From: a virus
Taxonomy: Duplodnaviria; Caudoviricetes
DNA length: 64,000 bases
Strand: one strand, 5' to 3'
Virus record (IMG/VR): IMGVR_UViG_2974598881_000001
Coordinates: 12,269-76,268 of that record
A program made the translations under genes and the position numbers. The notes beneath the pieces are model-generated. The model saw nothing but the letters and a program-made list of their open reading frames with translations, had not been told where the DNA came from and did no database searches. The first letter of the stretch is position 1. Each line of letters begins with the position of its first letter. Of the stretch, positions 1 to 64,000 are shown piece by piece.

Positions 1-1
1 G

Positions 2-142
2 ACGGTGTTCGAGCCCTTCGGCTTCGAGCCCTCGGGCGACGACATCCTGGAGTCCGATGTGACGTTCCAGGCGCTGCGTCCGGTCTCGACCACCCCGGTC
101 ATGACTGCGGTCCTGACCAACGGCGAGGACGCCGTGGTGTAA
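2..142 (+). CDS. Major tail (tube) protein, C-terminal fragment
   Basis: Open frame TVFEPFGFEPSGDDILESDVTFQAL...AVV* entering from the window edge with high GC3; sits directly upstream of the tail chaperone and TMP genes. Confidence 0.7.
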   Translation, partial: TVFEPFGFEPSGDDILESDVTFQALRPVSTTPVMTAVLTNGEDAVV

Positions 143-168
143 GCTCCCAGATTACCTCCTGGGATGGT

Positions 169-207
169 CCGCCCCTGGTCGTGTTGTCAAGTCGCGACCA
201 GGGGCGG
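169..207 (+). terminator. 13-bp perfect hairpin after the major tail gene
   Basis: ccgcccctggtcg (169-181) / cgaccaggggcgg (195-207); no U-tract. Confidence 0.6.
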
Positions 208-212
208 CCTTA

Positions 213-285
213 TGGCATATAGCTCAATCGGCAGAGCTTCCGACTGTTAATCGGATGGTTACAGGTTCAAGTCCTGTTATGCCAG
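213..285 (+). tRNA. trnN: tRNA-Asn (GTT)
   Basis: Acceptor tggcata/tatgcca, D arm agctc..gagc, anticodon stem tccga/tcgga with GTT, T arm acagg-ttcaagt-cctgt, discriminator G; CCA not encoded. Confidence 0.95.
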
Positions 286-333
286 CTTAACAACTGAATA
301 CATGTCAACTAAGACCAGTGAAAGGGTCAAACA

Positions 334-918
334 ATGACGCAGGCAGCTTACGAGCAGGACACCAGCGACTTCGACGGTCGCCCCGAGGCGGAGCGCGCCA
401 ACCAGCGCGCCGTGGCGGCGGGCGAGCGCATCGAGGACCGGCAGTTCGTGGACTACTTCGCCACGCCGCAGCCGACGCGCTACTACCTGCCCGACGGTGT
501 GCAGTACTTCGACTACGTCGAGCTCCGCGAGGGCGGCAAGGCGCAGTACGAGAAGGCCACCAACAAGGACATCCGCGTCCAGCGCTCGACCGGTGATGCG
601 CGCCTGTCGGTGGACCCCGCCGTGCAGCGTCAGACGCTCGTTCGCCTCTCGGTGGTGGACGCCTACCTCCTCGAGTCGGACGGTCACGGCGGCTCGCGGC
701 GCATCCCGTTCAACGCCGACCGGCCCGGCAAGTTCTGGGAGAACCTGTTCAACTTCTTCCCGGCGAAGATCGTGGAGGACCTGAACCAGGAGATCATCAA
801 GGCCAACTCCTGGCTCGCCGCCGACGACGACGTCGAGGCCCTCAAGGAGGAGCGCGAGCGCCTCGACGAGCGCATCGAGCGCGCGGAGGAGGAGCAGGCA
901 AAAAAGATCTCCTCCTAG
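334..918 (+). CDS. Tail assembly chaperone (short form)
   Basis: 194 aa between the major tail and TMP genes; slippery A AAA AAG near its 3' end. Confidence 0.9.
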   Translation: MTQAAYEQDTSDFDGRPEAERANQRAVAAGERIEDRQFVDYFATPQPTRYYLPDGVQYFDYVELREGGKAQYEKATNKDIRVQRSTGDARLSVDPAVQRQTLVRLSVVDAYLLESDGHGGSRRIPFNADRPGKFWENLFNFFPAKIVEDLNQEIIKANSWLAADDDVEALKEERERLDERIERAEEEQAKKISS

Positions 919-1181
919 AGCAAGCGCAGGATTTCGTCAAGGGTAAGGGTATCTCGAACCCCCATCCCGCACTTCTGATCTACGCTCGACTCGAGGCGAT
1001 GAAGTGGGCGATTCCCTACACTCCTGGAGGGATGGAAGACCAGAGCGTAATGCTCCTCCGTTGTTTCGACTTGATCAATAAGGTCAAGAACGATCACGAG
1101 AGACAAGAGAATAAGAAGCGTGACCAAGAAATGAAGGCGCGGCAGAAGTCGCCGAAAGCCTCAGCTCGACGGAGACGCTGA
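334..1181 (+). CDS. Tail assembly chaperone, -1 frameshift fusion form
   Basis: Heptamer A AAA AAG at 900-906; the -1 frame is open from 906 (DLLLEQAQDF...) through the 999..1181 ORF. Confidence 0.88.
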
Positions 1182-1222
1182 CACACGAAGGGTAGTGCTT
1201 GCGAGCACTACCCTTCGTGTGT
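1181..1222 (+). terminator. 19-bp perfect hairpin between chaperone and TMP
   Basis: acacacgaagggtagtgct-tgcg-agcactacccttcgtgtgt. Confidence 0.55.
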
Positions 1223-1288
1223 ATCATGGGTACGAACTCAAGGACACCCGAGGTCCATTTCATTGGACTTCGAAGTCTGGAGTGAGCC

Positions 1289-4200
1289 TTGAACTCGGCA
1301 GCGACGAACATTCTCATCACCGCGCAGGCAGCGCAGGCGGTCGCAACTCTTAACCGCGTTCAGGCCCAGCTTCGTGCCCTTCAGATCGCTGCCCGCACTG
1401 CGCAGACCTCGTCGAACGGTAGCTGGTTCGGCACGATGGCCGCAGGCCAGGGGCGCATCACCGCGACTCAGGCCTCTCTTCGAGGATTCATCGCCTCGAC
1501 CAACACAGCGAACGCTGCCAGTAATAGGCCGTGGTTCGCGTCGATGACAGCTGCCGGTTCCAGGCTACAGTGGATCGGCAAGCAGCTCACAATGAACTTC
1601 ACGGCACCACTCTTGCTTGCGGCGGGAGCGGGTGTCAAGTTTGGCTTGGACATGGAGAAGTCCATGACCAGGCTGAAGAAGGTCTACGGCGATGGCTCGA
1701 TGAGCGCCAAGCAGCAGACCAACGAGGTCAAGGCGCTCGAGAAGGCGATGATCGCCCTTTCGGACACCTACGGTGTAGCCTCGGATGAGGTTGCCAATGT
1801 CGCCGCCGACTGGGCGGCTGCGGGTAGCTCGGGCAAGGCGCTTGCCGAGCAGACCAAGCTCACCCTCGAGACGATGATTCTCGGCGAGATGGACGCCGAG
1901 GAGGCTACCAAGTCTCTGATCGCCATTCAGGCTCAGTGGGGCGCGGTCACCGAGACCACCTCCGACAAGCTGGATAAGAATGGCAAGGTTATCCAGAAGG
2001 TTGCCAACGACAAGCTGAGTCTCACTACTATTCTTCGCCAGCTCAACGCGGTGGAGAACGAGACCGGCACCTCGATGCAGGACCTCGTTACCGCGTTCAG
2101 CAAGGCGTCGGGCGTTGCTCGCACTGTTGGTCTCGACACCGCCCACCTTGCCGCGATGGTGGCAGCGCTTGTTCCCGCAGCGGGCAGTGCAACCGAGGCC
2201 GGTAACGGCCTCAAGACGATGCTCACTCGCGTCATGAACCCGACCAGGGCTACCCGTCAGGTTCTCGATGCGATGGGCATTTCGCTCTCGGACGCGGGCT
2301 GGCAGAGTGCAAACGCCGCACAGCGTCTTGAGATGTTGTCTGAGAAGTTCGGTGGCCTGACTCAGGCCCAGAAGATCCAGGCGTCCGCGTTGGTCGCCTC
2401 GGTGTGGCAGATTAACAAGTTCGAAGTCCTTATGGACTCGATGCGCAACAAGATGGGCTACTACCACAAGTCGCTCGCCTTGCTTGCGGATCAGGACCGC
2501 GTGGCGATGATCGCTCAGCGAGAGCTTAACGCGGTCCTCGAATCGAGCCCGCAGCGTGCAAAGCAGGCTGGCGCTATCATCAAGAACTCCTTGATGAAGG
2601 CTATGGAGCCACTGATCCCTGTTATCATTCAGGTGGCGCTGTGGTTCGGCAAGCTGTTCCGAGCCTTCTCGGAGATTTCGCCTTCGGTGCGATCCCTGAT
2701 TGTTGTCATTCTTCTTGTGATGGCAGCACTTGGCCCCATGATTATCATGATGGGCCTCCTTAAGCTTTCGATCGGCCAGCTTGCACCGATCTTTGCGGTT
2801 CTCGGTCGAGCTATTCTGCTCCCGCTAGCTCCGCTCAAGCTCCTCTCGATCGCGTTCTGGGCGAGCATGATTCGCTCGACCGTCGCTGCAAAGGCCCTGC
2901 TCGGCGTCATTGCGGTTGGCAAGGTCTTCGCGATTGGCATGACTTCGGTTGCAGCCATTACGGTTGGCGCGTGGCGCCTTCTCTACATGGCTGTAGCATC
3001 TAACGCACTCAAGACTGCGGCCGTCTGGGTTTCGACTACCGGCATGATGATGCTGGCCAGCTTCCGCCTTCAGGCCTCGCTGATCGCGGCGGCGCTTATT
3101 CTTAAGGCTCGCCTTCTCGTAATCAACGCCTCGATGTGGATTATGATGGTGGCCGCTAACGCGAGCTACTACGCTCGTATGCTGGCTATGAACGCCATGT
3201 TCTACACCGGCATGGTTTTTGCCATCTTGGTAGCCAAGGCTAAGATTATCGCTGCAACAATCGCGACATGGGCCACCACTACGGCCATCACCGCCGCAGG
3301 GATTGTCCGAAACTTGGGACTCTGGGCACTGTTCTCGCGCGGAGTCGGTCTCATCTGGGCCGGTATGCGCGCCGTCGCTGCAGCGGGTGCGGCCGCAATG
3401 GTGACTATCCAGACCGCGATGGCAGCGGCCTCACTCGTCGTGCAGAAGGCATGGGCCGTCGCCACCCTGGTTACTTCGGCAGCCATGTGGAAGGGGCTCA
3501 TCGCCCTCGCCCTGGGCGGCTCGCGAGGTATCGTTACGGTTGTCGCTCGAGCTGGCGCAATGCTGCTGGCAGTTCTGGCGTCGCCTTGGGCGCTCGCAAT
3601 CGGAGTCGTTGTTGGCCTGATTGTGATGTTCCGAACGCAGATTGTACAGGCGTTCAACAACATCGTCAACTACTTCAAGAACCTCCCTGCCGAGACTGCC
3701 AAGGGTCTTTCGCCTTTGACAAACATCTTCGTCAAGGCAAAGAACGCAGTCGTCAACGCTTTCAATGCGCTTCCGGCGGGCGTGAAGAACGCCCTACTTG
3801 CAGTCGTGCGCATCGTTCGCGCGGCGGCTATGAAGGTGTACGAGCTGTTCTCGTACATCAACCCGTTTGCTCGCCACTCTCCCTCGTTGGTCGAGAACGT
3901 TACTAACGGTATGGCCGAGGTGAACAGGCAGTTCACCAACTCTGCGGCTGTTGCCAAGCGCTCGATCAACGAGATGCACGCCTCGGTCAAGAGCCTCGAG
4001 GGCATGGGCAAGGGGCTTGCCGCTGCCAACGCACAGGCCGACCGAGACAAGGTTGCGAGTAACGCTGGCAAGGCTGGCGTCGGCAACGCGATGCCCGAGT
4101 ATGATCGACTGAACGCTCAGGTCAAGGCTTCCAAGGCTGAGCTCGCTAGCATGAACGCTGCTATCGAAGCACAGGAGGCCAAGCTCAAGTCTGTCAAGGC

Positions 4201-7200
4201 TGGCGTCGAGGCGTACGACGCTGCGCTCGAGAAGATGAACAGTGAGCTCGCGACCACCGAGTCCATCCAGCAGGACGTCTCCCGCGCCCTGGATGCCGCT
4301 AAGGCACGCTATGACCGCTTTGCCAACGCTCAGATCAAGGGCATGGGCGCGGCGGAAGATGCTATCTTCGCTAACACGATGGCGCAGAAGCGACTGCAGC
4401 TTCAGATCAAGAAGATGGAGCAGGAGTCCGGCGGCGTCGACAGCCTGACCGACTCGTACTCCAAGCTTCAGGGCTCGATCGAAGAGCTGACCGCTAAGCA
4501 GAAGGAACTGCGCGAAGGTGGCGCAGGGTCTGACGTGCTTGGCGAGTACGACAAGATGATCGCCGAGCTCAAGGCTCAGCAGGGCGGCATCATGGACGGT
4601 CAGCTCGACGGTCCCGCCGGAAAGCTCAAGGAGCTTAACGACCAGCTTCAGCAGCTTCAGAACCAGGCCGAGATCATGGACCTGGAGAAGTCGCTTCAGT
4701 TCGACTCGCTGAACCGTAACATCGAGAAGTTCAAGAACAACGTCGAAGAGCTTCCGTACGGCCAGATCATGCAGGGGATGGACTCCTCTCGCACCTCGGT
4801 TAATAATCTTCAGTACGCTTACGACAGCTTGGGTATCGTGATCGACGGCCAGAAGGCCAAGATTGCCGACACCCAGGCTGCTCGTGATGCGCTTCAGAAG
4901 ACCTACGACGCCGAGAACACCAAGCTCGAGAAGGTCAAGGAGACCTACCAGGAGCTTGAGGAGGCTATCCGCTCGGGCGAGCAGGCGATGCAGGACTTCG
5001 CCTCGCAGGCCGAACAGGCCGTGCAGCGCCAGGAGGAAGCCGCAGCCGCAGCCGAGAAGGCCGCAAAGGCTGGCAAGAAGGGCAAGGGCGGCGGCGGAGG
5101 CGACGACACCTCGAATGCGCTTCAGAACTTCGAGGATGCTGGCGCGGGCGACTTCCCGACCTTCGGCGGCAAGGATACCATCGGTCGCGAGGGCGGTCTT
5201 GGTGATCAGTCTTCGCAGATTGACCAGTTCACCAAGAGCCTCACCGAGGGGCTCGAGACCAGCCTCGGTGGGCTGAACCCGTTCGCACCCCTCATGAAGT
5301 GGTGGGACAACACGGTCAACTGGTTCAAGGGTATGATGGGGCCGTTCGGCGACATCTTCTCAGGAATCGGCGAGGGTATTCGAGTCGCGTTCGGTTCGGA
5401 CGACACCGGCGCGGTAAGCGGCTTCGGTCAGACGATTCAGACAGTCAAGGATTCGCTCAGCGGATTCTGGGACACGCTCAAGACTATCGGTAGCCTTATC
5501 GGTGGTCTATTTGGCCCTGACCTTATGACTTCGGTTTCTGAGTTCGGCAAGGGCTTTGCAGACATCTGGGGCAAGATCTCCGGCCCACTTAAGGATCTCG
5601 GCGCCGAGGTCATGCCGTTCATCAAGGCGGCATTTGAGGCACTTGTTCCCGTCATTGGCATTTTTGTTGGCGCCCTGGAGATCATCTGGGAAGTTATCAA
5701 CGGAGCTATCGGACCCGTCTTCAACTGGCTGGGCGACATCATTAAGTCGATCATCCAGGTTATCACTGGTGTTGTTAAGATTATCACGGGCGTCATCAAT
5801 GTTGTGGTCGGTCTTGTTAAGACTGTCATTGGCGTTATCAAGGGTATCTTCACTGGAGACTGGAGTACCGCAATCGAAGGGCTGAAGCAGCTCTTCTCTG
5901 ATGGATTTGGCAAGATCTTCAGCGGAATCTGGGATATTGTCAAGGGCATCTTTGGTGCCATCTGGTCTACGATCAAGAACTTTGTTTCCCTTATTATTAA
6001 CACCATCTGGGGATTCATCAAGGGTGTTATTGACTTCTTCACCGAGCTTTGGGACGTGCTCGTTGGACACTCGATTGTTCCTGATATGGTCAACGCGATC
6101 ATCGAGTGGTTCTTCAAGCTGCCCGGCACACTGCTTGGAATGATTGGCGACTTTATTGTCGCTATTGTTACGTTCTTCTTCGAGCTCCCCGGAAAGATTC
6201 TCGGAGCACTTGGTGAACTCGGCGGTCTACTTGGAGAGTGGCTCGGCAAGGCGTGGACTTGGCTCAAGGATAACGCCCCCGGCTTGGCCGAAGGCTTCAT
6301 GCAGTGGGTGCGTGATTTCCCCGAGAACTTCATGACCGGTCTCGGCGTGTTGGGTGACAAGATCGGCCCTTGGTTTGGCAAGGCTTGGGATTGGCTTAAG
6401 GACAATGCGCCTAATCTAATCCTTGGCTTCCTCACCTGGGTGGCCGGTATTCCCGGCTTCATCTTGGAGAAGCTCGGCCAGCCTGCCGGTATGCTTCTCC
6501 AGTACGGCAAGGATATGATCCAGGGTCTGCTTGACGGCGCTGGCTCCTTGCTCAAGGACATCGGCAAGTTCATGCTCGACAAGCTGCCGGGATGGATCAA
6601 GGAGCCCTTCAAGAAGGCGATGGGGATCGCGTCCCCCTCGAAGGTTTTTAAGGGCTACGGCAAGAACCTCGGCGAGGGTCTCGTCATCGGCATGGACGGC
6701 CAGCAGAAGGCCGTGGAGGATTCCTCCAAGGCTCTCGCGGCGGCTGCCGACACCGGGCCTATCGACATCAGTGCCGCTCCCGATACTTCGAGCGTGACCG
6801 GGGCGATGAATGCCGTAGCGAAGCAGGCAGCCGCCGCGCCCGCAGCAACGGCCACTATCGACGCGCAGGCGGGCGCGGTCGCCGCCGCCGACCCGTCGCA
6901 GCTCAACCTTGACTCCACGACTGCGGAGCTCGACGCATTCATCGCAGACTCGACCGCCAAGTTGGACGCATTCAACGCGCAGGTGACCGGCAGTATGGTC
7001 GCGATGGCCGAGGCTATCGCTGCAGCGTTCAAGGCTATTGAGACCTCGGCCTCCACCTCGTTCACTGCACTCGCGGGAACCGGTGTTAGCCAGTTCACGA
7101 CGATGCAGACGACTTTGGTTGCCATCGTCACCAAGATGGTCGCCGACATCGCGGCTCAGCTGCAGTCGCTGTTGGAGCAGGTTAAGGCGTTCACTACTCA

Positions 7201-10018
7201 GTTCGCCGCCGCGTGGCAGGCGCTGTGGGACAGCTGGAGCACCAAGAGTGTCGAGGGTGTGGACAAGACCCTGACCGAGTGGGAGCGCCTCGCCGAGGGA
7301 CTGAATAACACGGTCGAGACTGGCATCAAGCCAGTGTTCGATAGCTTGGCCGAGATGCTCAAGCAGACCGAGGAAGGCTTCACCAAGTCTGTCGAGAATA
7401 TCGGCACGGCTTGGGGTGGCCTCAAGGAGGGCACCGCCGCTCCGGTTCGCTTCACTGTGAACACGGTCTACAACGAGGGTCTTCTCGCAACTTGGAATGG
7501 TGTCGCCGACCTCATTGGCGGCAACAAGATGAGCCCAATCTCGCTCAAGTTCCGCGACGGTGGTCCAGTGCGCGGCCCTGGCACGGAGACCAGCGACTCG
7601 ATCCCTGCGCTGCTGTCGAAGAACGAGTACGTGCTCAGTGCCGACGCTGTTCGCCGCGCTGGTGGCGTGGGCAACCTGAACAAGTTCAACTTCAGCAGCA
7701 CCTCGCCGCAGGGTATGTTCGGGATCGGCGGTCGTGGTCAGGTTATCCGTCGTGCAACAGGTGGCCCCGCCGACCCCGGCTCGCCTTCGCATGAGGCGCT
7801 TCAGCGTGGCTACCTGTACGCTCGCAAGATCGCGCCCGGTCCTTATGTTCTTGGTGGCAGCTCGGGCGGCTCGAGCGCCAATGGCACTGACTGCTCTGGT
7901 TACCAGTCGGAGATCGCAGACGTCATCATGGGCGGCCCCGGTGGCGCTCGCAAGTGGGCTACCGGCTCGTTCCCCGGAGGCGGTGGATCGCAGGGTGCTG
8001 TTGTCCGTATCGGCAACCAGACTTGGCTCAAGGGCCTTGGCGCTGGCCACTCGGTTGGCATCTCGGTCCCCCACGCGGCGGGCACACTGGGCGGCGTCCC
8101 TGGCCTCCCGGCGATAAACGTTGAGTCCGGCGGCGGAACCGGCCAGGGCGCTACGTTCGGCGGGCGTGCAACCGGCGCTGACGATCGCCAGTTCCCGACT
8201 CAGTACCACCTTGCTATTCTAGACTCGGCGTTCGTGTCGGGCGGTGGTGGCAGTGGTGCCTCGATGAAGGAAATTCTTGGCGGCATGGTCAAGCCTGGCC
8301 TCGACAAGATGATGCAGCAGGCAAGCGACTACAGCGCTAACGCCAAGGGCTTCAACGGTCAGATTCCGAAGTTGGTTGCCGCTAAGTGGAACGAGACCAC
8401 CCTCAAGAAGATCGAGGCAGAGTCCGCAAAGCTTGACGTTAGTGGCCCCGCCGCGGTTGGTGGCGTCGAGAGCGTCGAGCGCTGGCGCCCGATGGCGACC
8501 GCGGCCCTCAAGCGTAACGGGTTCTTGGGCGACAAGCGCGATCAGGACCTCATGCTCAAGCAGATCATGACCGAGTCGGGTGGCCGACCTGGTGTTCTGC
8601 AGACTGTTCAGGACGTCAACTCGGGTGGCAACGAGGCGCAGGGTCTTCTTCAGATTGTGCCCGGCACCTTCGCGGCCTACCGAGACCAGACGCTTCCGAA
8701 CGATCGCACCGACCCCTGGGCGAATATGAACGCCGCTCTGCGGTACTACAAGGATCGCTACGGCAATGACCTCGGTACACACTGGGGCAAGGGCTTCGGC
8801 TATGACAACGGCGGCTTCTTGCAGCCCGGTATTATCGGCAACTTCACCGGCGGCGTTGAGCCTGTTCTGACTTCGCAGCAGTGGAACGCTATGTACACCA
8901 TCGCTGCAAACGCGCCTCGACTGAATCAGCTGACCATGCAGGAGGCGGTTGAGCGCGCCAACGAGGAGACTGGCAACACCGACAAGAAGCAGACCGAAGC
9001 CATCATCAAGGGCATGGAGGTTTGGCAGGAGGCCTGGAAGCCGCTAGTCTTTGATGCGACCGAGAAGTCCACCAAGGCTACCGAGTCTATGACCAAGGCG
9101 GCGACTGCTCAGACTGGTTCTACGCAGATTCTCACCAAGAGCATCGGCAAGTGGGACACCACAGTCAAGGAGCTGTCGAAGGCGCTGACACAGTTCTCGC
9201 AGTCGATGCAGCAGTCCATCCAGGTTCAGCAGGGCGGCGGAAGCGGCGGAAGCAGCTTCGGAACCATTAATCTCGGTGGAGTCAACGGTGGAGGTGGCGG
9301 ATCGGGCGCTAACGCTGGCGGGTTCAGCATGAAGGCTCCCACCTTCGGCGCCTGGGCTCCGATGCTCAATGTTATGGCCGACCTCCTCGAGGCCCTGCCG
9401 TATGCAGAGCGTAACTGGACTGCAGATAATCCGGTTCCTGGCGAGACAGAGAAGCAGCGCAAGCAGCGTATCGCGGCGAACAATCTCACGAACTTTGCCA
9501 AGGGTAGTTACAACGTTGTTAAGGACGTTGGCCCTCCCGTTCTGCGTCACACGGCTATCATCGGCAGTGCTGTCGAGAAGCTTGTGTACGAAGATGGCGA
9601 AGCCTGGAGTGCGGCGTTCGCGGCTATCGCCCAAAACAACCCTGCGGGTTACGCTATCGCAGTGTTGCTGGGTATTAAAACAGTCGCTACGCTCGCGCCT
9701 CTGATCCTCGCTGCAATCATGGATATTGTGCCCGCGCTAATCCGTGCTATTGTTAGGTTCCTAACCCAGTTCATGCCTGATTCGGTGTTCGCTTACGCCG
9801 ATTTGGCAGCCGCAGAGAACGCAGTACTGGAGCAGCAGGAGGGTGGCGAGGTCGCACAAGGCCAGGGCCGACGTTACCCGACTGAGGCAATGGTTAGCCC
9901 GAGCGGTAACGCTCCTGTCAACCTCTTTATCTACGGAGACCTCGAGATGCCGAATGTTAGTGATGGAAGCGACGCAAATGAGTTCGTCGACCAGCTCCGA
10001 CTGTTGGCGAGCAAGTAA
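1289..10018 (+). CDS. Tape measure protein with NlpC/P60-like and SLT transglycosylase domains
   Basis: 2909 aa; N-terminal TMP domain, coiled coil and W/F-periodic repeats; DCSG (Cys ~7892) and PHAAG (His ~8072); TESGG...AQGLLQIVPGTF SLT motif at ~8570-8670. Confidence 0.97.
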   Translation: MNSAATNILITAQAAQAVATLNRVQAQLRALQIAARTAQTSSNGSWFGTMAAGQGRITATQASLRGFIASTNTANAASNRPWFASMTAAGSRLQWIGKQLTMNFTAPLLLAAGAGVKFGLDMEKSMTRLKKVYGDGSMSAKQQTNEVKALEKAMIALSDTYGVASDEVANVAADWAAAGSSGKALAEQTKLTLETMILGEMDAEEATKSLIAIQAQWGAVTETTSDKLDKNGKVIQKVANDKLSLTTILRQLNAVENETGTSMQDLVTAFSKASGVARTVGLDTAHLAAMVAALVPAAGSATEAGNGLKTMLTRVMNPTRATRQVLDAMGISLSDAGWQSANAAQRLEMLSEKFGGLTQAQKIQASALVASVWQINKFEVLMDSMRNKMGYYHKSLALLADQDRVAMIAQRELNAVLESSPQRAKQAGAIIKNSLMKAMEPLIPVIIQVALWFGKLFRAFSEISPSVRSLIVVILLVMAALGPMIIMMGLLKLSIGQLAPIFAVLGRAILLPLAPLKLLSIAFWASMIRSTVAAKALLGVIAVGKVFAIGMTSVAAITVGAWRLLYMAVASNALKTAAVWVSTTGMMMLASFRLQASLIAAALILKARLLVINASMWIMMVAANASYYARMLAMNAMFYTGMVFAILVAKAKIIAATIATWATTTAITAAGIVRNLGLWALFSRGVGLIWAGMRAVAAAGAAAMVTIQTAMAAASLVVQKAWAVATLVTSAAMWKGLIALALGGSRGIVTVVARAGAMLLAVLASPWALAIGVVVGLIVMFRTQIVQAFNNIVNYFKNLPAETAKGLSPLTNIFVKAKNAVVNAFNALPAGVKNALLAVVRIVRAAAMKVYELFSYINPFARHSPSLVENVTNGMAEVNRQFTNSAAVAKRSINEMHASVKSLEGMGKGLAAANAQADRDKVASNAGKAGVGNAMPEYDRLNAQVKASKAELASMNAAIEAQEAKLKSVKAGVEAYDAALEKMNSELATTESIQQDVSRALDAAKARYDRFANAQIKGMGAAEDAIFANTMAQKRLQLQIKKMEQESGGVDSLTDSYSKLQGSIEELTAKQKELREGGAGSDVLGEYDKMIAELKAQQGGIMDGQLDGPAGKLKELNDQLQQLQNQAEIMDLEKSLQFDSLNRNIEKFKNNVEELPYGQIMQGMDSSRTSVNNLQYAYDSLGIVIDGQKAKIADTQAARDALQKTYDAENTKLEKVKETYQELEEAIRSGEQAMQDFASQAEQAVQRQEEAAAAAEKAAKAGKKGKGGGGGDDTSNALQNFEDAGAGDFPTFGGKDTIGREGGLGDQSSQIDQFTKSLTEGLETSLGGLNPFAPLMKWWDNTVNWFKGMMGPFGDIFSGIGEGIRVAFGSDDTGAVSGFGQTIQTVKDSLSGFWDTLKTIGSLIGGLFGPDLMTSVSEFGKGFADIWGKISGPLKDLGAEVMPFIKAAFEALVPVIGIFVGALEIIWEVINGAIGPVFNWLGDIIKSIIQVITGVVKIITGVINVVVGLVKTVIGVIKGIFTGDWSTAIEGLKQLFSDGFGKIFSGIWDIVKGIFGAIWSTIKNFVSLIINTIWGFIKGVIDFFTELWDVLVGHSIVPDMVNAIIEWFFKLPGTLLGMIGDFIVAIVTFFFELPGKILGALGELGGLLGEWLGKAWTWLKDNAPGLAEGFMQWVRDFPENFMTGLGVLGDKIGPWFGKAWDWLKDNAPNLILGFLTWVAGIPGFILEKLGQPAGMLLQYGKDMIQGLLDGAGSLLKDIGKFMLDKLPGWIKEPFKKAMGIASPSKVFKGYGKNLGEGLVIGMDGQQKAVEDSSKALAAAADTGPIDISAAPDTSSVTGAMNAVAKQAAAAPAATATIDAQAGAVAAADPSQLNLDSTTAELDAFIADSTAKLDAFNAQVTGSMVAMAEAIAAAFKAIETSASTSFTALAGTGVSQFTTMQTTLVAIVTKMVADIAAQLQSLLEQVKAFTTQFAAAWQALWDSWSTKSVEGVDKTLTEWERLAEGLNNTVETGIKPVFDSLAEMLKQTEEGFTKSVENIGTAWGGLKEGTAAPVRFTVNTVYNEGLLATWNGVADLIGGNKMSPISLKFRDGGPVRGPGTETSDSIPALLSKNEYVLSADAVRRAGGVGNLNKFNFSSTSPQGMFGIGGRGQVIRRATGGPADPGSPSHEALQRGYLYARKIAPGPYVLGGSSGGSSANGTDCSGYQSEIADVIMGGPGGARKWATGSFPGGGGSQGAVVRIGNQTWLKGLGAGHSVGISVPHAAGTLGGVPGLPAINVESGGGTGQGATFGGRATGADDRQFPTQYHLAILDSAFVSGGGGSGASMKEILGGMVKPGLDKMMQQASDYSANAKGFNGQIPKLVAAKWNETTLKKIEAESAKLDVSGPAAVGGVESVERWRPMATAALKRNGFLGDKRDQDLMLKQIMTESGGRPGVLQTVQDVNSGGNEAQGLLQIVPGTFAAYRDQTLPNDRTDPWANMNAALRYYKDRYGNDLGTHWGKGFGYDNGGFLQPGIIGNFTGGVEPVLTSQQWNAMYTIAANAPRLNQLTMQEAVERANEETGNTDKKQTEAIIKGMEVWQEAWKPLVFDATEKSTKATESMTKAATAQTGSTQILTKSIGKWDTTVKELSKALTQFSQSMQQSIQVQQGGGSGGSSFGTINLGGVNGGGGGSGANAGGFSMKAPTFGAWAPMLNVMADLLEALPYAERNWTADNPVPGETEKQRKQRIAANNLTNFAKGSYNVVKDVGPPVLRHTAIIGSAVEKLVYEDGEAWSAAFAAIAQNNPAGYAIAVLLGIKTVATLAPLILAAIMDIVPALIRAIVRFLTQFMPDSVFAYADLAAAENAVLEQQEGGEVAQGQGRRYPTEAMVSPSGNAPVNLFIYGDLEMPNVSDGSDANEFVDQLRLLASK

Positions 10019-12549
10019 TGGCTAGGCTGATTCATCGACCCAACCAGGCGGTCGATTACGGAACGGTCGAGACCAACGGCTCGGGCAACGTCCTCGGCGA
10101 CGGCGATAACGCGACTCGTAAGCAGTACTACGAGGATTCGGGCAGCATCCTGCTGTACCCGAGCTTTGATCCGCTGCTCGTGCCCGACGGGCGTGTGATT
10201 CTTGCGGTCAAGCCCGGCCTTGTGCAGCAGAACGGCGGATCACTGATCGCACTGCACAACGGCTGGGTCATGGGGTACCTGCGCATCAACAATCAGCGCG
10301 TGGGCAAGTCGCGTATCTACAAGCAGGACGGGTACAGTACGACTCCGCGCGCCGTCGAAGGTGCGCCGATCTACAACACCGGACTTGCTCCCTGGCGGGC
10401 AGTCGACATCGACAAGATGACCACCGATGTCGGCTCCCCCACGGGAGAGTTCGGCCCGAACACCAAGAAGCTCTGGTGTATTTGCAACGACTCGTACATC
10501 GTTCTCGTCATTGACGACGACGTTGTTACTCCGTCGATCAACTACCCCGCTGACGGCGCGATCATCAACACCTCGTCTGTGGACTTCAAGGGTAACGTCA
10601 ACGTCACCCAGGAAGAGCAGCCTGTAGCCTGCGTGTTCCAGGTCTGCCGTACCGAGTTCTTCGACGACGAGACGGTGGACACTTTTATCGGCGGCCTGGT
10701 GCAGAAGAGTGGTGACACGAGTAACTACGACTCGGTTGTCAACCGCCCGAGCTACACACGCCTCGGTCCCGGAAAGTGGTACGTCCGAGTCAAGGCGAAG
10801 GACTATCGTGGCACCGAGTCGCCCTGGGGTGACACCACTTCGTTCACTATCGTGCACGGACCTTTGCCTGTGCCGATCCCGAACAACCCTGGACCCGACA
10901 TCACTAAGAACACTCCTTACGGTTACCGTGAGGCTGTTCTTCAGACGACCCCCTCGGGCGACCGATACGTCGGCATTGACTGGCAGTTCTGCCAGAATCC
11001 CGACTTCACCACAGGGCCTGTGATCGAGTGGCGGAACAACGCTGTCGGTCGATACAACGCTGGTCCTGTCGGCTATACCGCTGATCCGAGCCCTGACGTC
11101 AAGCCGGGACTCAACAGCGAGAAGGTCTCTACCGGTGACCCGGATCAGTACCTGGTTCAGGGTGATTGGTACGTCCGCGCCAGGGCGGTCGATGTCTGGA
11201 ACCAGACTGGCGATTGGTCTTCCGGGCATAAGTTTACCGTCTCGCACCCGCCTGTGGTGCAGCAGCCGTGGCCGAGTGGTGATCGTGGCTTCGATGATGA
11301 CGCCTTTCCGGTGCGTTGGACATTCGGCGACCCCTGGAAGGGGGACACGCAGAGCGCCTACCAGGTGATCGTGCGAGACCCCGCCGCGAATATCTTGCAC
11401 GACAGTGGCAAGGTTGTCAGCCCGTTCACCACCGCTAAGGTGAGCATCGGCGACGAGTGGAAGGAACAGATTCTCGGACTGTCGATTCAGATCTGGGATA
11501 AGGATGGCGTCGCGTCCCTCGTGTGGACTGGCACCTTCCGTCACTCGACCGCTCCGAAGATCACCCTGCCGTACCCTGCGCCCGACGAGGAGATCATCAC
11601 CGGTCAGCCGGACCTTTCGTGGTCCGTGGAGTATGCACCGGGCCAGAGTCAGAAGTCGTACCATATCGCGTTCATCCGGCGCGACAAGGGTACGATCGAG
11701 TGGAAGAGCGACATCACTCAGAGCACCGCGACGACTTGGCACGCCCCGACGGCGATCCTCAAGAACGTCTCGCTGTACCAGCTGGCGCTCACCATCGTGG
11801 ATACTCAGGACCTGGGCACTACGCTGCTGCGCAACTTCAGCACGAACTACGTTCGCCCGCCGATGATCTACTGCTCGGCTTACGCGACGGATTACGAGGA
11901 GAACGGTTACGTCTCGATTCTGTGGCCGAACACCTCTGTCGATCCGCAGTTCATCGAGTTCCGCCTCTATCGCAAGAACGTAGACGTGGAGGGCTCGGAG
12001 TGGGAGCAGATCGGTACGGTTGCCGATCCCGAGGTATGGCAGTTCCGCGACTGGTCTACCTCCGGTCCGTACCGCTACAAGTACGCGATCACTCAGGTGG
12101 TCATGCTGTACGGCGCCTTGGTCGAGTCTCTGCCCGACGAGTACGGCGACGTGGTGCAGGTGGTGTCGAGTCACTACTGGCTCATTCTGCCCGATAACGA
12201 GGAGCTGAACACCAAGCTCTACCATGTCACCGACGATAAGTACACGTCGAAGATCGAGACCAGCTCTCACATCATCCTCGGCGGCGGTGGCGCTCGAGTG
12301 GTGTACGGCAATCCTATCGGCATCGAGGGCTCGCTTACCGCCCAGGTGCGGGGCGGGTCGCCACTGAACGTCAAGCAGCAGCGCGAGCGCATCCTGCGTA
12401 TCCAGTTCGAGATGGGATATTGCTACCTGCGCGACCCCTTCGGCAACTACACCAAGGTTGCGCTCGGCGAGATTTCCGTCGCGCGTATGCCTGGCGTCGG
12501 CATCAACGAGTTCGTGGACATCGAGGTCCCCTACATGGAGGTTAAGTAA
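10018..12549 (+). CDS. Minor tail protein (FN3/Ig-like repeats plus distal-tail-like C-terminus)
   Basis: First gene after TMP; repeated WYVR.(K/R)A.D...S.W...FT modules; C-terminal YLRDPFG motif. Confidence 0.8.
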   Translation: MARLIHRPNQAVDYGTVETNGSGNVLGDGDNATRKQYYEDSGSILLYPSFDPLLVPDGRVILAVKPGLVQQNGGSLIALHNGWVMGYLRINNQRVGKSRIYKQDGYSTTPRAVEGAPIYNTGLAPWRAVDIDKMTTDVGSPTGEFGPNTKKLWCICNDSYIVLVIDDDVVTPSINYPADGAIINTSSVDFKGNVNVTQEEQPVACVFQVCRTEFFDDETVDTFIGGLVQKSGDTSNYDSVVNRPSYTRLGPGKWYVRVKAKDYRGTESPWGDTTSFTIVHGPLPVPIPNNPGPDITKNTPYGYREAVLQTTPSGDRYVGIDWQFCQNPDFTTGPVIEWRNNAVGRYNAGPVGYTADPSPDVKPGLNSEKVSTGDPDQYLVQGDWYVRARAVDVWNQTGDWSSGHKFTVSHPPVVQQPWPSGDRGFDDDAFPVRWTFGDPWKGDTQSAYQVIVRDPAANILHDSGKVVSPFTTAKVSIGDEWKEQILGLSIQIWDKDGVASLVWTGTFRHSTAPKITLPYPAPDEEIITGQPDLSWSVEYAPGQSQKSYHIAFIRRDKGTIEWKSDITQSTATTWHAPTAILKNVSLYQLALTIVDTQDLGTTLLRNFSTNYVRPPMIYCSAYATDYEENGYVSILWPNTSVDPQFIEFRLYRKNVDVEGSEWEQIGTVADPEVWQFRDWSTSGPYRYKYAITQVVMLYGALVESLPDEYGDVVQVVSSHYWLILPDNEELNTKLYHVTDDKYTSKIETSSHIILGGGGARVVYGNPIGIEGSLTAQVRGGSPLNVKQQRERILRIQFEMGYCYLRDPFGNYTKVALGEISVARMPGVGINEFVDIEVPYMEVK

Positions 12550-14297
12550 TGCCTCTGCCCCCTCGGCCTGACATTCAGGCGGCGTTCCTCGCGCCCGTGG
12601 TGAACATCACTCGGCGTATCGAGATCTACGAGCAGGACGGCACGACGCCCTGGCGTCAGGACCTGTGGGATGACCTCCTGGTCGGCGGTAACATCAATCT
12701 CGATTACGACCGCGATGAGCGTCGCACGCTGGACTGCGAGCTCGACAACATCAGTGGTGACCTCAATCCGAAGGCAGGCGGCCTTTGGTACGACAAGCGC
12801 TTCAAGCTGTTCTACGGCATCCGACTCGATCAGAACGATCGAGGCGTCAAGGTTGCCATCGTGGAGCAGAACTTGGCGGATGGGCAGGCTTTCGAGCTCA
12901 AGAAGCACCTGTCCGCCAACGGGATTAGCGAGGTTCATTACCTCCCTACAGCTACGGAATACGAGCAGGTCGAGAACTATGACGTGCTCGTAGCGATTTC
13001 GAGCACCCAGTTGCAGAAGACTCAGTTCCTGAGCCAGTGTTACAACAGGGGCAAGGGAATCGTTACGTTCTCGATGGATCAAGCGTTCGGGTCACTGCCC
13101 GCGCTAGTCGGGAACGCGGGCACGAGCACCGTCGTATCGGGCGGTGAGCGCGCGTATGCTCCATCGGCCACCGGTTCGGGTGTGTCGATAGGGTGGGACG
13201 ATTGGAGCACGGATTCGGACACTCCGTATCGCAAGATTCTCGCGCCCGCATCTGGCGCAAAGATCGCTGCGATCATGGAGGACGACAACGGTCAGTCTGT
13301 CGGCGCGGTATCCCGCGAGGACACAGACGGTCGGCGATGGGTACACTGTGTGGCATCAGACTTCACCGAGGATGCTCTGCCAGAGGGGTACGAAGAGTTC
13401 GGAAGGTTTGTCAGCAGGGCAGTTACTTGGACGTCTGCTTACGAGGCGCTCGAGGAATGGGAGATTCAGCTCGGCGAGTTCATCGCCGACTCGATCTCGC
13501 TGGGACAGTCGTACGCGACCATCTCGGTCAACGGCCGGGACTTGACAAAGATGTGCCAGCAGTCGAAGTTCGTGGTCTCGACGACGTTTAAGGCAAAGAC
13601 GCCGATCGAGAGTGTCATCAGGACTGTGGCTACGAATGCAGGCATCTCGAAGTTTAAGCTACCCATCACGGACAAGGTTCTCGATAAAGACATGACCTGG
13701 GAGCGTGGCACCTCCCGTTGGGATGTGATAAGAGATGTTTCCCACAGTAACAACTATGAAGTCTTCTTCGATAACGAAGGCTACCTGTTCATGCGCGAGT
13801 TTCGCGATCCACTCCTCACTCCGCCTACTCTTGAGCTTAGCGCTGGTTTGGGAGGTAATCTCATCTCACGCGGCGGGAAGACCTCAGACGGTCAGCTTTT
13901 TAATCATATCGTTGTTGTTGGTGAATCTTCTGATTCATCGACTCCACCTGTGTATGCAGAGGCGATTAATACTACGCCGACTTCACCTACGAGCGTTGCC
14001 GAGATCGGTGATCGGGTAGCAGTCACAACGCTCAGTATGATTACGACAATCCAACAGGCACAGAAGTACGCGAACACGCTTCTGTCGGTGTCGGCGCTCG
14101 AGGAGTTTGAGCTTGACTTCGAAGCTACACTATTGCCGTGGATTGAGGCTGGCGACATTCTTGAGATGAAGAGGTCGGACAGCCGGTACTGGGGTCCAGA
14201 CCGGTACCTCCTTACGAATCTGTCATTTCCCCTCGATCTGACGCCTATGTCGGGTAATGGGAAACGAATCGAGAAGGTAGAGGCGGCGGAAAGCTAA
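12549..14297 (+). CDS. Minor tail protein, DUF5047-like baseplate hub with an inserted domain
   Basis: GNINLDYDRDERRTLDCEL, LGEF, SRWDVIR, FFDNEGY motifs; ~210-aa insertion at ~12828-13454. Confidence 0.75.
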   Translation: MPLPPRPDIQAAFLAPVVNITRRIEIYEQDGTTPWRQDLWDDLLVGGNINLDYDRDERRTLDCELDNISGDLNPKAGGLWYDKRFKLFYGIRLDQNDRGVKVAIVEQNLADGQAFELKKHLSANGISEVHYLPTATEYEQVENYDVLVAISSTQLQKTQFLSQCYNRGKGIVTFSMDQAFGSLPALVGNAGTSTVVSGGERAYAPSATGSGVSIGWDDWSTDSDTPYRKILAPASGAKIAAIMEDDNGQSVGAVSREDTDGRRWVHCVASDFTEDALPEGYEEFGRFVSRAVTWTSAYEALEEWEIQLGEFIADSISLGQSYATISVNGRDLTKMCQQSKFVVSTTFKAKTPIESVIRTVATNAGISKFKLPITDKVLDKDMTWERGTSRWDVIRDVSHSNNYEVFFDNEGYLFMREFRDPLLTPPTLELSAGLGGNLISRGGKTSDGQLFNHIVVVGESSDSSTPPVYAEAINTTPTSPTSVAEIGDRVAVTTLSMITTIQQAQKYANTLLSVSALEEFELDFEATLLPWIEAGDILEMKRSDSRYWGPDRYLLTNLSFPLDLTPMSGNGKRIEKVEAAES

Positions 14298-16228
14298 TGG
14301 CTACTGGCTTTGGCGAATGGGCGAACACGGTTCAGGCCCACAAGGTTCTTACTCAAATCGCGGCAAATGAGGTGCAGAGGCTACGGCCCGCATCCCGTCT
14401 GGCTGAAGTGACTGCGATCGACACGATTGACAAGTCGCTCATGGTGAGGTTCGTTGGAGAGACGAACGAGGTTCGGGTTCCGTATACCTCTACGTCGCCT
14501 GCGAACACCGGCCAGTATGTGCGCGTCGGCGGCACGATGCACGACAGGCATGTCGAAGATGTCGTGGGCACGACTGCGACCGAGGCTCGGCTAGCCGACA
14601 CCGAGAATCACGTCGACTCGCTCATGACGAGTATCTTAGGAAACGAGTGGGCGAACGATGACGATGGAGAATCTGGTAGCTTTATTGACCGCATTACTGA
14701 TTTCTTCGGTAGTCTCGGGGGCAATAATGAAGATCTGCTGGGACTTATTGGAGCTCTTGCGGACAATCCGCTCGGAACGATCAACGACGCCAAGGCCAAG
14801 ATCAAGTCGATGCTGGAGTCGGCGTTCGGACTGATCGACCCGAGCCGTATTCCGCTTCTTCCTGCCTCGCACATCGGCAAGGCCGAGCCGGATATTCTGG
14901 CGAACTACACGTTCGACAGTGCTATCACTATCGACACCACCGGCGCGTGGACCTGGGACGAGACCGAAGGCCACACGGCTCCCGGCTCGGCCCGCACCAC
15001 TGCAAACGGCAGCAGGCGCGTGCTCACCTCGGTTCCGATCAAGGTTGACGAACTACAGAAGCTCGAGGTCGCAGGCTGGGTTAAGTGGGCTGGTGTCACA
15101 GCGGTTGGAAACGCTTTCCAGATTGTCATTCTTGCTTCTAACGACACCTCGCCGGTGTCCGAGACTGTTGTTCAGTCCATTACTAACCCGGCTACCAATG
15201 GCGTCTGGACCAAGATGGCAGGATCGTACACAGTGCCCGAGGGTATTACCTCGGTTCGCGTCAGGCTTGTCGTCACTTCGACCACCACTGTTGGTACGGT
15301 CTGGTTCGATGACATGTCGATGAGCAAGACCAACACGGTCAAGCAGGGTCTCATCACGAACCTTATTCCCGATCTGTCCGGCCTGTGGGGCAACTTCACC
15401 AGTGTCTTTGAGAAGATCACCGGAGTAATTGGCGCTGGCCCGACGCAGCTTCAGCAGTGGATCGCGCAGCTCAAGAATATCTTGTCGGGAATCTCCATCC
15501 CTGGCGGGGACCTGTTTCCAACTTTGTCGCAAGCGATCAACGGTGCGATCAGTAACGTTCAGACGTTTGCGCAGAACCTACTCAATGGCATCCTCAGTGG
15601 TATCCGAAAGATTCCTGTTGTCGGCGGCTCGATCGCAGATGTCATTAGCGAGATCACCGGCCTCAAGGATACTACCGAGAGCGCTATCGACGCAGCAGGG
15701 ACCGCCCAGACGACCGCCGACATGGCGCATGTCGCTGCCGACAACGCTGTATCGACTGCGGTTGACACGGTTAAGCAGGGCCTGAACAACGCGGGTCCAC
15801 AGGCGGCTCCGATTCAGAGTGCGCTCCGTTCATTTATCGACTTGATCTTCGGCTCGGGCACATCGAGCGGTTCGACTCCTACCGTTCGCTGGACGCAGGA
15901 GATTTACCTGTGTGCCGGTCCGGTGATTCTCGGACTCAACGATATTCCGCTTGGGTTCGAGCTGCCTTACAATGCTGCTATTACTTCGATTACAGCTCGC
16001 ACATCTGAGCATGTCACTACCGGAACAGGGTCTCGGGTGGTAGTTCAGGTGCGTAAGAATGGCACCGTAATTCACACGATGACTTGGAACGGTGGCGTCG
16101 CTCGTTATACATCTGGCGCGCTGAATATTACCGGACTTACTGTTAACGATGTGATTACTTTCAACGTCATCGAGGTCAGCTCTCGTATGGCTGACATGTC
16201 AATCACTGTTGCGGGTCGGTACAGCTAA
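14297..16228 (+). CDS. Minor tail protein with a carbohydrate-binding-like domain
   Basis: GLIDPSRIPLLP...WTWD...SYTVPEGITSVRVRL...VWFDD pattern typical of actinophage minor tails. Confidence 0.8.
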   Translation: MATGFGEWANTVQAHKVLTQIAANEVQRLRPASRLAEVTAIDTIDKSLMVRFVGETNEVRVPYTSTSPANTGQYVRVGGTMHDRHVEDVVGTTATEARLADTENHVDSLMTSILGNEWANDDDGESGSFIDRITDFFGSLGGNNEDLLGLIGALADNPLGTINDAKAKIKSMLESAFGLIDPSRIPLLPASHIGKAEPDILANYTFDSAITIDTTGAWTWDETEGHTAPGSARTTANGSRRVLTSVPIKVDELQKLEVAGWVKWAGVTAVGNAFQIVILASNDTSPVSETVVQSITNPATNGVWTKMAGSYTVPEGITSVRVRLVVTSTTTVGTVWFDDMSMSKTNTVKQGLITNLIPDLSGLWGNFTSVFEKITGVIGAGPTQLQQWIAQLKNILSGISIPGGDLFPTLSQAINGAISNVQTFAQNLLNGILSGIRKIPVVGGSIADVISEITGLKDTTESAIDAAGTAQTTADMAHVAADNAVSTAVDTVKQGLNNAGPQAAPIQSALRSFIDLIFGSGTSSGSTPTVRWTQEIYLCAGPVILGLNDIPLGFELPYNAAITSITARTSEHVTTGTGSRVVVQVRKNGTVIHTMTWNGGVARYTSGALNITGLTVNDVITFNVIEVSSRMADMSITVAGRYS

Positions 16229-17499
16229 TGGGAATCCATCTTCGACGTAACTGGAGTAACCGAAGCGGCGCCGACCCCTCAACATGGGAGCTGCCGGTTA
16301 ACCAGGCCTCCAAATGGCTTGTCCCTAAGTCGGGCGATCAGCGTATCCTTGGCGAGGGTGGGTCTATGGCCCTCGTGAACGATAATCAGAGGGCATTCGT
16401 TATCTCTGTGTTTGTTGGAGACGGTGGCTCTGTTACTGTTGGAGGCACCTCGGGCCAGAATACAATCCAGATTAGTCGAACCGGGAATACGATCAGCGTA
16501 ACGGCTCGCCCCAACAGCGGAAGCGCAACCACAAAGACGGCGACTACCGACATGCCGCTTGAGCGGTGGGCCAACGTCTATCTCAAGTGTAGAGCAACTG
16601 GTCTCATTAGCAACCAGGTGACAGTAACATACCAGGTAGACTTCAAGACCGGTGTTGAGCTTATCGCGACCGGAGACCTTTTTGGGAACTCTTTCCCACT
16701 CGGCGGCAAGACTCTTCTGTGTAATTCGCTTTCTGGTTGGGCTTGGTTTGCTAAGGCCGATAACGGCCTCTGGGGTTGGGGTGCCGCCACCAAGGTTCCG
16801 ATCGACGACGCTAAGTATCGCGAGGCTGTTCTCAACAATGCGACCTGGGACCTCGATAACGCTGTAGGGACTCGCACTTACAACCGACCGGCTGGACTCA
16901 AGTTCTCGAGACAGTGGCTCATTCAGGGTGGCGGCGGCGACGGAGCCGATGGCTACAACGGCTCTACTGGCAACTGTACTAATGGCTCTCCAGGTTCAGA
17001 CGGCGGCAAAGGAGGCAACGACGGAGACGCAGGAACAGCCGGTGGCCCAGGCGGTTCGGGCGGACAGTCGTACGAGCCTGTAGAGAAGTGTGAAGATGTC
17101 TGGGACCCAAAGGGTGGAACTTGCGACATTGACAATAACTGTACTGGTGGCTGGGTGAGGCAGTGTCACACAGAGTACGAATGGGTCTGTCGCGACGGCT
17201 CTGGCGGCTCTGGCGGCAAGGGTGGCAAGGGCGGTCGAGGTGTTATGATTATGGCCGACATCGCCCAAGAGGTTCTCCAGATCACCGTCGGAGCTGCTGG
17301 CTCGAAGGGCACTGGCAACGGTGGCAACGGGACCAACGGAGGTCATACTAGATTTGGCAGTGTTTCTACACAGGATGCTCTTCCGTACAATAGCCTGGTC
17401 CGATCTCCTACGTCTATTCGATACGGTGTTACCGAGTTTGTTCACGGACTTGGCGACCCGAACGGTCCCGGCGGGATCGTCTTTTACTACAAGTGGTAG
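16228..17499 (+). CDS. Glycine-rich tail fibre-like protein with a Cys-rich insert
   Basis: GGGG/GxGG runs; 5 Cys in 34 aa at 17089-17190. Confidence 0.7.
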   Translation: MGIHLRRNWSNRSGADPSTWELPVNQASKWLVPKSGDQRILGEGGSMALVNDNQRAFVISVFVGDGGSVTVGGTSGQNTIQISRTGNTISVTARPNSGSATTKTATTDMPLERWANVYLKCRATGLISNQVTVTYQVDFKTGVELIATGDLFGNSFPLGGKTLLCNSLSGWAWFAKADNGLWGWGAATKVPIDDAKYREAVLNNATWDLDNAVGTRTYNRPAGLKFSRQWLIQGGGGDGADGYNGSTGNCTNGSPGSDGGKGGNDGDAGTAGGPGGSGGQSYEPVEKCEDVWDPKGGTCDIDNNCTGGWVRQCHTEYEWVCRDGSGGSGGKGGKGGRGVMIMADIAQEVLQITVGAAGSKGTGNGGNGTNGGHTRFGSVSTQDALPYNSLVRSPTSIRYGVTEFVHGLGDPNGPGGIVFYYKW

Positions 17500-17507
17500 A
17501 GGTAACC

Positions 17508-17771
17508 ATGAAGATTACAGTTTTTACCCTTCCCGACTGCGCACCCTGTTCTCAGGTTAAGGCCGACCTGAACACACTCGGACTCGAGTTCGAGGAGGTT
17601 CCGGCACGCGAGAATCGCGAGCGATGGGAAAGCGTAGTGGCACGCTTTCCGTCGGACCGCAAGACCGGCCTTCCGTGCACCCTTATCGAGGACGGCGACC
17701 GTACGAACTTTATCGTCGGCTGGTACACGGGATACAAGGATGCAGTCAAGCGAATGACAAACGGAGAATAA
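17508..17771 (+). CDS. nrdH: NrdH/glutaredoxin-like redoxin
   Basis: MKITVFTLPDCAPCSQVK CxxC motif; GLPCTLI cis-Pro region; ATG at 17508 after AGAGG. Confidence 0.8.
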   Translation: MKITVFTLPDCAPCSQVKADLNTLGLEFEEVPARENRERWESVVARFPSDRKTGLPCTLIEDGDRTNFIVGWYTGYKDAVKRMTNGE

Positions 17772-17772
17772 G

Positions 17773-18813
17773 ATGCCAGTAGGCTGGAGTGAAGAAGGAC
17801 CCCCTCCCTGGGCGCCAGAGCCTATCAGGGGGTGGGCTGACGTGCCTCAGCTTACTGGCGCTGACTACGGCCTCGGAACCGATCTTGCGGTAGTCAAGGC
17901 CAATCTACTCGTCTCCGAGTATGGACGTGGCACCGACTTCGCTGAGGTTAAGTCTAAGGTTACGGTCATCGACCTCGGACGTGGCACCGATCGAAGTACA
18001 GTCAAGGGTAAGCTGATTGTTCCTGATCTTGGTCGCGGCAGGGATTACGCAATCACTGGAGTCCGGCCAGTTGAATTGGGGCGCGGAACCGATCTTGCTG
18101 CTATCAGGAGTATTCAGTCTGTAGGTGAACGAGGTCGCGGTCTTGACGCATTTATCTTTAACAAGTCTACACTCGGAGGGATTGTCGAGCGCGGCAGAGG
18201 CTTGGATTCTGGAGTCGTAGTCTTTTCGCCTTGGGACACCACAGGAAGTTACACTCAGACAACAGTCGTAAACCTCAAGATTCCCGTTCAGTGTCGATTT
18301 ATCGACGTTGTTGCAATTGGGGCTGGCGGCGGCGGACAGGGCGCAGGCTGGGCTATCGACGGCAAAGGCGGCGGTGGCGGTAACTTTGCATACGTTACGC
18401 TCGAGCGTGGTGTGCACATTCCTTGGACAGCGATCGCAATTACTGTTACCGTAGGAGTTGGTGGAGCGCGCGGTTCCGGTGGCGCAATTCCAGGCTCAGG
18501 TAGCACTGGTGGAAACACCGTCGTCACCGTCGAGGGTTACGGTACCGTCACTGCAACCGGAGGACAGAGTGGCGGAGATCGCGGAGTTAGCAACGGCTCT
18601 CGTCCCGGCGGCGGCGTGCTCGGAGGTAATGCTAACACTTCCGGAAGTACCCAGAATGCGCTCAACCTGAACGGAAAGCAGTACGTTGGCGCTGGCGACC
18701 ACTCGAGTACGACAGCGCCCACACCGGGTGCAGGTGGATACGGAGGCGCGTTCTTCGCAGGAAATGGCAACCCTGGAGCAAACGGAATCGCCTGGGTGAG
18801 GTGTTGGCGATGA
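17773..18813 (+). CDS. Minor tail protein, Gly-rich C-terminal domain
   Basis: Seven (D/E)xGxGxD repeats in the N-terminal half; IDVVAIGAGGGG...GANGIAWVR C-terminal domain. Confidence 0.75.
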   Translation: MPVGWSEEGPPPWAPEPIRGWADVPQLTGADYGLGTDLAVVKANLLVSEYGRGTDFAEVKSKVTVIDLGRGTDRSTVKGKLIVPDLGRGRDYAITGVRPVELGRGTDLAAIRSIQSVGERGRGLDAFIFNKSTLGGIVERGRGLDSGVVVFSPWDTTGSYTQTTVVNLKIPVQCRFIDVVAIGAGGGGQGAGWAIDGKGGGGGNFAYVTLERGVHIPWTAIAITVTVGVGGARGSGGAIPGSGSTGGNTVVTVEGYGTVTATGGQSGGDRGVSNGSRPGGGVLGGNANTSGSTQNALNLNGKQYVGAGDHSSTTAPTPGAGGYGGAFFAGNGNPGANGIAWVRCWR

Positions 18814-19115
18814 GTGAAGAAGATCGTTACGAGATGGCAGCAGCCGAAGGGGATGGAGGCTTTAATCCAGACGATTATCAGTCTCCGCCTCACGATGGGG
18901 TGTGGTCAGACAACTTCATAATCAACAAAGCCTGGGTAGACGGAGTGACTACCTCTTGGAGGAATATTCCGAACTCGGGCGGGCTTAAGATCAGACGCGT
19001 TGTTAAGGTTATCTACATCAAGGATGACGCAACAGCCTATATGGCTTCATACAAGATCGAACAAGTAGCCATCTACTATGACGTAGAGGTATACATCGCA
19101 GAAAGGACTTCATAA
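18810..19115 (+). CDS. Hypothetical virion/tail protein
   Basis: ATGA overlap with the upstream stop; tail-cassette context. Confidence 0.55.
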   Translation: MSEEDRYEMAAAEGDGGFNPDDYQSPPHDGVWSDNFIINKAWVDGVTTSWRNIPNSGGLKIRRVVKVIYIKDDATAYMASYKIEQVAIYYDVEVYIAERTS

Positions 19116-19480
19116 TGCCCGCAGAATACGAGGACGCGCACCTCATCGCAGCCGCCACCGCGATCACCAACCTCGGTAACAGGATTGGCCTGTTCTACGG
19201 CAACACCCGAGTTGGCACCGTCTACACGGACACCACCTGGGGCACTGCTACCGCAGTGACCGACAACGGCGAGCGCAAGGGTCGCCGTCCAGGGAGCAAC
19301 GTCACGATCAACGTTCCGGCGAGCACCGTGCCGAACGGTACTGTCATCGACAAGTACGGCGTGTTCAACGGGACCACCCTTCTCCGCAAGGTGCCCCTCA
19401 CGGTCTCGCAGGTGGTGAACGACGGCTCGCAGGCATTCAGTATTGATGTGACGCCTGTCTACCTCTACGAAGGCGACTAA
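19115..19480 (+). CDS. Minor tail protein
   Basis: 121-aa beta-rich protein at the end of the tail cassette; TAATG coupling. Confidence 0.6.
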   Translation: MPAEYEDAHLIAAATAITNLGNRIGLFYGNTRVGTVYTDTTWGTATAVTDNGERKGRRPGSNVTINVPASTVPNGTVIDKYGVFNGTTLLRKVPLTVSQVVNDGSQAFSIDVTPVYLYEGD

Positions 19481-19512
19481 GTAGTACCCCGGTTTGCTTT
19501 AGCAAGCAATGC

Positions 19513-19541
19513 TTGACCGTTTCAAGGTTCAAGTGTAAGAT
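19513..19541 (+). promoter_or_regulatory. SigA-like promoter for the lysis cassette
   Basis: TTGACC-N17-TAAGAT, then AGGAGG and ATG at 19566. Confidence 0.7.
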
Positions 19542-19565
19542 ACACCACTGACACAGGAGGTAGAC

Positions 19566-20003
19566 ATGACCACCAATCAAGTCCCCGGCACTCAGACCGT
19601 GGTGCCCCCGAACATCTTCCAGATCCGTTCGAAGAACGACCTGATCACCCTGCTGTACTGGATCATTCCGCTGGTCTCGGCGGGTCTCGTCTCGTACGGT
19701 GTGATCCAGGACAGCGACGGAGCCCTCTGGACCGGCGTCGTGACCGGCGCGCTGCAGCTCGTTCTCCAGTTCAACCGCACGCAGGACTACGCGCGCAAGG
19801 CCATCTACACCGTGCTGAATCTCGCGAACACCATTCTGATCGCCTACGTGGCAGGCTGGAACCCCGAGGCCCTGACTCACATCATGCCGATCCTCACCCT
19901 GATCCTGGGCGGCGCACCGGCAGCCATCGCTACACAGAACGTGAACAACTCGGGCGACGAGGGGCGCGAGTTCTACGTCGGCGAGCACCGGGCAGGCGAG
20001 TAA
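19566..20003 (+). CDS. Holin (4 predicted TM segments)
   Basis: Hydrophobic segments LLYWIIPLVSAGLVSYGVI, ALWTGVVTGALQLVL and others; heads the lysis cassette. Confidence 0.7.
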   Translation: MTTNQVPGTQTVVPPNIFQIRSKNDLITLLYWIIPLVSAGLVSYGVIQDSDGALWTGVVTGALQLVLQFNRTQDYARKAIYTVLNLANTILIAYVAGWNPEALTHIMPILTLILGGAPAAIATQNVNNSGDEGREFYVGEHRAGE

Positions 20004-20005
20004 TC

Positions 20006-20332
20006 GTGCCTATCGTCTACCACCGCAACAACTACAATCGCGAGTCCCTCCAGGAGACGACCGATCATGTGGTGGCTCACATCTCGTCAGTGGCGAGCGT
20101 GACGGACGATCCGGCAGAGTTTGCCGACTTCGTGAACATCTCGTACACCGAGAACGAGGACGGCTCCACTCGCGTCTACGGCGAGCTCCAGCAGGAGCCC
20201 GCCTGTGACTACACGCTCCCCGACGACTACGTCAAGCCTTCCGAGGATCAGTACCAGCAGGGCTTCGGCGAGCGCAACATGACTCCCGAGGAGCTCCAGG
20301 AGCACCTCCTCAAGAAGGCGGGGCTCAAGTGA
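20006..20332 (+). CDS. Hypothetical acidic protein in the lysis cassette
   Basis: 108 aa, high GC3, coupled to the amidase gene. Confidence 0.65.
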   Translation: MPIVYHRNNYNRESLQETTDHVVAHISSVASVTDDPAEFADFVNISYTENEDGSTRVYGELQQEPACDYTLPDDYVKPSEDQYQQGFGERNMTPEELQEHLLKKAGLK

Positions 20333-20958
20333 GTGTCAAGATCATCGGAGACATCGCCGCCGAGTTCAATCGACTCGGCGGTCGATCCGTCTTCACTCGA
20401 GGATGGGAGTCCCGTGGAAACGGACAGTCTTCCAACTACGGTGGACTCTTGCTCCACCACACGGCAGGCTCCCGCAACGTCAACATTGATCAGATTCTCA
20501 TCTCTGGGAGATGGGACCTTGCAGGACCCTTATGCAATTTCTGCATCATGTACGACGGCGACTTGGGGGTCATTGCTGCACACCCTGCGAACCACGCTGG
20601 AGCCAGTGGTGGATGGGATACGGCGCCTTTTCCACGAACTGGTCTCTTCAACCGAGAGATTATCGGCTGCGAAATCCAGTACCCTGGAGTGGAGCCGATG
20701 GCTCAGGTTCAGTACGAGTCGGCCAAGCGCCTTGCCACCGCGACCCTCAATGTTCTGGGCAAGGCCGGACAATACCAGTGGGTCAAGTTCCATCAGGGCA
20801 CCTCCGTGGAGGGCAAGTGGGACCCCGGCTACGCTGAGGGCAAGACGTACAACATCTCGTCCTTCCGTAACGACGCGAAGGGCACTCCCCAGGGCGAGGA
20901 CATGAACAGTCCCGACTGGAAAGACAACCTTCGTCAGCTAATGGGGTACCCCGAATGA
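20329..20958 (+). CDS. lysA: Lysin A, N-acetylmuramoyl-L-alanine amidase (Amidase_2)
   Basis: LLLHHTAG, GPLCNF, ANHAG, IGCEI, KFH...KWDPG motifs. Confidence 0.9.
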   Translation: MSVKIIGDIAAEFNRLGGRSVFTRGWESRGNGQSSNYGGLLLHHTAGSRNVNIDQILISGRWDLAGPLCNFCIMYDGDLGVIAAHPANHAGASGGWDTAPFPRTGLFNREIIGCEIQYPGVEPMAQVQYESAKRLATATLNVLGKAGQYQWVKFHQGTSVEGKWDPGYAEGKTYNISSFRNDAKGTPQGEDMNSPDWKDNLRQLMGYPE

Positions 20959-21815
20959 GCAAGCGCTTCTTCATCTTCGACGCTCGAGGAATCACTGAGT
21001 CCTACGAGCCGGTCGGCAACTTCGTGCCGATGTTGACGAAGGTCATCCGCCTCGTCAAGAAGGTTCACCCCGATGTCGTCGTGGAGCATATCCAGTACCG
21101 GGCCTCGATCAGCGCGATCAACGCTGATCGAGACCCGTTCGCTCCTTCCGGCGACAACGGAGCCAACGATGTCGTGAAGTGGCTTCGAGCTCGCATCGCG
21201 AAGCTCGGACCCGAGGACTACTACATCATTCTCGGCTACAGCGGCGGCGCAGTGGGCACGACGCGGCACCTCAAGCTGTACGGCGGAGATCATCGGTGCC
21301 TCATGTACGGCAACATCGCGAACCCTTCGCGCGCTGCGGGCAACACGTACGGAGTCGGAAACGGCTTCGACTGGAACCCGATCACTCGGCGCAACGAGCT
21401 CCGCGAAGGCATCTACGCCACCCAGGGGACGGGCACCACGGTTCACAATCTCTCCACCAAGGTTCCGCTCGTGGAGATCGCCAACCCGAACGACGTGATG
21501 ACCTCGTGCCCGAAGGCTTCGCCGCTGCACGCCTTCGCTGGTCCGGTTATGGCGTTCGACTTCCGCAATCCGTTCGATCTGATCAAGCAGCTTCGCGAGC
21601 GTGGGATCGAAGAGATCGCGCGCAACATGCTGACCGTCGACAACTGGCTCAATCCCGGCTGGCGCAGCTGGCCCTGGGACCTCGACGCCTACATGAAGCA
21701 CACTCACACCACCGACTACGAGCTCAAGGGTTGGGCCGACAGCAACGGCAAGGGAATCAGCGGCGTGGAGCTGCTCGCCAGGCAGATCAACTGGCGCATC
21801 TCGCGTGTCCGATGA
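20955..21815 (+). CDS. lysB: Lysin B (alpha/beta hydrolase, cutinase-like)
   Basis: ILGYSGGA nucleophile motif, IANPSR, ANPNDVMT, late H-T-D-Y. Confidence 0.85.
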   Translation: MSKRFFIFDARGITESYEPVGNFVPMLTKVIRLVKKVHPDVVVEHIQYRASISAINADRDPFAPSGDNGANDVVKWLRARIAKLGPEDYYIILGYSGGAVGTTRHLKLYGGDHRCLMYGNIANPSRAAGNTYGVGNGFDWNPITRRNELREGIYATQGTGTTVHNLSTKVPLVEIANPNDVMTSCPKASPLHAFAGPVMAFDFRNPFDLIKQLRERGIEEIARNMLTVDNWLNPGWRSWPWDLDAYMKHTHTTDYELKGWADSNGKGISGVELLARQINWRISRVR

Positions 21816-21888
21816 GGCGGATCAGGTGTGGCTAGACATGTGTGCTGCCGCAGACTTTCCGCCGCTACCGCCACTTAAGGAAGACATC

Positions 21889-22734
21889 ATGCCCACAAGG
21901 TACCATCCCCTCAAGAAGGGGTATGTGGTCACCAGTCCGTTCGGCTGGCGCGCCTTCGATAACGCGGTGCACACCGGGATCGACTTCGGTAGCTCGAACG
22001 GTTCGCCCGCCTCCTGGCCGGTGTATGCTATCCAGAGCGGCACGGTGCTGCACTACGGGGCGGCTAGCGGCTATGGTGGCCCCGATCCTGCAGGCTGGAT
22101 CGTGATCGACTCGAGCGATGCACAGGGGTCTGGCGTTTTCGAGTACGGTCACATCGTTCGCGAGCCCTGGATCAAGGAAGGCGTAGCGGTAAGCGCCGGA
22201 CAGAAGATCGGGTACATTAACCCGAACAGGAACACGAACGCTGGCGTCGATCCGCACCTGCACGTCTCGTACATGCCGTACGAGTACAACCCCAAGAAGA
22301 AAAAGGACTTCGCGCCGCTACTTTCGGGCGCACTCTTTCCTGGCGAGACCGCGCCAGTGACACCACCGACCACAGGAGGAACGAAAATGAGTGATGGTAG
22401 CGAGGTTCGCGTGCAGCTGCGCGGTCCCGGCGACAACGGCTGGGTACAGCTGACTCCCCAGCCCGACGATCAGGGCAATCGGTTCAGCATCTTCAAGGGC
22501 AAGAACGTCACGGCGCAGACCGTGGTCGAGGCGCTGGCGACCGTCGTCTTCGAGCTGACCTTCCGCCTTCCGCGTGCCGGTCGCGGGTACGCGGACTTCA
22601 AGAAGCGCAAGGGCGACACGGTTCTCGGGCACTCGGCGAGTGCTGCGGCCATCGCAGCAGAGAACCAGGAGATCCTTCGGCGACTCGCCGACAAGGCCGG
22701 GGTCGATGTCTCCGACATCGGCAAGGTCAGTTGA
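21889..22734 (+). CDS. Lysin A, M23 peptidase with C-terminal cell-wall-binding domain
   Basis: HTGIDF, YGH, PHLH M23 motifs; QLRGPGDNGW...TVVEALA C-terminus; start 21889 has AAGGA (alternative start 21805). Confidence 0.88.
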   Translation: MPTRYHPLKKGYVVTSPFGWRAFDNAVHTGIDFGSSNGSPASWPVYAIQSGTVLHYGAASGYGGPDPAGWIVIDSSDAQGSGVFEYGHIVREPWIKEGVAVSAGQKIGYINPNRNTNAGVDPHLHVSYMPYEYNPKKKKDFAPLLSGALFPGETAPVTPPTTGGTKMSDGSEVRVQLRGPGDNGWVQLTPQPDDQGNRFSIFKGKNVTAQTVVEALATVVFELTFRLPRAGRGYADFKKRKGDTVLGHSASAAAIAAENQEILRRLADKAGVDVSDIGKVS

Positions 22735-23186
22735 TCGGCTGGCGCAACCGGCCAGGCGTATTCAAGAAGCAGCCGGAAGCGGAAGACAAGCCCGAAAGCA
22801 TCAAGGGTCACCTCGCTCTGACGGCTTACGTGTTTTCGGCGTATCCGATCTACTACGGGTCACTTGCTCTGATCTTTGGTGACGCCATCTGGAAACCCGA
22901 GCGCAGTGCGTTTGGAATACCACTTGCTCCACAGTCGGTCGGCGTGGTTATGGTTGTCGCGGGAATCCTGACAATCATTGCGGTGCGTCTTCCAAGGGGC
23001 GGTAGGCGATACGTCTCCTGGTGCATGAAGACCATGACACTCATGTGGGGAATCTTCTCGGTGACGTTCCTGATCGACGTCTTTCAGGGCGATTCGCCTG
23101 AAGCGTATGCTCCTGTCGGAGCGTATCTCATGCTGGCAATCCTCTGCGCCGATCGCGCAACCTTGGAGGACCAATGGCGTACGTGA
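22731..23186 (+). CDS. Membrane protein (4 TM), lysis accessory
   Basis: Four hydrophobic segments; coupled to the M23 gene. Confidence 0.7.
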   Translation: MIGWRNRPGVFKKQPEAEDKPESIKGHLALTAYVFSAYPIYYGSLALIFGDAIWKPERSAFGIPLAPQSVGVVMVVAGILTIIAVRLPRGGRRYVSWCMKTMTLMWGIFSVTFLIDVFQGDSPEAYAPVGAYLMLAILCADRATLEDQWRT

Positions 23187-23674
23187 TTGACAAGCTCAAG
23201 ACAGCCTTTAGTCACACACGAAAGGTTTATTCCGGGTCTTACCCGCTCTACCGAATGATCTGTTTCTTCGGTGTGGTCTCTGCGGTCTTGTCGTTCGCGG
23301 GCGATGCGTGGCCCGCCTCGTTCGTAGAGGCCACAGACGGAGCGGTTTATCAGAACATCTTCGGCGGTATGCAACTCGTAGGTTGCCTCCTCGTCCTGGT
23401 GGGAATGTACTTCCACAAGGAGGATGAGCCGAGTCTTCAGAAGGTATCGACTGCACTGTATCTCGAACGAACGGGATGCAGTCTACTGATACCTGTGGTG
23501 GCTTCCTACACCTGGGGCGTGATCCAGATGAACATGGGGCCACCTACTACGTGGGCGACCCTGACGTTGGTAGCGGCAGGGCTCTACTTCGTTATCAGGT
23601 TCATCGAGATCGGGCGCGTGCTCAAGGGATTGCGAGCAAACGCACCGAAGGCCGAGGAGTTGAAGGGTGAATGA
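23174..23674 (+). CDS. Membrane protein (4 TM), lysis accessory
   Basis: Four hydrophobic segments. Confidence 0.7.
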   Translation: MAYVIDKLKTAFSHTRKVYSGSYPLYRMICFFGVVSAVLSFAGDAWPASFVEATDGAVYQNIFGGMQLVGCLLVLVGMYFHKEDEPSLQKVSTALYLERTGCSLLIPVVASYTWGVIQMNMGPPTTWATLTLVAAGLYFVIRFIEIGRVLKGLRANAPKAEELKGE

Positions 23675-24029
23675 CGTTATCACTCTGCTGCTTGGCGGCG
23701 GACTTGCTGCTAGCATCATCGAAACAGTTAAGTTCTTTGCCACCCGCAGGCAGATAAAGCGAAAGGACGAGGCCTCCTCCTTGAAGGAGGAGGCCTCGGC
23801 TGACGCCACGGTAGGAGGTGCATGGCGTGAGCTATGGCAGACCGGGGACCAGTGGAACAGCAAGCTTAACAGCGCCTTCAGGCTCGAGGTGCTGAAGAAC
23901 GAACAGTTCGTCGATCTGATTCAGGAAGCCACTTCGCATCTGGATCGAGAGAAAGCTGAGCCTATCCTCGACAAGATGCACACCATTCGGGCTGGAGTCA
24001 GTATTGGGAATCGGGACGACTCTTTGTAA
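23667..24029 (+). CDS. N-terminal TM plus coiled-coil protein, lysis accessory
   Basis: VITLLLGGGLAASII, then a basic patch and a helical region; last gene before the terminator. Confidence 0.7.
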   Translation: MNDVITLLLGGGLAASIIETVKFFATRRQIKRKDEASSLKEEASADATVGGAWRELWQTGDQWNSKLNSAFRLEVLKNEQFVDLIQEATSHLDREKAEPILDKMHTIRAGVSIGNRDDSL

Positions 24030-24045
24030 CCGGAGTCTCGTCATT

Positions 24046-24086
24046 GGAAAGCGGACCGCGTCTAGCGTGGTCCGCTTTCCTTTGCT
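24046..24086 (+). terminator. Rho-independent terminator ending the late operon
   Basis: ggaaagcggaccgcg-tctag-cgtggtccgctttcc followed by tttgct. Confidence 0.8.
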
Positions 24087-24152
24087 CTTCTGGGTACTGT
24101 GAACATCGGGGAAGGTGTCCGTACTCGCCCATACACTCGTCACAATGAAACA

Positions 24153-24377
24153 TCACTTACTCCTCTTGAGTAGCTTCTTGGCTCGGCGCTGATCCTTCGC
24201 GTCCATCTCGGCGTATGACCACCACTGATAACTACGAGCTACGAACACAGAATCGCACTTATCGCACCTCCAGAATGTTCCCTCCCGGAATTGGGGGACC
24301 ATCGTGACCCCGGCAATCGGAGGGGAACAGTCTGCGCACTTGCTTGGCACGGGTCCTAGCTCGAGAACACTCATCAC
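24153..24377 (-). CDS. Small zinc-ribbon protein
   Basis: CADC...CDKC. Confidence 0.6.
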   Translation of the reverse strand: MMSVLELGPVPSKCADCSPPIAGVTMVPQFREGTFWRCDKCDSVFVARSYQWWSYAEMDAKDQRRAKKLLKRSK

Positions 24378-25570
24378 TTCATCCTCTTGGTGATCTTCGG
24401 CTTCGGCTCCGAGATGGACTCCTTGACGGACGAGCGCAACAACGACTTCTGTGAAGGCGTCAGGGCTGCACCCTTGAGAAGCTTCTCAACCTCGGCGTTG
24501 GTCACCTTGTCCATCTGAGCAAAGATGGCAGGCCCCACGATCTCCCGCACCTTGGACGGGTCGTAAGACTTCCGCCTCGAAGACTTAAACTCAACGTTAT
24601 AGTCCTCAGTGTCATAGTTAATCTCGTCGGTGTCCATTGCATCTTTGAGCATCTCTTCGACGACCTCGTCAATGGCGTAACGGATCGCCTTCGACGCGCC
24701 CTCCAGTTCGTATAGACGCTTAGCCATCTCGTTGCGGTCGCCCTGAATCGCCATGATGCCGCCAGCGTCGACATTCTTGGTTACAAGCGGGCAGGTGGAC
24801 TTGGCTACGCAGAACTGGCACTCGGGGTTGAGTGAGCGCTTGCCGGGGTCAGGCTCGGCGATGATGCGCTCTGCAACTCGCCGAACATAACGCCAGGTCT
24901 CGACGTTGTCGTCTCGAGTGAGGCGAACCTCTGCCGCGTCGTACCGGAGCTGATCGAAACTAACCCAGATCTCGTCGGGGCTAAGCTCCTCGCCGAGCTC
25001 GGCTGCGAGCTCCTTGAACGCGAGCTGGATCGCCATTCCGTAGAGACGAGCCTGCGGCTTCTCGCGAAGGGTCGCGGACGTGAGAACCTGTCGCCAGGTC
25101 TTGTAGTCCACGACGCGGATGATGACCTTACCGTTCTCCTCGAACCGGTCGAGCCGGTCGAAGATGAAGGTGTAAGGCACCTCGCCAATGGAGGTCTTGA
25201 TCGGCACGCGGATCTTCTTCTCCACCATGAGCACCTCGACGTCATCGAGGTTGGTGCGCGCATACCACCGCTCGAGCATGTCCAGACCGTCCGCGTACCA
25301 CTTGTTCTTGGGGTCAGGAAGCGTCTGGAACTGCTTCATGAACTCCTGCTTGAAGTATGCGACGATCCGGCTCCACAGAAACTCGCCGGTCTTCTCGACA
25401 TAAACCTCGGTGACGATGCGCTCGAGGGTGTCGTGCACCGCAGAGCCGAGCTTTGCCGGGTCACTGCTACCATCGGGCGACGGCGTACGCTGCACGTTCT
25501 CGAGGAAGTACCGGTGCGAGCATCCCTCGAACGTCTGGAGGGACGATGCGGAAATCGTCGTAAGCTTCAT
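24374..25570 (-). CDS. Cas4/RecB/AddB-like PD-(D/E)xK exonuclease
   Basis: SASSLQTFEGC, LGSAVH, VEKK, IFDRLD, VVDYKT, QARLYG, CQFC-x5-C Fe-S staple. Confidence 0.9.
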   Translation of the reverse strand: MKLTTISASSLQTFEGCSHRYFLENVQRTPSPDGSSDPAKLGSAVHDTLERIVTEVYVEKTGEFLWSRIVAYFKQEFMKQFQTLPDPKNKWYADGLDMLERWYARTNLDDVEVLMVEKKIRVPIKTSIGEVPYTFIFDRLDRFEENGKVIIRVVDYKTWRQVLTSATLREKPQARLYGMAIQLAFKELAAELGEELSPDEIWVSFDQLRYDAAEVRLTRDDNVETWRYVRRVAERIIAEPDPGKRSLNPECQFCVAKSTCPLVTKNVDAGGIMAIQGDRNEMAKRLYELEGASKAIRYAIDEVVEEMLKDAMDTDEINYDTEDYNVEFKSSRRKSYDPSKVREIVGPAIFAQMDKVTNAEVEKLLKGAALTPSQKSLLRSSVKESISEPKPKITKRMK

Positions 25571-25788
25571 TTTTTCTTTGGCCCCCTCGGAGTAGATTTG
25601 CCGCCCCAGATACCATCTGTCGAGCTGGTGCGTTCTCGGTAGTCACTGCACTGCCGGGCGACCGGACACTGCATACAGATCTTCTTGGCCTCGTTTGCGC
25701 GGGCAGACTGCCCCCGGCCAGGGAAGAAGGCGTCTGGGTCGTGATACCCTACACAGAGGGCTTGACGGGTCCACTCTTCGGGCTCGAT
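25567..25788 (-). CDS. whiB: WhiB-family transcription factor (no canonical start; absent from the ORF track)
   Basis: IEPEEWTRQALC-VGYHDPDAFFPG...AKKICMQCPVARQC...DGIWGGKSTPRGPKKK*; 4 Cys and GIWGG; stop overlaps the nuclease ATG (ATGA). The start shown (ATC at 25788) is only a candidate. Confidence 0.9.
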   Translation of the reverse strand: MEPEEWTRQALCVGYHDPDAFFPGRGQSARANEAKKICMQCPVARQCSDYRERTSSTDGIWGGKSTPRGPKKK

Positions 25789-26174
25789 GTGGAAGGTCGC
25801 GTGGGAGCCGACGGTGCCTGCGGCTTGCTCTCCTTCTCCGCAGACGCATTCGTCTCCAACGTCTTGCTGGGGTCGGACTCCGTCTGCACCTGATCGAACA
25901 GCGAGGGATCGGCAGATGCCTGTGCACCTAAAGGGGCGCGGCCACCACGGGCCTCCAGCTCGAAGGCGGTCTGCGGCTCGCCGGTACCGAAGAGCTCGTC
26001 GGCGTCCGACTTGGCATCTGCCTCGGCACGCTGCTCACTGGTGAAGGCGGTCTGCTGCATGTGCTGCTGGAATGCAGTCTGCTCTGGGGCAATGGGGCGG
26101 AAGTCGGTGTAGTTCACCTCGCCGACGCTTTTGATCGGATTGAGCTCGTACGGTCCTGCAGGCTTGTCTGCCAT
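25749..26174 (-). CDS. Hypothetical acidic protein overlapping the WhiB frame
   Basis: 141 aa, AGGAG RBS, high GC3 until ~25815. Confidence 0.75.
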   Translation of the reverse strand: MADKPAGPYELNPIKSVGEVNYTDFRPIAPEQTAFQQHMQQTAFTSEQRAEADAKSDADELFGTGEPQTAFELEARGGRAPLGAQASADPSLFDQVQTESDPSKTLETNASAEKESKPQAPSAPTRPSTSSPKSGPVKPSV

Positions 26175-26241
26175 CTTTGTTCTCCTACGATTGTGTTTGA
26201 CCTATCCGTGCGATAGGTTATCACGGTTTGTGTGGTTCGTG

Positions 26242-26376
26242 CTAGTACGCGGGCATAGCAGCAAGCAATACACTGATCCGATCAGCGGTGTATCGCGCGG
26301 CGATCTGCGGAGCGAGGTGAGCAGCACGAGTCCACCAACGCTTGCGGTGGCGTCCGCCACTGTTGAAAAGCTTCAT
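26242..26376 (-). CDS. Small protein (44 aa)
   Basis: MKLFNSGGRHRKRWW...; hand translation, 1 nt after the upstream stop. Confidence 0.4.
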   Translation of the reverse strand: MKLFNSGGRHRKRWWTRAAHLAPQIAARYTADRISVLLAAMPAY

Positions 26377-26377
26377 G

Positions 26378-26464
26378 TCACTTCCAGTTGTCTCGAATCG
26401 CCATGACGGCGACGATTGCCAGAAGGGCCCAGATGGTGACCTGAATCCACAGGGTCCAGCTCAT
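26378..26464 (-). CDS. 28-aa membrane peptide
   Basis: MSWTLWIQVTIWALLAIVAVMAIRDNWK; AGAGGA RBS; ATGA overlap. Confidence 0.6.
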   Translation of the reverse strand: MSWTLWIQVTIWALLAIVAVMAIRDNWK

Positions 26465-26664
26465 GGTATCCTCTTCATGTTCTGTAGTCGAGTAATTTCA
26501 AAGACGTCGGGAATGTACCAGCCGTCTCCGCGATTGCGCCAGATGCAGTTGCAGATGGCACAGTAAGCGGTGTCTGCCGTCCCCACCCTGGCCGGAATCG
26601 GGCCGATGGCCTTGATTCCGGCACAGAGTCCGCAGGACTCGCTAGAGGTTTGCGAATAGATCAT
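26461..26664 (-). CDS. Small zinc-finger protein
   Basis: CGLC...CAICNC. Confidence 0.5.
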   Translation of the reverse strand: MIYSQTSSESCGLCAGIKAIGPIPARVGTADTAYCAICNCIWRNRGDGWYIPDVFEITRLQNMKRIP

Positions 26665-27361
26665 CGCCTTCTTCCTCCAGCTTCTTCGCCGCCCTCTCGT
26701 AGCGAATCTCGTCGAGCTCGATGGCTACCGCGTTCCGTCCACAGTTCTTCGCCGCTCGGACGAGGGAGCCAGAACCGCCAAAGGGGTCGACCAGAAAGGC
26801 TCCCTCGGTGGTGGAGTGACGAATAAGAAGCTCCAGAAGCGCCGGAGGCTTCTCGTGAGGGTGGATGAGCGCGTCAGGCCGAAGCTGGGGAACGTGAAGT
26901 ACACCGTTCCGTCGCTTGGCGTTCCGAGGCGCTCGCCCCTTCTTGAGAAAGATGATGAACTCATGTCCCTGTCCCCACGATTCGAGGTCGCCCATACCAG
27001 GGCCGTCCTTTTCCCACACGAGCACAGCCTTGCGCACGAACCCGTATTGACTGCAGAACTCGTCCAGCATGGCGAGCCATTCCTTGAGGACCTGGTACGC
27101 GGTGAATACGTACAGGTCGCAGTCATCCTTCGTCGCCGGAAGCAGCGAGCTCATCACGTCCTTGAAGACCTGAATCGCCACCTCCGGATTCTCATCGTTC
27201 GCGATCTTCGTCGCGTACTTCTTGCCGCCCTCGGTGACAGCCATGTTGCTCAGGTTGTCAACCCCGAAGGGCGGGTCGGTGATGATGCAGTCCACCGAGT
27301 TGGGCTTGAACCGCTGGCACAGCTCAATGCTGTCACCGTGCCAGATCTGATGAATCTTCAC
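26642..27361 (-). CDS. DNA amino-methyltransferase (N6-A/N4-C, beta class)
   Basis: Motif IV DPPF precedes HPHEKP and motif I DPFGGSGS. Confidence 0.92.
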   Translation of the reverse strand: MKIHQIWHGDSIELCQRFKPNSVDCIITDPPFGVDNLSNMAVTEGGKKYATKIANDENPEVAIQVFKDVMSSLLPATKDDCDLYVFTAYQVLKEWLAMLDEFCSQYGFVRKAVLVWEKDGPGMGDLESWGQGHEFIIFLKKGRAPRNAKRRNGVLHVPQLRPDALIHPHEKPPALLELLIRHSTTEGAFLVDPFGGSGSLVRAAKNCGRNAVAIELDEIRYERAAKKLEEEGDDLFANL

Positions 27362-27457
27362 ATCACTCCTATGAGATTTAAAAGTTGTATTGCGCGGGTT
27401 ACCCCTCCCGTGCTACCGACCTTCAGCATCCTAACGTCGGCCCGCTAAGTCGAGGCG

Positions 27458-27703
27458 CTACCCGTCGATCTCGATCTCGCGGTCGTCGGAGATCTCGACG
27501 TCCTCGAGGTCGATGTTGTTGATCGAGCCGCCGATGTCATCGAGGACGCCCTGAACGTCGTCGTTGGACAGGAACAGGTCCTCCAGAACGTTGAAGGCGG
27601 CGTCCGTCTTCTCGTCGTCGGTGGGCGCCTCGGCGTCCTTGAACGAGGCGCTGTCGAGGTGCAGGATGGCGTCGTCGACGTCGAGGGTGATCTTGATCTT
27701 CAT
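27458..27703 (-). CDS. Highly acidic hypothetical protein
   Basis: 25 D/E versus 5 K/R in 81 aa. Confidence 0.7.
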   Translation of the reverse strand: MKIKITLDVDDAILHLDSASFKDAEAPTDDEKTDAAFNVLEDLFLSNDDVQGVLDDIGGSINNIDLEDVEISDDREIEIDG

Positions 27704-27713
27704 GGTGTATCTC

Positions 27714-27962
27714 CTACTTGTTGTCGAGAATGGATTCGTTGTTGACGATCTTGTTGAGCTTGATGAGAACCTCGCCGCCCAGGTTGAGGAGCATCTCCTC
27801 GAGGGAGATCTCGCCGTCCCGGTACATCTCGAGGTCCATCTCCACCGCGTCCTGGACGGTGGTCGGTTCGCACGCCGGGTCAGTGCAGTCGGGGTCTTCG
27901 CACTTGTAGTTGTCGAGGTCGATGTTGGCGTCGAGTACTTCGACCTCGAAGAACAGGCGCAT
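27714..27962 (-). CDS. Acidic hypothetical protein
   Basis: MRLFFEVEVLD...; 82 aa; TGATG coupling to MazG; 21 D/E. Confidence 0.7.
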   Translation of the reverse strand: MRLFFEVEVLDANIDLDNYKCEDPDCTDPACEPTTVQDAVEMDLEMYRDGEISLEEMLLNLGGEVLIKLNKIVNNESILDNK

Positions 27963-28447
27963 CAGGCGATCTTCCCGTGCATACGCGGCCTGGTGGCGTT
28001 GTAGCGATACTTGAAGATGTACGCCTCGGCGAGCGACATACCCCTGGTCTCCGCCGAGTCGCACATGCGGATGATCGCATCCACGAACTCCGCCGAGACG
28101 CCCTCGGCCTTGCGGATCGTCTCGCCGTCGTTCTCGTACGGGTCGAGGTGCATCTCGTCGTTCTGCTTGGAGCGGAACCACAGCTTCGGCTCGTTGGCGC
28201 GGTACGACTCGAGCGCCTCGGAGACCTCCGAGTGGATCAGCGCGACCTCCTCCGGGAATCCGCGCCCCGAGTCGTGGAAGCCCTTGCTCTCGATCATGCG
28301 GAACACGCTCGCCTGCATGAGGTCGAGCGCGCTGGCGACAAGCCCCTCGCCCTCCTCGGTCAGGGCGCCGGTCTCCTTGTCGAACATGTGCCGCCACTCG
28401 GGACCGCTGATGAGCGGATCGGCCTGCTGCTCGGTGGGGTACGTCAT
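27962..28447 (-). CDS. mazG: MazG-like nucleotide pyrophosphohydrolase
   Basis: ALIHSEVSEALE...AEFVDAIIR...KYRYNATRP..HGK. Confidence 0.88.
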   Translation of the reverse strand: MTYPTEQQADPLISGPEWRHMFDKETGALTEEGEGLVASALDLMQASVFRMIESKGFHDSGRGFPEEVALIHSEVSEALESYRANEPKLWFRSKQNDEMHLDPYENDGETIRKAEGVSAEFVDAIIRMCDSAETRGMSLAEAYIFKYRYNATRPRMHGKIA

Positions 28448-28644
28448 TTGATTAACACCTTTCCGTTCTTGTCGACCTCAATGCACTGAGGATCGGCCTT
28501 CGTGTTGTTGCGGTTGGATCGGACGAGAAAGTATCTCCCGCCCTTGTGTGCCCAGTAGGTTCCCGACTCGGGCGCGTCGGCGATGTACCCGAGATTGACC
28601 CTCGCGCAGACTCCGACGCCGGTGATTGGCTTGGGGATTCTCAT
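28444..28644 (-). CDS. Hypothetical protein
   Basis: 66 aa; ATGA overlap with the RusA stop. Confidence 0.55.
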   Translation of the reverse strand: MRIPKPITGVGVCARVNLGYIADAPESGTYWAHKGGRYFLVRSNRNNTKADPQCIEVDKNGKVLIK

Positions 28645-29207
28645 GGCGTCCACTCGTTGTTCTGAATCGACTGATCTCCCAGTTCGGACTGAATCATCGC
28701 TTCCCATGCTTCCTGTCCCTCCGGAGAGAAGAAACTGTCATGGTCACAGATTGCGGTCTCGAGCGGCGAAAACCCCTCGATACTGTGACGAACCTCGATC
28801 ACCACGAACGGGAGAGTGTTCTCTCGCTGTGGTCCGTAGAGCCGCGATGCCGTCGCGATCACGTCGCGGTCGTTGCCGAACGCGGCCCCCTGCAGCGCGT
28901 CCTCCGTTCCCTTTTGCATGTTGGTTACGTCGGCCCAATTGCGAGATAAAGTTCGACCACTCGCAATCTTTGTCTTCGTGAGCTGACGACTGAACGTGAA
29001 CCTGACGCTGTAGTACGGCCCGGGAAGGTCGCGGAGGCTGGTCAGGATCACTTCCTCCTGGAGGGCGTCCTGGTACATCTTGAGTACCTTGTTGGGACTC
29101 ACCTTCGGGAAGCGCTTCTTGCCTGCGGTGATGACCGCAACGTCGCCCATAGCCCAGGGCTCGGGGTTTATCGAAAAAGCAGCCGCAACAACATTTGCGT
29201 ACGCCAC
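28641..29207 (-). CDS. rusA: RusA-like Holliday junction resolvase
   Basis: ADVTNMQKGTEDALQGAAFGNDRDV matches the RusA catalytic pattern; GTG start after GAGGAG. Confidence 0.8.
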   Translation of the reverse strand: MAYANVVAAAFSINPEPWAMGDVAVITAGKKRFPKVSPNKVLKMYQDALQEEVILTSLRDLPGPYYSVRFTFSRQLTKTKIASGRTLSRNWADVTNMQKGTEDALQGAAFGNDRDVIATASRLYGPQRENTLPFVVIEVRHSIEGFSPLETAICDHDSFFSPEGQEAWEAMIQSELGDQSIQNNEWTP

Positions 29208-29321
29208 AGCCAACTCCTCTCGTTCCACTCCTGCTTTGCCAGGTACCTGGCGTAAGCTGCCGGGTACTGATCCGGCATTTCGCTTGCGATCTCTCGACCG
29301 CGAGCGCTGATCCACCTCGCC

Positions 29322-29690
29322 TTAGCCGACACGGGTATCTCCGTACTCCGTACGGACCAGGGACGTGTCGGCCTCGATCTTCCATACTCGGAAGTGTAGG
29401 AACTCGGCGAGGTCGAGCTCACGCATCGCTCCGCGCGAGTTACGCCAACCAGGGAGGAGGACCAGATCGGTGCAGTCGAGCAGCTTCCTGAGGTCGGCGC
29501 GGACGTACTCGTGATACGGCAGGCTTCCGGGCTCGCCGGGAAGCTCCCGGGCGATCTCGGCAGGAGACACCACCGTGTATCCTCGCCCACGCAGGGCCGC
29601 TGCGGCGGCATCGAAGGCCTCGAAGTTATGGCCCTTGATTCCGGTCATCGGCCCTGCGATGTAGTACTTGCGAAGAGCATCGAGGCTCAT
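29322..29690 (-). CDS. DUF4406 / nucleoside-deoxyribosyltransferase-like protein
   Basis: YIAGPMTG...NFEAF...SPAE...LLPGWRNSRGAMRE. Confidence 0.85.
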   Translation of the reverse strand: MSLDALRKYYIAGPMTGIKGHNFEAFDAAAAALRGRGYTVVSPAEIARELPGEPGSLPYHEYVRADLRKLLDCTDLVLLPGWRNSRGAMRELDLAEFLHFRVWKIEADTSLVRTEYGDTRVG

Positions 29691-30823
29691 TCACCTTCTC
29701 CTCTCGACTTGGCAACCTCAGCTCGAGGCATCACGACGCCCTCGTAGCCGTCATCCCCGAGGAACTTGACCATCGAGACGGTCTTCTCGGGGTTGTACTC
29801 CATGACCATTTCTCGACCGGGAGCCTTGGTGATGATGTCGGTGAAGTACTCCACCGAGAACATGAACTTCACGATGTCGTGGTCGCCACCCGAGATCAGC
29901 AGGATGGTCTCCTCGATCTCCTCTGCCGAGTCGCGATCCTTCACCGACAGCGTCATGCTCTCGCCGCCGATGTAGACGTCGAGACCGATCTGCCGATCGG
30001 AGGCGCCGATCTTGGAGACTCGGCTGAGCGTCGAGATGACATCCTCCTTGGAGAACGAGATCGCAGCAGGCATCTCCTTCTCCATGATCCTGTTCACCGG
30101 ATCGAACCGGGGCTCGAACAGGCTGCACTTGATGTAGATGTCTTCGGTAGGCGCGATGACGAGGTTATCGCCAAGCACCCCCACCTGAATCTCCTCGAGT
30201 GAGCGCAGCACCGGGCCGATGAGCTGGTACGGCAGCACGATGTTGTTGCGTCCGTCTGCGAACTTGTACTCGTTCGGCACGCGGACCAGCGTCTTGCCGT
30301 TCGTGGCGCACAGGTGGCCCTCGTCCATGTAGACCCCACACCTGGGCGGAAGCCCGTCCGACGAGGTGGACCATCCCACCAGGTCGAGGCGAGTGCCGAA
30401 GCCCTTCATGGTGAACATGCCTTCGGGCTCGAACATGAACTGATCAGGGTCGGGGTAGTCGCCCGACTTGATCAGCGGAGTGGTGGCCTTCATGCGCCCG
30501 CTCGTGATGCGAATCTTGCCACCCTCCTCCTTGAGCTTGACCGAACCGGATGCCGCGAGGTTCGAGACGATGCCGTGAGTAGAGTTGGAGGCAACGCGCC
30601 AGCTCTTGGCAACCGGCACATCGAGCTCGTTCGGGTAGAGGTACTCGGTGTAGAAGACCTCTCCGTTCGTGACTCGAAGCGTGACGTACTCCTCGCCGGG
30701 GTACAGGTCGATAACGAAGCCCTTGAACTTGTCGAGCTCACGTCCGCGAGTGGGGGCGATGATGTTGGCACGCTTGACTGCGTCGGCGAGAGCCGCATTG
30801 TTGAACTCTACCGTTGCGCTCAC
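29687..30823 (-). CDS. dnaN: DNA polymerase III beta sliding clamp
   Basis: 378 aa; three-domain pattern, YPDP, TNGKTL, FSVEYFTD, EGVVMP C-terminus. Confidence 0.88.
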   Translation of the reverse strand: MSATVEFNNAALADAVKRANIIAPTRGRELDKFKGFVIDLYPGEEYVTLRVTNGEVFYTEYLYPNELDVPVAKSWRVASNSTHGIVSNLAASGSVKLKEEGGKIRITSGRMKATTPLIKSGDYPDPDQFMFEPEGMFTMKGFGTRLDLVGWSTSSDGLPPRCGVYMDEGHLCATNGKTLVRVPNEYKFADGRNNIVLPYQLIGPVLRSLEEIQVGVLGDNLVIAPTEDIYIKCSLFEPRFDPVNRIMEKEMPAAISFSKEDVISTLSRVSKIGASDRQIGLDVYIGGESMTLSVKDRDSAEEIEETILLISGGDHDIVKFMFSVEYFTDIITKAPGREMVMEYNPEKTVSMVKFLGDDGYEGVVMPRAEVAKSRGEGE

Positions 30824-30826
30824 GCA

Positions 30827-31453
30827 CTACTCCTTGACGAGATCGGCGGTCGAAGCCGCCGGGCGGTTGACCCAGGTGTCAAGACGGCGCTCGAGGTCGA
30901 TGGAGTGCCGGATGTCCTCGAGGACGCGGTGATCGACGGCACCCTCGGGGCTCTGGTACTTCGTCGGGTCGTTGTCGATCTGCTTCCACAGCGCCGGGTA
31001 CTTGGCCTTGAGACGCTCCATGTCCGAGCTCGAGTCCACGATCCGGTAGTGGAAGAACTCGTTCAGCGTCGGCATCTTCTGCTCGAGGAACTTGCGGTCG
31101 AAGTGGACCGAGCTGCCCCACACCGGGAGGCGCTTCGCGCCCCAGGCCTTGACGATGTCGAGGATGACAGCCTCGGCCTCGGCGTACGAACGAGGCATGA
31201 CACCCTCCTCCTCGAGCCGACGCAGCTCCGGCAGCAGGCCGGACTTGGTGTGCATCTTCACGATGAAGTCGCTGAGGTCGTTCGTCTTGAGCCGTGCGTA
31301 GATCTGCGGGGTCCAGATGACCGCCGCGTGCTCCTCGATGACCGTCCAGGTGTCGGTGTTGACGCGGGCGATGCCGAGCTCGATGATCTCCTCGGCGACC
31401 GGCGACAGGCCGGTCGTCTCGAGGTCGAGGAATACCGCTTCGTTGGGATTCAC
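30827..31453 (-). CDS. orn: Oligoribonuclease-like DEDDh exonuclease
   Basis: FLDLETTGL, MHTKSGLL, GSSVHFDRKFL, HYRIVDSS, HRVLEDI. Confidence 0.88.
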   Translation of the reverse strand: MNPNEAVFLDLETTGLSPVAEEIIELGIARVNTDTWTVIEEHAAVIWTPQIYARLKTNDLSDFIVKMHTKSGLLPELRRLEEEGVMPRSYAEAEAVILDIVKAWGAKRLPVWGSSVHFDRKFLEQKMPTLNEFFHYRIVDSSSDMERLKAKYPALWKQIDNDPTKYQSPEGAVDHRVLEDIRHSIDLERRLDTWVNRPAASTADLVKE

Positions 31454-31653
31454 TTGTTCGTCTCCTTGATGTAGTTGGTGACATCCGACTGAGGGATGAG
31501 CCACCCCTTGCCTGGCCGGGTAGCGTTGGGGAACTTGCCCGCACGCACCAGCTCGCGTACGGTCCCCGGCTCTACGAGCAGAATGTCAGACACCTGCTTG
31601 GTGTTGAGCATCTTCTGCTCAGGTGCAACGTTCACGGCGACTCTCCTTTCCAT
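31450..31653 (-). CDS. Excisionase/MerR-like HTH DNA-binding protein
   Basis: LNTKQVSDILLVEPGTVRELVRAGKFPNA..GKGWLIP. Confidence 0.8.
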   Translation of the reverse strand: MERRVAVNVAPEQKMLNTKQVSDILLVEPGTVRELVRAGKFPNATRPGKGWLIPQSDVTNYIKETNK

Positions 31654-31894
31654 AGTGCTTATCTATTAGTTTTGACTCTAGCTCGAGGTGAGCGAGCTCT
31701 TGGTTCACTATATCTGCGCATAGCCTGCAAACATAGCGCTCGCGGGTCTCGAGTGGGGCGTTCCTGTACTGATTGTCCCACTCGATCTGGAACCTGAATG
31801 TCGTATCTTCGATAGATACGGGGATCAAGTTGGCGTGCTTATCGGATGGGAACTGGCACCTCTTGTTTCTGAACCGGCAACCCTCTGCCTTCAT
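31619..31894 (-). CDS. Hypothetical Cys-containing protein
   Basis: C-x6-C...CRLC. Confidence 0.5.
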   Translation of the reverse strand: MKAEGCRFRNKRCQFPSDKHANLIPVSIEDTTFRFQIEWDNQYRNAPLETRERYVCRLCADIVNQELAHLELESKLIDKHYGKESRRERCT

Positions 31895-31900
31895 GCAGCA

Positions 31901-33445
31901 TCACAGAGTCCCTTCGAGGGCTTCGGAGATCTTGTCCATGAACGACTGAGACTGGCCATCATTAGCGCCACCTCGAATCACCGCGTCGAACGAGAACTTC
32001 TTGTCCTTGATGATTTGCTCGACGCGGTATTCCGCCGAGTTCTTCACCATGTACTCGAACACCTGGATCGAAGGGTGATGTTCGGACCCGACACGACGAA
32101 GGCGACCGACGCCCTGATCGTTGAGTGCAGGGCTAAACTCCTTGTCGATGAACTGGCAGTGGTTAGCTGCCACCATGTTCAGGCCGACTCCCATAGCCTT
32201 GATGATCCCGATGATGACGCCAGGCTCTTTGTCCGCAGACCACTGCTTCACGATCCCCTGACGCTTGTCCTTGTTCACGCTGCCGTGAATCTCATAGACC
32301 TTCGTGCCGGGACGCGCCGCCTTGAGCCTGCGCTTGTACGCCTCGATCACCGGACGGAACTGAGTGAACACGATCAGCTTGTGTCCGTTGTCGAGTATCT
32401 CGGTAGCGTCTTCGATCGCCAGGTCGAGCTTAGGCGACTCGTCCCAGCCAGGGACGAGGGTGCAGGTGGACGAGCAGATCTGACGGAAGCGTAGCTGACG
32501 CACCATCGGCCACTCGAGGCTCTCGTCCTCCTCGTCAGTGAGGGAGGGGATGAACTTCTGCAGCCGGTGCTCGGTGGCGAGATGGTTGTACATCTCGCGC
32601 GGCTTGCCGGTGAGCGAAACCATGCGCTTGATGACGTTAATCTCGGGCAGGTCGATCACGTTGTCGATCTCGCGGCGAAGCATGACCTGGCCCAGTCGAG
32701 AATTGAGCTGGCGCTCATTCTTGACTGCTGTGACCTGCTTGCCGTTAAAGCCTCCTAGCACGCAGTACTTCGCCTTGAATCCCGCGAACGTCCCCCACTG
32801 GCCGGGAGTCACGAAATCAAGCAGCGTCCACAGGTCGTCGACCTGACCCGTCATCGGCGTACCACTCATTGCCAGCGTACGATTGCGAACGATCTGAGTG
32901 ATGTTCTTGTACGCAAGCGTGTTGCGGTTCTTGATGACGTGAGCCTCGTCAGCCACCAGCATATCGACACCCTCGCGCTTGAGTGCGTTGATCTGCTGGA
33001 TGTGGTCGCCCAAGATCTCGTAGTTGATAACGAGAATCTTGTGGTTGTCGATCTTCTTGAACTGCTCGATCTGCTTGAACCGCTCGATCACACTGCTGCC
33101 GGTGGCGACACAGTAATCGAAGTGGGTGAACTTCTCGATCTCGTCCTGCCAGTTCATGCGGAGGGAGGCGGGGACGACAGCGACCATGACGCAACGGGCC
33201 TGCGGGTCCTTCTTGACGCTCATCCAGACGTGCATCCCGAAGTTGAACAGTGCCTGGATCGTCTTGCCGAGACCCATCTCATCGGCGAGGATGGCGCCCT
33301 TCTTGTTCTTGAGCCACTTCACACCCTCCTCCTGGTACGGCTTGAGAACAATCTCTCGCCGAATCCAGTAGTCGAGCGATCCCCGCCCCTTGCTAGGGTC
33401 GTAGGAGGACTGGGACGTGGGCGCTTCGGTGACCGGTGCGCTCAT
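31901..33445 (-). CDS. SNF2-family helicase
   Basis: LADEMGLGKT, DEAH, MSGTP, LIVFTQF, GLNM, QGVGRLRR; start revised to ATG 33445 (GGAGGA RBS). Confidence 0.93.
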   Translation of the reverse strand: MSAPVTEAPTSQSSYDPSKGRGSLDYWIRREIVLKPYQEEGVKWLKNKKGAILADEMGLGKTIQALFNFGMHVWMSVKKDPQARCVMVAVVPASLRMNWQDEIEKFTHFDYCVATGSSVIERFKQIEQFKKIDNHKILVINYEILGDHIQQINALKREGVDMLVADEAHVIKNRNTLAYKNITQIVRNRTLAMSGTPMTGQVDDLWTLLDFVTPGQWGTFAGFKAKYCVLGGFNGKQVTAVKNERQLNSRLGQVMLRREIDNVIDLPEINVIKRMVSLTGKPREMYNHLATEHRLQKFIPSLTDEEDESLEWPMVRQLRFRQICSSTCTLVPGWDESPKLDLAIEDATEILDNGHKLIVFTQFRPVIEAYKRRLKAARPGTKVYEIHGSVNKDKRQGIVKQWSADKEPGVIIGIIKAMGVGLNMVAANHCQFIDKEFSPALNDQGVGRLRRVGSEHHPSIQVFEYMVKNSAEYRVEQIIKDKKFSFDAVIRGGANDGQSQSFMDKISEALEGTL

Positions 33446-33674
33446 CGAGTTCCTCCCAATTGATCGTTTCGTATTCGTCTCGCGTGCCGTGGACTCGCCC
33501 CTCGAGATAGTCAACCCGAGACTTGAAAGTCCGCTCAACCCAGTCGATGTAGTCGACTGCCTCTTGCGCGGTATTAGGTACGGAGCACCGGTGAAGCTCG
33601 CGAACGTCGGGTTCGCGGTAAACGAAGGCGTCGTAGCGCGTGTTCGGATCTTTGTTCGCGACAAACCGTTTCAC
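33393..33674 (-). CDS. Hypothetical protein
   Basis: GTGA overlap with the upstream stop. Confidence 0.5.
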   Translation of the reverse strand: MKRFVANKDPNTRYDAFVYREPDVRELHRCSVPNTAQEAVDYIDWVERTFKSRVDYLEGRVHGTRDEYETINWEELDERTGHRSAHVPVLLRP

Positions 33675-34177
33675 CCCCACTTCTCCTTATGCTGGCACCC
33701 CGGGCAGCCGTCGAACTTCGCCCTGGTCTCCTGGTAATCAGCCTTGTTTGCATACTTGCGACCGCATCCCGTGCAGGTGTGCGGTACGTTGTCCGCATCC
33801 TCGCTAGGCCGGAACGCGAGGTGCGGATTGTCCTCGTCGTCGGTCATACCGGCCTTGTCGTCCTCGGGCTCCTTGACCAGGCCGAGCGCCTCTTCGTAGG
33901 TCTTGCCATCGACCATGAGGCCGCGACGGTAGACTCGCGAGGCGATGCCGATACCGATCAGCTGGTTCGAGTAGACCGTGCTACCGATCTCCTCGAGAAG
34001 CTTGATGACGTAGTTGAGCTGATCGTTGGTCAGCTCTTCGATGAACGTGGCGAACGCCGACAGGTCAGCCTGAAAGTTCTGTTCCTTCTCGCGCTGCGCC
34101 TTCTCGTACTGACGCTGCTGGAATGCCTGGAACTCGAACGCTTCCCGAGCGAACTCGGGGACTTCATCTTCGGGCAT
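33671..34177 (-). CDS. Hypothetical protein with C-terminal zinc finger
   Basis: CTGC...CPGC; RBS AAGGGAG. Confidence 0.65.
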   Translation of the reverse strand: MPEDEVPEFAREAFEFQAFQQRQYEKAQREKEQNFQADLSAFATFIEELTNDQLNYVIKLLEEIGSTVYSNQLIGIGIASRVYRRGLMVDGKTYEEALGLVKEPEDDKAGMTDDEDNPHLAFRPSEDADNVPHTCTGCGRKYANKADYQETRAKFDGCPGCQHKEKWG

Positions 34178-34200
34178 GAAGTATCTCCCTTCTGGTTTCA

Positions 34201-34234
34201 CAGGAAAGGGGGAGGCGTTTCCAGCGCCTCCCCC
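34201..34234 (-). terminator. Terminator after SSB
   Basis: 10-bp stem gggggaggcg/cgcctccccc followed by tttcc on the minus strand. Confidence 0.7.
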
Positions 34235-34346
34235 TAACCCCTGTATCCTCTCATTGCTGACCGCGCGGGATTGCGCCAGCTCTCCGAGTGCGGTAGGGTC
34301 TCGAATCACTGTGGGGAAGATCAGCGAGAGGGGCTTGCGAGGACGA

Positions 34347-35390
34347 TCAGAACGGGGGCTCTTCGTCGTCGTCGATCTGAACGGTACCGGCGGCGGGCGC
34401 GGCAGCGGGCTGCTTCACCTTGCCGACGGTCGAGATGACCTGCTCCTCGGACTCGGGCTCCGGAGCGGGCTTCGGCTGACGCGAAGGCGCGGGCGGCGGA
34501 GTCGGAGCCGAAGGCGTGTCGACCACCTCGGCGTCGATCGTGTTGCCCTGAATGTCGCCGTCCGGCACCTGGTCGGCGTCCGACAGGCCAGCGCCCTCCT
34601 CGTCCTCCTTGGGCATCGGCAGCTGGCCGAGGAAGGTCTGGGCCGACTTGAAGGAATCGAAGTAGTCCTGCCACGCAGCCTGATCGGTCTTGGCGACCTT
34701 CTTGAACTTCGGCGTGCAGTACTTCACCATGCCGCGCTTGTTGACCTCGAGCTCGAGGAGGGTGGCGACCGTGAAGATCGGGTTCTTCTTCGTGGCGAAG
34801 GGCGTCACGTACTGACGAGCGGGCTTGATGCCCGAGCGCCGGATCGTGAACAGGGCCGGAATCCAGCTCTCCGCGTCCTCGGGGTCCTGGTACAGGAGGG
34901 GGAACGTCCACTCCTCCGAGCACCACGGACGCTTGCCGGTCGGGTCCGTGTTCCACTCCTTGAAGTGGCACTTCGAGCAGGGCAGGCTCGGCATCGAGAG
35001 CAGGTTCTCGCCGACCGTGAGGGGCTGCGCGTCGCGGGGCGTGAAGACGCTCTGCGCATCCCAGGGGAACTGCTTGGCGGTCGGGAGCTCCGAGTCGACG
35101 TTCGGGAAGCCGTCGCGGGTGTTGGGGGACTTGCACAGGGGCGCGTCCGCCTCGGCGCCCTCGTTGACCTCGCCCCACATGATGCGGGACTTGTGCAGGC
35201 CGAGGAGGATCACCGTCAGCGACGGGAACAGCTCGTCCGTCTGGCTGTTCTTGAACATGCCCTCGGCGTGGTCGATAGACAGGCGCGGCATCGTGAGGTC
35301 ACTCGAATCGAAGTCCTCGAGGCCGGTCTCGTTGGAATCCCACGCGACGAGGTCGGTGCCTGCCGCCTCGCTGGGCTGAAGAGAAGTCAT
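34347..35390 (-). CDS. Phage ssDNA-binding/recombination protein
   Basis: MPRL, Cys cluster (C, CxxC, C), Pro/Ala linker and acidic DDDEEPPF tail typical of SSBs. Confidence 0.7.
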   Translation of the reverse strand: MTSLQPSEAAGTDLVAWDSNETGLEDFDSSDLTMPRLSIDHAEGMFKNSQTDELFPSLTVILLGLHKSRIMWGEVNEGAEADAPLCKSPNTRDGFPNVDSELPTAKQFPWDAQSVFTPRDAQPLTVGENLLSMPSLPCSKCHFKEWNTDPTGKRPWCSEEWTFPLLYQDPEDAESWIPALFTIRRSGIKPARQYVTPFATKKNPIFTVATLLELEVNKRGMVKYCTPKFKKVAKTDQAAWQDYFDSFKSAQTFLGQLPMPKEDEEGAGLSDADQVPDGDIQGNTIDAEVVDTPSAPTPPPAPSRQPKPAPEPESEEQVISTVGKVKQPAAAPAAGTVQIDDDEEPPF

Positions 35391-35481
35391 GTGTGTTTGC
35401 TCGTTTCTGTGTGTCTCGGCTGTTTAGACAGTCTCGCAGGTTTTGTAGGTTTTGCGTGCCCGTATCCCTACGGACTCATAC

Positions 35482-35510
35482 ATATTACTACACATGCGGA
35501 CGTTTGTCAA
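35482..35510 (-). promoter_or_regulatory. SigA-like promoter
   Basis: TTGACA-N17-TAATAT upstream of SSB. Confidence 0.75.
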
Positions 35511-35836
35511 CCCCGCTTCTTGACGGGTCGCTTTGTTGCGATTCGCACGCTCCTCTGTTCGGTGAAGACAATTCCCTTGTAGCGCATCCACACCTTGAAG
35601 GCAGTTTCGGACACGCGCCACACAGGCTTCATCTCGGGTGTCGCGATGTTGACAGCGATCAACCGACCTCGACGTGAGCCCGCCGACCTGCCGTGGAAGA
35701 ACAGGAAGTTGTCCTCGAGGGACTTGCGGCTCACGTCGAGCATGAGGGCGATCTGATCGAGCGTGAACATGAACTCCCTGGCCGGGAGATTCACCTCCGG
35801 TTCGATGAGATCTTCAGAGAAGCTGTTGCTGGACAT
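35507..35836 (-). CDS. HTH DNA-binding protein
   Basis: FTLDQIALMLDVSRKSL...WRVSETAFKVW. Confidence 0.7.
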   Translation of the reverse strand: MSSNSFSEDLIEPEVNLPAREFMFTLDQIALMLDVSRKSLEDNFLFFHGRSAGSRRGRLIAVNIATPEMKPVWRVSETAFKVWMRYKGIVFTEQRSVRIATKRPVKKRG

Positions 35837-36170
35837 ACACCGACCCCGGTCGCACGTAGGCGTACTGCTTCGAGCGAAGAACCGGCTTGTTGACTCCGCT
35901 GGTGGTGACGCCGAACAGCTCGCAGTTCGTGTACAGGTACAGCATCTCTGCCAGCCAGGGGGAGACATTGAGACCGAAGTGCGGCGCGCCGCCTTCTCGG
36001 ACAGACGCAGCCGACTCGTCGAAGATGGTGTCCATCATCTCCTTGAGGTACTCAGGCGAGCTCGCGGAGCGCGAGTGGTCCTGAAACCTCACGTAGACGT
36101 ACTTGCAGTCGCCGAACTGCTCGAAGCCGGTCCAGACCAGGTTGTCAGGCTTGGTGGGCAGCTTGACCAT
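35814..36170 (-). CDS. Hypothetical protein
   Basis: 118 aa, TAATG coupling. Confidence 0.6.
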   Translation of the reverse strand: MVKLPTKPDNLVWTGFEQFGDCKYVYVRFQDHSRSASSPEYLKEMMDTIFDESAASVREGGAPHFGLNVSPWLAEMLYLYTNCELFGVTTSGVNKPVLRSKQYAYVRPGSVYVQQQLL

Positions 36171-36475
36171 TAGCGCACCTCCTTGTAGGTCTCTTCCGCG
36201 TCGTGCACGGTGGCAGCGAACTGGAGCTGCCGCTTCGTCTTCGCGCGGTCTTCCGAGATGGTCCAGTAGAACTTCTCGCCCGATCCGAGGAACACTCGGC
36301 GAGCGTCCTGAACCGCACGCAGCGGCGTCTCCTGCGCGTAGCTCCGCACGATTGCGTTACCGGCCTTGTCGTACAAGGTCCAGTACCACAGCGACGGCTT
36401 GCTGCCGGTGATCGCCAGGTTTCCCTTGGCAACCCTGATGTATCGGAGCCTCCCGTGCCCCTTGTGTCCACTCAT
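36170..36475 (-). CDS. Hypothetical protein (DUF1508/YegP-like)
   Basis: WYWTLYDKAGNAIVRS resembles the YegP motif; ATGA overlap. Confidence 0.5.
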   Translation of the reverse strand: MSGHKGHGRLRYIRVAKGNLAITGSKPSLWYWTLYDKAGNAIVRSYAQETPLRAVQDARRVFLGSGEKFYWTISEDRAKTKRQLQFAATVHDAEETYKEVR

Positions 36476-36663
36476 CGTCCCGTTTTCCTCCTCTTCTTCC
36501 GCGCCTTGTCGCGCTTGTTGTCGCGCTCGACCTTGCGAATCGCGGCCTTCTTCTCGAGCTTGTCCACCCGCTCGCACCATTCGCGGTACGTCTCGCCGGG
36601 CTCCTGAGGGGGAACCTCGTTGAGGAACTCGCGCAGATGTTGACTGGACCAGTTGCCTTCCAT
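36472..36663 (-). CDS. Basic hypothetical protein
   Basis: 63 aa, coupled on both sides. Confidence 0.6.
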   Translation of the reverse strand: MEGNWSSQHLREFLNEVPPQEPGETYREWCERVDKLEKKAAIRKVERDNKRDKARKKRRKTGR

Positions 36664-36818
36664 TACTCCTCGCCTCCCAAGTTCTGCATGAAAATGAACT
36701 TGCCATCGACAAAGGCGCTGTCGTTGTTGTAGGGCGCTTTGCCGTCGATTACTTGGTCGAGTACTTCGTGCGCCTTCTTGCGCTCCTCCTTGACACTCAG
36801 GCTGTCGTACTCACTCAC
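36663..36818 (-). CDS. Hypothetical protein
   Basis: MSEYDSLSVKEERKK..., 51 aa, GTGA overlap. Confidence 0.55.
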   Translation of the reverse strand: MSEYDSLSVKEERKKAHEVLDQVIDGKAPYNNDSAFVDGKFIFMQNLGGEE

Positions 36819-37450
36819 CGCTTGTTCTTCCGCTTGAGCGCTTCGAGGCCGTCGCGCATCCCCTCGAGGGTGAGCCCCTTGAAGTACAGGGGCTTGTGGT
36901 TGATCTTCGCGTAGCCGAGTCGCTCCCACCGGGCGAACACTGCGCCGATCGCTCCGGTGCTCGGAGGGTTGTCGGGGTCGATCAGGTTTGCGATCAGCTG
37001 CGGCGTGCAGGGCTCATCGAACTCGCCGAGCATGGCCCGGTTGCAGATTTGCTGCACCTCGACCTCGAGCTGCCCGCGTTGCCGGTACCCCGACGGCGTT
37101 TCGGTGAACGTGCGCGCCGATTCCAATAGCCCAGGAGCCACCGTGCTGCGTTTTTCCGGCGCGCGGGTGGATCGGGTACCCCCCATCGAAGCATCCGGCA
37201 TATCGCGGCCGAAGTACATGGAAAGGTCGGGGCCGACGAAGGGCACGTAGTTCGGGTTCTGGTGCACCCGCCTGGGCTCGCCCGCCATCTCGTACATCTT
37301 GTTGAACTTCTTGTGGCACGCACACGCGCAGAGCTCGTACTTCACGCACACCTTCATGTGCTTACCGCTCGGGCTCACCGGGGCGGTACCCTCGCAGTGA
37401 CCGTTGCTGCAGAATCCACTGACGTACTTGCTGTTGGGGTCTTGTTTCAT
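36815..37450 (-). CDS. Cys-rich N-terminus plus winged-HTH-like C-terminus
   Basis: FCSNGHC...C..YELCACACH; PPSTGAIGAV motif. Confidence 0.65.
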   Translation of the reverse strand: MKQDPNSKYVSGFCSNGHCEGTAPVSPSGKHMKVCVKYELCACACHKKFNKMYEMAGEPRRVHQNPNYVPFVGPDLSMYFGRDMPDASMGGTRSTRAPEKRSTVAPGLLESARTFTETPSGYRQRGQLEVEVQQICNRAMLGEFDEPCTPQLIANLIDPDNPPSTGAIGAVFARWERLGYAKINHKPLYFKGLTLEGMRDGLEALKRKNKR

Positions 37451-37707
37451 GCGGGGTACTCCTCTCGGATAGCCTGGAACTCTCGATTGATTCCGTCGAG
37501 AGCGCTCGTGAGCGTCTTGATCTCGCTACGCATCGTGGGAACGAAGGGTAGGTCGCGATTCACCCTGCCCTCCAAGTTCACGCACTCGTTGGTGAGGTGG
37601 TTGACCTGAATGATCACTTCATCCAACTTGTGCGCGAGCATGACGAGGAACGATTCGCCAGAGACGGGATGAGGCGGAACCTGCAGGGTGTGCTTGTTGT
37701 TAATCAA
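37447..37707 (-). CDS. Hypothetical helical protein
   Basis: 86 aa, coupled. Confidence 0.55.
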   Translation of the reverse strand: MINNKHTLQVPPHPVSGESFLVMLAHKLDEVIIQVNHLTNECVNLEGRVNRDLPFVPTMRSEIKTLTSALDGINREFQAIREEYPA

Positions 37708-38254
37708 GGTCGGTCACCTCCGCGCCGACACCGTAACCGTCCTCGGTGTTATCTTCTGGCGACGCGCTCTTCTGCTTGCTCGCGATCGACCGCTCGAACT
37801 GGCTGGCGTCGATATTGGTGCGACCCAGCCAGGAGTTGGGGAGGTGCTCGATTGTCTCCTCGAACATCTCGCCACCCTCACGACGCCAGATGACGGGCGG
37901 CTCCCGGAAGATGCGAGACATCGAAATATCTCCGTCCGCGAGCGCTTCGTCTGCGATTCGGTCTCGGGCACGCACGCTGTCGAGTGCGCACTCGAAGGCA
38001 ATGTCCATTGCCCGCTTAGCAGCGACGAGCTCTTCCTCGGTCATGGCGGTCAGCACAACCGCCACCGACCGCTTGCTCGGTCCGTCGATATTGAGCTCGA
38101 CATCGACTCCGTACCCTACTCGCTGATTCGGGCGAATGTAGAGGACGAACGTGTTGAGGCACGCCTTGACCCATAGCCTGCGGAACGGACCGAAGGTTCC
38201 CGCAAGAATGTGGGAGTCAGCTTTCTTCTTCACGCTTTCGCCTGGTGCGCGCAA
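37700..38254 (-). CDS. Hypothetical protein
   Basis: 184 aa, TTG start after GGAGAGG. Confidence 0.6.
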   Translation of the reverse strand: MRAPGESVKKKADSHILAGTFGPFRRLWVKACLNTFVLYIRPNQRVGYGVDVELNIDGPSKRSVAVVLTAMTEEELVAAKRAMDIAFECALDSVRARDRIADEALADGDISMSRIFREPPVIWRREGGEMFEETIEHLPNSWLGRTNIDASQFERSIASKQKSASPEDNTEDGYGVGAEVTDLD

Positions 38255-38462
38255 TTTTCATCCTCTCCGTTCTCGACATGTCGCGAGGGTAGTTGTAATC
38301 CTTGTCGCTGCCGAGGCAATTCTCGCACAGCCAATCGACCGTACGAGAACGGAACACAGTCGATGCGTTTCCGATCCCGGCGAACATCACCTTCTTTGCG
38401 GTGAGCTCGTCCCTCTTCTTGTCCTTGCCACAGTTAGTGCAAGCGTACAACGGGTCTGCCAT
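38217..38462 (-). CDS. Zinc-finger protein
   Basis: CTNC...LCENC. Confidence 0.6.
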   Translation of the reverse strand: MADPLYACTNCGKDKKRDELTAKKVMFAGIGNASTVFRSRTVDWLCENCLGSDKDYNYPRDMSRTERMKIARTRRKREEES

Positions 38463-38475
38463 TTCGGCCTTTCTT

Positions 38476-39315
38476 TCAGAAGGGAGGCGGGGGAACCGCA
38501 TCGCCGAAGTCTTTAGGGTTAAACTTGTGCTGTTCGCACTCGATGCACTTGCCGGTCAGTGCGAGGCACATCCGGTCTACCGTGAGCGGATCGAGGATCG
38601 AGTACGCCTTCTCGCAGTCACGGCAGAAGATGTCTGCGCCAGCGCCGAGGTCCACGATCTCGTCAACCGAACTCACGAACGCCTGCTCGATAACCTCGAG
38701 CGGTATCTGGTAAGACCAGGGGAACTCGCCGATGTTGACAACGAACAGGCCATTCTCTGACTTGTTATTGACAGTGATGGTTGCCTCAACCAGGCCGACA
38801 ATCTTGACGGTCTGCGCGTCCTCGTCTACCTCGGCACGCATTCGAGCGTACCAGATGTTGGCGATCTTGTTGTTCGCGTCGTCGATCTCCGCCAGAAGGG
38901 GAAACTCGAAGTAGGCTTCGGTGTGAATGAGTACTGCGAACAGGGTCTCCTGCATGATCTTCCACTCGGCGTGAGGCCGAGCCCCATTCGTATTCACGAA
39001 CGGGCGGAACACAGGCACCTTGCCGTAGCTGTTATCTACGTCCGAGTCGAGCAGAACGTACAGACCGTTTGCCTGCGGGTTGGCCTTGGTTGTGATCCTG
39101 GCCCTGAAGCCGCTTGCCAGCTCAACATCCCAGCCGCGCGGCGGCTCGTCATGCGTAGAACACAAACCAAGCAACTCGTCGTACAGGTCATACGAGTCGA
39201 TAAGTTCCCAGGCTGCAGCAGGCTCGCGCCAGCGATTATGTCGCCCCAGCTCAATCAAAGGGGGAGCTGTCATCTTGCTGATCCACTCGCCCTGCTTCTG
39301 AATCATTGAGTCCAT
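38476..39315 (-). CDS. Hypothetical protein (may extend to 39753)
   Basis: C-terminal CRDC...C...CIEC and PPPPF; the upstream in-frame extension looks coding (see findings). Confidence 0.6.
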   Translation of the reverse strand: MDSMIQKQGEWISKMTAPPLIELGRHNRWREPAAAWELIDSYDLYDELLGLCSTHDEPPRGWDVELASGFRARITTKANPQANGLYVLLDSDVDNSYGKVPVFRPFVNTNGARPHAEWKIMQETLFAVLIHTEAYFEFPLLAEIDDANNKIANIWYARMRAEVDEDAQTVKIVGLVEATITVNNKSENGLFVVNIGEFPWSYQIPLEVIEQAFVSSVDEIVDLGAGADIFCRDCEKAYSILDPLTVDRMCLALTGKCIECEQHKFNPKDFGDAVPPPPF

Positions 39316-39871
39316 CCTCACCCCCTTCTGAGCCGAGACAGTTCTGTAGCCGACCGGTGACAGCGGGCGTAATAACTTCAGCGAATCGCTTTCGGCCTCC
39401 TCTTGAGAGGATGCCTTCGTGTGCAAAGGCCCGAATAGCCCGGTGTAAGGCTGTGTCTTCATCTGACCGCCCTTGCCGCCGCTCCCCCCGGCGATTCCCG
39501 CGAACGTTCCCGGAACCTGTTGCATGAGGCCTCTGGCGCCGCCCCCGCTCACGATCATCTCGCCCGGCTGAACCGTCGCCTTGACCGCTCTGGTGAGTGA
39601 TTTCCGGAGATCGTCCTTGGTCAGCTGCTCCAGCTGCTCGTGAATCTTGGTTCCCGAGATTGCTGTGTCCTTGATCCAGTCGGGGCGGCCGCTTGCGGGG
39701 GCCTCGCGGCTTTCGCTCTGGCCACTCGAGCGCTTCTTCCTTCGGCTTGTCATCCTTCTTCACCTCCTTCTTTGCAGGGGTCTTGCGCACCTTCTTGGGC
39801 TTCGCTGCCGTCTCGCATGTGCACGGGAACTCGTCACAGAACATGCACGGCTCGGGGGGCTTAGCGGCCAT
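39251..39871 (-). CDS. Cys/Lys-rich hypothetical protein overlapping the next frame
   Basis: MAAKPPEPCMFCDEFPCTC, TAATG-coupled start; central part looks like a shadow of the +1 frame. Confidence 0.5.
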   Translation of the reverse strand: MAAKPPEPCMFCDEFPCTCETAAKPKKVRKTPAKKEVKKDDKPKEEALEWPERKPRGPRKRPPRLDQGHSNLGNQDSRAAGAADQGRSPEITHQSGQGDGSAGRDDRERGRRQRPHATGSGNVRGNRRGERRQGRSDEDTALHRAIRAFAHEGILSRGGRKRFAEVITPAVTGRLQNCLGSEGGEDGLNDSEAGRVDQQDDSSPFD

Positions 39872-40041
39872 TACTCCACCAGCTGGATTCCCACGACGTT
39901 CACGCCATCGACCACCTTGAAGCTGCCGGTCGTCTCGTACACGTCGCCACTGCCGCTGTCGACGAAGACGACCTTGGACTTGCCGCTCCGGTACTTCGCC
40001 ATGAGCTTCATGAGCGCGTCCTTGAAGTCGAAGATGTTCAC
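39871..40041 (-). CDS. Hypothetical protein (56 aa)
   Basis: MNIFDFKDALMKLMAKY...; very high GC3; not in the ORF track. Confidence 0.65.
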   Translation of the reverse strand: MNIFDFKDALMKLMAKYRSGKSKVVFVDSGSGDVYETTGSFKVVDGVNVVGIQLVE

Positions 40042-40298
40042 ACCTCACCTCCCAACATGTAGGTTCCGAAGACCGTCCCGGCGTACCCGGCGAGGCCGCT
40101 AGCAGCGGACAGACTGCCCGCCAGGACAGTGCATCGGTACTGCTCGTTGTCCTGAAGCGCGCCCACGAGGCTCAGCGCGATCATGCAGTCCCCGATCTGC
40201 TGGTCGGCCTCCATTGCGCCGCCCGCCACCAGGTACTCGGCGAGCGCATCGAGCGCCTTTTGCTTGAGCTCCGCGCGCTTGTTCGCATCGTCAATCAA
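40038..40298 (-). CDS. Hypothetical protein
   Basis: TTG start after GGAGG, downstream of the promoter. Confidence 0.6.
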   Translation of the reverse strand: MIDDANKRAELKQKALDALAEYLVAGGAMEADQQIGDCMIALSLVGALQDNEQYRCTVLAGSLSAASGLAGYAGTVFGTYMLGGEV

Positions 40299-40325
40299 AG
40301 TTTGTTCCTCCTCCGTACGCCTACG

Positions 40326-40354
40326 ATAGTACCACATCGTAGGGTGTTTGTCAA
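40326..40354 (-). promoter_or_regulatory. SigA-like promoter (extended -10)
   Basis: TTGACA-N17-TACTAT with TGG before the -10; 8-bp inverted repeat around the -10. Confidence 0.8.
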
Positions 40355-41046
40355 TTCCCCACTAGCTGGGCCTTCTCGTGCTCGAACTGTTCGTCAGTGA
40401 GCTTGAACATCGACTGAATCGCCATGTCCGGGATGCCCTTCTTGAGCATGTTGCGTAGGTGCTCGCGCTCGTCGCTGCCGAATGCGCGGAACTTGCCGGT
40501 CTTGGGGTCGGCCTTCGGCCCACGAGCGGGCTTCGCGGCCCGTTTCGGCGCAGGCTTCTCCGCTTCTCGCATCGGAAGTGGCATCGGGTTGTATCCGCCG
40601 CACCCTGGCGTGTCCATGAAGTCGATCTCGCCAGCGTTCATGCGGTAGCGCTTGAGTGCCCACTTGCTCACGGCAGGCACGTCTTCGAAGTGGGGAACAC
40701 TGATGATCTGAATCGCCATCGCCAGCCCCTGCGCCTGACCTTGGAGCTTGTGAAAGCCCTCGATCTCTTCAGGGGTCATCGAGCCGTCCTTGTACTTGGC
40801 GCGCTGATCCATGATCGCTTTGGTTACTCGATCGAGCTCGATCCAGTTCTGTTCGATGAGGCTAGGGCCTGCAGGCATAGGTTCCCCCTTTTCTTCTTTG
40901 TATGGACAGTTCGCACCATGCTTATCGTGCGCAGTCCATGCGGCCTTTTCAGACCGATGGTTTGACTCCCATTCACACTGTGGATCGCCGCAGGTGAACA
41001 TCCATCCGACCTCTGCCGGATAAACCTCAGGCCATGAGACCTTCAT
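40351..41046 (-). CDS. Hypothetical protein (N-terminal C2H2-like, C-terminal HTH-like)
   Basis: C-x4-C...H..H; LRNMLKKGIPDMAIQSMFKL. Confidence 0.6.
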   Translation of the reverse strand: MKVSWPEVYPAEVGWMFTCGDPQCEWESNHRSEKAAWTAHDKHGANCPYKEEKGEPMPAGPSLIEQNWIELDRVTKAIMDQRAKYKDGSMTPEEIEGFHKLQGQAQGLAMAIQIISVPHFEDVPAVSKWALKRYRMNAGEIDFMDTPGCGGYNPMPLPMREAEKPAPKRAAKPARGPKADPKTGKFRAFGSDEREHLRNMLKKGIPDMAIQSMFKLTDEQFEHEKAQLVGN

Positions 41047-41180
41047 CGGGCTTGACTTCCTCTTCTTCCTCAGGAGTCATCGGTGGCCGCAGCTTCGAGA
41101 GGTCCATTACCTCGTTGGCCTCTTCGGTGTGCGGCTCGGGTGCGTCGTCTGGATCAGCCCAGTACGGAGTCGATGCCATC

Positions 41181-41582
41181 TCAGTAGCAGTGGGCCCAGG
41201 AGTAGTTGCTGTCGTTGTCGGACGACTCCGAGACCTTGTAGCCGTTGACGTAAATCGAGCAGTAGACCGCTCCCCCGTTGGTGTCGTTGATCGAGGTGCT
41301 GATGTACTCGCTGGTCGAGCCGGTGAAGATCGTCCGCGTGATGCAGGTGATGCCCCGCTCGCTCGCGCCGTCCAGCCAGGTGTTAGCCCACGAGACCGTG
41401 TTGCCGTACTCGTTCTGGAAGGACAGGTTCACGGTCGCGCCGGTCGAGGAACAGAACTGCTGATCCACCTTCGAGTACGACGGGGCGGTAACGGCGCTCG
41501 CCTCGCCTGCGTATGCACCACCGACGAAGGCGAGCGCGGCGGCGACGGTCAGAACGGATGCGGTCTTGGTCTTACGATTCAT
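41181..41582 (-). CDS. Secreted protein, MmpS-like beta domain
   Basis: Signal peptide ending ASA; YCSIYVNG...AHC pattern; 4 Cys. Confidence 0.65.
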   Translation of the reverse strand: MNRKTKTASVLTVAAALAFVGGAYAGEASAVTAPSYSKVDQQFCSSTGATVNLSFQNEYGNTVSWANTWLDGASERGITCITRTIFTGSTSEYISTSINDTNGGAVYCSIYVNGYKVSESSDNDSNYSWAHCY

Positions 41583-41640
41583 GGTGTTACCTCCTGGGGT
41601 TGTACGATTAAGATAGAACTGGTACTACCTGCTAGTTTGC

Positions 41641-41679
41641 GAATAGCCCGAGCAGCGATCCATACTGCTCGGGCTATTC
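41641..41679 (-). terminator. 15-bp perfect hairpin
   Basis: gaatagcccgagcag/ctgctcgggctattc. Confidence 0.65.
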
Positions 41680-41955
41680 TCCCTGTTCCGCTTGCTGCTC
41701 CAGCGACATTCGACGTAGGGTTAACACGCTCGCTGGCGGCTCTGGGGCTATCCCGACATTCGCCCCAGTCTGCCTTGCTTTCATACCAGTAATGAGAGGT
41801 CGGTAAGGCTAGCTTGGGTGTAGGCTTGCCTCTTACCTACTGCTGGGTCATTCACACAACCACTTAGTCTCTCGCTTCACTGGACCCCCAGAAACGCGAG
41901 CAAACCGTCCCAGCCCCGCGACTACTCGTACCGACCCGGTCGCACTTGACAACAA
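41641..41955 (-). ncRNA. Candidate structured ncRNA
   Basis: ORF-free ~310 nt with at least 7 stems (see findings); strand inferred from context. Confidence 0.4.
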
Positions 41956-41988
41956 TCGAGTTCGACGTTAGTAGCTTGTGTTGAAGAC

Positions 41989-42411
41989 TTACTCGTCCTC
42001 GCCGCCGTCCTCGTTGTCCTTCTTCGCCGGGGGATCGGCGTGGAAGTGCGAAAGCGGCTCGTGGTTGAGTCCGTCGTGGAACGCGAGTGCGTCCTCGGGC
42101 GTCATCGAGTTGATGTCGGCGAGGCTGTAGCCGTGGCGGTCCACGAGGTGACGCTTGACGGTGTCGAGGTTGACGAGGTTCAGGCGGCGGGCCTTCATCT
42201 CGGGCTCGGCCTCGAGCGCCACGCGGATGTCCTCGATCTCGTCGTGCTTGACCAGGCCGAGGTGCGACTTGCCCTTCTCCTTGAAGGCGATCATCTCGGG
42301 CGAGGACGAGGCGACGGTGCCGGTGACGTACTCGTCGGAACCGACGAGCTTGAGCTCCACGCGCTTGCCGTCGTAGTCGGTCAGCTCGAGCTCGGTCGTG
42401 GGTGCGGACAT
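41989..42411 (-). CDS. Hypothetical protein (probably highly expressed)
   Basis: 140 aa, near-exclusive G/C third positions, own promoter. Confidence 0.75.
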   Translation of the reverse strand: MSAPTTELELTDYDGKRVELKLVGSDEYVTGTVASSSPEMIAFKEKGKSHLGLVKHDEIEDIRVALEAEPEMKARRLNLVNLDTVKRHLVDRHGYSLADINSMTPEDALAFHDGLNHEPLSHFHADPPAKKDNEDGGEDE

Positions 42412-42462
42412 GATTTCTCCTAGTTTCGTGTGGTCAGGGGCGTCCGTGCGCCGTACCCGTTA

Positions 42463-42492
42463 ATGGTACCACGGGCACGGGCACGGGCGCAA
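42463..42492 (-). promoter_or_regulatory. SigA-like promoter inside a long inverted repeat
   Basis: TTGCGC-N18-TACCAT with TGG; -10 lies in the loop of the 42440-42490 hairpin. Confidence 0.55.
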
Positions 42493-42529
42493 CCCGACGC
42501 GGGATGAACTTTCCCGAACGGAAGGTTCG

Positions 42530-43126
42530 CTACCCGGCGCGGAGAACCTGCAGACTGCGCAGACCGTCCACGCCCATGAACTTCACGAGGTCGCTCCAGG
42601 TCTTCGGGCTCGCCGTGTTGCCCGAGCCGCACGAGAGGAACCACATGCGCTTGCGGAAGACCTCGCGCTGAGTGAACTGATCGTTCTCGAACTGGTTCAC
42701 GCGCACCTCGATGCCGATCGCCACGTACTCGTAGACCTTGTTGTCCCGGAAGACCTTGTTGAAGGCGACGATGGGCGAGTTGCCGTTGGTGTCGTTGATC
42801 GGCTCTCGGCTGAGCATCGACTCGGCGAGCTCCTCCTGCAGCGAACGCACCGTCTGCTCGTGCGAGGTGAGCCGCGACTCGATCGTGTCGCGCGCCTGGA
42901 TCGCCTCGCTGAGCTGCTTCGCCACGTCGGCGAGCGGGCGGGAGACTCCGAAGGCCCTGGTGATGCTCTCGCCCAGGGCGTTCGGGGTGATGTCCACCTT
43001 CTCGCCACCGCTCGAGGCCCTGTCAGCCTCGAGCTCCTTGCGCATCCGACACTTGGCACGCTCATGCGAGGTCGCCGGGTGGGTGCAGTTCGAGTGGTTG
43101 ACGCGCTTCATCTTGGTTACCGTCAT
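42530..43126 (-). CDS. Hypothetical protein
   Basis: NHSNCTHPAT...RAKCR N-terminal motif, coiled coil, beta-rich C-terminus. Confidence 0.65.
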   Translation of the reverse strand: MTVTKMKRVNHSNCTHPATSHERAKCRMRKELEADRASSGGEKVDITPNALGESITRAFGVSRPLADVAKQLSEAIQARDTIESRLTSHEQTVRSLQEELAESMLSREPINDTNGNSPIVAFNKVFRDNKVYEYVAIGIEVRVNQFENDQFTQREVFRKRMWFLSCGSGNTASPKTWSDLVKFMGVDGLRSLQVLRAG

Positions 43127-43138
43127 GGGCTTACCTCC

Positions 43139-43423
43139 CTACTTCTTGTCGTCGTCGGACGGGATGAGGTCCTCGGGGTCGGGTCGCGGGCCACTGCCCG
43201 AGTCGATCGGCTCGCCCACCTGGCGAACTCCGACGGGCTTGATCTTCTCGCCCACGTCGCGCGGGCCGTTGCCCGACTCGATCTTCGTCGCCGAGGGGCC
43301 GGTGCCCAGGTCGCCGTCATTGGCGTTGGTGTTGTTCGGGTCCGCGAAAGCCGCGCCGAGGCCGAAGCCGCTGGCGCTGAAGGCGATCATGAGACCGACG
43401 GCGAAACGCTTGGTGTTGTTCAT
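43139..43423 (-). CDS. Secreted low-complexity protein
   Basis: MNNTKRFAVGLMIAFSASGFGLGAAFA signal peptide; AGGAGG RBS. Confidence 0.65.
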   Translation of the reverse strand: MNNTKRFAVGLMIAFSASGFGLGAAFADPNNTNANDGDLGTGPSATKIESGNGPRDVGEKIKPVGVRQVGEPIDSGSGPRPDPEDLIPSDDDKK

Positions 43424-43593
43424 TTGGAACCTCCTGTGATTGGTTTCTGTTCGGACGGTTTGCCGAACTTGCAGTGTGTGCACTTGCTTCCGTGATTGAT
43501 CCACGAGCCACAGTCCGAACACGTCGGACGGAAGCGCTCGGGATTCTCGATTGGCGGCGGAGGCGGAATGCTTGCCGCCCCGTTCTCGCTCAT
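43420..43593 (-). CDS. Small zinc-ribbon protein (57 aa)
   Basis: CSDC...CTHC; ATGA overlaps at both ends; not in the ORF track. Confidence 0.6.
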   Translation of the reverse strand: MSENGAASIPPPPPIENPERFRPTCSDCGSWINHGSKCTHCKFGKPSEQKPITGGSK

Positions 43594-43844
43594 CGCTTGT
43601 AGTTGCTCGCGGTCTCGAGGAACTCGGGACGCTCGGCGGCGCCCTCAGTCGGGCGCGGGGTGTGCGTGCTCTCGCGCACCACACGCTCGATGTGACCGTC
43701 GAGCGGTCCGACGCCGCTCTCGAGCAGGGTGTCGAGGGCCGCCCGAGCCGCGTCGATCAGCACCTTCCTCGGCACCGACTGGTCGGCCTCGAGCTCCACG
43801 CGGTACTCGTGCTGATCGTTCTCGAGTTCGATGTTGATTCGCAT
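43590..43844 (-). CDS. Hypothetical protein
   Basis: 84 aa, AAGGAG RBS. Confidence 0.6.
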   Translation of the reverse strand: MRINIELENDQHEYRVELEADQSVPRKVLIDAARAALDTLLESGVGPLDGHIERVVRESTHTPRPTEGAAERPEFLETASNYKR

Positions 43845-43853
43845 GATCTCTCC

Positions 43854-44114
43854 TTACATGCACTCGCCGTTGTGCTCGGTGAAGCACTCGTTACACATCG
43901 GCGTCTTTCGGATTTTGGATTGTCTGTATCGAGGCGGATCGTCCTCCTCGGCGGCGCGCTTCGCCTCCCAGTGGGTGGGCAAATCGACACCAGTAGCACA
44001 CGAGGCGTGTTGCCACGGCCCGCCCTCGTGAGGCGTGACCGGATCGCCGAGGTGAATCTTCGTGCGACATGCAGGACAGGTCGATTCTTTCTTGGCAGGA
44101 ATGATCGTCATCAC
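43854..44114 (-). CDS. Zinc-binding hypothetical protein
   Basis: CPAC...H..C...CNECF..H.GEC. Confidence 0.6.
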   Translation of the reverse strand: MMTIIPAKKESTCPACRTKIHLGDPVTPHEGGPWQHASCATGVDLPTHWEAKRAAEEDDPPRYRQSKIRKTPMCNECFTEHNGECM

Positions 44115-44338
44115 ATCGCTCCATGCTTCCGTCTGACGTGACCGACGAAGCCTCCGACAGTCACCCGGTCTCCGCACTCGTCGCATGTCCAGCCGTGCTG
44201 AAGTATGTAATACCTCACGAAACCTCGCGGCGCTCCTGTGGCGTTCATCTTGACGTATAGCTCGGTTGCGATGTACGGGTCATAACCCTGCTTGATCGCC
44301 TTGTTGACTTCGCGAGTCACCTTGATTGACCTACTCAT
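44111..44338 (-). CDS. C2H2-like hypothetical protein
   Basis: CDEC...H...H. Confidence 0.55.
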   Translation of the reverse strand: MSRSIKVTREVNKAIKQGYDPYIATELYVKMNATGAPRGFVRYYILQHGWTCDECGDRVTVGGFVGHVRRKHGAM

Positions 44339-44856
44339 GCATCACCAACGATCTCCGACAGGGCAGCATCGACGCGCGGCTTGTGCGGGTTGCGTACGTC
44401 TTTGCCATTGTATCGCTCACCCTTGCGCATGTCTACGCAGAACTCGCCCGCGTTCGAGCCGCATCGAGGGCAATCGACAATGAGCGAGTTGACGATATAC
44501 CCCGAGTCGGTCAACGCTTCAGTGTAGCGAAGCGTGATCTCCTCGTCGTACTTCTTCTTGCGAATGTCGTTGTCGAGGTCGATGATCTCGCGTGGCGGAA
44601 GCGTCTTGCGCACCTCCTTGATTTGCGCCTTGGCCTCCATCACCTCGAGGTACGCCTTCACGTCCTCGACGCTGCACTTGTGGTAATTGTACGACACGAT
44701 GGGACGAACAAAGCCTTCGCCGTCGAGGAACACGCCCGACCGAACTGAGTTCGCCTCGAGCGGCTGCGACCACCGAGACGGCTCATCGGCCCGCTTTGCC
44801 CAGATTACCGAGCCGCCGCACGAAGTGCACGAACTGATCATTCCGGTTTCACTCAT
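44335..44856 (-). CDS. Hypothetical protein with two zinc-binding motifs
   Basis: CTSC; CPRC...C...PH..R. Confidence 0.6.
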   Translation of the reverse strand: MSETGMISSCTSCGGSVIWAKRADEPSRWSQPLEANSVRSGVFLDGEGFVRPIVSYNYHKCSVEDVKAYLEVMEAKAQIKEVRKTLPPREIIDLDNDIRKKKYDEEITLRYTEALTDSGYIVNSLIVDCPRCGSNAGEFCVDMRKGERYNGKDVRNPHKPRVDAALSEIVGDA

Positions 44857-44860
44857 TGTA

Positions 44861-44938
44861 TCACCTCCTATCGAGCCAACTTATGAACGCGATGAGTCCC
44901 AGCAGGGACACGAACGAAAGGGCCTCGGGCCAAGTCAC
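44861..44938 (-). CDS. 25-aa membrane peptide
   Basis: MTWPEALSFVSLLGLIAFISWLDRR; GTGA overlap. Confidence 0.5.
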   Translation of the reverse strand: MTWPEALSFVSLLGLIAFISWLDRR

Positions 44939-46845
44939 AGCAACCTCTTTCCCAGGTGTTCGACCACCTTCCGGTAATCCTCGGGACCGTCCACCTGGAA
45001 GGTGTCGAAGCCGTGCTCCTTCGGCGAGTCGACCCCCATTCCCACAGCCATGAGAGTGATGTTGTTCTTCCGAGCGTACTCGATCTCCGACTTCAGAACA
45101 CGCAGTTCCTCGTCGTAGTTCGAGGCGGGCATAGCTCCATCGGTGTAGTACATGACGATCTTCTCGGTCGCCTTGGACTGCTCGGCACGCTTGCGGTAGA
45201 ACTGCAGCGTGTGTCCGTCCAGGTTGCCCATGCTCGAGTTGATGGTGCGCAGGTTGTTGCGCGCCTTCTTGTCCCACGGCTTGTTCGCCGCCTTGATCTC
45301 GTAAAAGGCGGGCGACTCGTCGCCGGTCGAGTAGCTGTAGTCCGAGGTATGTGCCCACACCTCAAACGAGATACCGAGTCGGTGACACACGTCAGACATG
45401 GCCAGGACCGCCATCTTCTCCACCTCGATAGTGTCGCCCGAGGTTGAGCCTGATATGTCCATGCCGATCACAACGTGATAGCTACGCTTGTCGGGCACAA
45501 CACGCTTCGAGAACAGGCGCTCGTCGCCGAACGGTACCCGGCGCGCGAGCATCTTCCCTGCAACCTTGCCGCTCCGCTGGTTCCGGTGATGCTCTACACG
45601 AGCGTTCACGCCGAAGGCCAACCGAGCCGCCGTGATAGCAGGGCTCAAGTGACGCTCGTCCGACTTGAACAGGTGCTCGGGGTATGGCTGGTTGTAGTAG
45701 TTGTTCTTGTACGCAGGCTGACCGGGTTCGGGGATGTAGATCTTCGGCGCGCCGACGTTCTCGGGAACGTGATCGAGCATCTTGTACGAGTCGACAGCGT
45801 TCTGAACATCTTCGGGACGAAGACCCTCGGTAGCCGGTCCGTCGTCGCCCTTGCCTGAGCCCATTCCGCGCTTGCCGTCGTCCTTGTCACTGATCTCAGT
45901 GCCGTGACCGAACAAGATCTTCATGAGCTTGTTGATCAGCTCGAACAGCTCGTCGTTCTTCTCTTCCTCGTCTGGGTCAACGATCATGTAGCCGTTCTCG
46001 TTCATGATCGTCAGCACCGCGAGAACCACCTCGAATGAGGCGACGGTGTCGGACGCCTCGAGGGCGTCCTTGCCGCACCGCTTGAGCTTAGCATCCCCGG
46101 TTACGAAGTCAACCACTTCGTCAACAAAGAATCCGTCGATCTCAATTCCGTTAGCCGTGAACAGGAATGCGAGCGCGAGCTGCATCTCGATCTTCATGTC
46201 CTCGTAGTAGGTAACCGTACCGTCCTGGTTGGAGATACCGTTCACCATGATGTCTTCGCTCAGCGCCCGGTAGGCGAGCTCCTCGTCGTGGTCGAAGGCC
46301 AACCGAGCCGCGTCACACCGCGCATCTTCCATGCACAGCATGAGCATACTCAGCCAAGGGTGGCGCGCCTTGTTGACGTGCCCGATGAGCGGGATGTTCG
46401 TGCCCTCCACGTTGAGGTGGTCCTGCATCCTGCGGACGAAGGCCTGCGGTAGGCTGTACGGGTCGCCCGGTGTGCCGCAGTCCATGAGCAGCGACACCGT
46501 ACGCCCGACGCTGAACCGGGCAAACGAACCGTGCACGATGTGCCCAATCTCGTGCTTGAGTACCGTCATGACGTGCTCGCGGGACGCGCACGCGGGGCAC
46601 AGCAGAAGGCCGAACTCGCGCTCATCGCACAGCGCTCGGTTGTGACGCTGTGGCAACCCGAGCTCCATCGGCGGGGCAATCGTGATCGTCTTGCCGTCGG
46701 TCTGACTGTTAGCACCGGCGACAATCTTGAGCCCCTGTACTCCGGTCTCGGATCGAGCGTAGGACTGAAGTGCGGGAATCATCGTGTTGAACCTGCGGAC
46801 CGCCTTAGCGGCGAGCTGCCTGCGCTTGCGCGTAGTCGCGTCCAT
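44935..46845 (-). CDS. CobT-like vWA-domain protein with N-terminal HExxH
   Basis: LKHEIGH, MEDARCD; MIDAS DISGST...TS...YTDG. Confidence 0.85.
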   Translation of the reverse strand: MDATTRKRRQLAAKAVRRFNTMIPALQSYARSETGVQGLKIVAGANSQTDGKTITIAPPMELGLPQRHNRALCDEREFGLLLCPACASREHVMTVLKHEIGHIVHGSFARFSVGRTVSLLMDCGTPGDPYSLPQAFVRRMQDHLNVEGTNIPLIGHVNKARHPWLSMLMLCMEDARCDAARLAFDHDEELAYRALSEDIMVNGISNQDGTVTYYEDMKIEMQLALAFLFTANGIEIDGFFVDEVVDFVTGDAKLKRCGKDALEASDTVASFEVVLAVLTIMNENGYMIVDPDEEEKNDELFELINKLMKILFGHGTEISDKDDGKRGMGSGKGDDGPATEGLRPEDVQNAVDSYKMLDHVPENVGAPKIYIPEPGQPAYKNNYYNQPYPEHLFKSDERHLSPAITAARLAFGVNARVEHHRNQRSGKVAGKMLARRVPFGDERLFSKRVVPDKRSYHVVIGMDISGSTSGDTIEVEKMAVLAMSDVCHRLGISFEVWAHTSDYSYSTGDESPAFYEIKAANKPWDKKARNNLRTINSSMGNLDGHTLQFYRKRAEQSKATEKIVMYYTDGAMPASNYDEELRVLKSEIEYARKNNITLMAVGMGVDSPKEHGFDTFQVDGPEDYRKVVEHLGKRLL

Positions 46846-46848
46846 TGT

Positions 46849-48441
46849 TCACCTCCTTACGTTACGCTGTCGGATCTTCTTGTTCTGAGCGGTGACCTCT
46901 TCGTTCACGATGCTGAGCACAACTTCGCGAACCTCGGGCTCGAGGTAGTCGAGCACGCCGAGGCTGTACGCCTTCTCGAGGTCGAACCAGGCGGTAGCGC
47001 GAGCCACCTTGATCTGGTTTCGGATACCCCAGGTCAGGGGCAGCTCGCCGTTGTCGCTCATCTCGCGCAGGGTCTTCGCGACCCGCATGAGAATGTCTTC
47101 GTGGTCCTGGCTGAAGTCGAAGCCGTCCAGTTCGCAGCGGGCTCGGATGATGCCGCGCTCGGTGTGCTCGTCGGGCATGTCAACGAAGATATGCATGAGT
47201 CGCGAACCGTCAGCGTCGCCAATCATCTCGGCACCGACGTTACGAGCGTCCCAGGCCGGGTTCATCGCCATTCCCAGGAACGCGAAGGCGTGACGCTTGA
47301 TGACCTCGCCCTCGTTCTTGTCGTTCACGAGCTGCTTGCTGTTGTCGGTCAGCGGGCGAATGTACTGCCACACCTCGGGCGGGCCGGTGTTCGGCTCGTC
47401 CAACACGACGACGCAGGGCTTGACCCAGGCCTTCGGGATGCGACCCGGCTTGAACACGGTCTCGTTGTTCTCGAAGTGCATCTTCCCGGCGAGGTCGTCG
47501 ATCTCCGAGTCGCGCGTAATGCTGATGCGCTCGAACGGAAGCTGCATGAGCCATGCCATGTAGCGGAAGAACTCGGTCTTACCGGTGCCCGCCTTGCCAT
47601 GCAGGGCGGGCGTCTCGTCCAGATGGAACCACAGGGCTCCGACCGTGTACGAAAGCTGCATGTGATCGACATACTGCTCGGGGTGCTCGTCGTCGCCGGT
47701 CGCCGGAATCTTCGCCTGCTCCTCGGGCGAGAAGATCTCGCGCTTGAAGATCGGCAGGAAGACCTCGCGCTTGCCCGATACCAGGCGTCGCCAGGCGCGG
47801 ATGCCCTGCTTGTCCTGGGCGTCGGTGACCGGGCGATCAGTGGGGTACACTGCCGGATCGACGCTGGTATCGACGCGCTCGGCGCGTGCAGCCTTCGCGA
47901 TCTCCTCGGGCATGATGAACTTGGCGAGGTTCGGATCGACGTGCAGGCTGTTGAGCATCGTCTGGAAGTGCGCGTCGGGGTCCGATGCGGTCGAGCGCGC
48001 CGACACCTTGCAGTCTTTGGCGATCTGTGATGCCTTGAGGTCGGGAATCAGCTTCCCGAACTTGACGCAGGCTCCCATCGGAATGCCGATGCGCTCTGAC
48101 ACCTTCGCACCCTGCACGTAGAAGTAGCAGGCGCGGCAGGTCTTCGCGATACCCATCTTCTCGGTGGGCTCAGGCGGTGCACCGACACCGATGGTCAGCG
48201 CGATCTTCTTATCGCCTGCGGGGGCGTAAGCGTTGTGCTTCATGCACCGCGAACCGACCTCCTCAGAACGAATGTGCTCCTGCTCGGAGCTCATGTTCTG
48301 AGTAGCGAGAATAGTTCCGAGCAGTCCGCAGGTGCTCATCATCGTCGGCTTGCCGTAGACCTCGGTCTGCTTCGTCGTGTCTCCGCGACCGATGCGATGA
48401 ATGCAGTCTCCGCAGCTCTTCGGCCTATCGTTGTCCGTCAC
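46849..48441 (-). CDS. MoxR/CobS-like AAA+ ATPase with Cys-rich N-terminus
   Basis: GKAGTGKT, VVLDEPN, MAMNP, SRLMH; start revised to GTG 48441. Confidence 0.88.
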   Translation of the reverse strand: MTDNDRPKSCGDCIHRIGRGDTTKQTEVYGKPTMMSTCGLLGTILATQNMSSEQEHIRSEEVGSRCMKHNAYAPAGDKKIALTIGVGAPPEPTEKMGIAKTCRACYFYVQGAKVSERIGIPMGACVKFGKLIPDLKASQIAKDCKVSARSTASDPDAHFQTMLNSLHVDPNLAKFIMPEEIAKAARAERVDTSVDPAVYPTDRPVTDAQDKQGIRAWRRLVSGKREVFLPIFKREIFSPEEQAKIPATGDDEHPEQYVDHMQLSYTVGALWFHLDETPALHGKAGTGKTEFFRYMAWLMQLPFERISITRDSEIDDLAGKMHFENNETVFKPGRIPKAWVKPCVVVLDEPNTGPPEVWQYIRPLTDNSKQLVNDKNEGEVIKRHAFAFLGMAMNPAWDARNVGAEMIGDADGSRLMHIFVDMPDEHTERGIIRARCELDGFDFSQDHEDILMRVAKTLREMSDNGELPLTWGIRNQIKVARATAWFDLEKAYSLGVLDYLEPEVREVVLSIVNEEVTAQNKKIRQRNVRR

Positions 48442-48489
48442 TATGAGCACTCCTTTCGGTAGTGGTTGGCGCTCTTGGTCACATGGTAC

Positions 48490-48518
48490 ATAGTACCACA
48501 TGTGCAACCGTGTGTCAA
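48490..48518 (-). promoter_or_regulatory. SigA-like promoter (extended -10)
   Basis: TTGACA-N17-TACTAT with TGG. Confidence 0.8.
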
Positions 48519-49153
48519 ACGGTTTCTTCTCGGTACTCGCGGTGTGTTTCGTTCCAGTCCGCGCGGTGCGTGTGGCACATCGGCACGAGGCGGTGCGGTC
48601 GCACCTGCTGGAACTTGCTTGGCGGCAGGTGATCGAGGGACACCAGCCCGCCCTCGCCCGCACGTTCTGCGGCCTCCTGGCTGCACACGACACAGATACG
48701 TCGCGGGTGCTGTAGCATCCATCCGTGACGCTTCTCGAAAGCGTACGTCGGATCAGGCATAACCTCGTATCCCTGCACGCCCTGCATCCGCTCGAGCTTG
48801 TTCAGGATACGCCGGATGCGACTGATCTTGACGTAGAAGTCCTGCCAGACCATTCCGTCTTGGTCCTCGGACGCGATCAGTACCGGCATGACCGGCTCGC
48901 GCGCCTCGGCGGCGGCGGAACTGTTGAAGATCGCGGCGCACTCGGTTGTGTCCTCGTCATTCCACCAGGGCTCGTCGCAACCGATGGTCTGTACCCAGTT
49001 GCGGTGCACGATGGAGAACGGGCCTTGATTGAGCTCCATGTAGGTAGGCTCGTCGGGGAGCCGGTCAACGATCAGCTCCAGTCGAGCAGGTAGGTCATAC
49101 TCGCCCGACAGGGCCGGATCGAAGACCTCGGCTGCTAGCACACGGGTAGTCAC
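48515..49153 (-). CDS. Hypothetical protein with HNH-like C-terminus
   Basis: CVVC...SLDHLPP...LVPMCHTH. Confidence 0.5.
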   Translation of the reverse strand: MTTRVLAAEVFDPALSGEYDLPARLELIVDRLPDEPTYMELNQGPFSIVHRNWVQTIGCDEPWWNDEDTTECAAIFNSSAAAEAREPVMPVLIASEDQDGMVWQDFYVKISRIRRILNKLERMQGVQGYEVMPDPTYAFEKRHGWMLQHPRRICVVCSQEAAERAGEGGLVSLDHLPPSKFQQVRPHRLVPMCHTHRADWNETHREYREETV

Positions 49154-49350
49154 TCGTCAACCACCTCGAGCTCGGCCTGATCGGCGATCACCTTGAGACA
49201 CGCTTCGCGCGTGTGGTGCACGAAGCTGACCGGACCACTGCCGTGTCCGTTGGTCAGTACGCACTGCGTGCGAGGCGGCGCGCCGCACGATGGACACGTG
49301 AAGTCGAGCGGCGTGAGCGTCACGCCGTCGAGCATGTGTAGCTTCTTCAT
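49150..49350 (-). CDS. Zinc-finger protein
   Basis: CPSCGA...C...H..R. Confidence 0.6.
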   Translation of the reverse strand: MKKLHMLDGVTLTPLDFTCPSCGAPPRTQCVLTNGHGSGPVSFVHHTREACLKVIADQAELEVVDE

Positions 49351-49358
49351 GGTGACTC

Positions 49359-49775
49359 CTATCTGCAGGGCTCGTGCCCTGGGTCGGTTGCGTCGATGGT
49401 AGCCGAGGCGTCACCAATCTCCGCCCAGGCGTTGTTCATTGCCTGTGCTACTCGGTTCAGTTCGGCGCGCAATGCGGCCTGCTTGGTTGCGTCTTTGTTG
49501 TACAGGTTCGCAATGATCTCGCCCTGAATGCGCTCAAGGTCACCCTTCGACTGCGACAAGACCTTCTGGCCTTCGCGCATCTTGTGCACTGCGTTCATCC
49601 AATTGATGCACGCCTGGCTCGTCTTGCCCTTGACCTCCTTCTCGACCGTCTTGGTTACCTGAATCATCATCGGCTGCTGGGGCTTGGCGGGGGCGGGCGG
49701 CTCAGGCGCAAACATCGTTACGCTGAGCACACCCGCGACCGCCAAACCAGCTACGAACCACACAAAAGATCGCAT
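49359..49775 (-). CDS. Membrane-anchored or secreted helical protein
   Basis: MRSFVWFVAGLAVAGVLSV N-terminal anchor; terminal Cys pair. Confidence 0.6.
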   Translation of the reverse strand: MRSFVWFVAGLAVAGVLSVTMFAPEPPAPAKPQQPMMIQVTKTVEKEVKGKTSQACINWMNAVHKMREGQKVLSQSKGDLERIQGEIIANLYNKDATKQAALRAELNRVAQAMNNAWAEIGDASATIDATDPGHEPCR

Positions 49776-49777
49776 GT

Positions 49778-50725
49778 TCAGTCGCGGCTCGCTGCGCCGG
49801 GGGACCAGACACCGTTCTTGTTGTCGATGTAATCGACAAGGTCGGGACGCTTCGTGATGCACTCGGACCCGAGGCGGTAGTACCGGCTCTTGTCATCGGT
49901 GAGCTCGCGACCGCAGTTGACGCACTCAGAGAACTTCTCGCCGTAGCGGTCAGCGCATCCGGCCTTGTCCATCATGATCTGAGTGAGCAAGTCCGCAACC
50001 GAACTGCCGTGGACGGTGTTCCGACCGGTGACTCGACCATCGTTCCAGTAGTACTGCAGGTCATTCCAGGTGTCGGACGACTTGTACTGTACCACACGGT
50101 GCGGCGCATTGCCCACCTTGGACTTGCGCTCGGCGAGACGGAGGAACACAATCTGCGTCTCGTCGTCGTTCGCCACAGCGTAGCGTCCGTTCGGAATCAG
50201 CCGCAACACGTTCAGGTCGATCTTATCCTGAACTGGCGTCACAGGCAAGGCGAGCGGGTCCGGCGCGCTCGGCACAATCGAGACCACGGTGGACATGTCA
50301 CGCGCGGCCTCGTCCACCGCGTCCAACTTCTTGAGCTTGCCGATCACCTGGCTGGCGTCGAGCATGTTGGACACCTTGCCCTCGACCCGCGCGAACTTCT
50401 CCGCGCAAAGGTCGTCGATGTAGCTCAGCTGGCGATCGGTCGCCGGTCGCCTTTCGCGACCGTCACGAGTGTTCGGATCACGCTCGACCTTCACGACACG
50501 CTGCGCGATCGAGAGGGGCCGGATCACGGGGGCCGCGCCGCCCAGGGGAGGGATGACCGGTGCAGGCTTGTGCCACTGCGCGCGCACCGCTGCAACGAGT
50601 CCGTTCTCCACCTTGGTAATGCGCGCCAGCGATGCCTTGTAGGCGGCGCTGAACGCGTCGAAGTCTTCCTCCATCGTGATACGCGCCTTGCGCACCTCAT
50701 CGAGTGCGTCGCTCAGTTCCGTCAT
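49778..50725 (-). CDS. DUF6011-like zinc-finger protein
   Basis: YG...CVNCGRELTD..S...LGSEC. Confidence 0.7.
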   Translation of the reverse strand: MTELSDALDEVRKARITMEEDFDAFSAAYKASLARITKVENGLVAAVRAQWHKPAPVIPPLGGAAPVIRPLSIAQRVVKVERDPNTRDGRERRPATDRQLSYIDDLCAEKFARVEGKVSNMLDASQVIGKLKKLDAVDEAARDMSTVVSIVPSAPDPLALPVTPVQDKIDLNVLRLIPNGRYAVANDDETQIVFLRLAERKSKVGNAPHRVVQYKSSDTWNDLQYYWNDGRVTGRNTVHGSSVADLLTQIMMDKAGCADRYGEKFSECVNCGRELTDDKSRYYRLGSECITKRPDLVDYIDNKNGVWSPGAASRD

Positions 50726-50946
50726 CGTTTCAGCACCTCCTCGGCAATCGCTGTTCCGGTGTTCATCCCCGACAGGGCGCTGAACACATCGTACTCGGTG
50801 AAGGCGTCGCACTCAAGCGTGCGCACGAGACGTTCACCGTGGTTCAGGGCCTCGTCCATCTTTTTGCGAACGTCCCAGAACGTCTGGCCACTGAATCGCT
50901 TCTTGTTCTTCGTGTCGTTGTGCCAGGTGATCGTACCTTGCCACAT
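50722..50946 (-). CDS. Hypothetical protein
   Basis: 74 aa, coupled. Confidence 0.6.
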   Translation of the reverse strand: MWQGTITWHNDTKNKKRFSGQTFWDVRKKMDEALNHGERLVRTLECDAFTEYDVFSALSGMNTGTAIAEEVLKR

Positions 50947-50948
50947 GT

Positions 50949-51266
50949 TCAGGGCCTCCTCGGGTCCGTGCTCGGGTCACGCCAGGCGCTGTTGGAATCA
51001 ATCCACCAGTACCCATCGGTATCGCCGCGCTCGTCCTGGCGAAAGACACCGTACCCGAGGATACGGGCACCGTCGCGGTGTTCTTCGTACTCCTCACGAC
51101 ACGCATTCGAGTACTTCTCGAGTACTTCGGTGATCGTACGAAACAGGCAGTCGTTCGCCTGCGAAAGGGCCTCGGTGGCGGTGCTCATACCGGCGAACTC
51201 GACGGCGGTCACGTACTCGCCGCTGGTGTCACGCGCGGCAAGTGCCGCTCCGTAAGTGTAGGACAT
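50949..51266 (-). CDS. Hypothetical protein
   Basis: 105 aa. Confidence 0.6.
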   Translation of the reverse strand: MSYTYGAALAARDTSGEYVTAVEFAGMSTATEALSQANDCLFRTITEVLEKYSNACREEYEEHRDGARILGYGVFRQDERGDTDGYWWIDSNSAWRDPSTDPRRP

Positions 51267-51269
51267 GTG

Positions 51270-51491
51270 TCACCTACCCATCGACACGGCACGGACCACG
51301 ACGCTGGCCACGCTGTGCCACTTCATGCGGCGCACGGACCGATAGACCGGGCGCGCCGGTTCGGGCGTCCACGGGGCGGACAGGGGGCTGTACGGGGTCA
51401 CGCTCGCCGATGCCGGTGCGGCATGGCGCGGCACAGCGCCGGGGCGGGCGGCGGGCGGGTAGTCCAAGGTGTTCAGTCGATGCTTCGGCAT
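51270..51491 (-). CDS. Pro/Arg-rich hypothetical protein
   Basis: 73 aa, preceded by the CTACCGAAACGGAGT motif. Confidence 0.5.
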   Translation of the reverse strand: MPKHRLNTLDYPPAARPGAVPRHAAPASASVTPYSPLSAPWTPEPARPVYRSVRRMKWHSVASVVVRAVSMGR

Positions 51492-51514
51492 AGCACACTC
51501 CGTTTCGGTAGTGA

Positions 51515-51823
51515 TTACTTGGTCTTGCTAAGTAGGTAGGCGAGATCACGTTCGATGTTCTCGGCTCGGTGCAGCGCGAACATCTGACCGATGTTCGATA
51601 TGCGCGTGACGGCGTACTCGAGCGCCTCGTCACGTTCGCGGGTGAGACGTTCGATCACCTCGGCGGGCGGCTCGTCGCAATCGCACGCGGCGATCAGTTG
51701 TGTGCACTCGGGACACACGAGCTCGGCCTCGCACGTGTCGCACAGGTAGCCCTGGTTACCGAACCACGCGCTGTAGGTGTCCACGACACACTGGCACCGG
51801 TAGCAGTTGGCGAGGGTAGGCAT
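51515..51823 (-). CDS. Cys-rich hypothetical protein
   Basis: CYRC...CDTC...CPEC...CDC. Confidence 0.6.
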   Translation of the reverse strand: MPTLANCYRCQCVVDTYSAWFGNQGYLCDTCEAELVCPECTQLIAACDCDEPPAEVIERLTRERDEALEYAVTRISNIGQMFALHRAENIERDLAYLLSKTK

Positions 51824-51826
51824 GTC

Positions 51827-51955
51827 CTACCGCGCGGCGCGCTTGGGGGCCTTGGTCAGCTTGATCAGCGACACGCGACCGGCGGGCTTGCGGGACTTGT
51901 GCAGCGACACGGTGCGGGGGGCGCGGGGGACCTTGGCGAGGGAGACGACGTACAT
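51827..51955 (-). CDS. 42-aa basic peptide with three VSL-x-K repeats
   Basis: MYVVSLAKVPRAPRTVSLHKSRKPAGRVSLIKLTKAPKRAAR; AAGGAG RBS; not in the ORF track. Confidence 0.65.
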   Translation of the reverse strand: MYVVSLAKVPRAPRTVSLHKSRKPAGRVSLIKLTKAPKRAAR

Positions 51956-51989
51956 AGTTTGCACTCCTTACGGTAGTGGAATAGGTAGC

Positions 51990-52346
51990 AGTCCGAACTG
52001 GACTAGAGGGCACACCGGATAGACGCGCGCCGGTAGCGTTCACGCTCTATGCCTCGGTGAATGGCACGTAGGGGGGATTACGCCCGATGTGCCCACTAGC
52101 TCAGTTCGACGTTGGGGGCGGCTCCCGTGCGGGGATGACTGTGTGACGAGCGCCGCCGCACGGGAGCCTGTTGCGCGTGCCTACCGGCCTCCTAGCGTGG
52201 TGGAGGTCTCACCCTCGTTCGGCTGTCGGTAGGTACTTCGTGATTGTAAACGGTTCACGATGGACCGCTGGTACACCTCACGCCTACGGTGATGCCTCCA
52301 CCTAGCGCTTATTGTACCCGTCCCCCCGCCCTTGTGGGGCGGGGAC
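51990..52346 (-). ncRNA. Candidate structured ncRNA
   Basis: ORF-free ~360 nt with long-range stems, including a 13-bp perfect helix (see findings); strand uncertain. Confidence 0.45.
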
Positions 52347-52393
52347 GCTCAGGGCCTATGCGGCTATTTAACCTCGCCCTGACGAGGTGGACG

Positions 52394-53317
52394 TTAGTCC
52401 TTGGTGGCGCCCTTGACGCCCTCGGCGTTCACGCCCGGCGTGACACCCTCGACGCCGGTCTTGCCGAACAGGCGGGCCGACACGGCACCCGAGCTCGGGT
52501 GATCGTCGCCGTACTCGTCCGAGGTGTGCTTCACGATCTCGGACACGGTGAGGAACTCGCCCGACGCCTTGGACGCGAACGCGCTCTCGATGTGCGCGGC
52601 CACGTTGCGGCGCGTGCCGGTGAACGGGGCGCGGACGCCACCGCTCGCGGCCCGACCCTTGCCCAGGCCCTTGCCCTGGACCAGCTTGACCGCCGCAGCG
52701 GCGAGGGGGCTGATCTCGGGAGCCTCGCCACGGGTCTCCTCGTCCTCGCGCGTCCACTCGATGTACTCGACGGCCTCGCGGGTGGCCAGGTCCGTGTCGA
52801 TCGGCTCGAAGTCCGCGACCTCGTCGTCGGCGGTGTCCACGAGGACCTCACGGGCGATCTCGAGGGCCGCGACGCGCTCGGCGAAGGCCTCACGCGGATC
52901 GACCTTCGGCGCGGCGGGCTTGGGCTCGGACTTGGTCGTCAGGAGCCGGTCGCTGATCTCGTTGTACGAGACGGCCTTGATGTACTCCCCGGCGGGCAGC
53001 GCGGCCTTCATCTGGTCGTTCACGTAGTTCTTGGCCAGGTTCTTGTACTTGATGCCGCCGGTCACGGCACGGTACGCCTGCGAGACGGCGTCGAGGTTGG
53101 CCTCGGTCACGGTGCCCGTGTCGGCGTCGGCCTCGGCCACGGCCTTCTCCACGGTCTCGGTGAAGGCGTCGACGGCGGGCAGGTGCTCGGCGTCGGCGGC
53201 GGCCTGCTTGGCCTCCTTTTCCTCGGCGGTGGGCTCGGTGGCCTCGGCCTCGGTCACGACGGCCTGGGGGGCCTCGACGTCGTTGTCCTCGTTGAAGATC
53301 TCGGTGCGGTCGCTCAT
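52394..53317 (-). CDS. Acidic Ala-rich protein with winged-HTH-like C-terminus
   Basis: 307 aa, extreme GC3, own promoter; HPSSGAVSARL motif. Confidence 0.75.
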   Translation of the reverse strand: MSDRTEIFNEDNDVEAPQAVVTEAEATEPTAEEKEAKQAAADAEHLPAVDAFTETVEKAVAEADADTGTVTEANLDAVSQAYRAVTGGIKYKNLAKNYVNDQMKAALPAGEYIKAVSYNEISDRLLTTKSEPKPAAPKVDPREAFAERVAALEIAREVLVDTADDEVADFEPIDTDLATREAVEYIEWTREDEETRGEAPEISPLAAAAVKLVQGKGLGKGRAASGGVRAPFTGTRRNVAAHIESAFASKASGEFLTVSEIVKHTSDEYGDDHPSSGAVSARLFGKTGVEGVTPGVNAEGVKGATKD

Positions 53318-53399
53318 GGTTGTTACCTCCTGGTGTATGGGGCGGGGGCGCAGGTTGCGCCGGTGTCCCGATGGGGTGTTCGTTTTCCGTTGTACCTAT

Positions 53400-53428
53400 A
53401 GCCTACCTCGGCAGGGCTGCCGATGCAA
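53400..53428 (-). promoter_or_regulatory. SigA-like promoter
   Basis: TTGCAT-N17-TAGGCT; 7-bp inverted repeat in the spacer. Confidence 0.55.
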
Positions 53429-53461
53429 GCCGCTATTGGTACTAGTTTTGTGTGACGTGCG

Positions 53462-53773
53462 TCACATCGGTAGTTCGGACACGTAACAAACCGTGTCGTT
53501 TTCCAACCAGTTCACAGTCCCACACTTGAGCTCGGTGCCAAGGATGGACCACTGGTAGGCGGCGTGCGGACGGTGCATGTTGGCGATTCTGACCACGCCA
53601 CGCGCCATTGTGGCGGCTTGGCGTAGGGTCTCGCACCTGTACGTCTGGGTACGCCTTCCGTTGCGCCACACGGTGACCTGGACACCGAGGGCGGGGTCCG
53701 TGCGGTCACGGTAGAGGCGCTCGAGGTGCGTCGGTAGTTCGGGCACATCGGGTAGTTCGTTTGCCTCAGTCAC
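53462..53773 (-). CDS. Hypothetical protein
   Basis: GTG start after ACCGAAAGG. Confidence 0.6.
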   Translation of the reverse strand: MTEANELPDVPELPTHLERLYRDRTDPALGVQVTVWRNGRRTQTYRCETLRQAATMARGVVRIANMHRPHAAYQWSILGTELKCGTVNWLENDTVCYVSELPM

Positions 53774-53894
53774 GGTTAGCCTTTCGGTTTGCCGTGCGGA
53801 CGTAGACAACCACGATGATTACGAGTGCAATCAACAGGTGTCCACCGTTGGCACCGTGAAGGGTGCCTGCGATGAAGTCGAGGACCTCGTACAC
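53766..53894 (-). CDS. 42-aa membrane peptide
   Basis: LLIALVIIVVVYV TM segment; AGGAG RBS. Confidence 0.55.
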   Translation of the reverse strand: MYEVLDFIAGTLHGANGGHLLIALVIIVVVYVRTANRKANRD

Positions 53895-53906
53895 GATTGT
53901 GAACTC

Positions 53907-54062
53907 CTACTTGCCGAAGATCACGTCGGTCACGAAGGGCACGTTGGCCTCGTGGATCACGAACGCCAGGGCGCGCTGCTCACGCGCGGTCAGGCGACGG
54001 TTGCTCCGGGCCTTGGCGAACTGGCCGCGATCGGTGCGCTGGTGCTTGAAGGTCTTGGACAT
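53907..54062 (-). CDS. Small basic protein (51 aa)
   Basis: MSKTFKHQRTDRGQFAKAR...; high GC3; not in the ORF track. Confidence 0.6.
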   Translation of the reverse strand: MSKTFKHQRTDRGQFAKARSNRRLTAREQRALAFVIHEANVPFVTDVIFGK

Positions 54063-54112
54063 GATGCACTCATTTCTGTAGTGTCAGGCGGGCTGGATTA
54101 CCCTCTGAATAC

Positions 54113-54142
54113 ACCCTACCACGTATGGTGCACTCAGGTCAA
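54113..54142 (-). promoter_or_regulatory. SigA-like promoter
   Basis: TTGACC-N18-TAGGGT with TGG. Confidence 0.6.
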
Positions 54143-54155
54143 ACCCAGTTTCGCT

Positions 54156-54389
54156 CTAGACGATGGGGAAGTTCGCGGTCGCAACCACGCACCTCATTAG
54201 GCACTCGATCCGGTCGAGGTCGCCTTCGTCGGCGATCTCGTCTGGTCCGTAGCCTAGCTCGATCATGCGCTCACGTGCAACCTCCTCCACGTTCGCGCGC
54301 TGGTCTGCAGTCAGGGTATCCCTGATAGCGTACCACGTTCCACGGGCACCTGCGTCGATGGAACCGTTCAGGGTATCCACGCTCATCAC
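54156..54389 (-). CDS. Hypothetical protein
   Basis: 77 aa, coupled. Confidence 0.6.
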   Translation of the reverse strand: MMSVDTLNGSIDAGARGTWYAIRDTLTADQRANVEEVARERMIELGYGPDEIADEGDLDRIECLMRCVVATANFPIV

Positions 54390-54748
54390 GCACCGGCCTT
54401 TGCGGCCGCAACCATGACCATGTTGCGGTAGAACTCAGGAACCTCGCGCCGGATGTACCGGGCGGGGTCAAGGGACCGGCGGGCTTCGGCGAGGTACGCC
54501 TCCACGCGCGGTGTGTGGTCGATCTCGACCCGGTTCTTCCGAACCACGGTGTTACCACGGTGGATCACGCCCGAGACTCGTCCGGTGTGCGCCGCGATCT
54601 TCTCACGTCGGGCCTTGCGCTGGTCGGCGTCGAGGTCCGCCCAGTTGTCCGGGTTGAATGCCAGTTCACGGTTGAGCTGAATCTGCTGGTATTCGGTGTG
54701 GTGAATCACGGGGACGGTGCTGTAGACGCGCTTGCGTGCCTTGGACAC
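54386..54748 (-). CDS. Hypothetical basic protein
   Basis: 120 aa, GTG after ACCGAAAGGA. Confidence 0.65.
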   Translation of the reverse strand: MSKARKRVYSTVPVIHHTEYQQIQLNRELAFNPDNWADLDADQRKARREKIAAHTGRVSGVIHRGNTVVRKNRVEIDHTPRVEAYLAEARRSLDPARYIRREVPEFYRNMVMVAAAKAGA

Positions 54749-54786
54749 GGTGCGATCCTTTCGGTATCGGTTGATCTGATACTACC

Positions 54787-54816
54787 ATAGTACCATGACC
54801 TCGGTCTGTTTGTCAA
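54787..54816 (-). promoter_or_regulatory. SigA-like promoter
   Basis: TTGACA-N18-TACTAT; -35 inside a 9-bp inverted repeat. Confidence 0.8.
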
Positions 54817-54842
54817 CAGACCGGATCAAACTACCACGCTAG

Positions 54843-55178
54843 TTAGCACATGTGCGTTGCGATGAACTTTCGGAAGAAGTCCACGATCTCACGAATGTCG
54901 AACTGGTGATCGAGTTCCACCTGCTCCACGGTGCCGCCCTCGTTGTGGTAATCCCCATCGGTGGACGCTACCGCGAGGTAGGGCTCCACGATGGCGAGCC
55001 AGCATGTGATGCCGGTAGCCGAGGTGTTCGCGTACTTCACCACGTTGTTCTCGAAGGTGATCTCCTCGAACATCGTTGCCACGATGGACGCCCGGTAATC
55101 GAGGTCTTCATCGTGCATGTCACGCATGGTCTCCGCGATCAAGGCGCCACGGATCATGTCGAATTGTTCGTTGTTCAC
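54843..55178 (-). CDS. Acidic hypothetical protein
   Basis: 111 aa, own promoter. Confidence 0.65.
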   Translation of the reverse strand: MNNEQFDMIRGALIAETMRDMHDEDLDYRASIVATMFEEITFENNVVKYANTSATGITCWLAIVEPYLAVASTDGDYHNEGGTVEQVELDHQFDIREIVDFFRKFIATHMC

Positions 55179-55213
55179 TTTTCAACCCTTTCGGTGTTGT
55201 GTTCGTTGGTACT

Positions 55214-55242
55214 AGTCTAGCATCACCCGGCCCGATTGTCAA
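55214..55242 (-). promoter_or_regulatory. SigA-like promoter
   Basis: TTGACA-N17-TAGACT(AGTACC); -35 inside a 9-bp inverted repeat. Confidence 0.8.
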
Positions 55243-55265
55243 CTTTCGGGCCGGATCAAACCGGA

Positions 55266-55511
55266 CTAGGACGAGAACACGTTCACCACGTGGTAGACAT
55301 GATCGCCATGCATCACGTACACAGTCATGTCCGCCTGAGAATCGTTCGGGTTGGTCTCGATTTCCGCCCGCGCGTCCGATCCGTGGAACTTCTCGCGGAC
55401 GGACTTCACCACGGACTCGATGTAGTCGATGACTTCCGCCAACGTGTCCACATCTTTGTTGTCGATAGGCATGTCACCGGCCCACGAATCGAGATTTTCG
55501 ATTTGGAACAT
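55266..55511 (-). CDS. Acidic hypothetical protein
   Basis: 81 aa, own promoters. Confidence 0.65.
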   Translation of the reverse strand: MFQIENLDSWAGDMPIDNKDVDTLAEVIDYIESVVKSVREKFHGSDARAEIETNPNDSQADMTVYVMHGDHVYHVVNVFSS

Positions 55512-55546
55512 TTGCAACCCTTTCGGTGTTGTCGTTGTGTGGTACT

Positions 55547-55637
55547 AGTCTATCACGTTCGATCTAGGTTGTCAACCCGGACCCGGTGCGATTTTCCGTT
55601 GTGGTACTAGTCTAGCGTAGATCGGGAACTTTGTCAA
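55547..55637 (-). promoter_or_regulatory. Two tandem SigA-like promoters
   Basis: TTGACA-N17-TAGACT at 55575/55552 and 55637/55614, both followed by AGTACCAC. Confidence 0.8.
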
Positions 55638-56029
55638 ACCGTTCCGCGTGCCGTACGGGAACTTTGGTTCGGCTAACGATCTAGGGTACTAGGACTAGGT
55701 CCGTTCGCGTAGTTCGTGTTCCGTTTTTCGATCTATAGCTATTAGATCATGCGGTGGTACTAGTTGGCAACCCGTTCGGGACTTCCGTTACCGAACCGTT
55801 ATGGAACGTTATTCGGGCCCTAGAATCGACGCTACGGGACTCGCGTAGGGACTGGCCTAGTAGGTCCGGCGCGGCGCGTAGACGCGCCTACGTGGACGCT
55901 AGGGGGCTTAAATGGGAAGTCCCGTGGACGCGGCAACGCGCGCGTCCTGGTTGCTTCGAGTAACTAAAGGTATTCGTGCACGTGCATGAATGAGGTTAGC
56001 TAAAGAAACCTACGTGCAATCTAGTTCGC

Positions 56030-56600
56030 AAGCGAAACTAAAGATTTATTTTCGGGTGCATATATTTCTTTAGCTAAGTATATGGGGGTAGATGTGTAGG
56101 TACTGAAACTAAAGACTTCTTTTAGATAGGGTAATAAGGGTGGGTAAGTATATGGGTATATAGATAGGCTAAGTATATAGGTACTTATATAGGGTAGCTA
56201 AGTATATACTTAGGTATGAGTACTAATGATATATAGATAGTACTGTATACTAAGTATATATGTAGTTATACATACTAAGTATATGTATGTACTTATGTAT
56301 ACTATGTATATATACTTAGTTATAAGTACTAACGATATGTGTATGTATATCTTTAGTATGAGTATCTAAGTATATTGTTATAGTAAGTAATGATGATGAG
56401 TAATGATATATCTTTATATTAAGTAATGATATGTGTTAATGATATATACTTAGTTATGAGAGCTAATGGTATGCGGAAATAAATACTTAGTTACTCTCAA
56501 CAATGATGTGTTCCGACCAGTCGATAGGCAGGCTAATGACCGGGTCTAAGAAAAGTCTTTAGTGGCACTAGCTAAAGATATACTTAGAGAGCTAAAGCAC
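56030..56600. repeat. AT-rich island with TAAGTATAT and TAATGATAT repeats
   Basis: 11 exact TAAGTATAT copies (7 forward, 4 reverse), 4 TAATGATAT, 16-bp palindrome at 56198-56213. Confidence 0.85.
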
Positions 56601-56621
56601 CCTTTCGGGCGCTTAGGCTAA

Positions 56622-56759
56622 CTACTTGGCGTGACGGGGAACGTATGCTTTCGGGTAGTAACGAGTGCGGATACCTTCGCCGTACTGAATGTACTCTTCG
56701 CCGTCGATAACGACGACGGTCTGGGCGGGGCTGGTGGCGGGGGCTTCGTTCTTCATCAT
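56622..56759 (-). CDS. 45-aa protein, possibly leaderless
   Basis: MMKNEAPATSPAQTVVVIDGEEYIQY...; GC-rich codons inside an AT-rich zone; TAGACT 6 nt before the ATG. Confidence 0.5.
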   Translation of the reverse strand: MMKNEAPATSPAQTVVVIDGEEYIQYGEGIRTRYYPKAYVPRHAK

Positions 56760-57246
56760 GGTTCTAGTCTAGCGCAAGTCGTGCGCAAAGTCTAGCCGAA
56801 TCTCAAGAAAGTTCTGATTTGATCTGGTGAACTTATGGTTCGAGATGTAAAGTGAGTTTCGTTCGTGTAGTTTGGGCAAGAAACGATCGAGATTCTTGAA
56901 TCGGAGATTTGACTTGACTTTTCGTTGCCTTCGTAGTAGCGCTCTTGAAAATCGCTTTCACTAGGCCCTTCGAGTACTTTCGCTAAGCATCGGTGTGCAA
57001 TATCAAAGATTGCGTGTGTCTTGACTTTGGGATGTAACTTTGGTAAGGGGCCCGGCGTGCGCGGAGCTCTCTGCTCGATTCCCGGCGCACACAAAAATCC
57101 ACTTTTTAGATCAGAACTAGTACCACAAGCTATACGTACATCATGAGCTATGTAGTAGTGCCATCCACTGTGGACATGGTACCACCCAGGAACAATGGTA
57201 GTCTTTGGATTCATAAGTAATCTTCGAACAGTGTTCGATTTATGAT

Positions 57247-57688
57247 GTTTTACAGTTATTTATGGTTTATATACCCTCTGACCTGCGGTTATACCAATAC
57301 TATAAACTATAAATACTATAAATACATATTCTACTACCCAAGATTCCCAGTGCTTCCCACACCCCCTACTAGTACCGTGCGCGCATCATCCTCGAGCCCC
57401 GCATCGAGACCCGCGCCCATACCCCCAAGACCCACCCCTTATGTAAGTACATCTCGCCCTACGCGCCGAACGTGTTTATGGTTTTACGATACCCCCCAAA
57501 ACACCCGTTGACCTGCGAAGATGCACCGTAAATCTGCCGTTTTACAGTTATTTATGGATTTTATGGTTAGCGCGTTTCCCCAGGAAGCCTCCCCGTCACC
57601 CCCTCCTGGGCGGCATTGTTGTACCATTTCGCCGGGGGTAAACGAGCGGGAAACCAGAAACTATAAATTATTTGTTTATGGTTTCTGG
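57247..57688. repeat. Second repeat cluster (TTTATRG)
   Basis: 19-bp exact repeat gttttacagttatttatgg (57247, 57539); 14-bp inverted repeat at 57654-57688; ACTATAA tandem. Confidence 0.75.
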
Positions 57689-57696
57689 CACGCGAA

Positions 57697-57737
57697 AGGC
57701 CCGGGTGAAATTCTGTGGGAGAAAATCGCCCGGGCCT
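57697..57737 (-). terminator. Hairpin terminator for the 57.8-64 kb operon
   Basis: aggcccggg/cccgggcct followed by tt on the minus strand. Confidence 0.55.
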
Positions 57738-57758
57738 CTCGTGAATCGAACAGTAGAC

Positions 57759-58220
57759 TTACATGTTCGATTGTAGGTCGTCCAATTTGACCAGCTGTTT
57801 ACCTCGTCCCAGTACCTTCGGGTACGTCAAACCGGCGCCGGTGAAGATGTCTTCGACCTTGTGGAAGGTCTTGCTGTCCTCACTGATCAGGTGGGCGAAC
57901 AGTGCGCCGAGGGATGAGGCGGCGCCTGCGGTCTCAGCAATCGCAACAGCGTTAGCCATCTTCTCCTGCGTGTTGCCGACGATCTTGATCCGCACGCTGA
58001 GGTTCTCGTAGACCCCCGCATAGTAGCTCGCGCCCTGCTCGATCAGACTCATCACCGCCTTCACAACCTCCGCGAGCTCCTCTTCCCGCGCGCTTGCCAG
58101 GGACGCCGAGATCAGTCCGTGCGCCTTGTTGAGGAGCTCGTAGGACTCGGAATCGCCCTGCGGGATGGACTCCTGGCAGGACGCGATGAGCCAGTCGAGC
58201 GCTTCTTCTGCGTTCTTCAT
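57759..58220 (-). CDS. Helical hypothetical protein
   Basis: 153 aa, coupled. Confidence 0.65.
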   Translation of the reverse strand: MKNAEEALDWLIASCQESIPQGDSESYELLNKAHGLISASLASAREEELAEVVKAVMSLIEQGASYYAGVYENLSVRIKIVGNTQEKMANAVAIAETAGAASSLGALFAHLISEDSKTFHKVEDIFTGAGLTYPKVLGRGKQLVKLDDLQSNM

Positions 58221-58546
58221 TCGTTATGCTCTTCCCCGAAGTAGTAGAAGTTCATCGGACTCGTTAGCGCGACGTGTGCTTCGACGATCTTCCAGTAGGC
58301 TGCTTCCGCCTCTGCGATCACCGACTTCGGGGCCTTGAGGTCCTTGAGGTGCCCGATGATCGTGTCTAGCTCCGCGTTCACTCCATCGAGAGCGGCGCGA
58401 AGGCTCATAACATACTCAAAACCCTTGGCCTGGACCTCGGCGCCGATCTCGGGGTTGACTGAATGGGGAGCGCCTCCACTTCCGCTTTCTGCGCGACGAA
58501 GTCTCTCGGTGAGGCGCTTGATCGCGTCGTCGGTTACGTGGCTCAT
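58217..58546 (-). CDS. Helical-hairpin hypothetical protein (paralog 1)
   Basis: LRAALDGVNAELDTII. Confidence 0.65.
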   Translation of the reverse strand: MSHVTDDAIKRLTERLRRAESGSGGAPHSVNPEIGAEVQAKGFEYVMSLRAALDGVNAELDTIIGHLKDLKAPKSVIAEAEAAYWKIVEAHVALTSPMNFYYFGEEHNE

Positions 58547-58866
58547 AGCGCGTTGTCTCCGTTCTCCAGGTAGTCCGTCAGTTGCTCGAGGTAGCGCTTC
58601 GCCGAGCGCACCTCCTGCTGCGCATCCTCGGTCAACTCAGACGCGATATGACGAGCGTTCTTGGCGCGCATTGACAGCAGCAGTGTGTCGAGCTCTCGGT
58701 CCAGCTCGTCCAGGATCGCGTGCAGCCCGCCGACGAAGACCGCGTTGTCCTGGCGAGCGACAGCCTCCATCCGCGTCGGGGCGTCGAGGTCTATCCGAGG
58801 GGTCTTGGCCCTCGTGATCGCCGCCGTGATCCGCGCGATCATCAGGTTCGTCGTCTGGTTCATCAC
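58543..58866 (-). CDS. Helical-hairpin hypothetical protein (paralog 2)
   Basis: LHAILDELDRELDTLL. Confidence 0.65.
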   Translation of the reverse strand: MMNQTTNLMIARITAAITRAKTPRIDLDAPTRMEAVARQDNAVFVGGLHAILDELDRELDTLLLSMRAKNARHIASELTEDAQQEVRSAKRYLEQLTDYLENGDNAL

Positions 58867-59111
58867 TGCTCGAGCGCCTTTCCGAGGCGCGCGTTCAGCT
58901 CGGCGAGCTTACGCGCGGCGGCGTCCAGGTGAACCTTCACCTCGAGGGCGAGCGGCGCAGCCGGATCGGTGCCGCCGTCCTTGACCTGCGGGAGGTTGCC
59001 GCCCTCGAGCTCCTCGGTCTCAACCGAGGTGTGGATGTCGTCGCAGTATCCGGAAAAGCGCCGAATCTGATCGAGCATACTGCCGGTCGCGTTCTTGCTG
59101 TTAACACTCAT
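58863..59111 (-). CDS. Hypothetical protein
   Basis: 82 aa, coupled. Confidence 0.6.
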   Translation of the reverse strand: MSVNSKNATGSMLDQIRRFSGYCDDIHTSVETEELEGGNLPQVKDGGTDPAAPLALEVKVHLDAAARKLAELNARLGKALEQ

Positions 59112-59386
59112 GCTGCATGTCCTGCTTTCTTCTTATCCTTCAGGGATTTCTTGTGTTCGTTCAGGCGCATCTCGAGGTATGCATCTTGAATCTCGCTTGC
59201 AGAAACTGCACCGGGGCGGCGCAGTCGATCCCTGTGCTGCTTCTTGCACAGGGGTCCGCGACAGCCGTTGTGGTAGCCAATCGGCCTGCCGTGGTGGTGT
59301 GCTGGAAAGTTGTTGTCGGCCAGCTCTGCGTCGACCTCTTTGCCGAGCTCCGAAAGCATGCTGGCCATGAGGTCGTCGATACTCAT
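59108..59386 (-). CDS. Hypothetical protein with HG..GY..GC...C motif
   Basis: HGRPIGYHNGCRGPLC. Confidence 0.6.
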   Translation of the reverse strand: MSIDDLMASMLSELGKEVDAELADNNFPAHHHGRPIGYHNGCRGPLCKKQHRDRLRRPGAVSASEIQDAYLEMRLNEHKKSLKDKKKAGHAA

Positions 59387-61635
59387 TGTCCTGTCCTTTC
59401 ATTCTCGTGTGCAATCGCTTCTTGAAGATGCTTCGAGCTCTGTGGCAGCAAAAACCGCTGCGAACTGGGACCTCGCGAGGCGGTCTTGGGATCGACAGCG
59501 ACGTCTCCTCGGTCTATAAGGCGCTCGACGCGCTTAACGAGCGCGTCCTTGTCCCAGCCCTTGCGTGCGCCCTGCGACCTGAGCCAGATTTGGCCCATCG
59601 TGGCGTACCCCTTACCCTGGTAGGCAGACGCCTTCGCGATAGCTCGAAGAATGCCCTCCTCCATCTCGTTACCCTCGGTGTTGACCGTCTTGGCGTTGGT
59701 CATCGTGGCAGTGCGATCGAGGTACTCCATGATCCACTCGGCTGCCCGCAGGTCCGCCGGGATGATCTGATCGCGATCAGCGTTCAACGCGAACAGCAGG
59801 CAGTACTTGCGGAACTTGAGATCGAACCGGGACTTCACATCCGATGTAGCTTTGAGCTTCTGCATCTTGACGTTAATCCGGTTGAACTCTTTTTCACATT
59901 CAGGTGCGAAATGAATGTAAACAAGGTCTCGCTTTTCTTGATCTCCGCCGTTGAGGTACTTGGTAGCTAGGTCTCCATACAGGGCTGCCGCATGATTAAG
60001 ATTAACCCTCGGCTTGTTAAACTCATCTTCTTCGATGATGGGATTGCCGGTGACAATATCGAACCTGGCAACAAAGCCATTGTTGATGTTGCCGCCGCCT
60101 AGAATCTTGCTCATGACCGAAGGCTGAGTGCCCATCGCGATGATCGGGTTCGGATTAACTGCCGAAAGTTCTCCACTAGACATGGAACCGGTGGACACCG
60201 TGTGAGTAACCTTGCCAGAGTTCTCGAGACGTTGAATCGTGGTCAGCAGCGAAGAGCCCTTGATTGCCGCCTTGCTCATGATTGACGCCATCTCGTCGAA
60301 CTCAGCGAGGGCGACAACATCGCGAATCTTCTGTGGACCTGATTCTGATTCGTGCTGCGAGAGCTGCTTGATCAGATACTCTCCTGAGCCGACCTCCTTG
60401 ATAAGCTTAACGCCAGAGTGGAGTTGGTAGCTTCCGGTGCTTGCCGACAAGACTCGCCACTTAAAAGCGTCATGCTCTGCGATTTCGCTGATGTAGTTGA
60501 ACGACTGAGACTTGCCAACACCAGACCCAGCCACATACAAACACGAGATGGATGGCTTGAATGTGTTGGTGCTGTTCAACGCGCCCCGAACGTACGGCCC
60601 CGCCGCCGCAGCGACAAGCTGAAGAGCGCGAAAGAGCATAAACTCCTTCGGATACGAAACATCCTTCGTCGCCCACATGAACTCGTAAACAGGTGTCCCC
60701 TTCGGGAGGTGGTCGAAGACGCCGCCAATCTCGGGCAGAACCTCGTTGTCGTCGTGATCTTCATCTTCCGTCTCGACAGGCCTGATCGCCGTCACACTCG
60801 CCAAGCTGGACGGCTTAGCTTCCAGCCTGGTCGGCTCGGGCTTCTTGATCGGCGTCGGCTCAACCTTGGTCTGAGCCGCAGGAGTGCCGGGCTGGGTCAC
60901 CCCGAAGTCTTTGGTGCTGAACTTGGTGGGTCCGATGCTCGGAAGATCTTCGTCACCTTCGGCGTAATCCATCCCGGCAGGCTTAGTGACTTGAGCTACC
61001 CTATGACTCTCCTCGTCGTCGTCATCTGTATCCGGAAGCTTGCCGAACTCGGCCTCGAACGCCTCGATCTCCTGCTTCTTCTTTGCGGGAGACTTGCCGA
61101 CGTATCCGAGCTTGTCGCGCTCGAACGTCCAGCCACAGAACTTCTCAAGGGTGAGCTGCTTAGCCTTGGCGAAGTCCTTGCCCTTGGAGGCCTTACCGAA
61201 GGTCATACCGTTCGCGGCAGCGACCATGTCGATGATGCCTCCGCCGTTATCGCACACGGCACAGGTCCAGGTGTTCTTGTTGACATTCATCCAAGCGGCT
61301 TCGGACGAGGTGTTGTTGTGGCCCGACGCGGGACAGAAGATCAACAGCTCGTTTTTGCCGCCGTTGTTGAGCTTCGGTCGAGCGTCGCCGGTCAGCTTGC
61401 GATAGATCTGAGTGATCTGCAGCTTCTTAAGTGCTGAGTCCTCTTCGCTTTGCTGCTCGGCGCGCCGACCCGCGTAGGAGTGCTCCTCGAACAGAACCGG
61501 AGCCGCGTCCGCGAACTCGACAGGCACCTCGACCGATTCAGCCGAGTGAAGCTCAGCCTTCTCTGTCTCGACCGTCTCTGACTTCTTGATGTCCTCCTGA
61601 ATCTTGGAGAACATCTCGTTCCACTTGCTGCTCAT
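59383..61635 (-). CDS. Primase zinc-finger plus DUF3987-like P-loop helicase/NTPase
   Basis: FCPASGH...WTCAVC..GGGIIDMV; AGSGVGKS; AEFDEM; IAMGTQP; GFVARF. Confidence 0.8.
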   Translation of the reverse strand: MSSKWNEMFSKIQEDIKKSETVETEKAELHSAESVEVPVEFADAAPVLFEEHSYAGRRAEQQSEEDSALKKLQITQIYRKLTGDARPKLNNGGKNELLIFCPASGHNNTSSEAAWMNVNKNTWTCAVCDNGGGIIDMVAAANGMTFGKASKGKDFAKAKQLTLEKFCGWTFERDKLGYVGKSPAKKKQEIEAFEAEFGKLPDTDDDDEESHRVAQVTKPAGMDYAEGDEDLPSIGPTKFSTKDFGVTQPGTPAAQTKVEPTPIKKPEPTRLEAKPSSLASVTAIRPVETEDEDHDDNEVLPEIGGVFDHLPKGTPVYEFMWATKDVSYPKEFMLFRALQLVAAAAGPYVRGALNSTNTFKPSISCLYVAGSGVGKSQSFNYISEIAEHDAFKWRVLSASTGSYQLHSGVKLIKEVGSGEYLIKQLSQHESESGPQKIRDVVALAEFDEMASIMSKAAIKGSSLLTTIQRLENSGKVTHTVSTGSMSSGELSAVNPNPIIAMGTQPSVMSKILGGGNINNGFVARFDIVTGNPIIEEDEFNKPRVNLNHAAALYGDLATKYLNGGDQEKRDLVYIHFAPECEKEFNRINVKMQKLKATSDVKSRFDLKFRKYCLLFALNADRDQIIPADLRAAEWIMEYLDRTATMTNAKTVNTEGNEMEEGILRAIAKASAYQGKGYATMGQIWLRSQGARKGWDKDALVKRVERLIDRGDVAVDPKTASRGPSSQRFLLPQSSKHLQEAIAHENERTGQ

Positions 61636-61856
61636 ACATACACCACCCGGTTGATCTTGATGCGGCCTTCGGGTACACCGAGCACCCGCGCCGCCTCCTG
61701 GGTGGCCTTGAATGCCACGTTATTACGAGAGACGCAAGTGGTGTCACTCAGGTGACCAGCAGCGTCTCGAATGCAGATGTCCCAGCCACCCCGAGGTGAC
61801 GAGTTCGCTTCGACCTGAACCTCGACGCGCCGCCTACTGGTTTTCTTCTGCCGCAA
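61632..61856 (-). CDS. Hypothetical protein, HicB-N-like
   Basis: TTG after AGGAGG; GW.I.I...ATQEAARVLGVP...IKI. Confidence 0.45.
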   Translation of the reverse strand: MRQKKTSRRRVEVQVEANSSPRGGWDICIRDAAGHLSDTTCVSRNNVAFKATQEAARVLGVPEGRIKINRVVYV

Positions 61857-61965
61857 TTGCCTCTGCCTCCTCGCGCGTACGAACAACACCGAGCTGCTCC
61901 TTGTACTCGACAGCCTCGGCTCGAGTGGGAACTGCGGGACGATCTGTGTTCTCTTCGTCAGTCAT
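61834..61965 (-). CDS. Small acidic protein (43 aa)
   Basis: MTDEENTDRPAVPTRAEA...; AAGG RBS; not in the ORF track. Confidence 0.5.
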   Translation of the reverse strand: MTDEENTDRPAVPTRAEAVEYKEQLGVVRTREEAEAIAAEENQ

Positions 61966-62452
61966 TGTTCACCTTCGTGTTGTATTCGTCGCAGATCAGG
62001 TAGACCAGCGCGTCAGCCAGTTCGTCGAGGGCGTCTTCGAGGTGATTTCGCCCATTGCTCGGCTGAAGAATGGTGCCGTACTTCTCCAGGCCGAAGTTCT
62101 TGCGCGCCAGCATGGTGGAATACGGATCTTTGTCGAGCTTCTCGCACAATTCCATGTAGGAGCGGTGCGTGGCGTCGAGTGGAGATAGCGCGAGCTTGCC
62201 CAGCGTTGGGGAGGGCCGCGGACCGATGAGCCTGGACAGCATGAGGTCGTGAGCGCTCGGCTCTGTGGTCGATTGAGGCGCAGGCTGCACGGAAACGCCG
62301 TGTTTTGCCCTCAAATCGTCCTCATCGGTCACAAAACCGCGAGAAATGAGCCCTCTTGCGACGCTTTCGGCCTCTTCTGGGAGCAAAACGCCCTCGGAAA
62401 GGTCAACAATTGCTTGCCTTAGAGCGTCTTTTGTGGTCAATTTTTCGCTCAT
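61958..62452 (-). CDS. Hypothetical protein with all-alpha NTP-pyrophosphatase-like C-terminus
   Basis: KYGT.L...NGRNHLEDALDELADALVY. Confidence 0.5.
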   Translation of the reverse strand: MSEKLTTKDALRQAIVDLSEGVLLPEEAESVARGLISRGFVTDEDDLRAKHGVSVQPAPQSTTEPSAHDLMLSRLIGPRPSPTLGKLALSPLDATHRSYMELCEKLDKDPYSTMLARKNFGLEKYGTILQPSNGRNHLEDALDELADALVYLICDEYNTKVNND

Positions 62453-63042
62453 TTAGTCGCTTCTCCTTGGATTTCGTTGGCGTTTTTGGCCCATTCTTCG
62501 CAATACTGAGCCGCGTTTCTGAGCACTTCTGGGTCTTCTTTGGCTAGGCCAATCATCAGGTTGCAACGATTGCACAGCAGGTGACGCGCCTTATTGCTTT
62601 GGTGGCAATGATCTCCGACCAGCTTTTCGTGGTAATCTCCGCACGAGAAGCAGCAACCAGACTGTTCTTTGTACGCTTTCTGATATTCTTCTTCGGTCCA
62701 AAAGTTCTTCGTTCGTCGTTTGTAGTTCGAAGCACGCTTCGAGCAGCATGGCTTGCATCTACTCTCGCCTTCGTAGAACTCTTCGGGGTCTTTTTCGAGA
62801 TCGCACGTTGAGCAGATCTTGATGCCCCGTTTGGCTGCCTCTTCTCTGCGCTTCATGCGTTGCCTTGCGGGCGTGTCTGCGGGAACTCGATAGTGAGCTT
62901 TCATGCAGGCTCGACAGGTGCTCGATCTTCCGTCGCGCTTGTCCTTTGCGCGATAAAACAGGCTGGTGTCGAGTGTTTTGCGACACTTGGGGCACCGCTT
63001 GATGACCCCTGTTGGCGCTTCGGTCTGATTAGAACGAGGCAT
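62449..63042 (-). CDS. Endonuclease VII-like homing endonuclease
   Basis: Tandem CxxC zinc fingers; CFSC...DHCH...LLCNRCN..IG; lower GC than neighbours. Confidence 0.85.
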   Translation of the reverse strand: MPRSNQTEAPTGVIKRCPKCRKTLDTSLFYRAKDKRDGRSSTCRACMKAHYRVPADTPARQRMKRREEAAKRGIKICSTCDLEKDPEEFYEGESRCKPCCSKRASNYKRRTKNFWTEEEYQKAYKEQSGCCFSCGDYHEKLVGDHCHQSNKARHLLCNRCNLMIGLAKEDPEVLRNAAQYCEEWAKNANEIQGEATK

Positions 63043-63928
63043 AAGGATTGCCGCTCTCTAGAAGCGCCGCCGGATTAGGGTGAGGCTTAAGTTCCGCTTG
63101 GGCTACCGTCTGGTCGATGAAAAAACAAGGATCTTTGGGATTCTTGTTGTTCTTGCCACCGGGCAAGCGAACGAGATTCCCTAGGTCCTTGCCCTCCATC
63201 GAATCCTGCTTCGGGAAAATCTCGACAGTGAAGTTTTGCACACCGAATTGCGGGTCAGGTTCGGTATGCTTGAAGAAGTTTTTGCCCCTCACTGCCTCGA
63301 AGTTATGATTCGAGGAGATCAGCTTTCCAGCGTACTCGAGGGTGTATAGCGCCGCCTGACGGGCGACCTTCGCATTTACAGGCTCGGGAAAGAAGGCGTA
63401 TGCGTGAACGCCTTTATTGCCGGAGTACGCGGCAGCAGCTCCAAGCCCGAGGTGGGTGACAATGGAGCTGGTGAGCGCATCGACGATGGTGCGCATCTGA
63501 TACTTATACCAGGCGCGGCCGGGATGCTTTCGGTTGAGCCAATCGGCTCGAGGATGCGAGTTATGGACCTCGATTGCGTCCATGTAGCCCGCGTCATCTG
63601 TGATCTCCTTTAGCTGCTCCTCGGAAGGAAGCTGGACCCAGCTCCCGTGTCCAATCTCGCAGCACTCGGGGAGTGGCTGTCCGCGCTTGTAGAGCTCGCA
63701 GTAGCCGGTGTCGAGGTCGCAATCGAACACGATCAGCTTGGTGAGTCCGCTTGCGTCGCAGGTGTAGTGGCCGAAGGTCTGCTCGCCCGCGACGTGTGCG
63801 CGCAAGTCCTTCATCTTCCAGGGTTCGCGGATCGGCCTGTAGCCGCCATCCGCTGTTTGGATAGCCTTCACGTCTTTGCGCTGAACGAAGCGCTTGGCGA
63901 TGAGGGCTGCGAGGTCGGGTTCGGACAA
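63029..63928 (-). CDS. Archaeo-eukaryotic primase (AEP/PrimPol) domain protein
   Basis: IVFDCD, SGNKGVHAY, EIFPKQ, GNLVRLP; TTG start after AGAGGTGA. Confidence 0.82.
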   Translation of the reverse strand: MSEPDLAALIAKRFVQRKDVKAIQTADGGYRPIREPWKMKDLRAHVAGEQTFGHYTCDASGLTKLIVFDCDLDTGYCELYKRGQPLPECCEIGHGSWVQLPSEEQLKEITDDAGYMDAIEVHNSHPRADWLNRKHPGRAWYKYQMRTIVDALTSSIVTHLGLGAAAAYSGNKGVHAYAFFPEPVNAKVARQAALYTLEYAGKLISSNHNFEAVRGKNFFKHTEPDPQFGVQNFTVEIFPKQDSMEGKDLGNLVRLPGGKNNKNPKDPCFFIDQTVAQAELKPHPNPAALLESGNPYASF

Positions 63929-64000
63929 GGTATCACCTCTTTCATCGGGGCGCGTGCGGGTGTGCTCGCGACGATTGATATATGATAGCATGTTTACCAT

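Follow-up and report, generated by a model that had tools for sequence, protein, structure and literature searches.

The tail assembly chaperones G and GT of lambda and the actinophages are produced by programmed −1 frameshifting, and a downstream structure is not obligatory at phage sites of the G/GT type. The IS3-family OrfA/OrfAB transposases, such as those of IS911 and IS150, are likewise made by a programmed −1 frameshift. In OrfAB, the downstream domain lacks a separate start codon and the fusion is the active protein, while the short OrfA shares its N terminus and can modulate it. A recoding review (PMC5009743) also describes −1 programmed ribosomal frameshifting (PRF) in E. coli dnaX (tau/gamma) and copA (CopA/CopA(Z)), for which each mRNA yields two proteins; dnaX uses an upstream SD-like stimulator, and −1 PRF in copA yields a small metal-binding protein.

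WhiB-like (Wbl) proteins are the commonest of the regulators encoded by actinobacteriophages (PMC8612146). Phage Wbls bind region 4 of sigmaA (sigmaA4), thereby seizing the host primary sigma factor (PMC13013590), and they can inhibit growth (PMC10700055). The residues needed for sigmaA4 binding and for cluster ligation are known from published work, in which the Wbl aromatic patch AP1-4 corresponds to W3, F17, F18, and W60 of WhiB1 and is accompanied by the G[IV]WGG beta-turn (PMC13013590). We found no paper in the literature describing a frameshifted WhiB, and the available passages of a 2016 recoding review do not mention WhiB.

Here, we analyzed a window of 64,000 nucleotides from a Caudoviricetes genome (positions 12,269 to 76,268 of IMG/VR record IMGVR_UViG_2974598881_000001), with coordinates counted from the first letter of the window. 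We propose, with a probability of roughly 0.87, that the WhiB of this phage is made by a conserved programmed −1 ribosomal frameshift. Comparison of sequences among relatives shows the slippery heptamer, the frame layout, and a switch of the selected frame that sits at the heptamer.

In the proposed mechanism, ribosomes would initiate at the leader ATG, translate 82 codons of an acidic leader, and arrive at gcC CCU UUA, where a fraction of them would slip by −1. This would be a tandem slip: in the P site, tRNA-Pro would exchange its pairing with CCU for CCC, while in the A site, tRNA-Leu would move from the rare UUA to UUU. Slipped ribosomes would resume at AGG and read 120 codons, giving a 202-aa product (82 + 120) that consists of the leader, a four-Cys module (CxGxC...CxCGxG), a WhiB-like [4Fe-4S] domain, and a basic tail. 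Nonslipping ribosomes would complete a largely disordered 141-aa protein with the same leader. WhiB would be made solely by way of the frameshift, and the efficiency of the slip would set both a low dose of the regulator and a fixed ratio to the leader-only protein. Rare A-site codons (UUA here, AAA in relatives), and perhaps the upstream GGNGG, may promote the slip.

Reading-frame analysis confirmed most of the layout that the initial annotation had described (Table 1). The −1 frame is open from 26034 to 25567 and overlaps the 141-aa ORF, its stop codon overlaps the nuclease ATG, and it contains no ATG, GTG, or TTG ahead of the WhiB domain, the first canonical start being codon 86 of the −1 part. 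The in-phase C CCT TTA was found as described, and the SD-like GGAGG and GGTGG that had been noted upstream of it could both be located.

Table 1. Features of the WhiB locus and of the phage's own tail chaperone frameshift site, in window coordinates.
Feature	Position	Strand	Remark
SD AGGAG	26182..26186	(−)	7 nt 5′ of leader-ORF ATG; read from sequence
Frame-0 ORF, 141 aa, ATG start, TAG stop (25751-25749)	25749..26174	(−)	Product without shift
Leader common to both predicted products, 82 codons including heptamer TTA	25929..26174	(−)	
Further GGAGG	25952..25956	(−)	Read from sequence
SD-like GGTGG, 6 nt 5′ of heptamer	25942..25946	(−)	Possible upstream stimulator
Slippery heptamer C CCT TTA (X XXY YYZ)	25929..25935	(−)	In phase with frame 0
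−1 part of predicted trans-frame protein, 120 codons (AGG 25929-25927 to AAA 25572-25570) plus TGA (25569-25567)	25567..25929	(−)	
Four-Cys module, first half, CTGIC (CxGxC)	25912..25926	(−)	Post-shift codons 2-6
Four-Cys module, second half, CVCGEG (CxCGxG)	25831..25848	(−)	Post-shift codons 28-33
WhiB-like domain, residues 53-112 of −1 part	25594..25773	(−)	Pfam PF02467
35-aa ATG ORF (MQCPV...) within WhiB frame	25567..25674	(−)	
Basic C-terminal tail STPRGPKKK	25570..25593	(−)	Translation of −1 part
ATGA overlap of WhiB-frame TGA (25569-25567) and nuclease ATG (25570-25568)	25567..25570	(−)	
PD-(D/E)XK (Cas4-family) exonuclease gene	25570..24374	(−)	Downstream of WhiB frame
G/GT pair of this phage	ORF 334..918		A AAA AAG at 900-906

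The complete WhiB domain that had been recognized in the −1 frame is well supported. It matches Pfam PF02467 (E=1.5e-15; 57.9 bits versus a cutoff of 23.6) as well as WhiB chains in the PDB, and it contains DAFFP, GIWGG (residues 106-110), and a basic tail, the last of which is present in most relatives. Among 35 aligned relatives, the Fe-S cysteines C59, C85, C88, and C94 (C...CxxCxxxxxC) are invariant, and each of the aromatic-patch residues W53, F68, F69, and W108 either never varies or occurs in at least 90% of the sequences. An AF2 model of the −1 part built from 7 sequences was uninformative (pLDDT 44.7), while one built from 35 sequences reached a pLDDT of 84-92 over residues 50-110. 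In Foldseek comparisons, the best matches of this model were Wbl chains throughout (6ONO, 8CWT, and 8DY9), and its WhiB domain superimposed on the WhiB1-sigmaA4 structure (6ONO) with an rmsd of 1.2 Å and a TM by target of 0.77. By homology, we infer that the WhiB part binds region 4 of the host primary sigma factor and redirects transcription.

The frame layout recurs in a broad set of relatives. Our set of 42 distinct members combines phages of Tsukamurella, Gordonia, and Rhodococcus with sequences from soil and wastewater metagenomes; 22 phage records (Tinduovirus, Montyvirus, Woesvirus, Getseptimavirus, Demosthenesvirus, Gordtnkvirus, and Orchidvirus, along with ReqiDocB7, Reynauld, Trogglehumper, and Mbo2) contribute to this set alongside IMG/VR and metagenome contigs. 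An in-phase heptamer is found at the same position in all 42, reading CCCTTTA in 14 (class 1) and CCCAAAA in 28 (class 2), and thus two different canonical slippery sequences occupy one position. The initial annotation had proposed checking related actinophages for conservation of both the frame offset and CCCTTTA: the offset holds in every member, but CCCTTTA itself only in class 1. The offset frames are kept down to ~33% protein identity. Moreover, the −1 frame lacks ATG, GTG, and TTG from the upstream stop to the essential Trp in 33 of 42 members; it opens no more than 30 nt 5′ of the heptamer in 19, and in 6 its opening coincides exactly with the heptamer, a TGA lying directly 5′ of CCC.

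Larger searches turned up no unshifted relative. A profile search of 1.84 billion proteins returned ordinary WhiBs, and among the best 150 of its 35,487 hits, none spans profile positions 1-22 or includes the first pair of cysteines; the profile match extending furthest toward the N terminus was the 94-aa Orchid-type annotated ORF. A word-based protein search with linker residues 1-60 gave no candidate, and a protein-pattern scan of IMG/VR gave mostly unrelated WhiBs. The class-1 DNA pattern had 8 chance matches in 185,579 prokaryote genomes, none with a WhiB, and no prophage or bacterial copy was found in that set. Neither a start codon with an SD before the WhiB domain, nor a single continuous frame, nor an indel was found in the 42 relatives or the profile search, and the ~202-aa leader-WhiB fusion that the initial annotation had suggested is supported by the offset and the in-phase heptamer in all 42.

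Patterns of variation reveal which frame is under selection on either side of the heptamer. On its 5′ side, variation is highest at frame-0 third positions (0.50 versus 0.25-0.28), and the leader is under purifying selection in frame 0, as 104 of 142 substitutions in 7 close pairs fall at the frame-0 third position. From the heptamer onward, variation is highest at −1 third positions. Over the first 6-8 post-heptamer codons, class 1 has a summed entropy of 0.72/0.88/4.09 at −1 positions 1/2/3. The corresponding values for class 2 are 3.31/0.35/7.6; those class-2 members that were found with a DNA pattern had their C/G/C positions set by it, so that part of the entropy and of the 35-sequence alignment is biased. 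Nucleotide variation in the CTGIC codons is confined to −1 third positions. In the WhiB part, 65 of 86 substitutions lie at the −1 third position, and 67 are synonymous versus 19 nonsynonymous in the −1 frame; this strong purifying selection indicates that the WhiB part is translated.

The four-Cys module is under comparable constraint. C2, G4, and C6 are invariant in alignments of 11, 14, and 35 sequences, the last of which carries the bias just described, and C28, C30, and G33 are invariant, with G31 in at least 90%, among the 35 sequences at positions that no search pattern imposed. These six residues (C2, G4, C6, C28, C30, and G33) are as invariant as the four Fe-S cysteines, while the frame-0 reading of the CVCGEG bases is not conserved. 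The module is probably a metal site, although its pLDDT in the 35-sequence AF2 model is only 46-57.

The 141-aa ORF, which has a pI of 4.6, comprises the acidic leader (aa 1-82) and a Ser/Pro/Thr/Ala-rich tail (aa 83-141). The leader contains a DFRP-type motif and three TAF repeats, and a leader motif is conserved across the family. The frame-0 tail is poorly conserved and is not conserved between clades. The ORF matches PHROG 6890; a Pfam search placed it in no family, and the Atlas model is disordered (pLDDT 0.51), with no usable neighbors from a Protein Atlas search. Public records label this upstream ORF an "endonuclease," for which Pfam gives no support.

We estimated how often such a heptamer would arise by chance. 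In-phase X XXY YYZ heptamers (Y = A/T) number 8 in the 17,707 codons of the window's long ORFs, which predicts ~0.04 for the ~94 codons over which the two frames are simultaneously open. Just two of the eight, the C CCT TTA site and the tail-chaperone G/GT site, open a long −1 ORF. TTA was rightly called rare, as it makes up 1.2% of Leu codons in the window, and AAA makes up 7.9% of Lys codons; nevertheless, both are fixed in the heptamers of the family.

A candidate stimulator lies upstream of the heptamer. GGNGG occurs 6 nt upstream in 14 of 14 CCCTTTA members and in about half of the CCCAAAA members. Overall, an SD-like motif precedes the heptamer in 29 of 42, where it overlaps the codons of a conserved Gly-Gly. 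On the downstream side, where a stimulatory hairpin or pseudoknot would sit 5-9 nt from the site, we used RNAalifold together with single-sequence folding against shuffled sequence, both for pseudoknot-free structures; the RNAalifold consensus of 9 class-1 sequences reached just −2.1 kcal/mol, and 75-nt downstream folds from 18 genomes had z scores from −1.4 to +1.6, with no unusually stable or conserved structure among them. The sole recurrent hairpin has its start within the heptamer and falls on the CxGxC codons. The possible downstream stem in the initial annotation (25929-25914) likewise starts inside the heptamer and scores z = +0.94 against shuffled sequence, and the data give it no support as a conserved stimulator.

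Several observations could be taken to mean that WhiB is a separate small protein, made from a noncanonical start (e.g., ATC 25788) or by re-initiation or coupling, with the upstream −1 sequence left untranslated. That ATC (codon 48 of the −1 part) lies 5 codons ahead of the Trp; in 7 of 42 relatives, an ATG or GTG follows the four-Cys module and precedes the first Fe-S Cys, and annotators have adopted these codons; and codon bias in the single sequence favors the −1 frame only from ~25830. However, the near-cognate start is not conserved, since Monty-type phages have no ATC, ATT, ATA, or CTG there. In addition, the ATC has no SD upstream, as had been pointed out, but it is not the only one, since a second lies at codon 5 (25917-25915). 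The start codons that do exist in relatives are often 3′ of the essential aromatic-patch Trp. Separate synthesis would also leave unexplained the invariant CxGxC...CxCGxG located 25-50 codons upstream in the −1 frame, the wobble pattern that starts at the heptamer, and the universal in-phase heptamer itself. We therefore consider it very improbable.

Recoding of a different kind is another explanation that we hold to be highly unlikely. The shift might take place at a later site (near 25830), by a slip confined to the P site (on CCC_U) while a "hungry" UUA occupies the A site, or through transcriptional slippage. Codon usage in the window is frame-0-like until ~25830 and −1-like thereafter, and the initial annotation, correct on this point for the single sequence, had located the switch of codon bias there; the comparative data instead place the transition between selected frames at the heptamer. 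We read the frame-0-like usage as most ribosomes staying in frame 0, and it leaves room for a later shift site. Pairwise substitutions in the 180-nt overlap are near balance (38 versus 32 at the third positions of the two frames and 20 at the remaining position) and hence ambiguous. Rare A-site UUA or AAA codons fit the hungry-codon route, and the lack of downstream structure in the RNAalifold and single-sequence folds also speaks for recoding of a different kind. Against a later site, no other X XXY YYZ motif or homopolymer run exists between 25928 and 25752, and the −1 wobble signature starts with the first post-heptamer codon. Moreover, in GordTnk2-type genomes, frame 0 ends before CxCGEG and the −1 frame opens at the heptamer. 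Efficient transcriptional slippage requires runs of ~8-9 A or T, for which CCCTTTA and CCCAAAA are too short, and the P-site-only variant would use the same site and change one residue (Phe instead of Leu at the junction).

Finally, an indel introduced in sequencing or assembly, a possibility raised in the initial annotation, or a recent mutation that inactivated the WhiB gene and left it a pseudogene, has a next-to-negligible chance of being the explanation: in a single genome, loss of one base at any point in 26034-25780 would look no different, but the same offset appears in 42 distinct sequences from independent projects and metagenomes, an assembly indel is excluded because that offset is conserved down to ~33% protein identity, the best 150 of the 35,487 profile hits include no in-frame version, and the ratio of synonymous to nonsynonymous changes in the WhiB domain is unlike that of a pseudogene.

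Programmed −1 frameshifting at the heptamer, if correct, has consequences for annotation. About 100 public genome records misannotate the gene, either as a 33-aa fragment or not at all. For instance, the records of John316, Woes, Monty, Jams, and BenoitCattle annotate the 33-aa counterpart of the 35-aa ORF as a "WhiB family transcription factor." The 35-aa ORF retains only one of the four aromatic-patch residues and lacks the first Fe-S Cys. Residues needed to ligate the cluster and to bind sigmaA4 would be absent from the 33-aa ORF, and equally from short WhiBs whose start follows the Trp. As a result, the family is undercounted and truncated in surveys of phage Wbls.

An entire lineage of lytic phages infecting Gordonia, Tsukamurella, and Rhodococcus, as well as many uncultivated soil and wastewater phages, would make WhiB only by frameshifting, and a regulatory gene would be added to the few conserved phage frameshifts that lie outside tail assembly. 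Phages of Gordonia terrae 3612 would offer a tractable system for relating frameshift efficiency to the dose of a potentially toxic host-takeover factor. The module also suggests that the Wbl fold can carry a new extension that binds metal. A more far-reaching combination of these ideas is speculative and, taken as a whole, unlikely: the leader, four-Cys module, and WhiB domain might form a new Wbl class that exists only as a recoding product, in which slippage at a rare codon would tie the amount of a sigma-capturing WhiB to the translational state of the host (e.g., rare-tRNA supply), the leader-only protein would act on the fusion by competition or modulation, in the manner of OrfA toward OrfAB, and a second metal or cluster, bound at the additional four-Cys site, would add redox or metal sensing.

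The locus shares features with each of the known systems and differs from all of them. As in the IS3 family, the WhiB domain has no start of its own and the unshifted short product has the same N terminus; however, the WhiB locus is neither a mobile element nor a transposase, and IS3 sites usually pair A AAA AAG with a downstream hairpin or pseudoknot, whereas folding detected neither at the WhiB site. In E. coli dnaX and copA, the shifted product is truncated, while in the WhiB case it would be the long, domain-bearing one; the SD-like motif, present in 29 of the 42 family members, is a candidate for a dnaX-type stimulator here. With known Wbls (Mycobacterium tuberculosis WhiB1 [6ONO], WhiB3 [8CWT], and WhiB7 [7KUG]; S. 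venezuelae WhiB [8DY7]; and mycobacteriophage TM4 gp49), the phage protein has in common the four Cys, W/FF/W, and G[IV]WGG. Known Wbls are each encoded by a separate ORF of ~65-130 aa that has its own start, unlike the predicted product here, which would need recoding and would include an 82-aa leader as well as an additional, invariant four-Cys module; that module was found in no database protein, either by the linker word search or among the best 150 of 35,487 profile hits.

Another parallel is the G/GT pair, of which this phage carries its own. With G/GT (PMC5009743), the proposed WhiB arrangement shares an in-phase X XXY YYZ heptamer, a common N-terminal part, and two products in a fixed ratio; in neither would a strong downstream structure be required, and both are conserved by position, not sequence. 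Both sites of this phage also have a G-rich SD-like tract 5-6 nt upstream, which is GGAGGAGGAG, 5 nt upstream, for the G/GT heptamer. In G/GT, the shift occurs near the 3′ end of G and both products serve tail assembly. At the WhiB site, by contrast, the predicted shift falls in midgene, within an early/replication module, and would give rise to a transcription regulator whose functional domain is present in the shifted product only.

The best reading of the WhiB locus, with a probability of about 0.87, is conserved programmed −1 ribosomal frameshifting at C CCT TTA, a slippery heptamer, through which a WhiB-like (Wbl) [4Fe-4S] regulator would be made from an upstream leader ORF. The leader ORF (frame 0) starts at an ATG with a good Shine-Dalgarno (SD) sequence, AGGAG, 7 nt before it, and an entire WhiB-like domain (57.9 bits versus a cutoff of 23.6 for Pfam PF02467) is encoded in the overlapping −1 frame. 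A scan of the whole open −1 frame found no ATG, GTG, or TTG until a Met within the CxxC motif, and its stop codon shares bases with the ATG of a PD-(D/E)XK/Cas4-type exonuclease gene. A −1 slip at the heptamer yields a fusion of 82 + 120 = 202 aa. The initial annotation had described the complete domain without a start codon before it, the in-phase heptamer, the fusion of about 202 aa, and the overlap with the nuclease ATG, and all four descriptions stand.

Features of the window and of related phage records
Feature	Position	Strand	Basis
Canonical tail-assembly-chaperone frameshift	334-1178	+	PHROG 3096 and in-phase heptamer
Leader ORF, 141 aa	ATG 26174 to TAG 25751-25749	-	Sequence reading
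−1 frame of leader ORF	Open 26034 to TGA 25569-25567	-	Sequence reading
Slippery heptamer C CCT TTA	25935-25929	-	X XXY YYZ phase of leader ORF
33-aa ORF (M-x-CPV...) in SEA-PHAGES records	L002 1914-2015, L005 1377-1478, L008 1374-1475, L097 938-1039, L100 938-1039		

In-phase heptamers of the X XXY YYZ kind are rare in the window (8 per 17,707 codons), so that about 0.04 would be expected in the stretch open in both frames. A long −1 ORF lies beyond only two of the eight, the WhiB site and the canonical site of the tail assembly chaperone pair (G/GT). The latter belongs to ORF 334..918, a hit to the tail assembly chaperone family PHROG 3096 (E=9.5e-91); its heptamer, A AAA AAG at 900-906, is 4 codons ahead of the stop, with GGAGGAGGAG upstream at 885-894, and its −1 frame comprises 91 codons, ending at about 1178, shortly before the 2909-aa tape-measure ORF (1289..10018). 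On the minus strand (region 44863-44953), the long ORF 46848..44935 has an in-phase G GGA AAG 3 codons ahead of its stop; the −1 frame there contributes a further 28 codons, including a hydrophobic stretch resembling a membrane helix, and may reflect either chance or a second frameshift that yields a C-terminal extension. At an in-phase C CCT TTG (39256-39262, minus strand) within ORF 39759..38476, the −1 frame ends after 1 codon, and the site therefore links no two frames.

A blastn search with the locus retrieved Tsukamurella phage TIN2 (85% identity) and 87 Gordonia phage records, and tblastn with the −1 part retrieved 111 records with coverage of at least 80%. Twenty-two phage records from about ten genera or singletons were examined individually and joined with IMG/VR and metagenome contigs, retrieved by DNA patterns, to give 42 distinct members. 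All members share a leader ORF starting with ATG or GTG, a heptamer in phase with it, and a −1 ORF continuing into WhiB. The frame offset proposed from the window alone is thus conserved throughout, whereas the exact heptamer CCCTTTA recurs in only 14 members (class 1, the window's clade and Katyusha-type phages), the other 28 (class 2) having CCCAAAA instead. In 33 of the 42, no canonical start occurs anywhere in the −1 frame ahead of the Trp at which the Wbl fold begins. This frame opens at most 30 nt before the heptamer in 19 members, and in 6 a TGA lies immediately 5′ of CCC, such that downstream translation is possible only via a shift at the heptamer.

Just past the shift, the −1 frame codes for CxGxC, with CxCGxG about 20 to 60 residues further on. 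Residues C2, G4, C6, C28, C30, and G33, counted from the first codon after the shift, show no variation in the alignments (11, 14, and 35 sequences; only 33 to 91% identity), which equals the conservation of the four Fe-S cysteines; the frame-0 translation of the DNA for this four-Cys module is a Ser/Pro/Thr-rich tail without conservation. Nucleotide variation is maximal at frame-0 third positions 5′ of the heptamer (0.50 versus 0.25 to 0.28) and at −1 third positions from the heptamer onward. Over the first 6 to 8 codons after the heptamer, variation falls nearly all on −1 third positions; its values at −1 positions 1/2/3 are 0.72/0.88/4.09 in class 1 and 3.31/0.35/7.6 in class 2, some sequences of which were retrieved with a pattern fixing certain post-heptamer bases; the class 1 set and six class 2 phages were obtained without such fixing. 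Seven close pairs differ in the WhiB part by 67 synonymous versus 19 nonsynonymous changes, indicating that this part is expressed. Across the whole 180-nt overlap, third-position variation of the two frames is almost equal (38 versus 32), and codon usage in the window is frame-0-like until about 25830, in keeping with the switch in codon bias first noticed near 25800-25830. These two features may be read as the expected mark, not as proof, of a shift of low efficiency, as the majority of ribosomes would stay in frame 0.

A profile built on the entire −1 part and run against 1.84 billion representative proteins gave 35,487 WhiB-like matches. None of the best 150 covered profile positions 1 to 22, and the furthest N-terminal reach among them was that of a 94-aa ORF annotated in Orchid-type phages. 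A word-based search with the linker found no match, and the class 1 DNA pattern had only chance occurrences in bacterial genomes; thus, the findings that the initial annotation had named as speaking against frameshifting, among them a single continuous frame in relatives, were sought and not found. Together with the shared layout and the frame selected after the heptamer, this result supports the original proposal that WhiB is made by a −1 frameshift from the upstream ORF.

No stimulatory RNA structure was detected 3′ of the heptamer, and the possible stem suggested there by the initial annotation is not borne out. An SD-like GGNGG, which coincides with Gly-Gly codons, is found 6 nt 5′ of the heptamer in all class 1 members and is missing in about half of class 2; a comparable tract precedes the G/GT site of this phage. 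The one tRNA gene found is tRNA-Asn (GTT; window 213-286, plus strand). The phage has neither tRNA-Leu(UAA) nor tRNA-Lys(UUU), so the rare heptamer codons would rely on host tRNAs for their decoding.

All sequence and fold criteria tested place the product in the Wbl family. A bona fide Wbl domain, with four cysteines, the aromatic patch W53/F68/F69/W108, and GIWGG, makes up its C-terminal 70 residues; in an AF2 model (35 sequences), this domain has a pLDDT of 84 to 92 and superposes at 1.2 Å on WhiB1 of its sigmaA-region-4 complex (6ONO). By homology, the WhiB part is expected to bind region 4 of host sigmaA. The four-Cys module is poorly modeled (pLDDT of about 50), has no relatives found in databases, and is a putative metal site. 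In a subgroup from metagenomes and IMG/VR (L102, L110, L114, L127, L134, and L142), GCGQG(E/Q)W replaces CxCGEG and extra cysteines occur (DPCPP...), which suggests metal-site variants inside the same frameshifted architecture. The leader is acidic (pI 4.5) and predicted to be disordered, with a DFRP-type motif common to the whole family.

In public annotations, the WhiB frame is left blank, is represented by a 33-aa "WhiB family transcription factor" from the internal Met, or appears as short post-Trp ORFs. Missing from the 33-aa ORF are the first Fe-S cysteine and all but one of the four aromatic-patch residues, so it cannot function as a Wbl. The John316 record shows this ORF overlapping the Cas4 exonuclease gene. 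The leader ORF is called "endonuclease" by PHROG 6890 and RefSeq (in relatives, e.g., NC_028865 gp085 and NC_030924 gp088), a label that looks unfounded because the ORF matches no Pfam family, its sequence is acidic and of low complexity, and its predicted structure is disordered.

A published frameshifted WhiB was not found in the searchable literature, including a phage-WhiB survey (PMC8612146) and a 2016 recoding review (PMC5009743). What is new is the combination of a transcription regulator probably expressed solely via recoding with an unannotated conserved Cys module. We infer that frameshifting may serve to dose the regulator and that the ratio between the two products may itself have a role. 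In its shared N terminus, its downstream domain without a start of its own, and its presumed fixed product ratio, the WhiB locus mechanistically resembles phage G/GT and IS3 OrfA/OrfAB.
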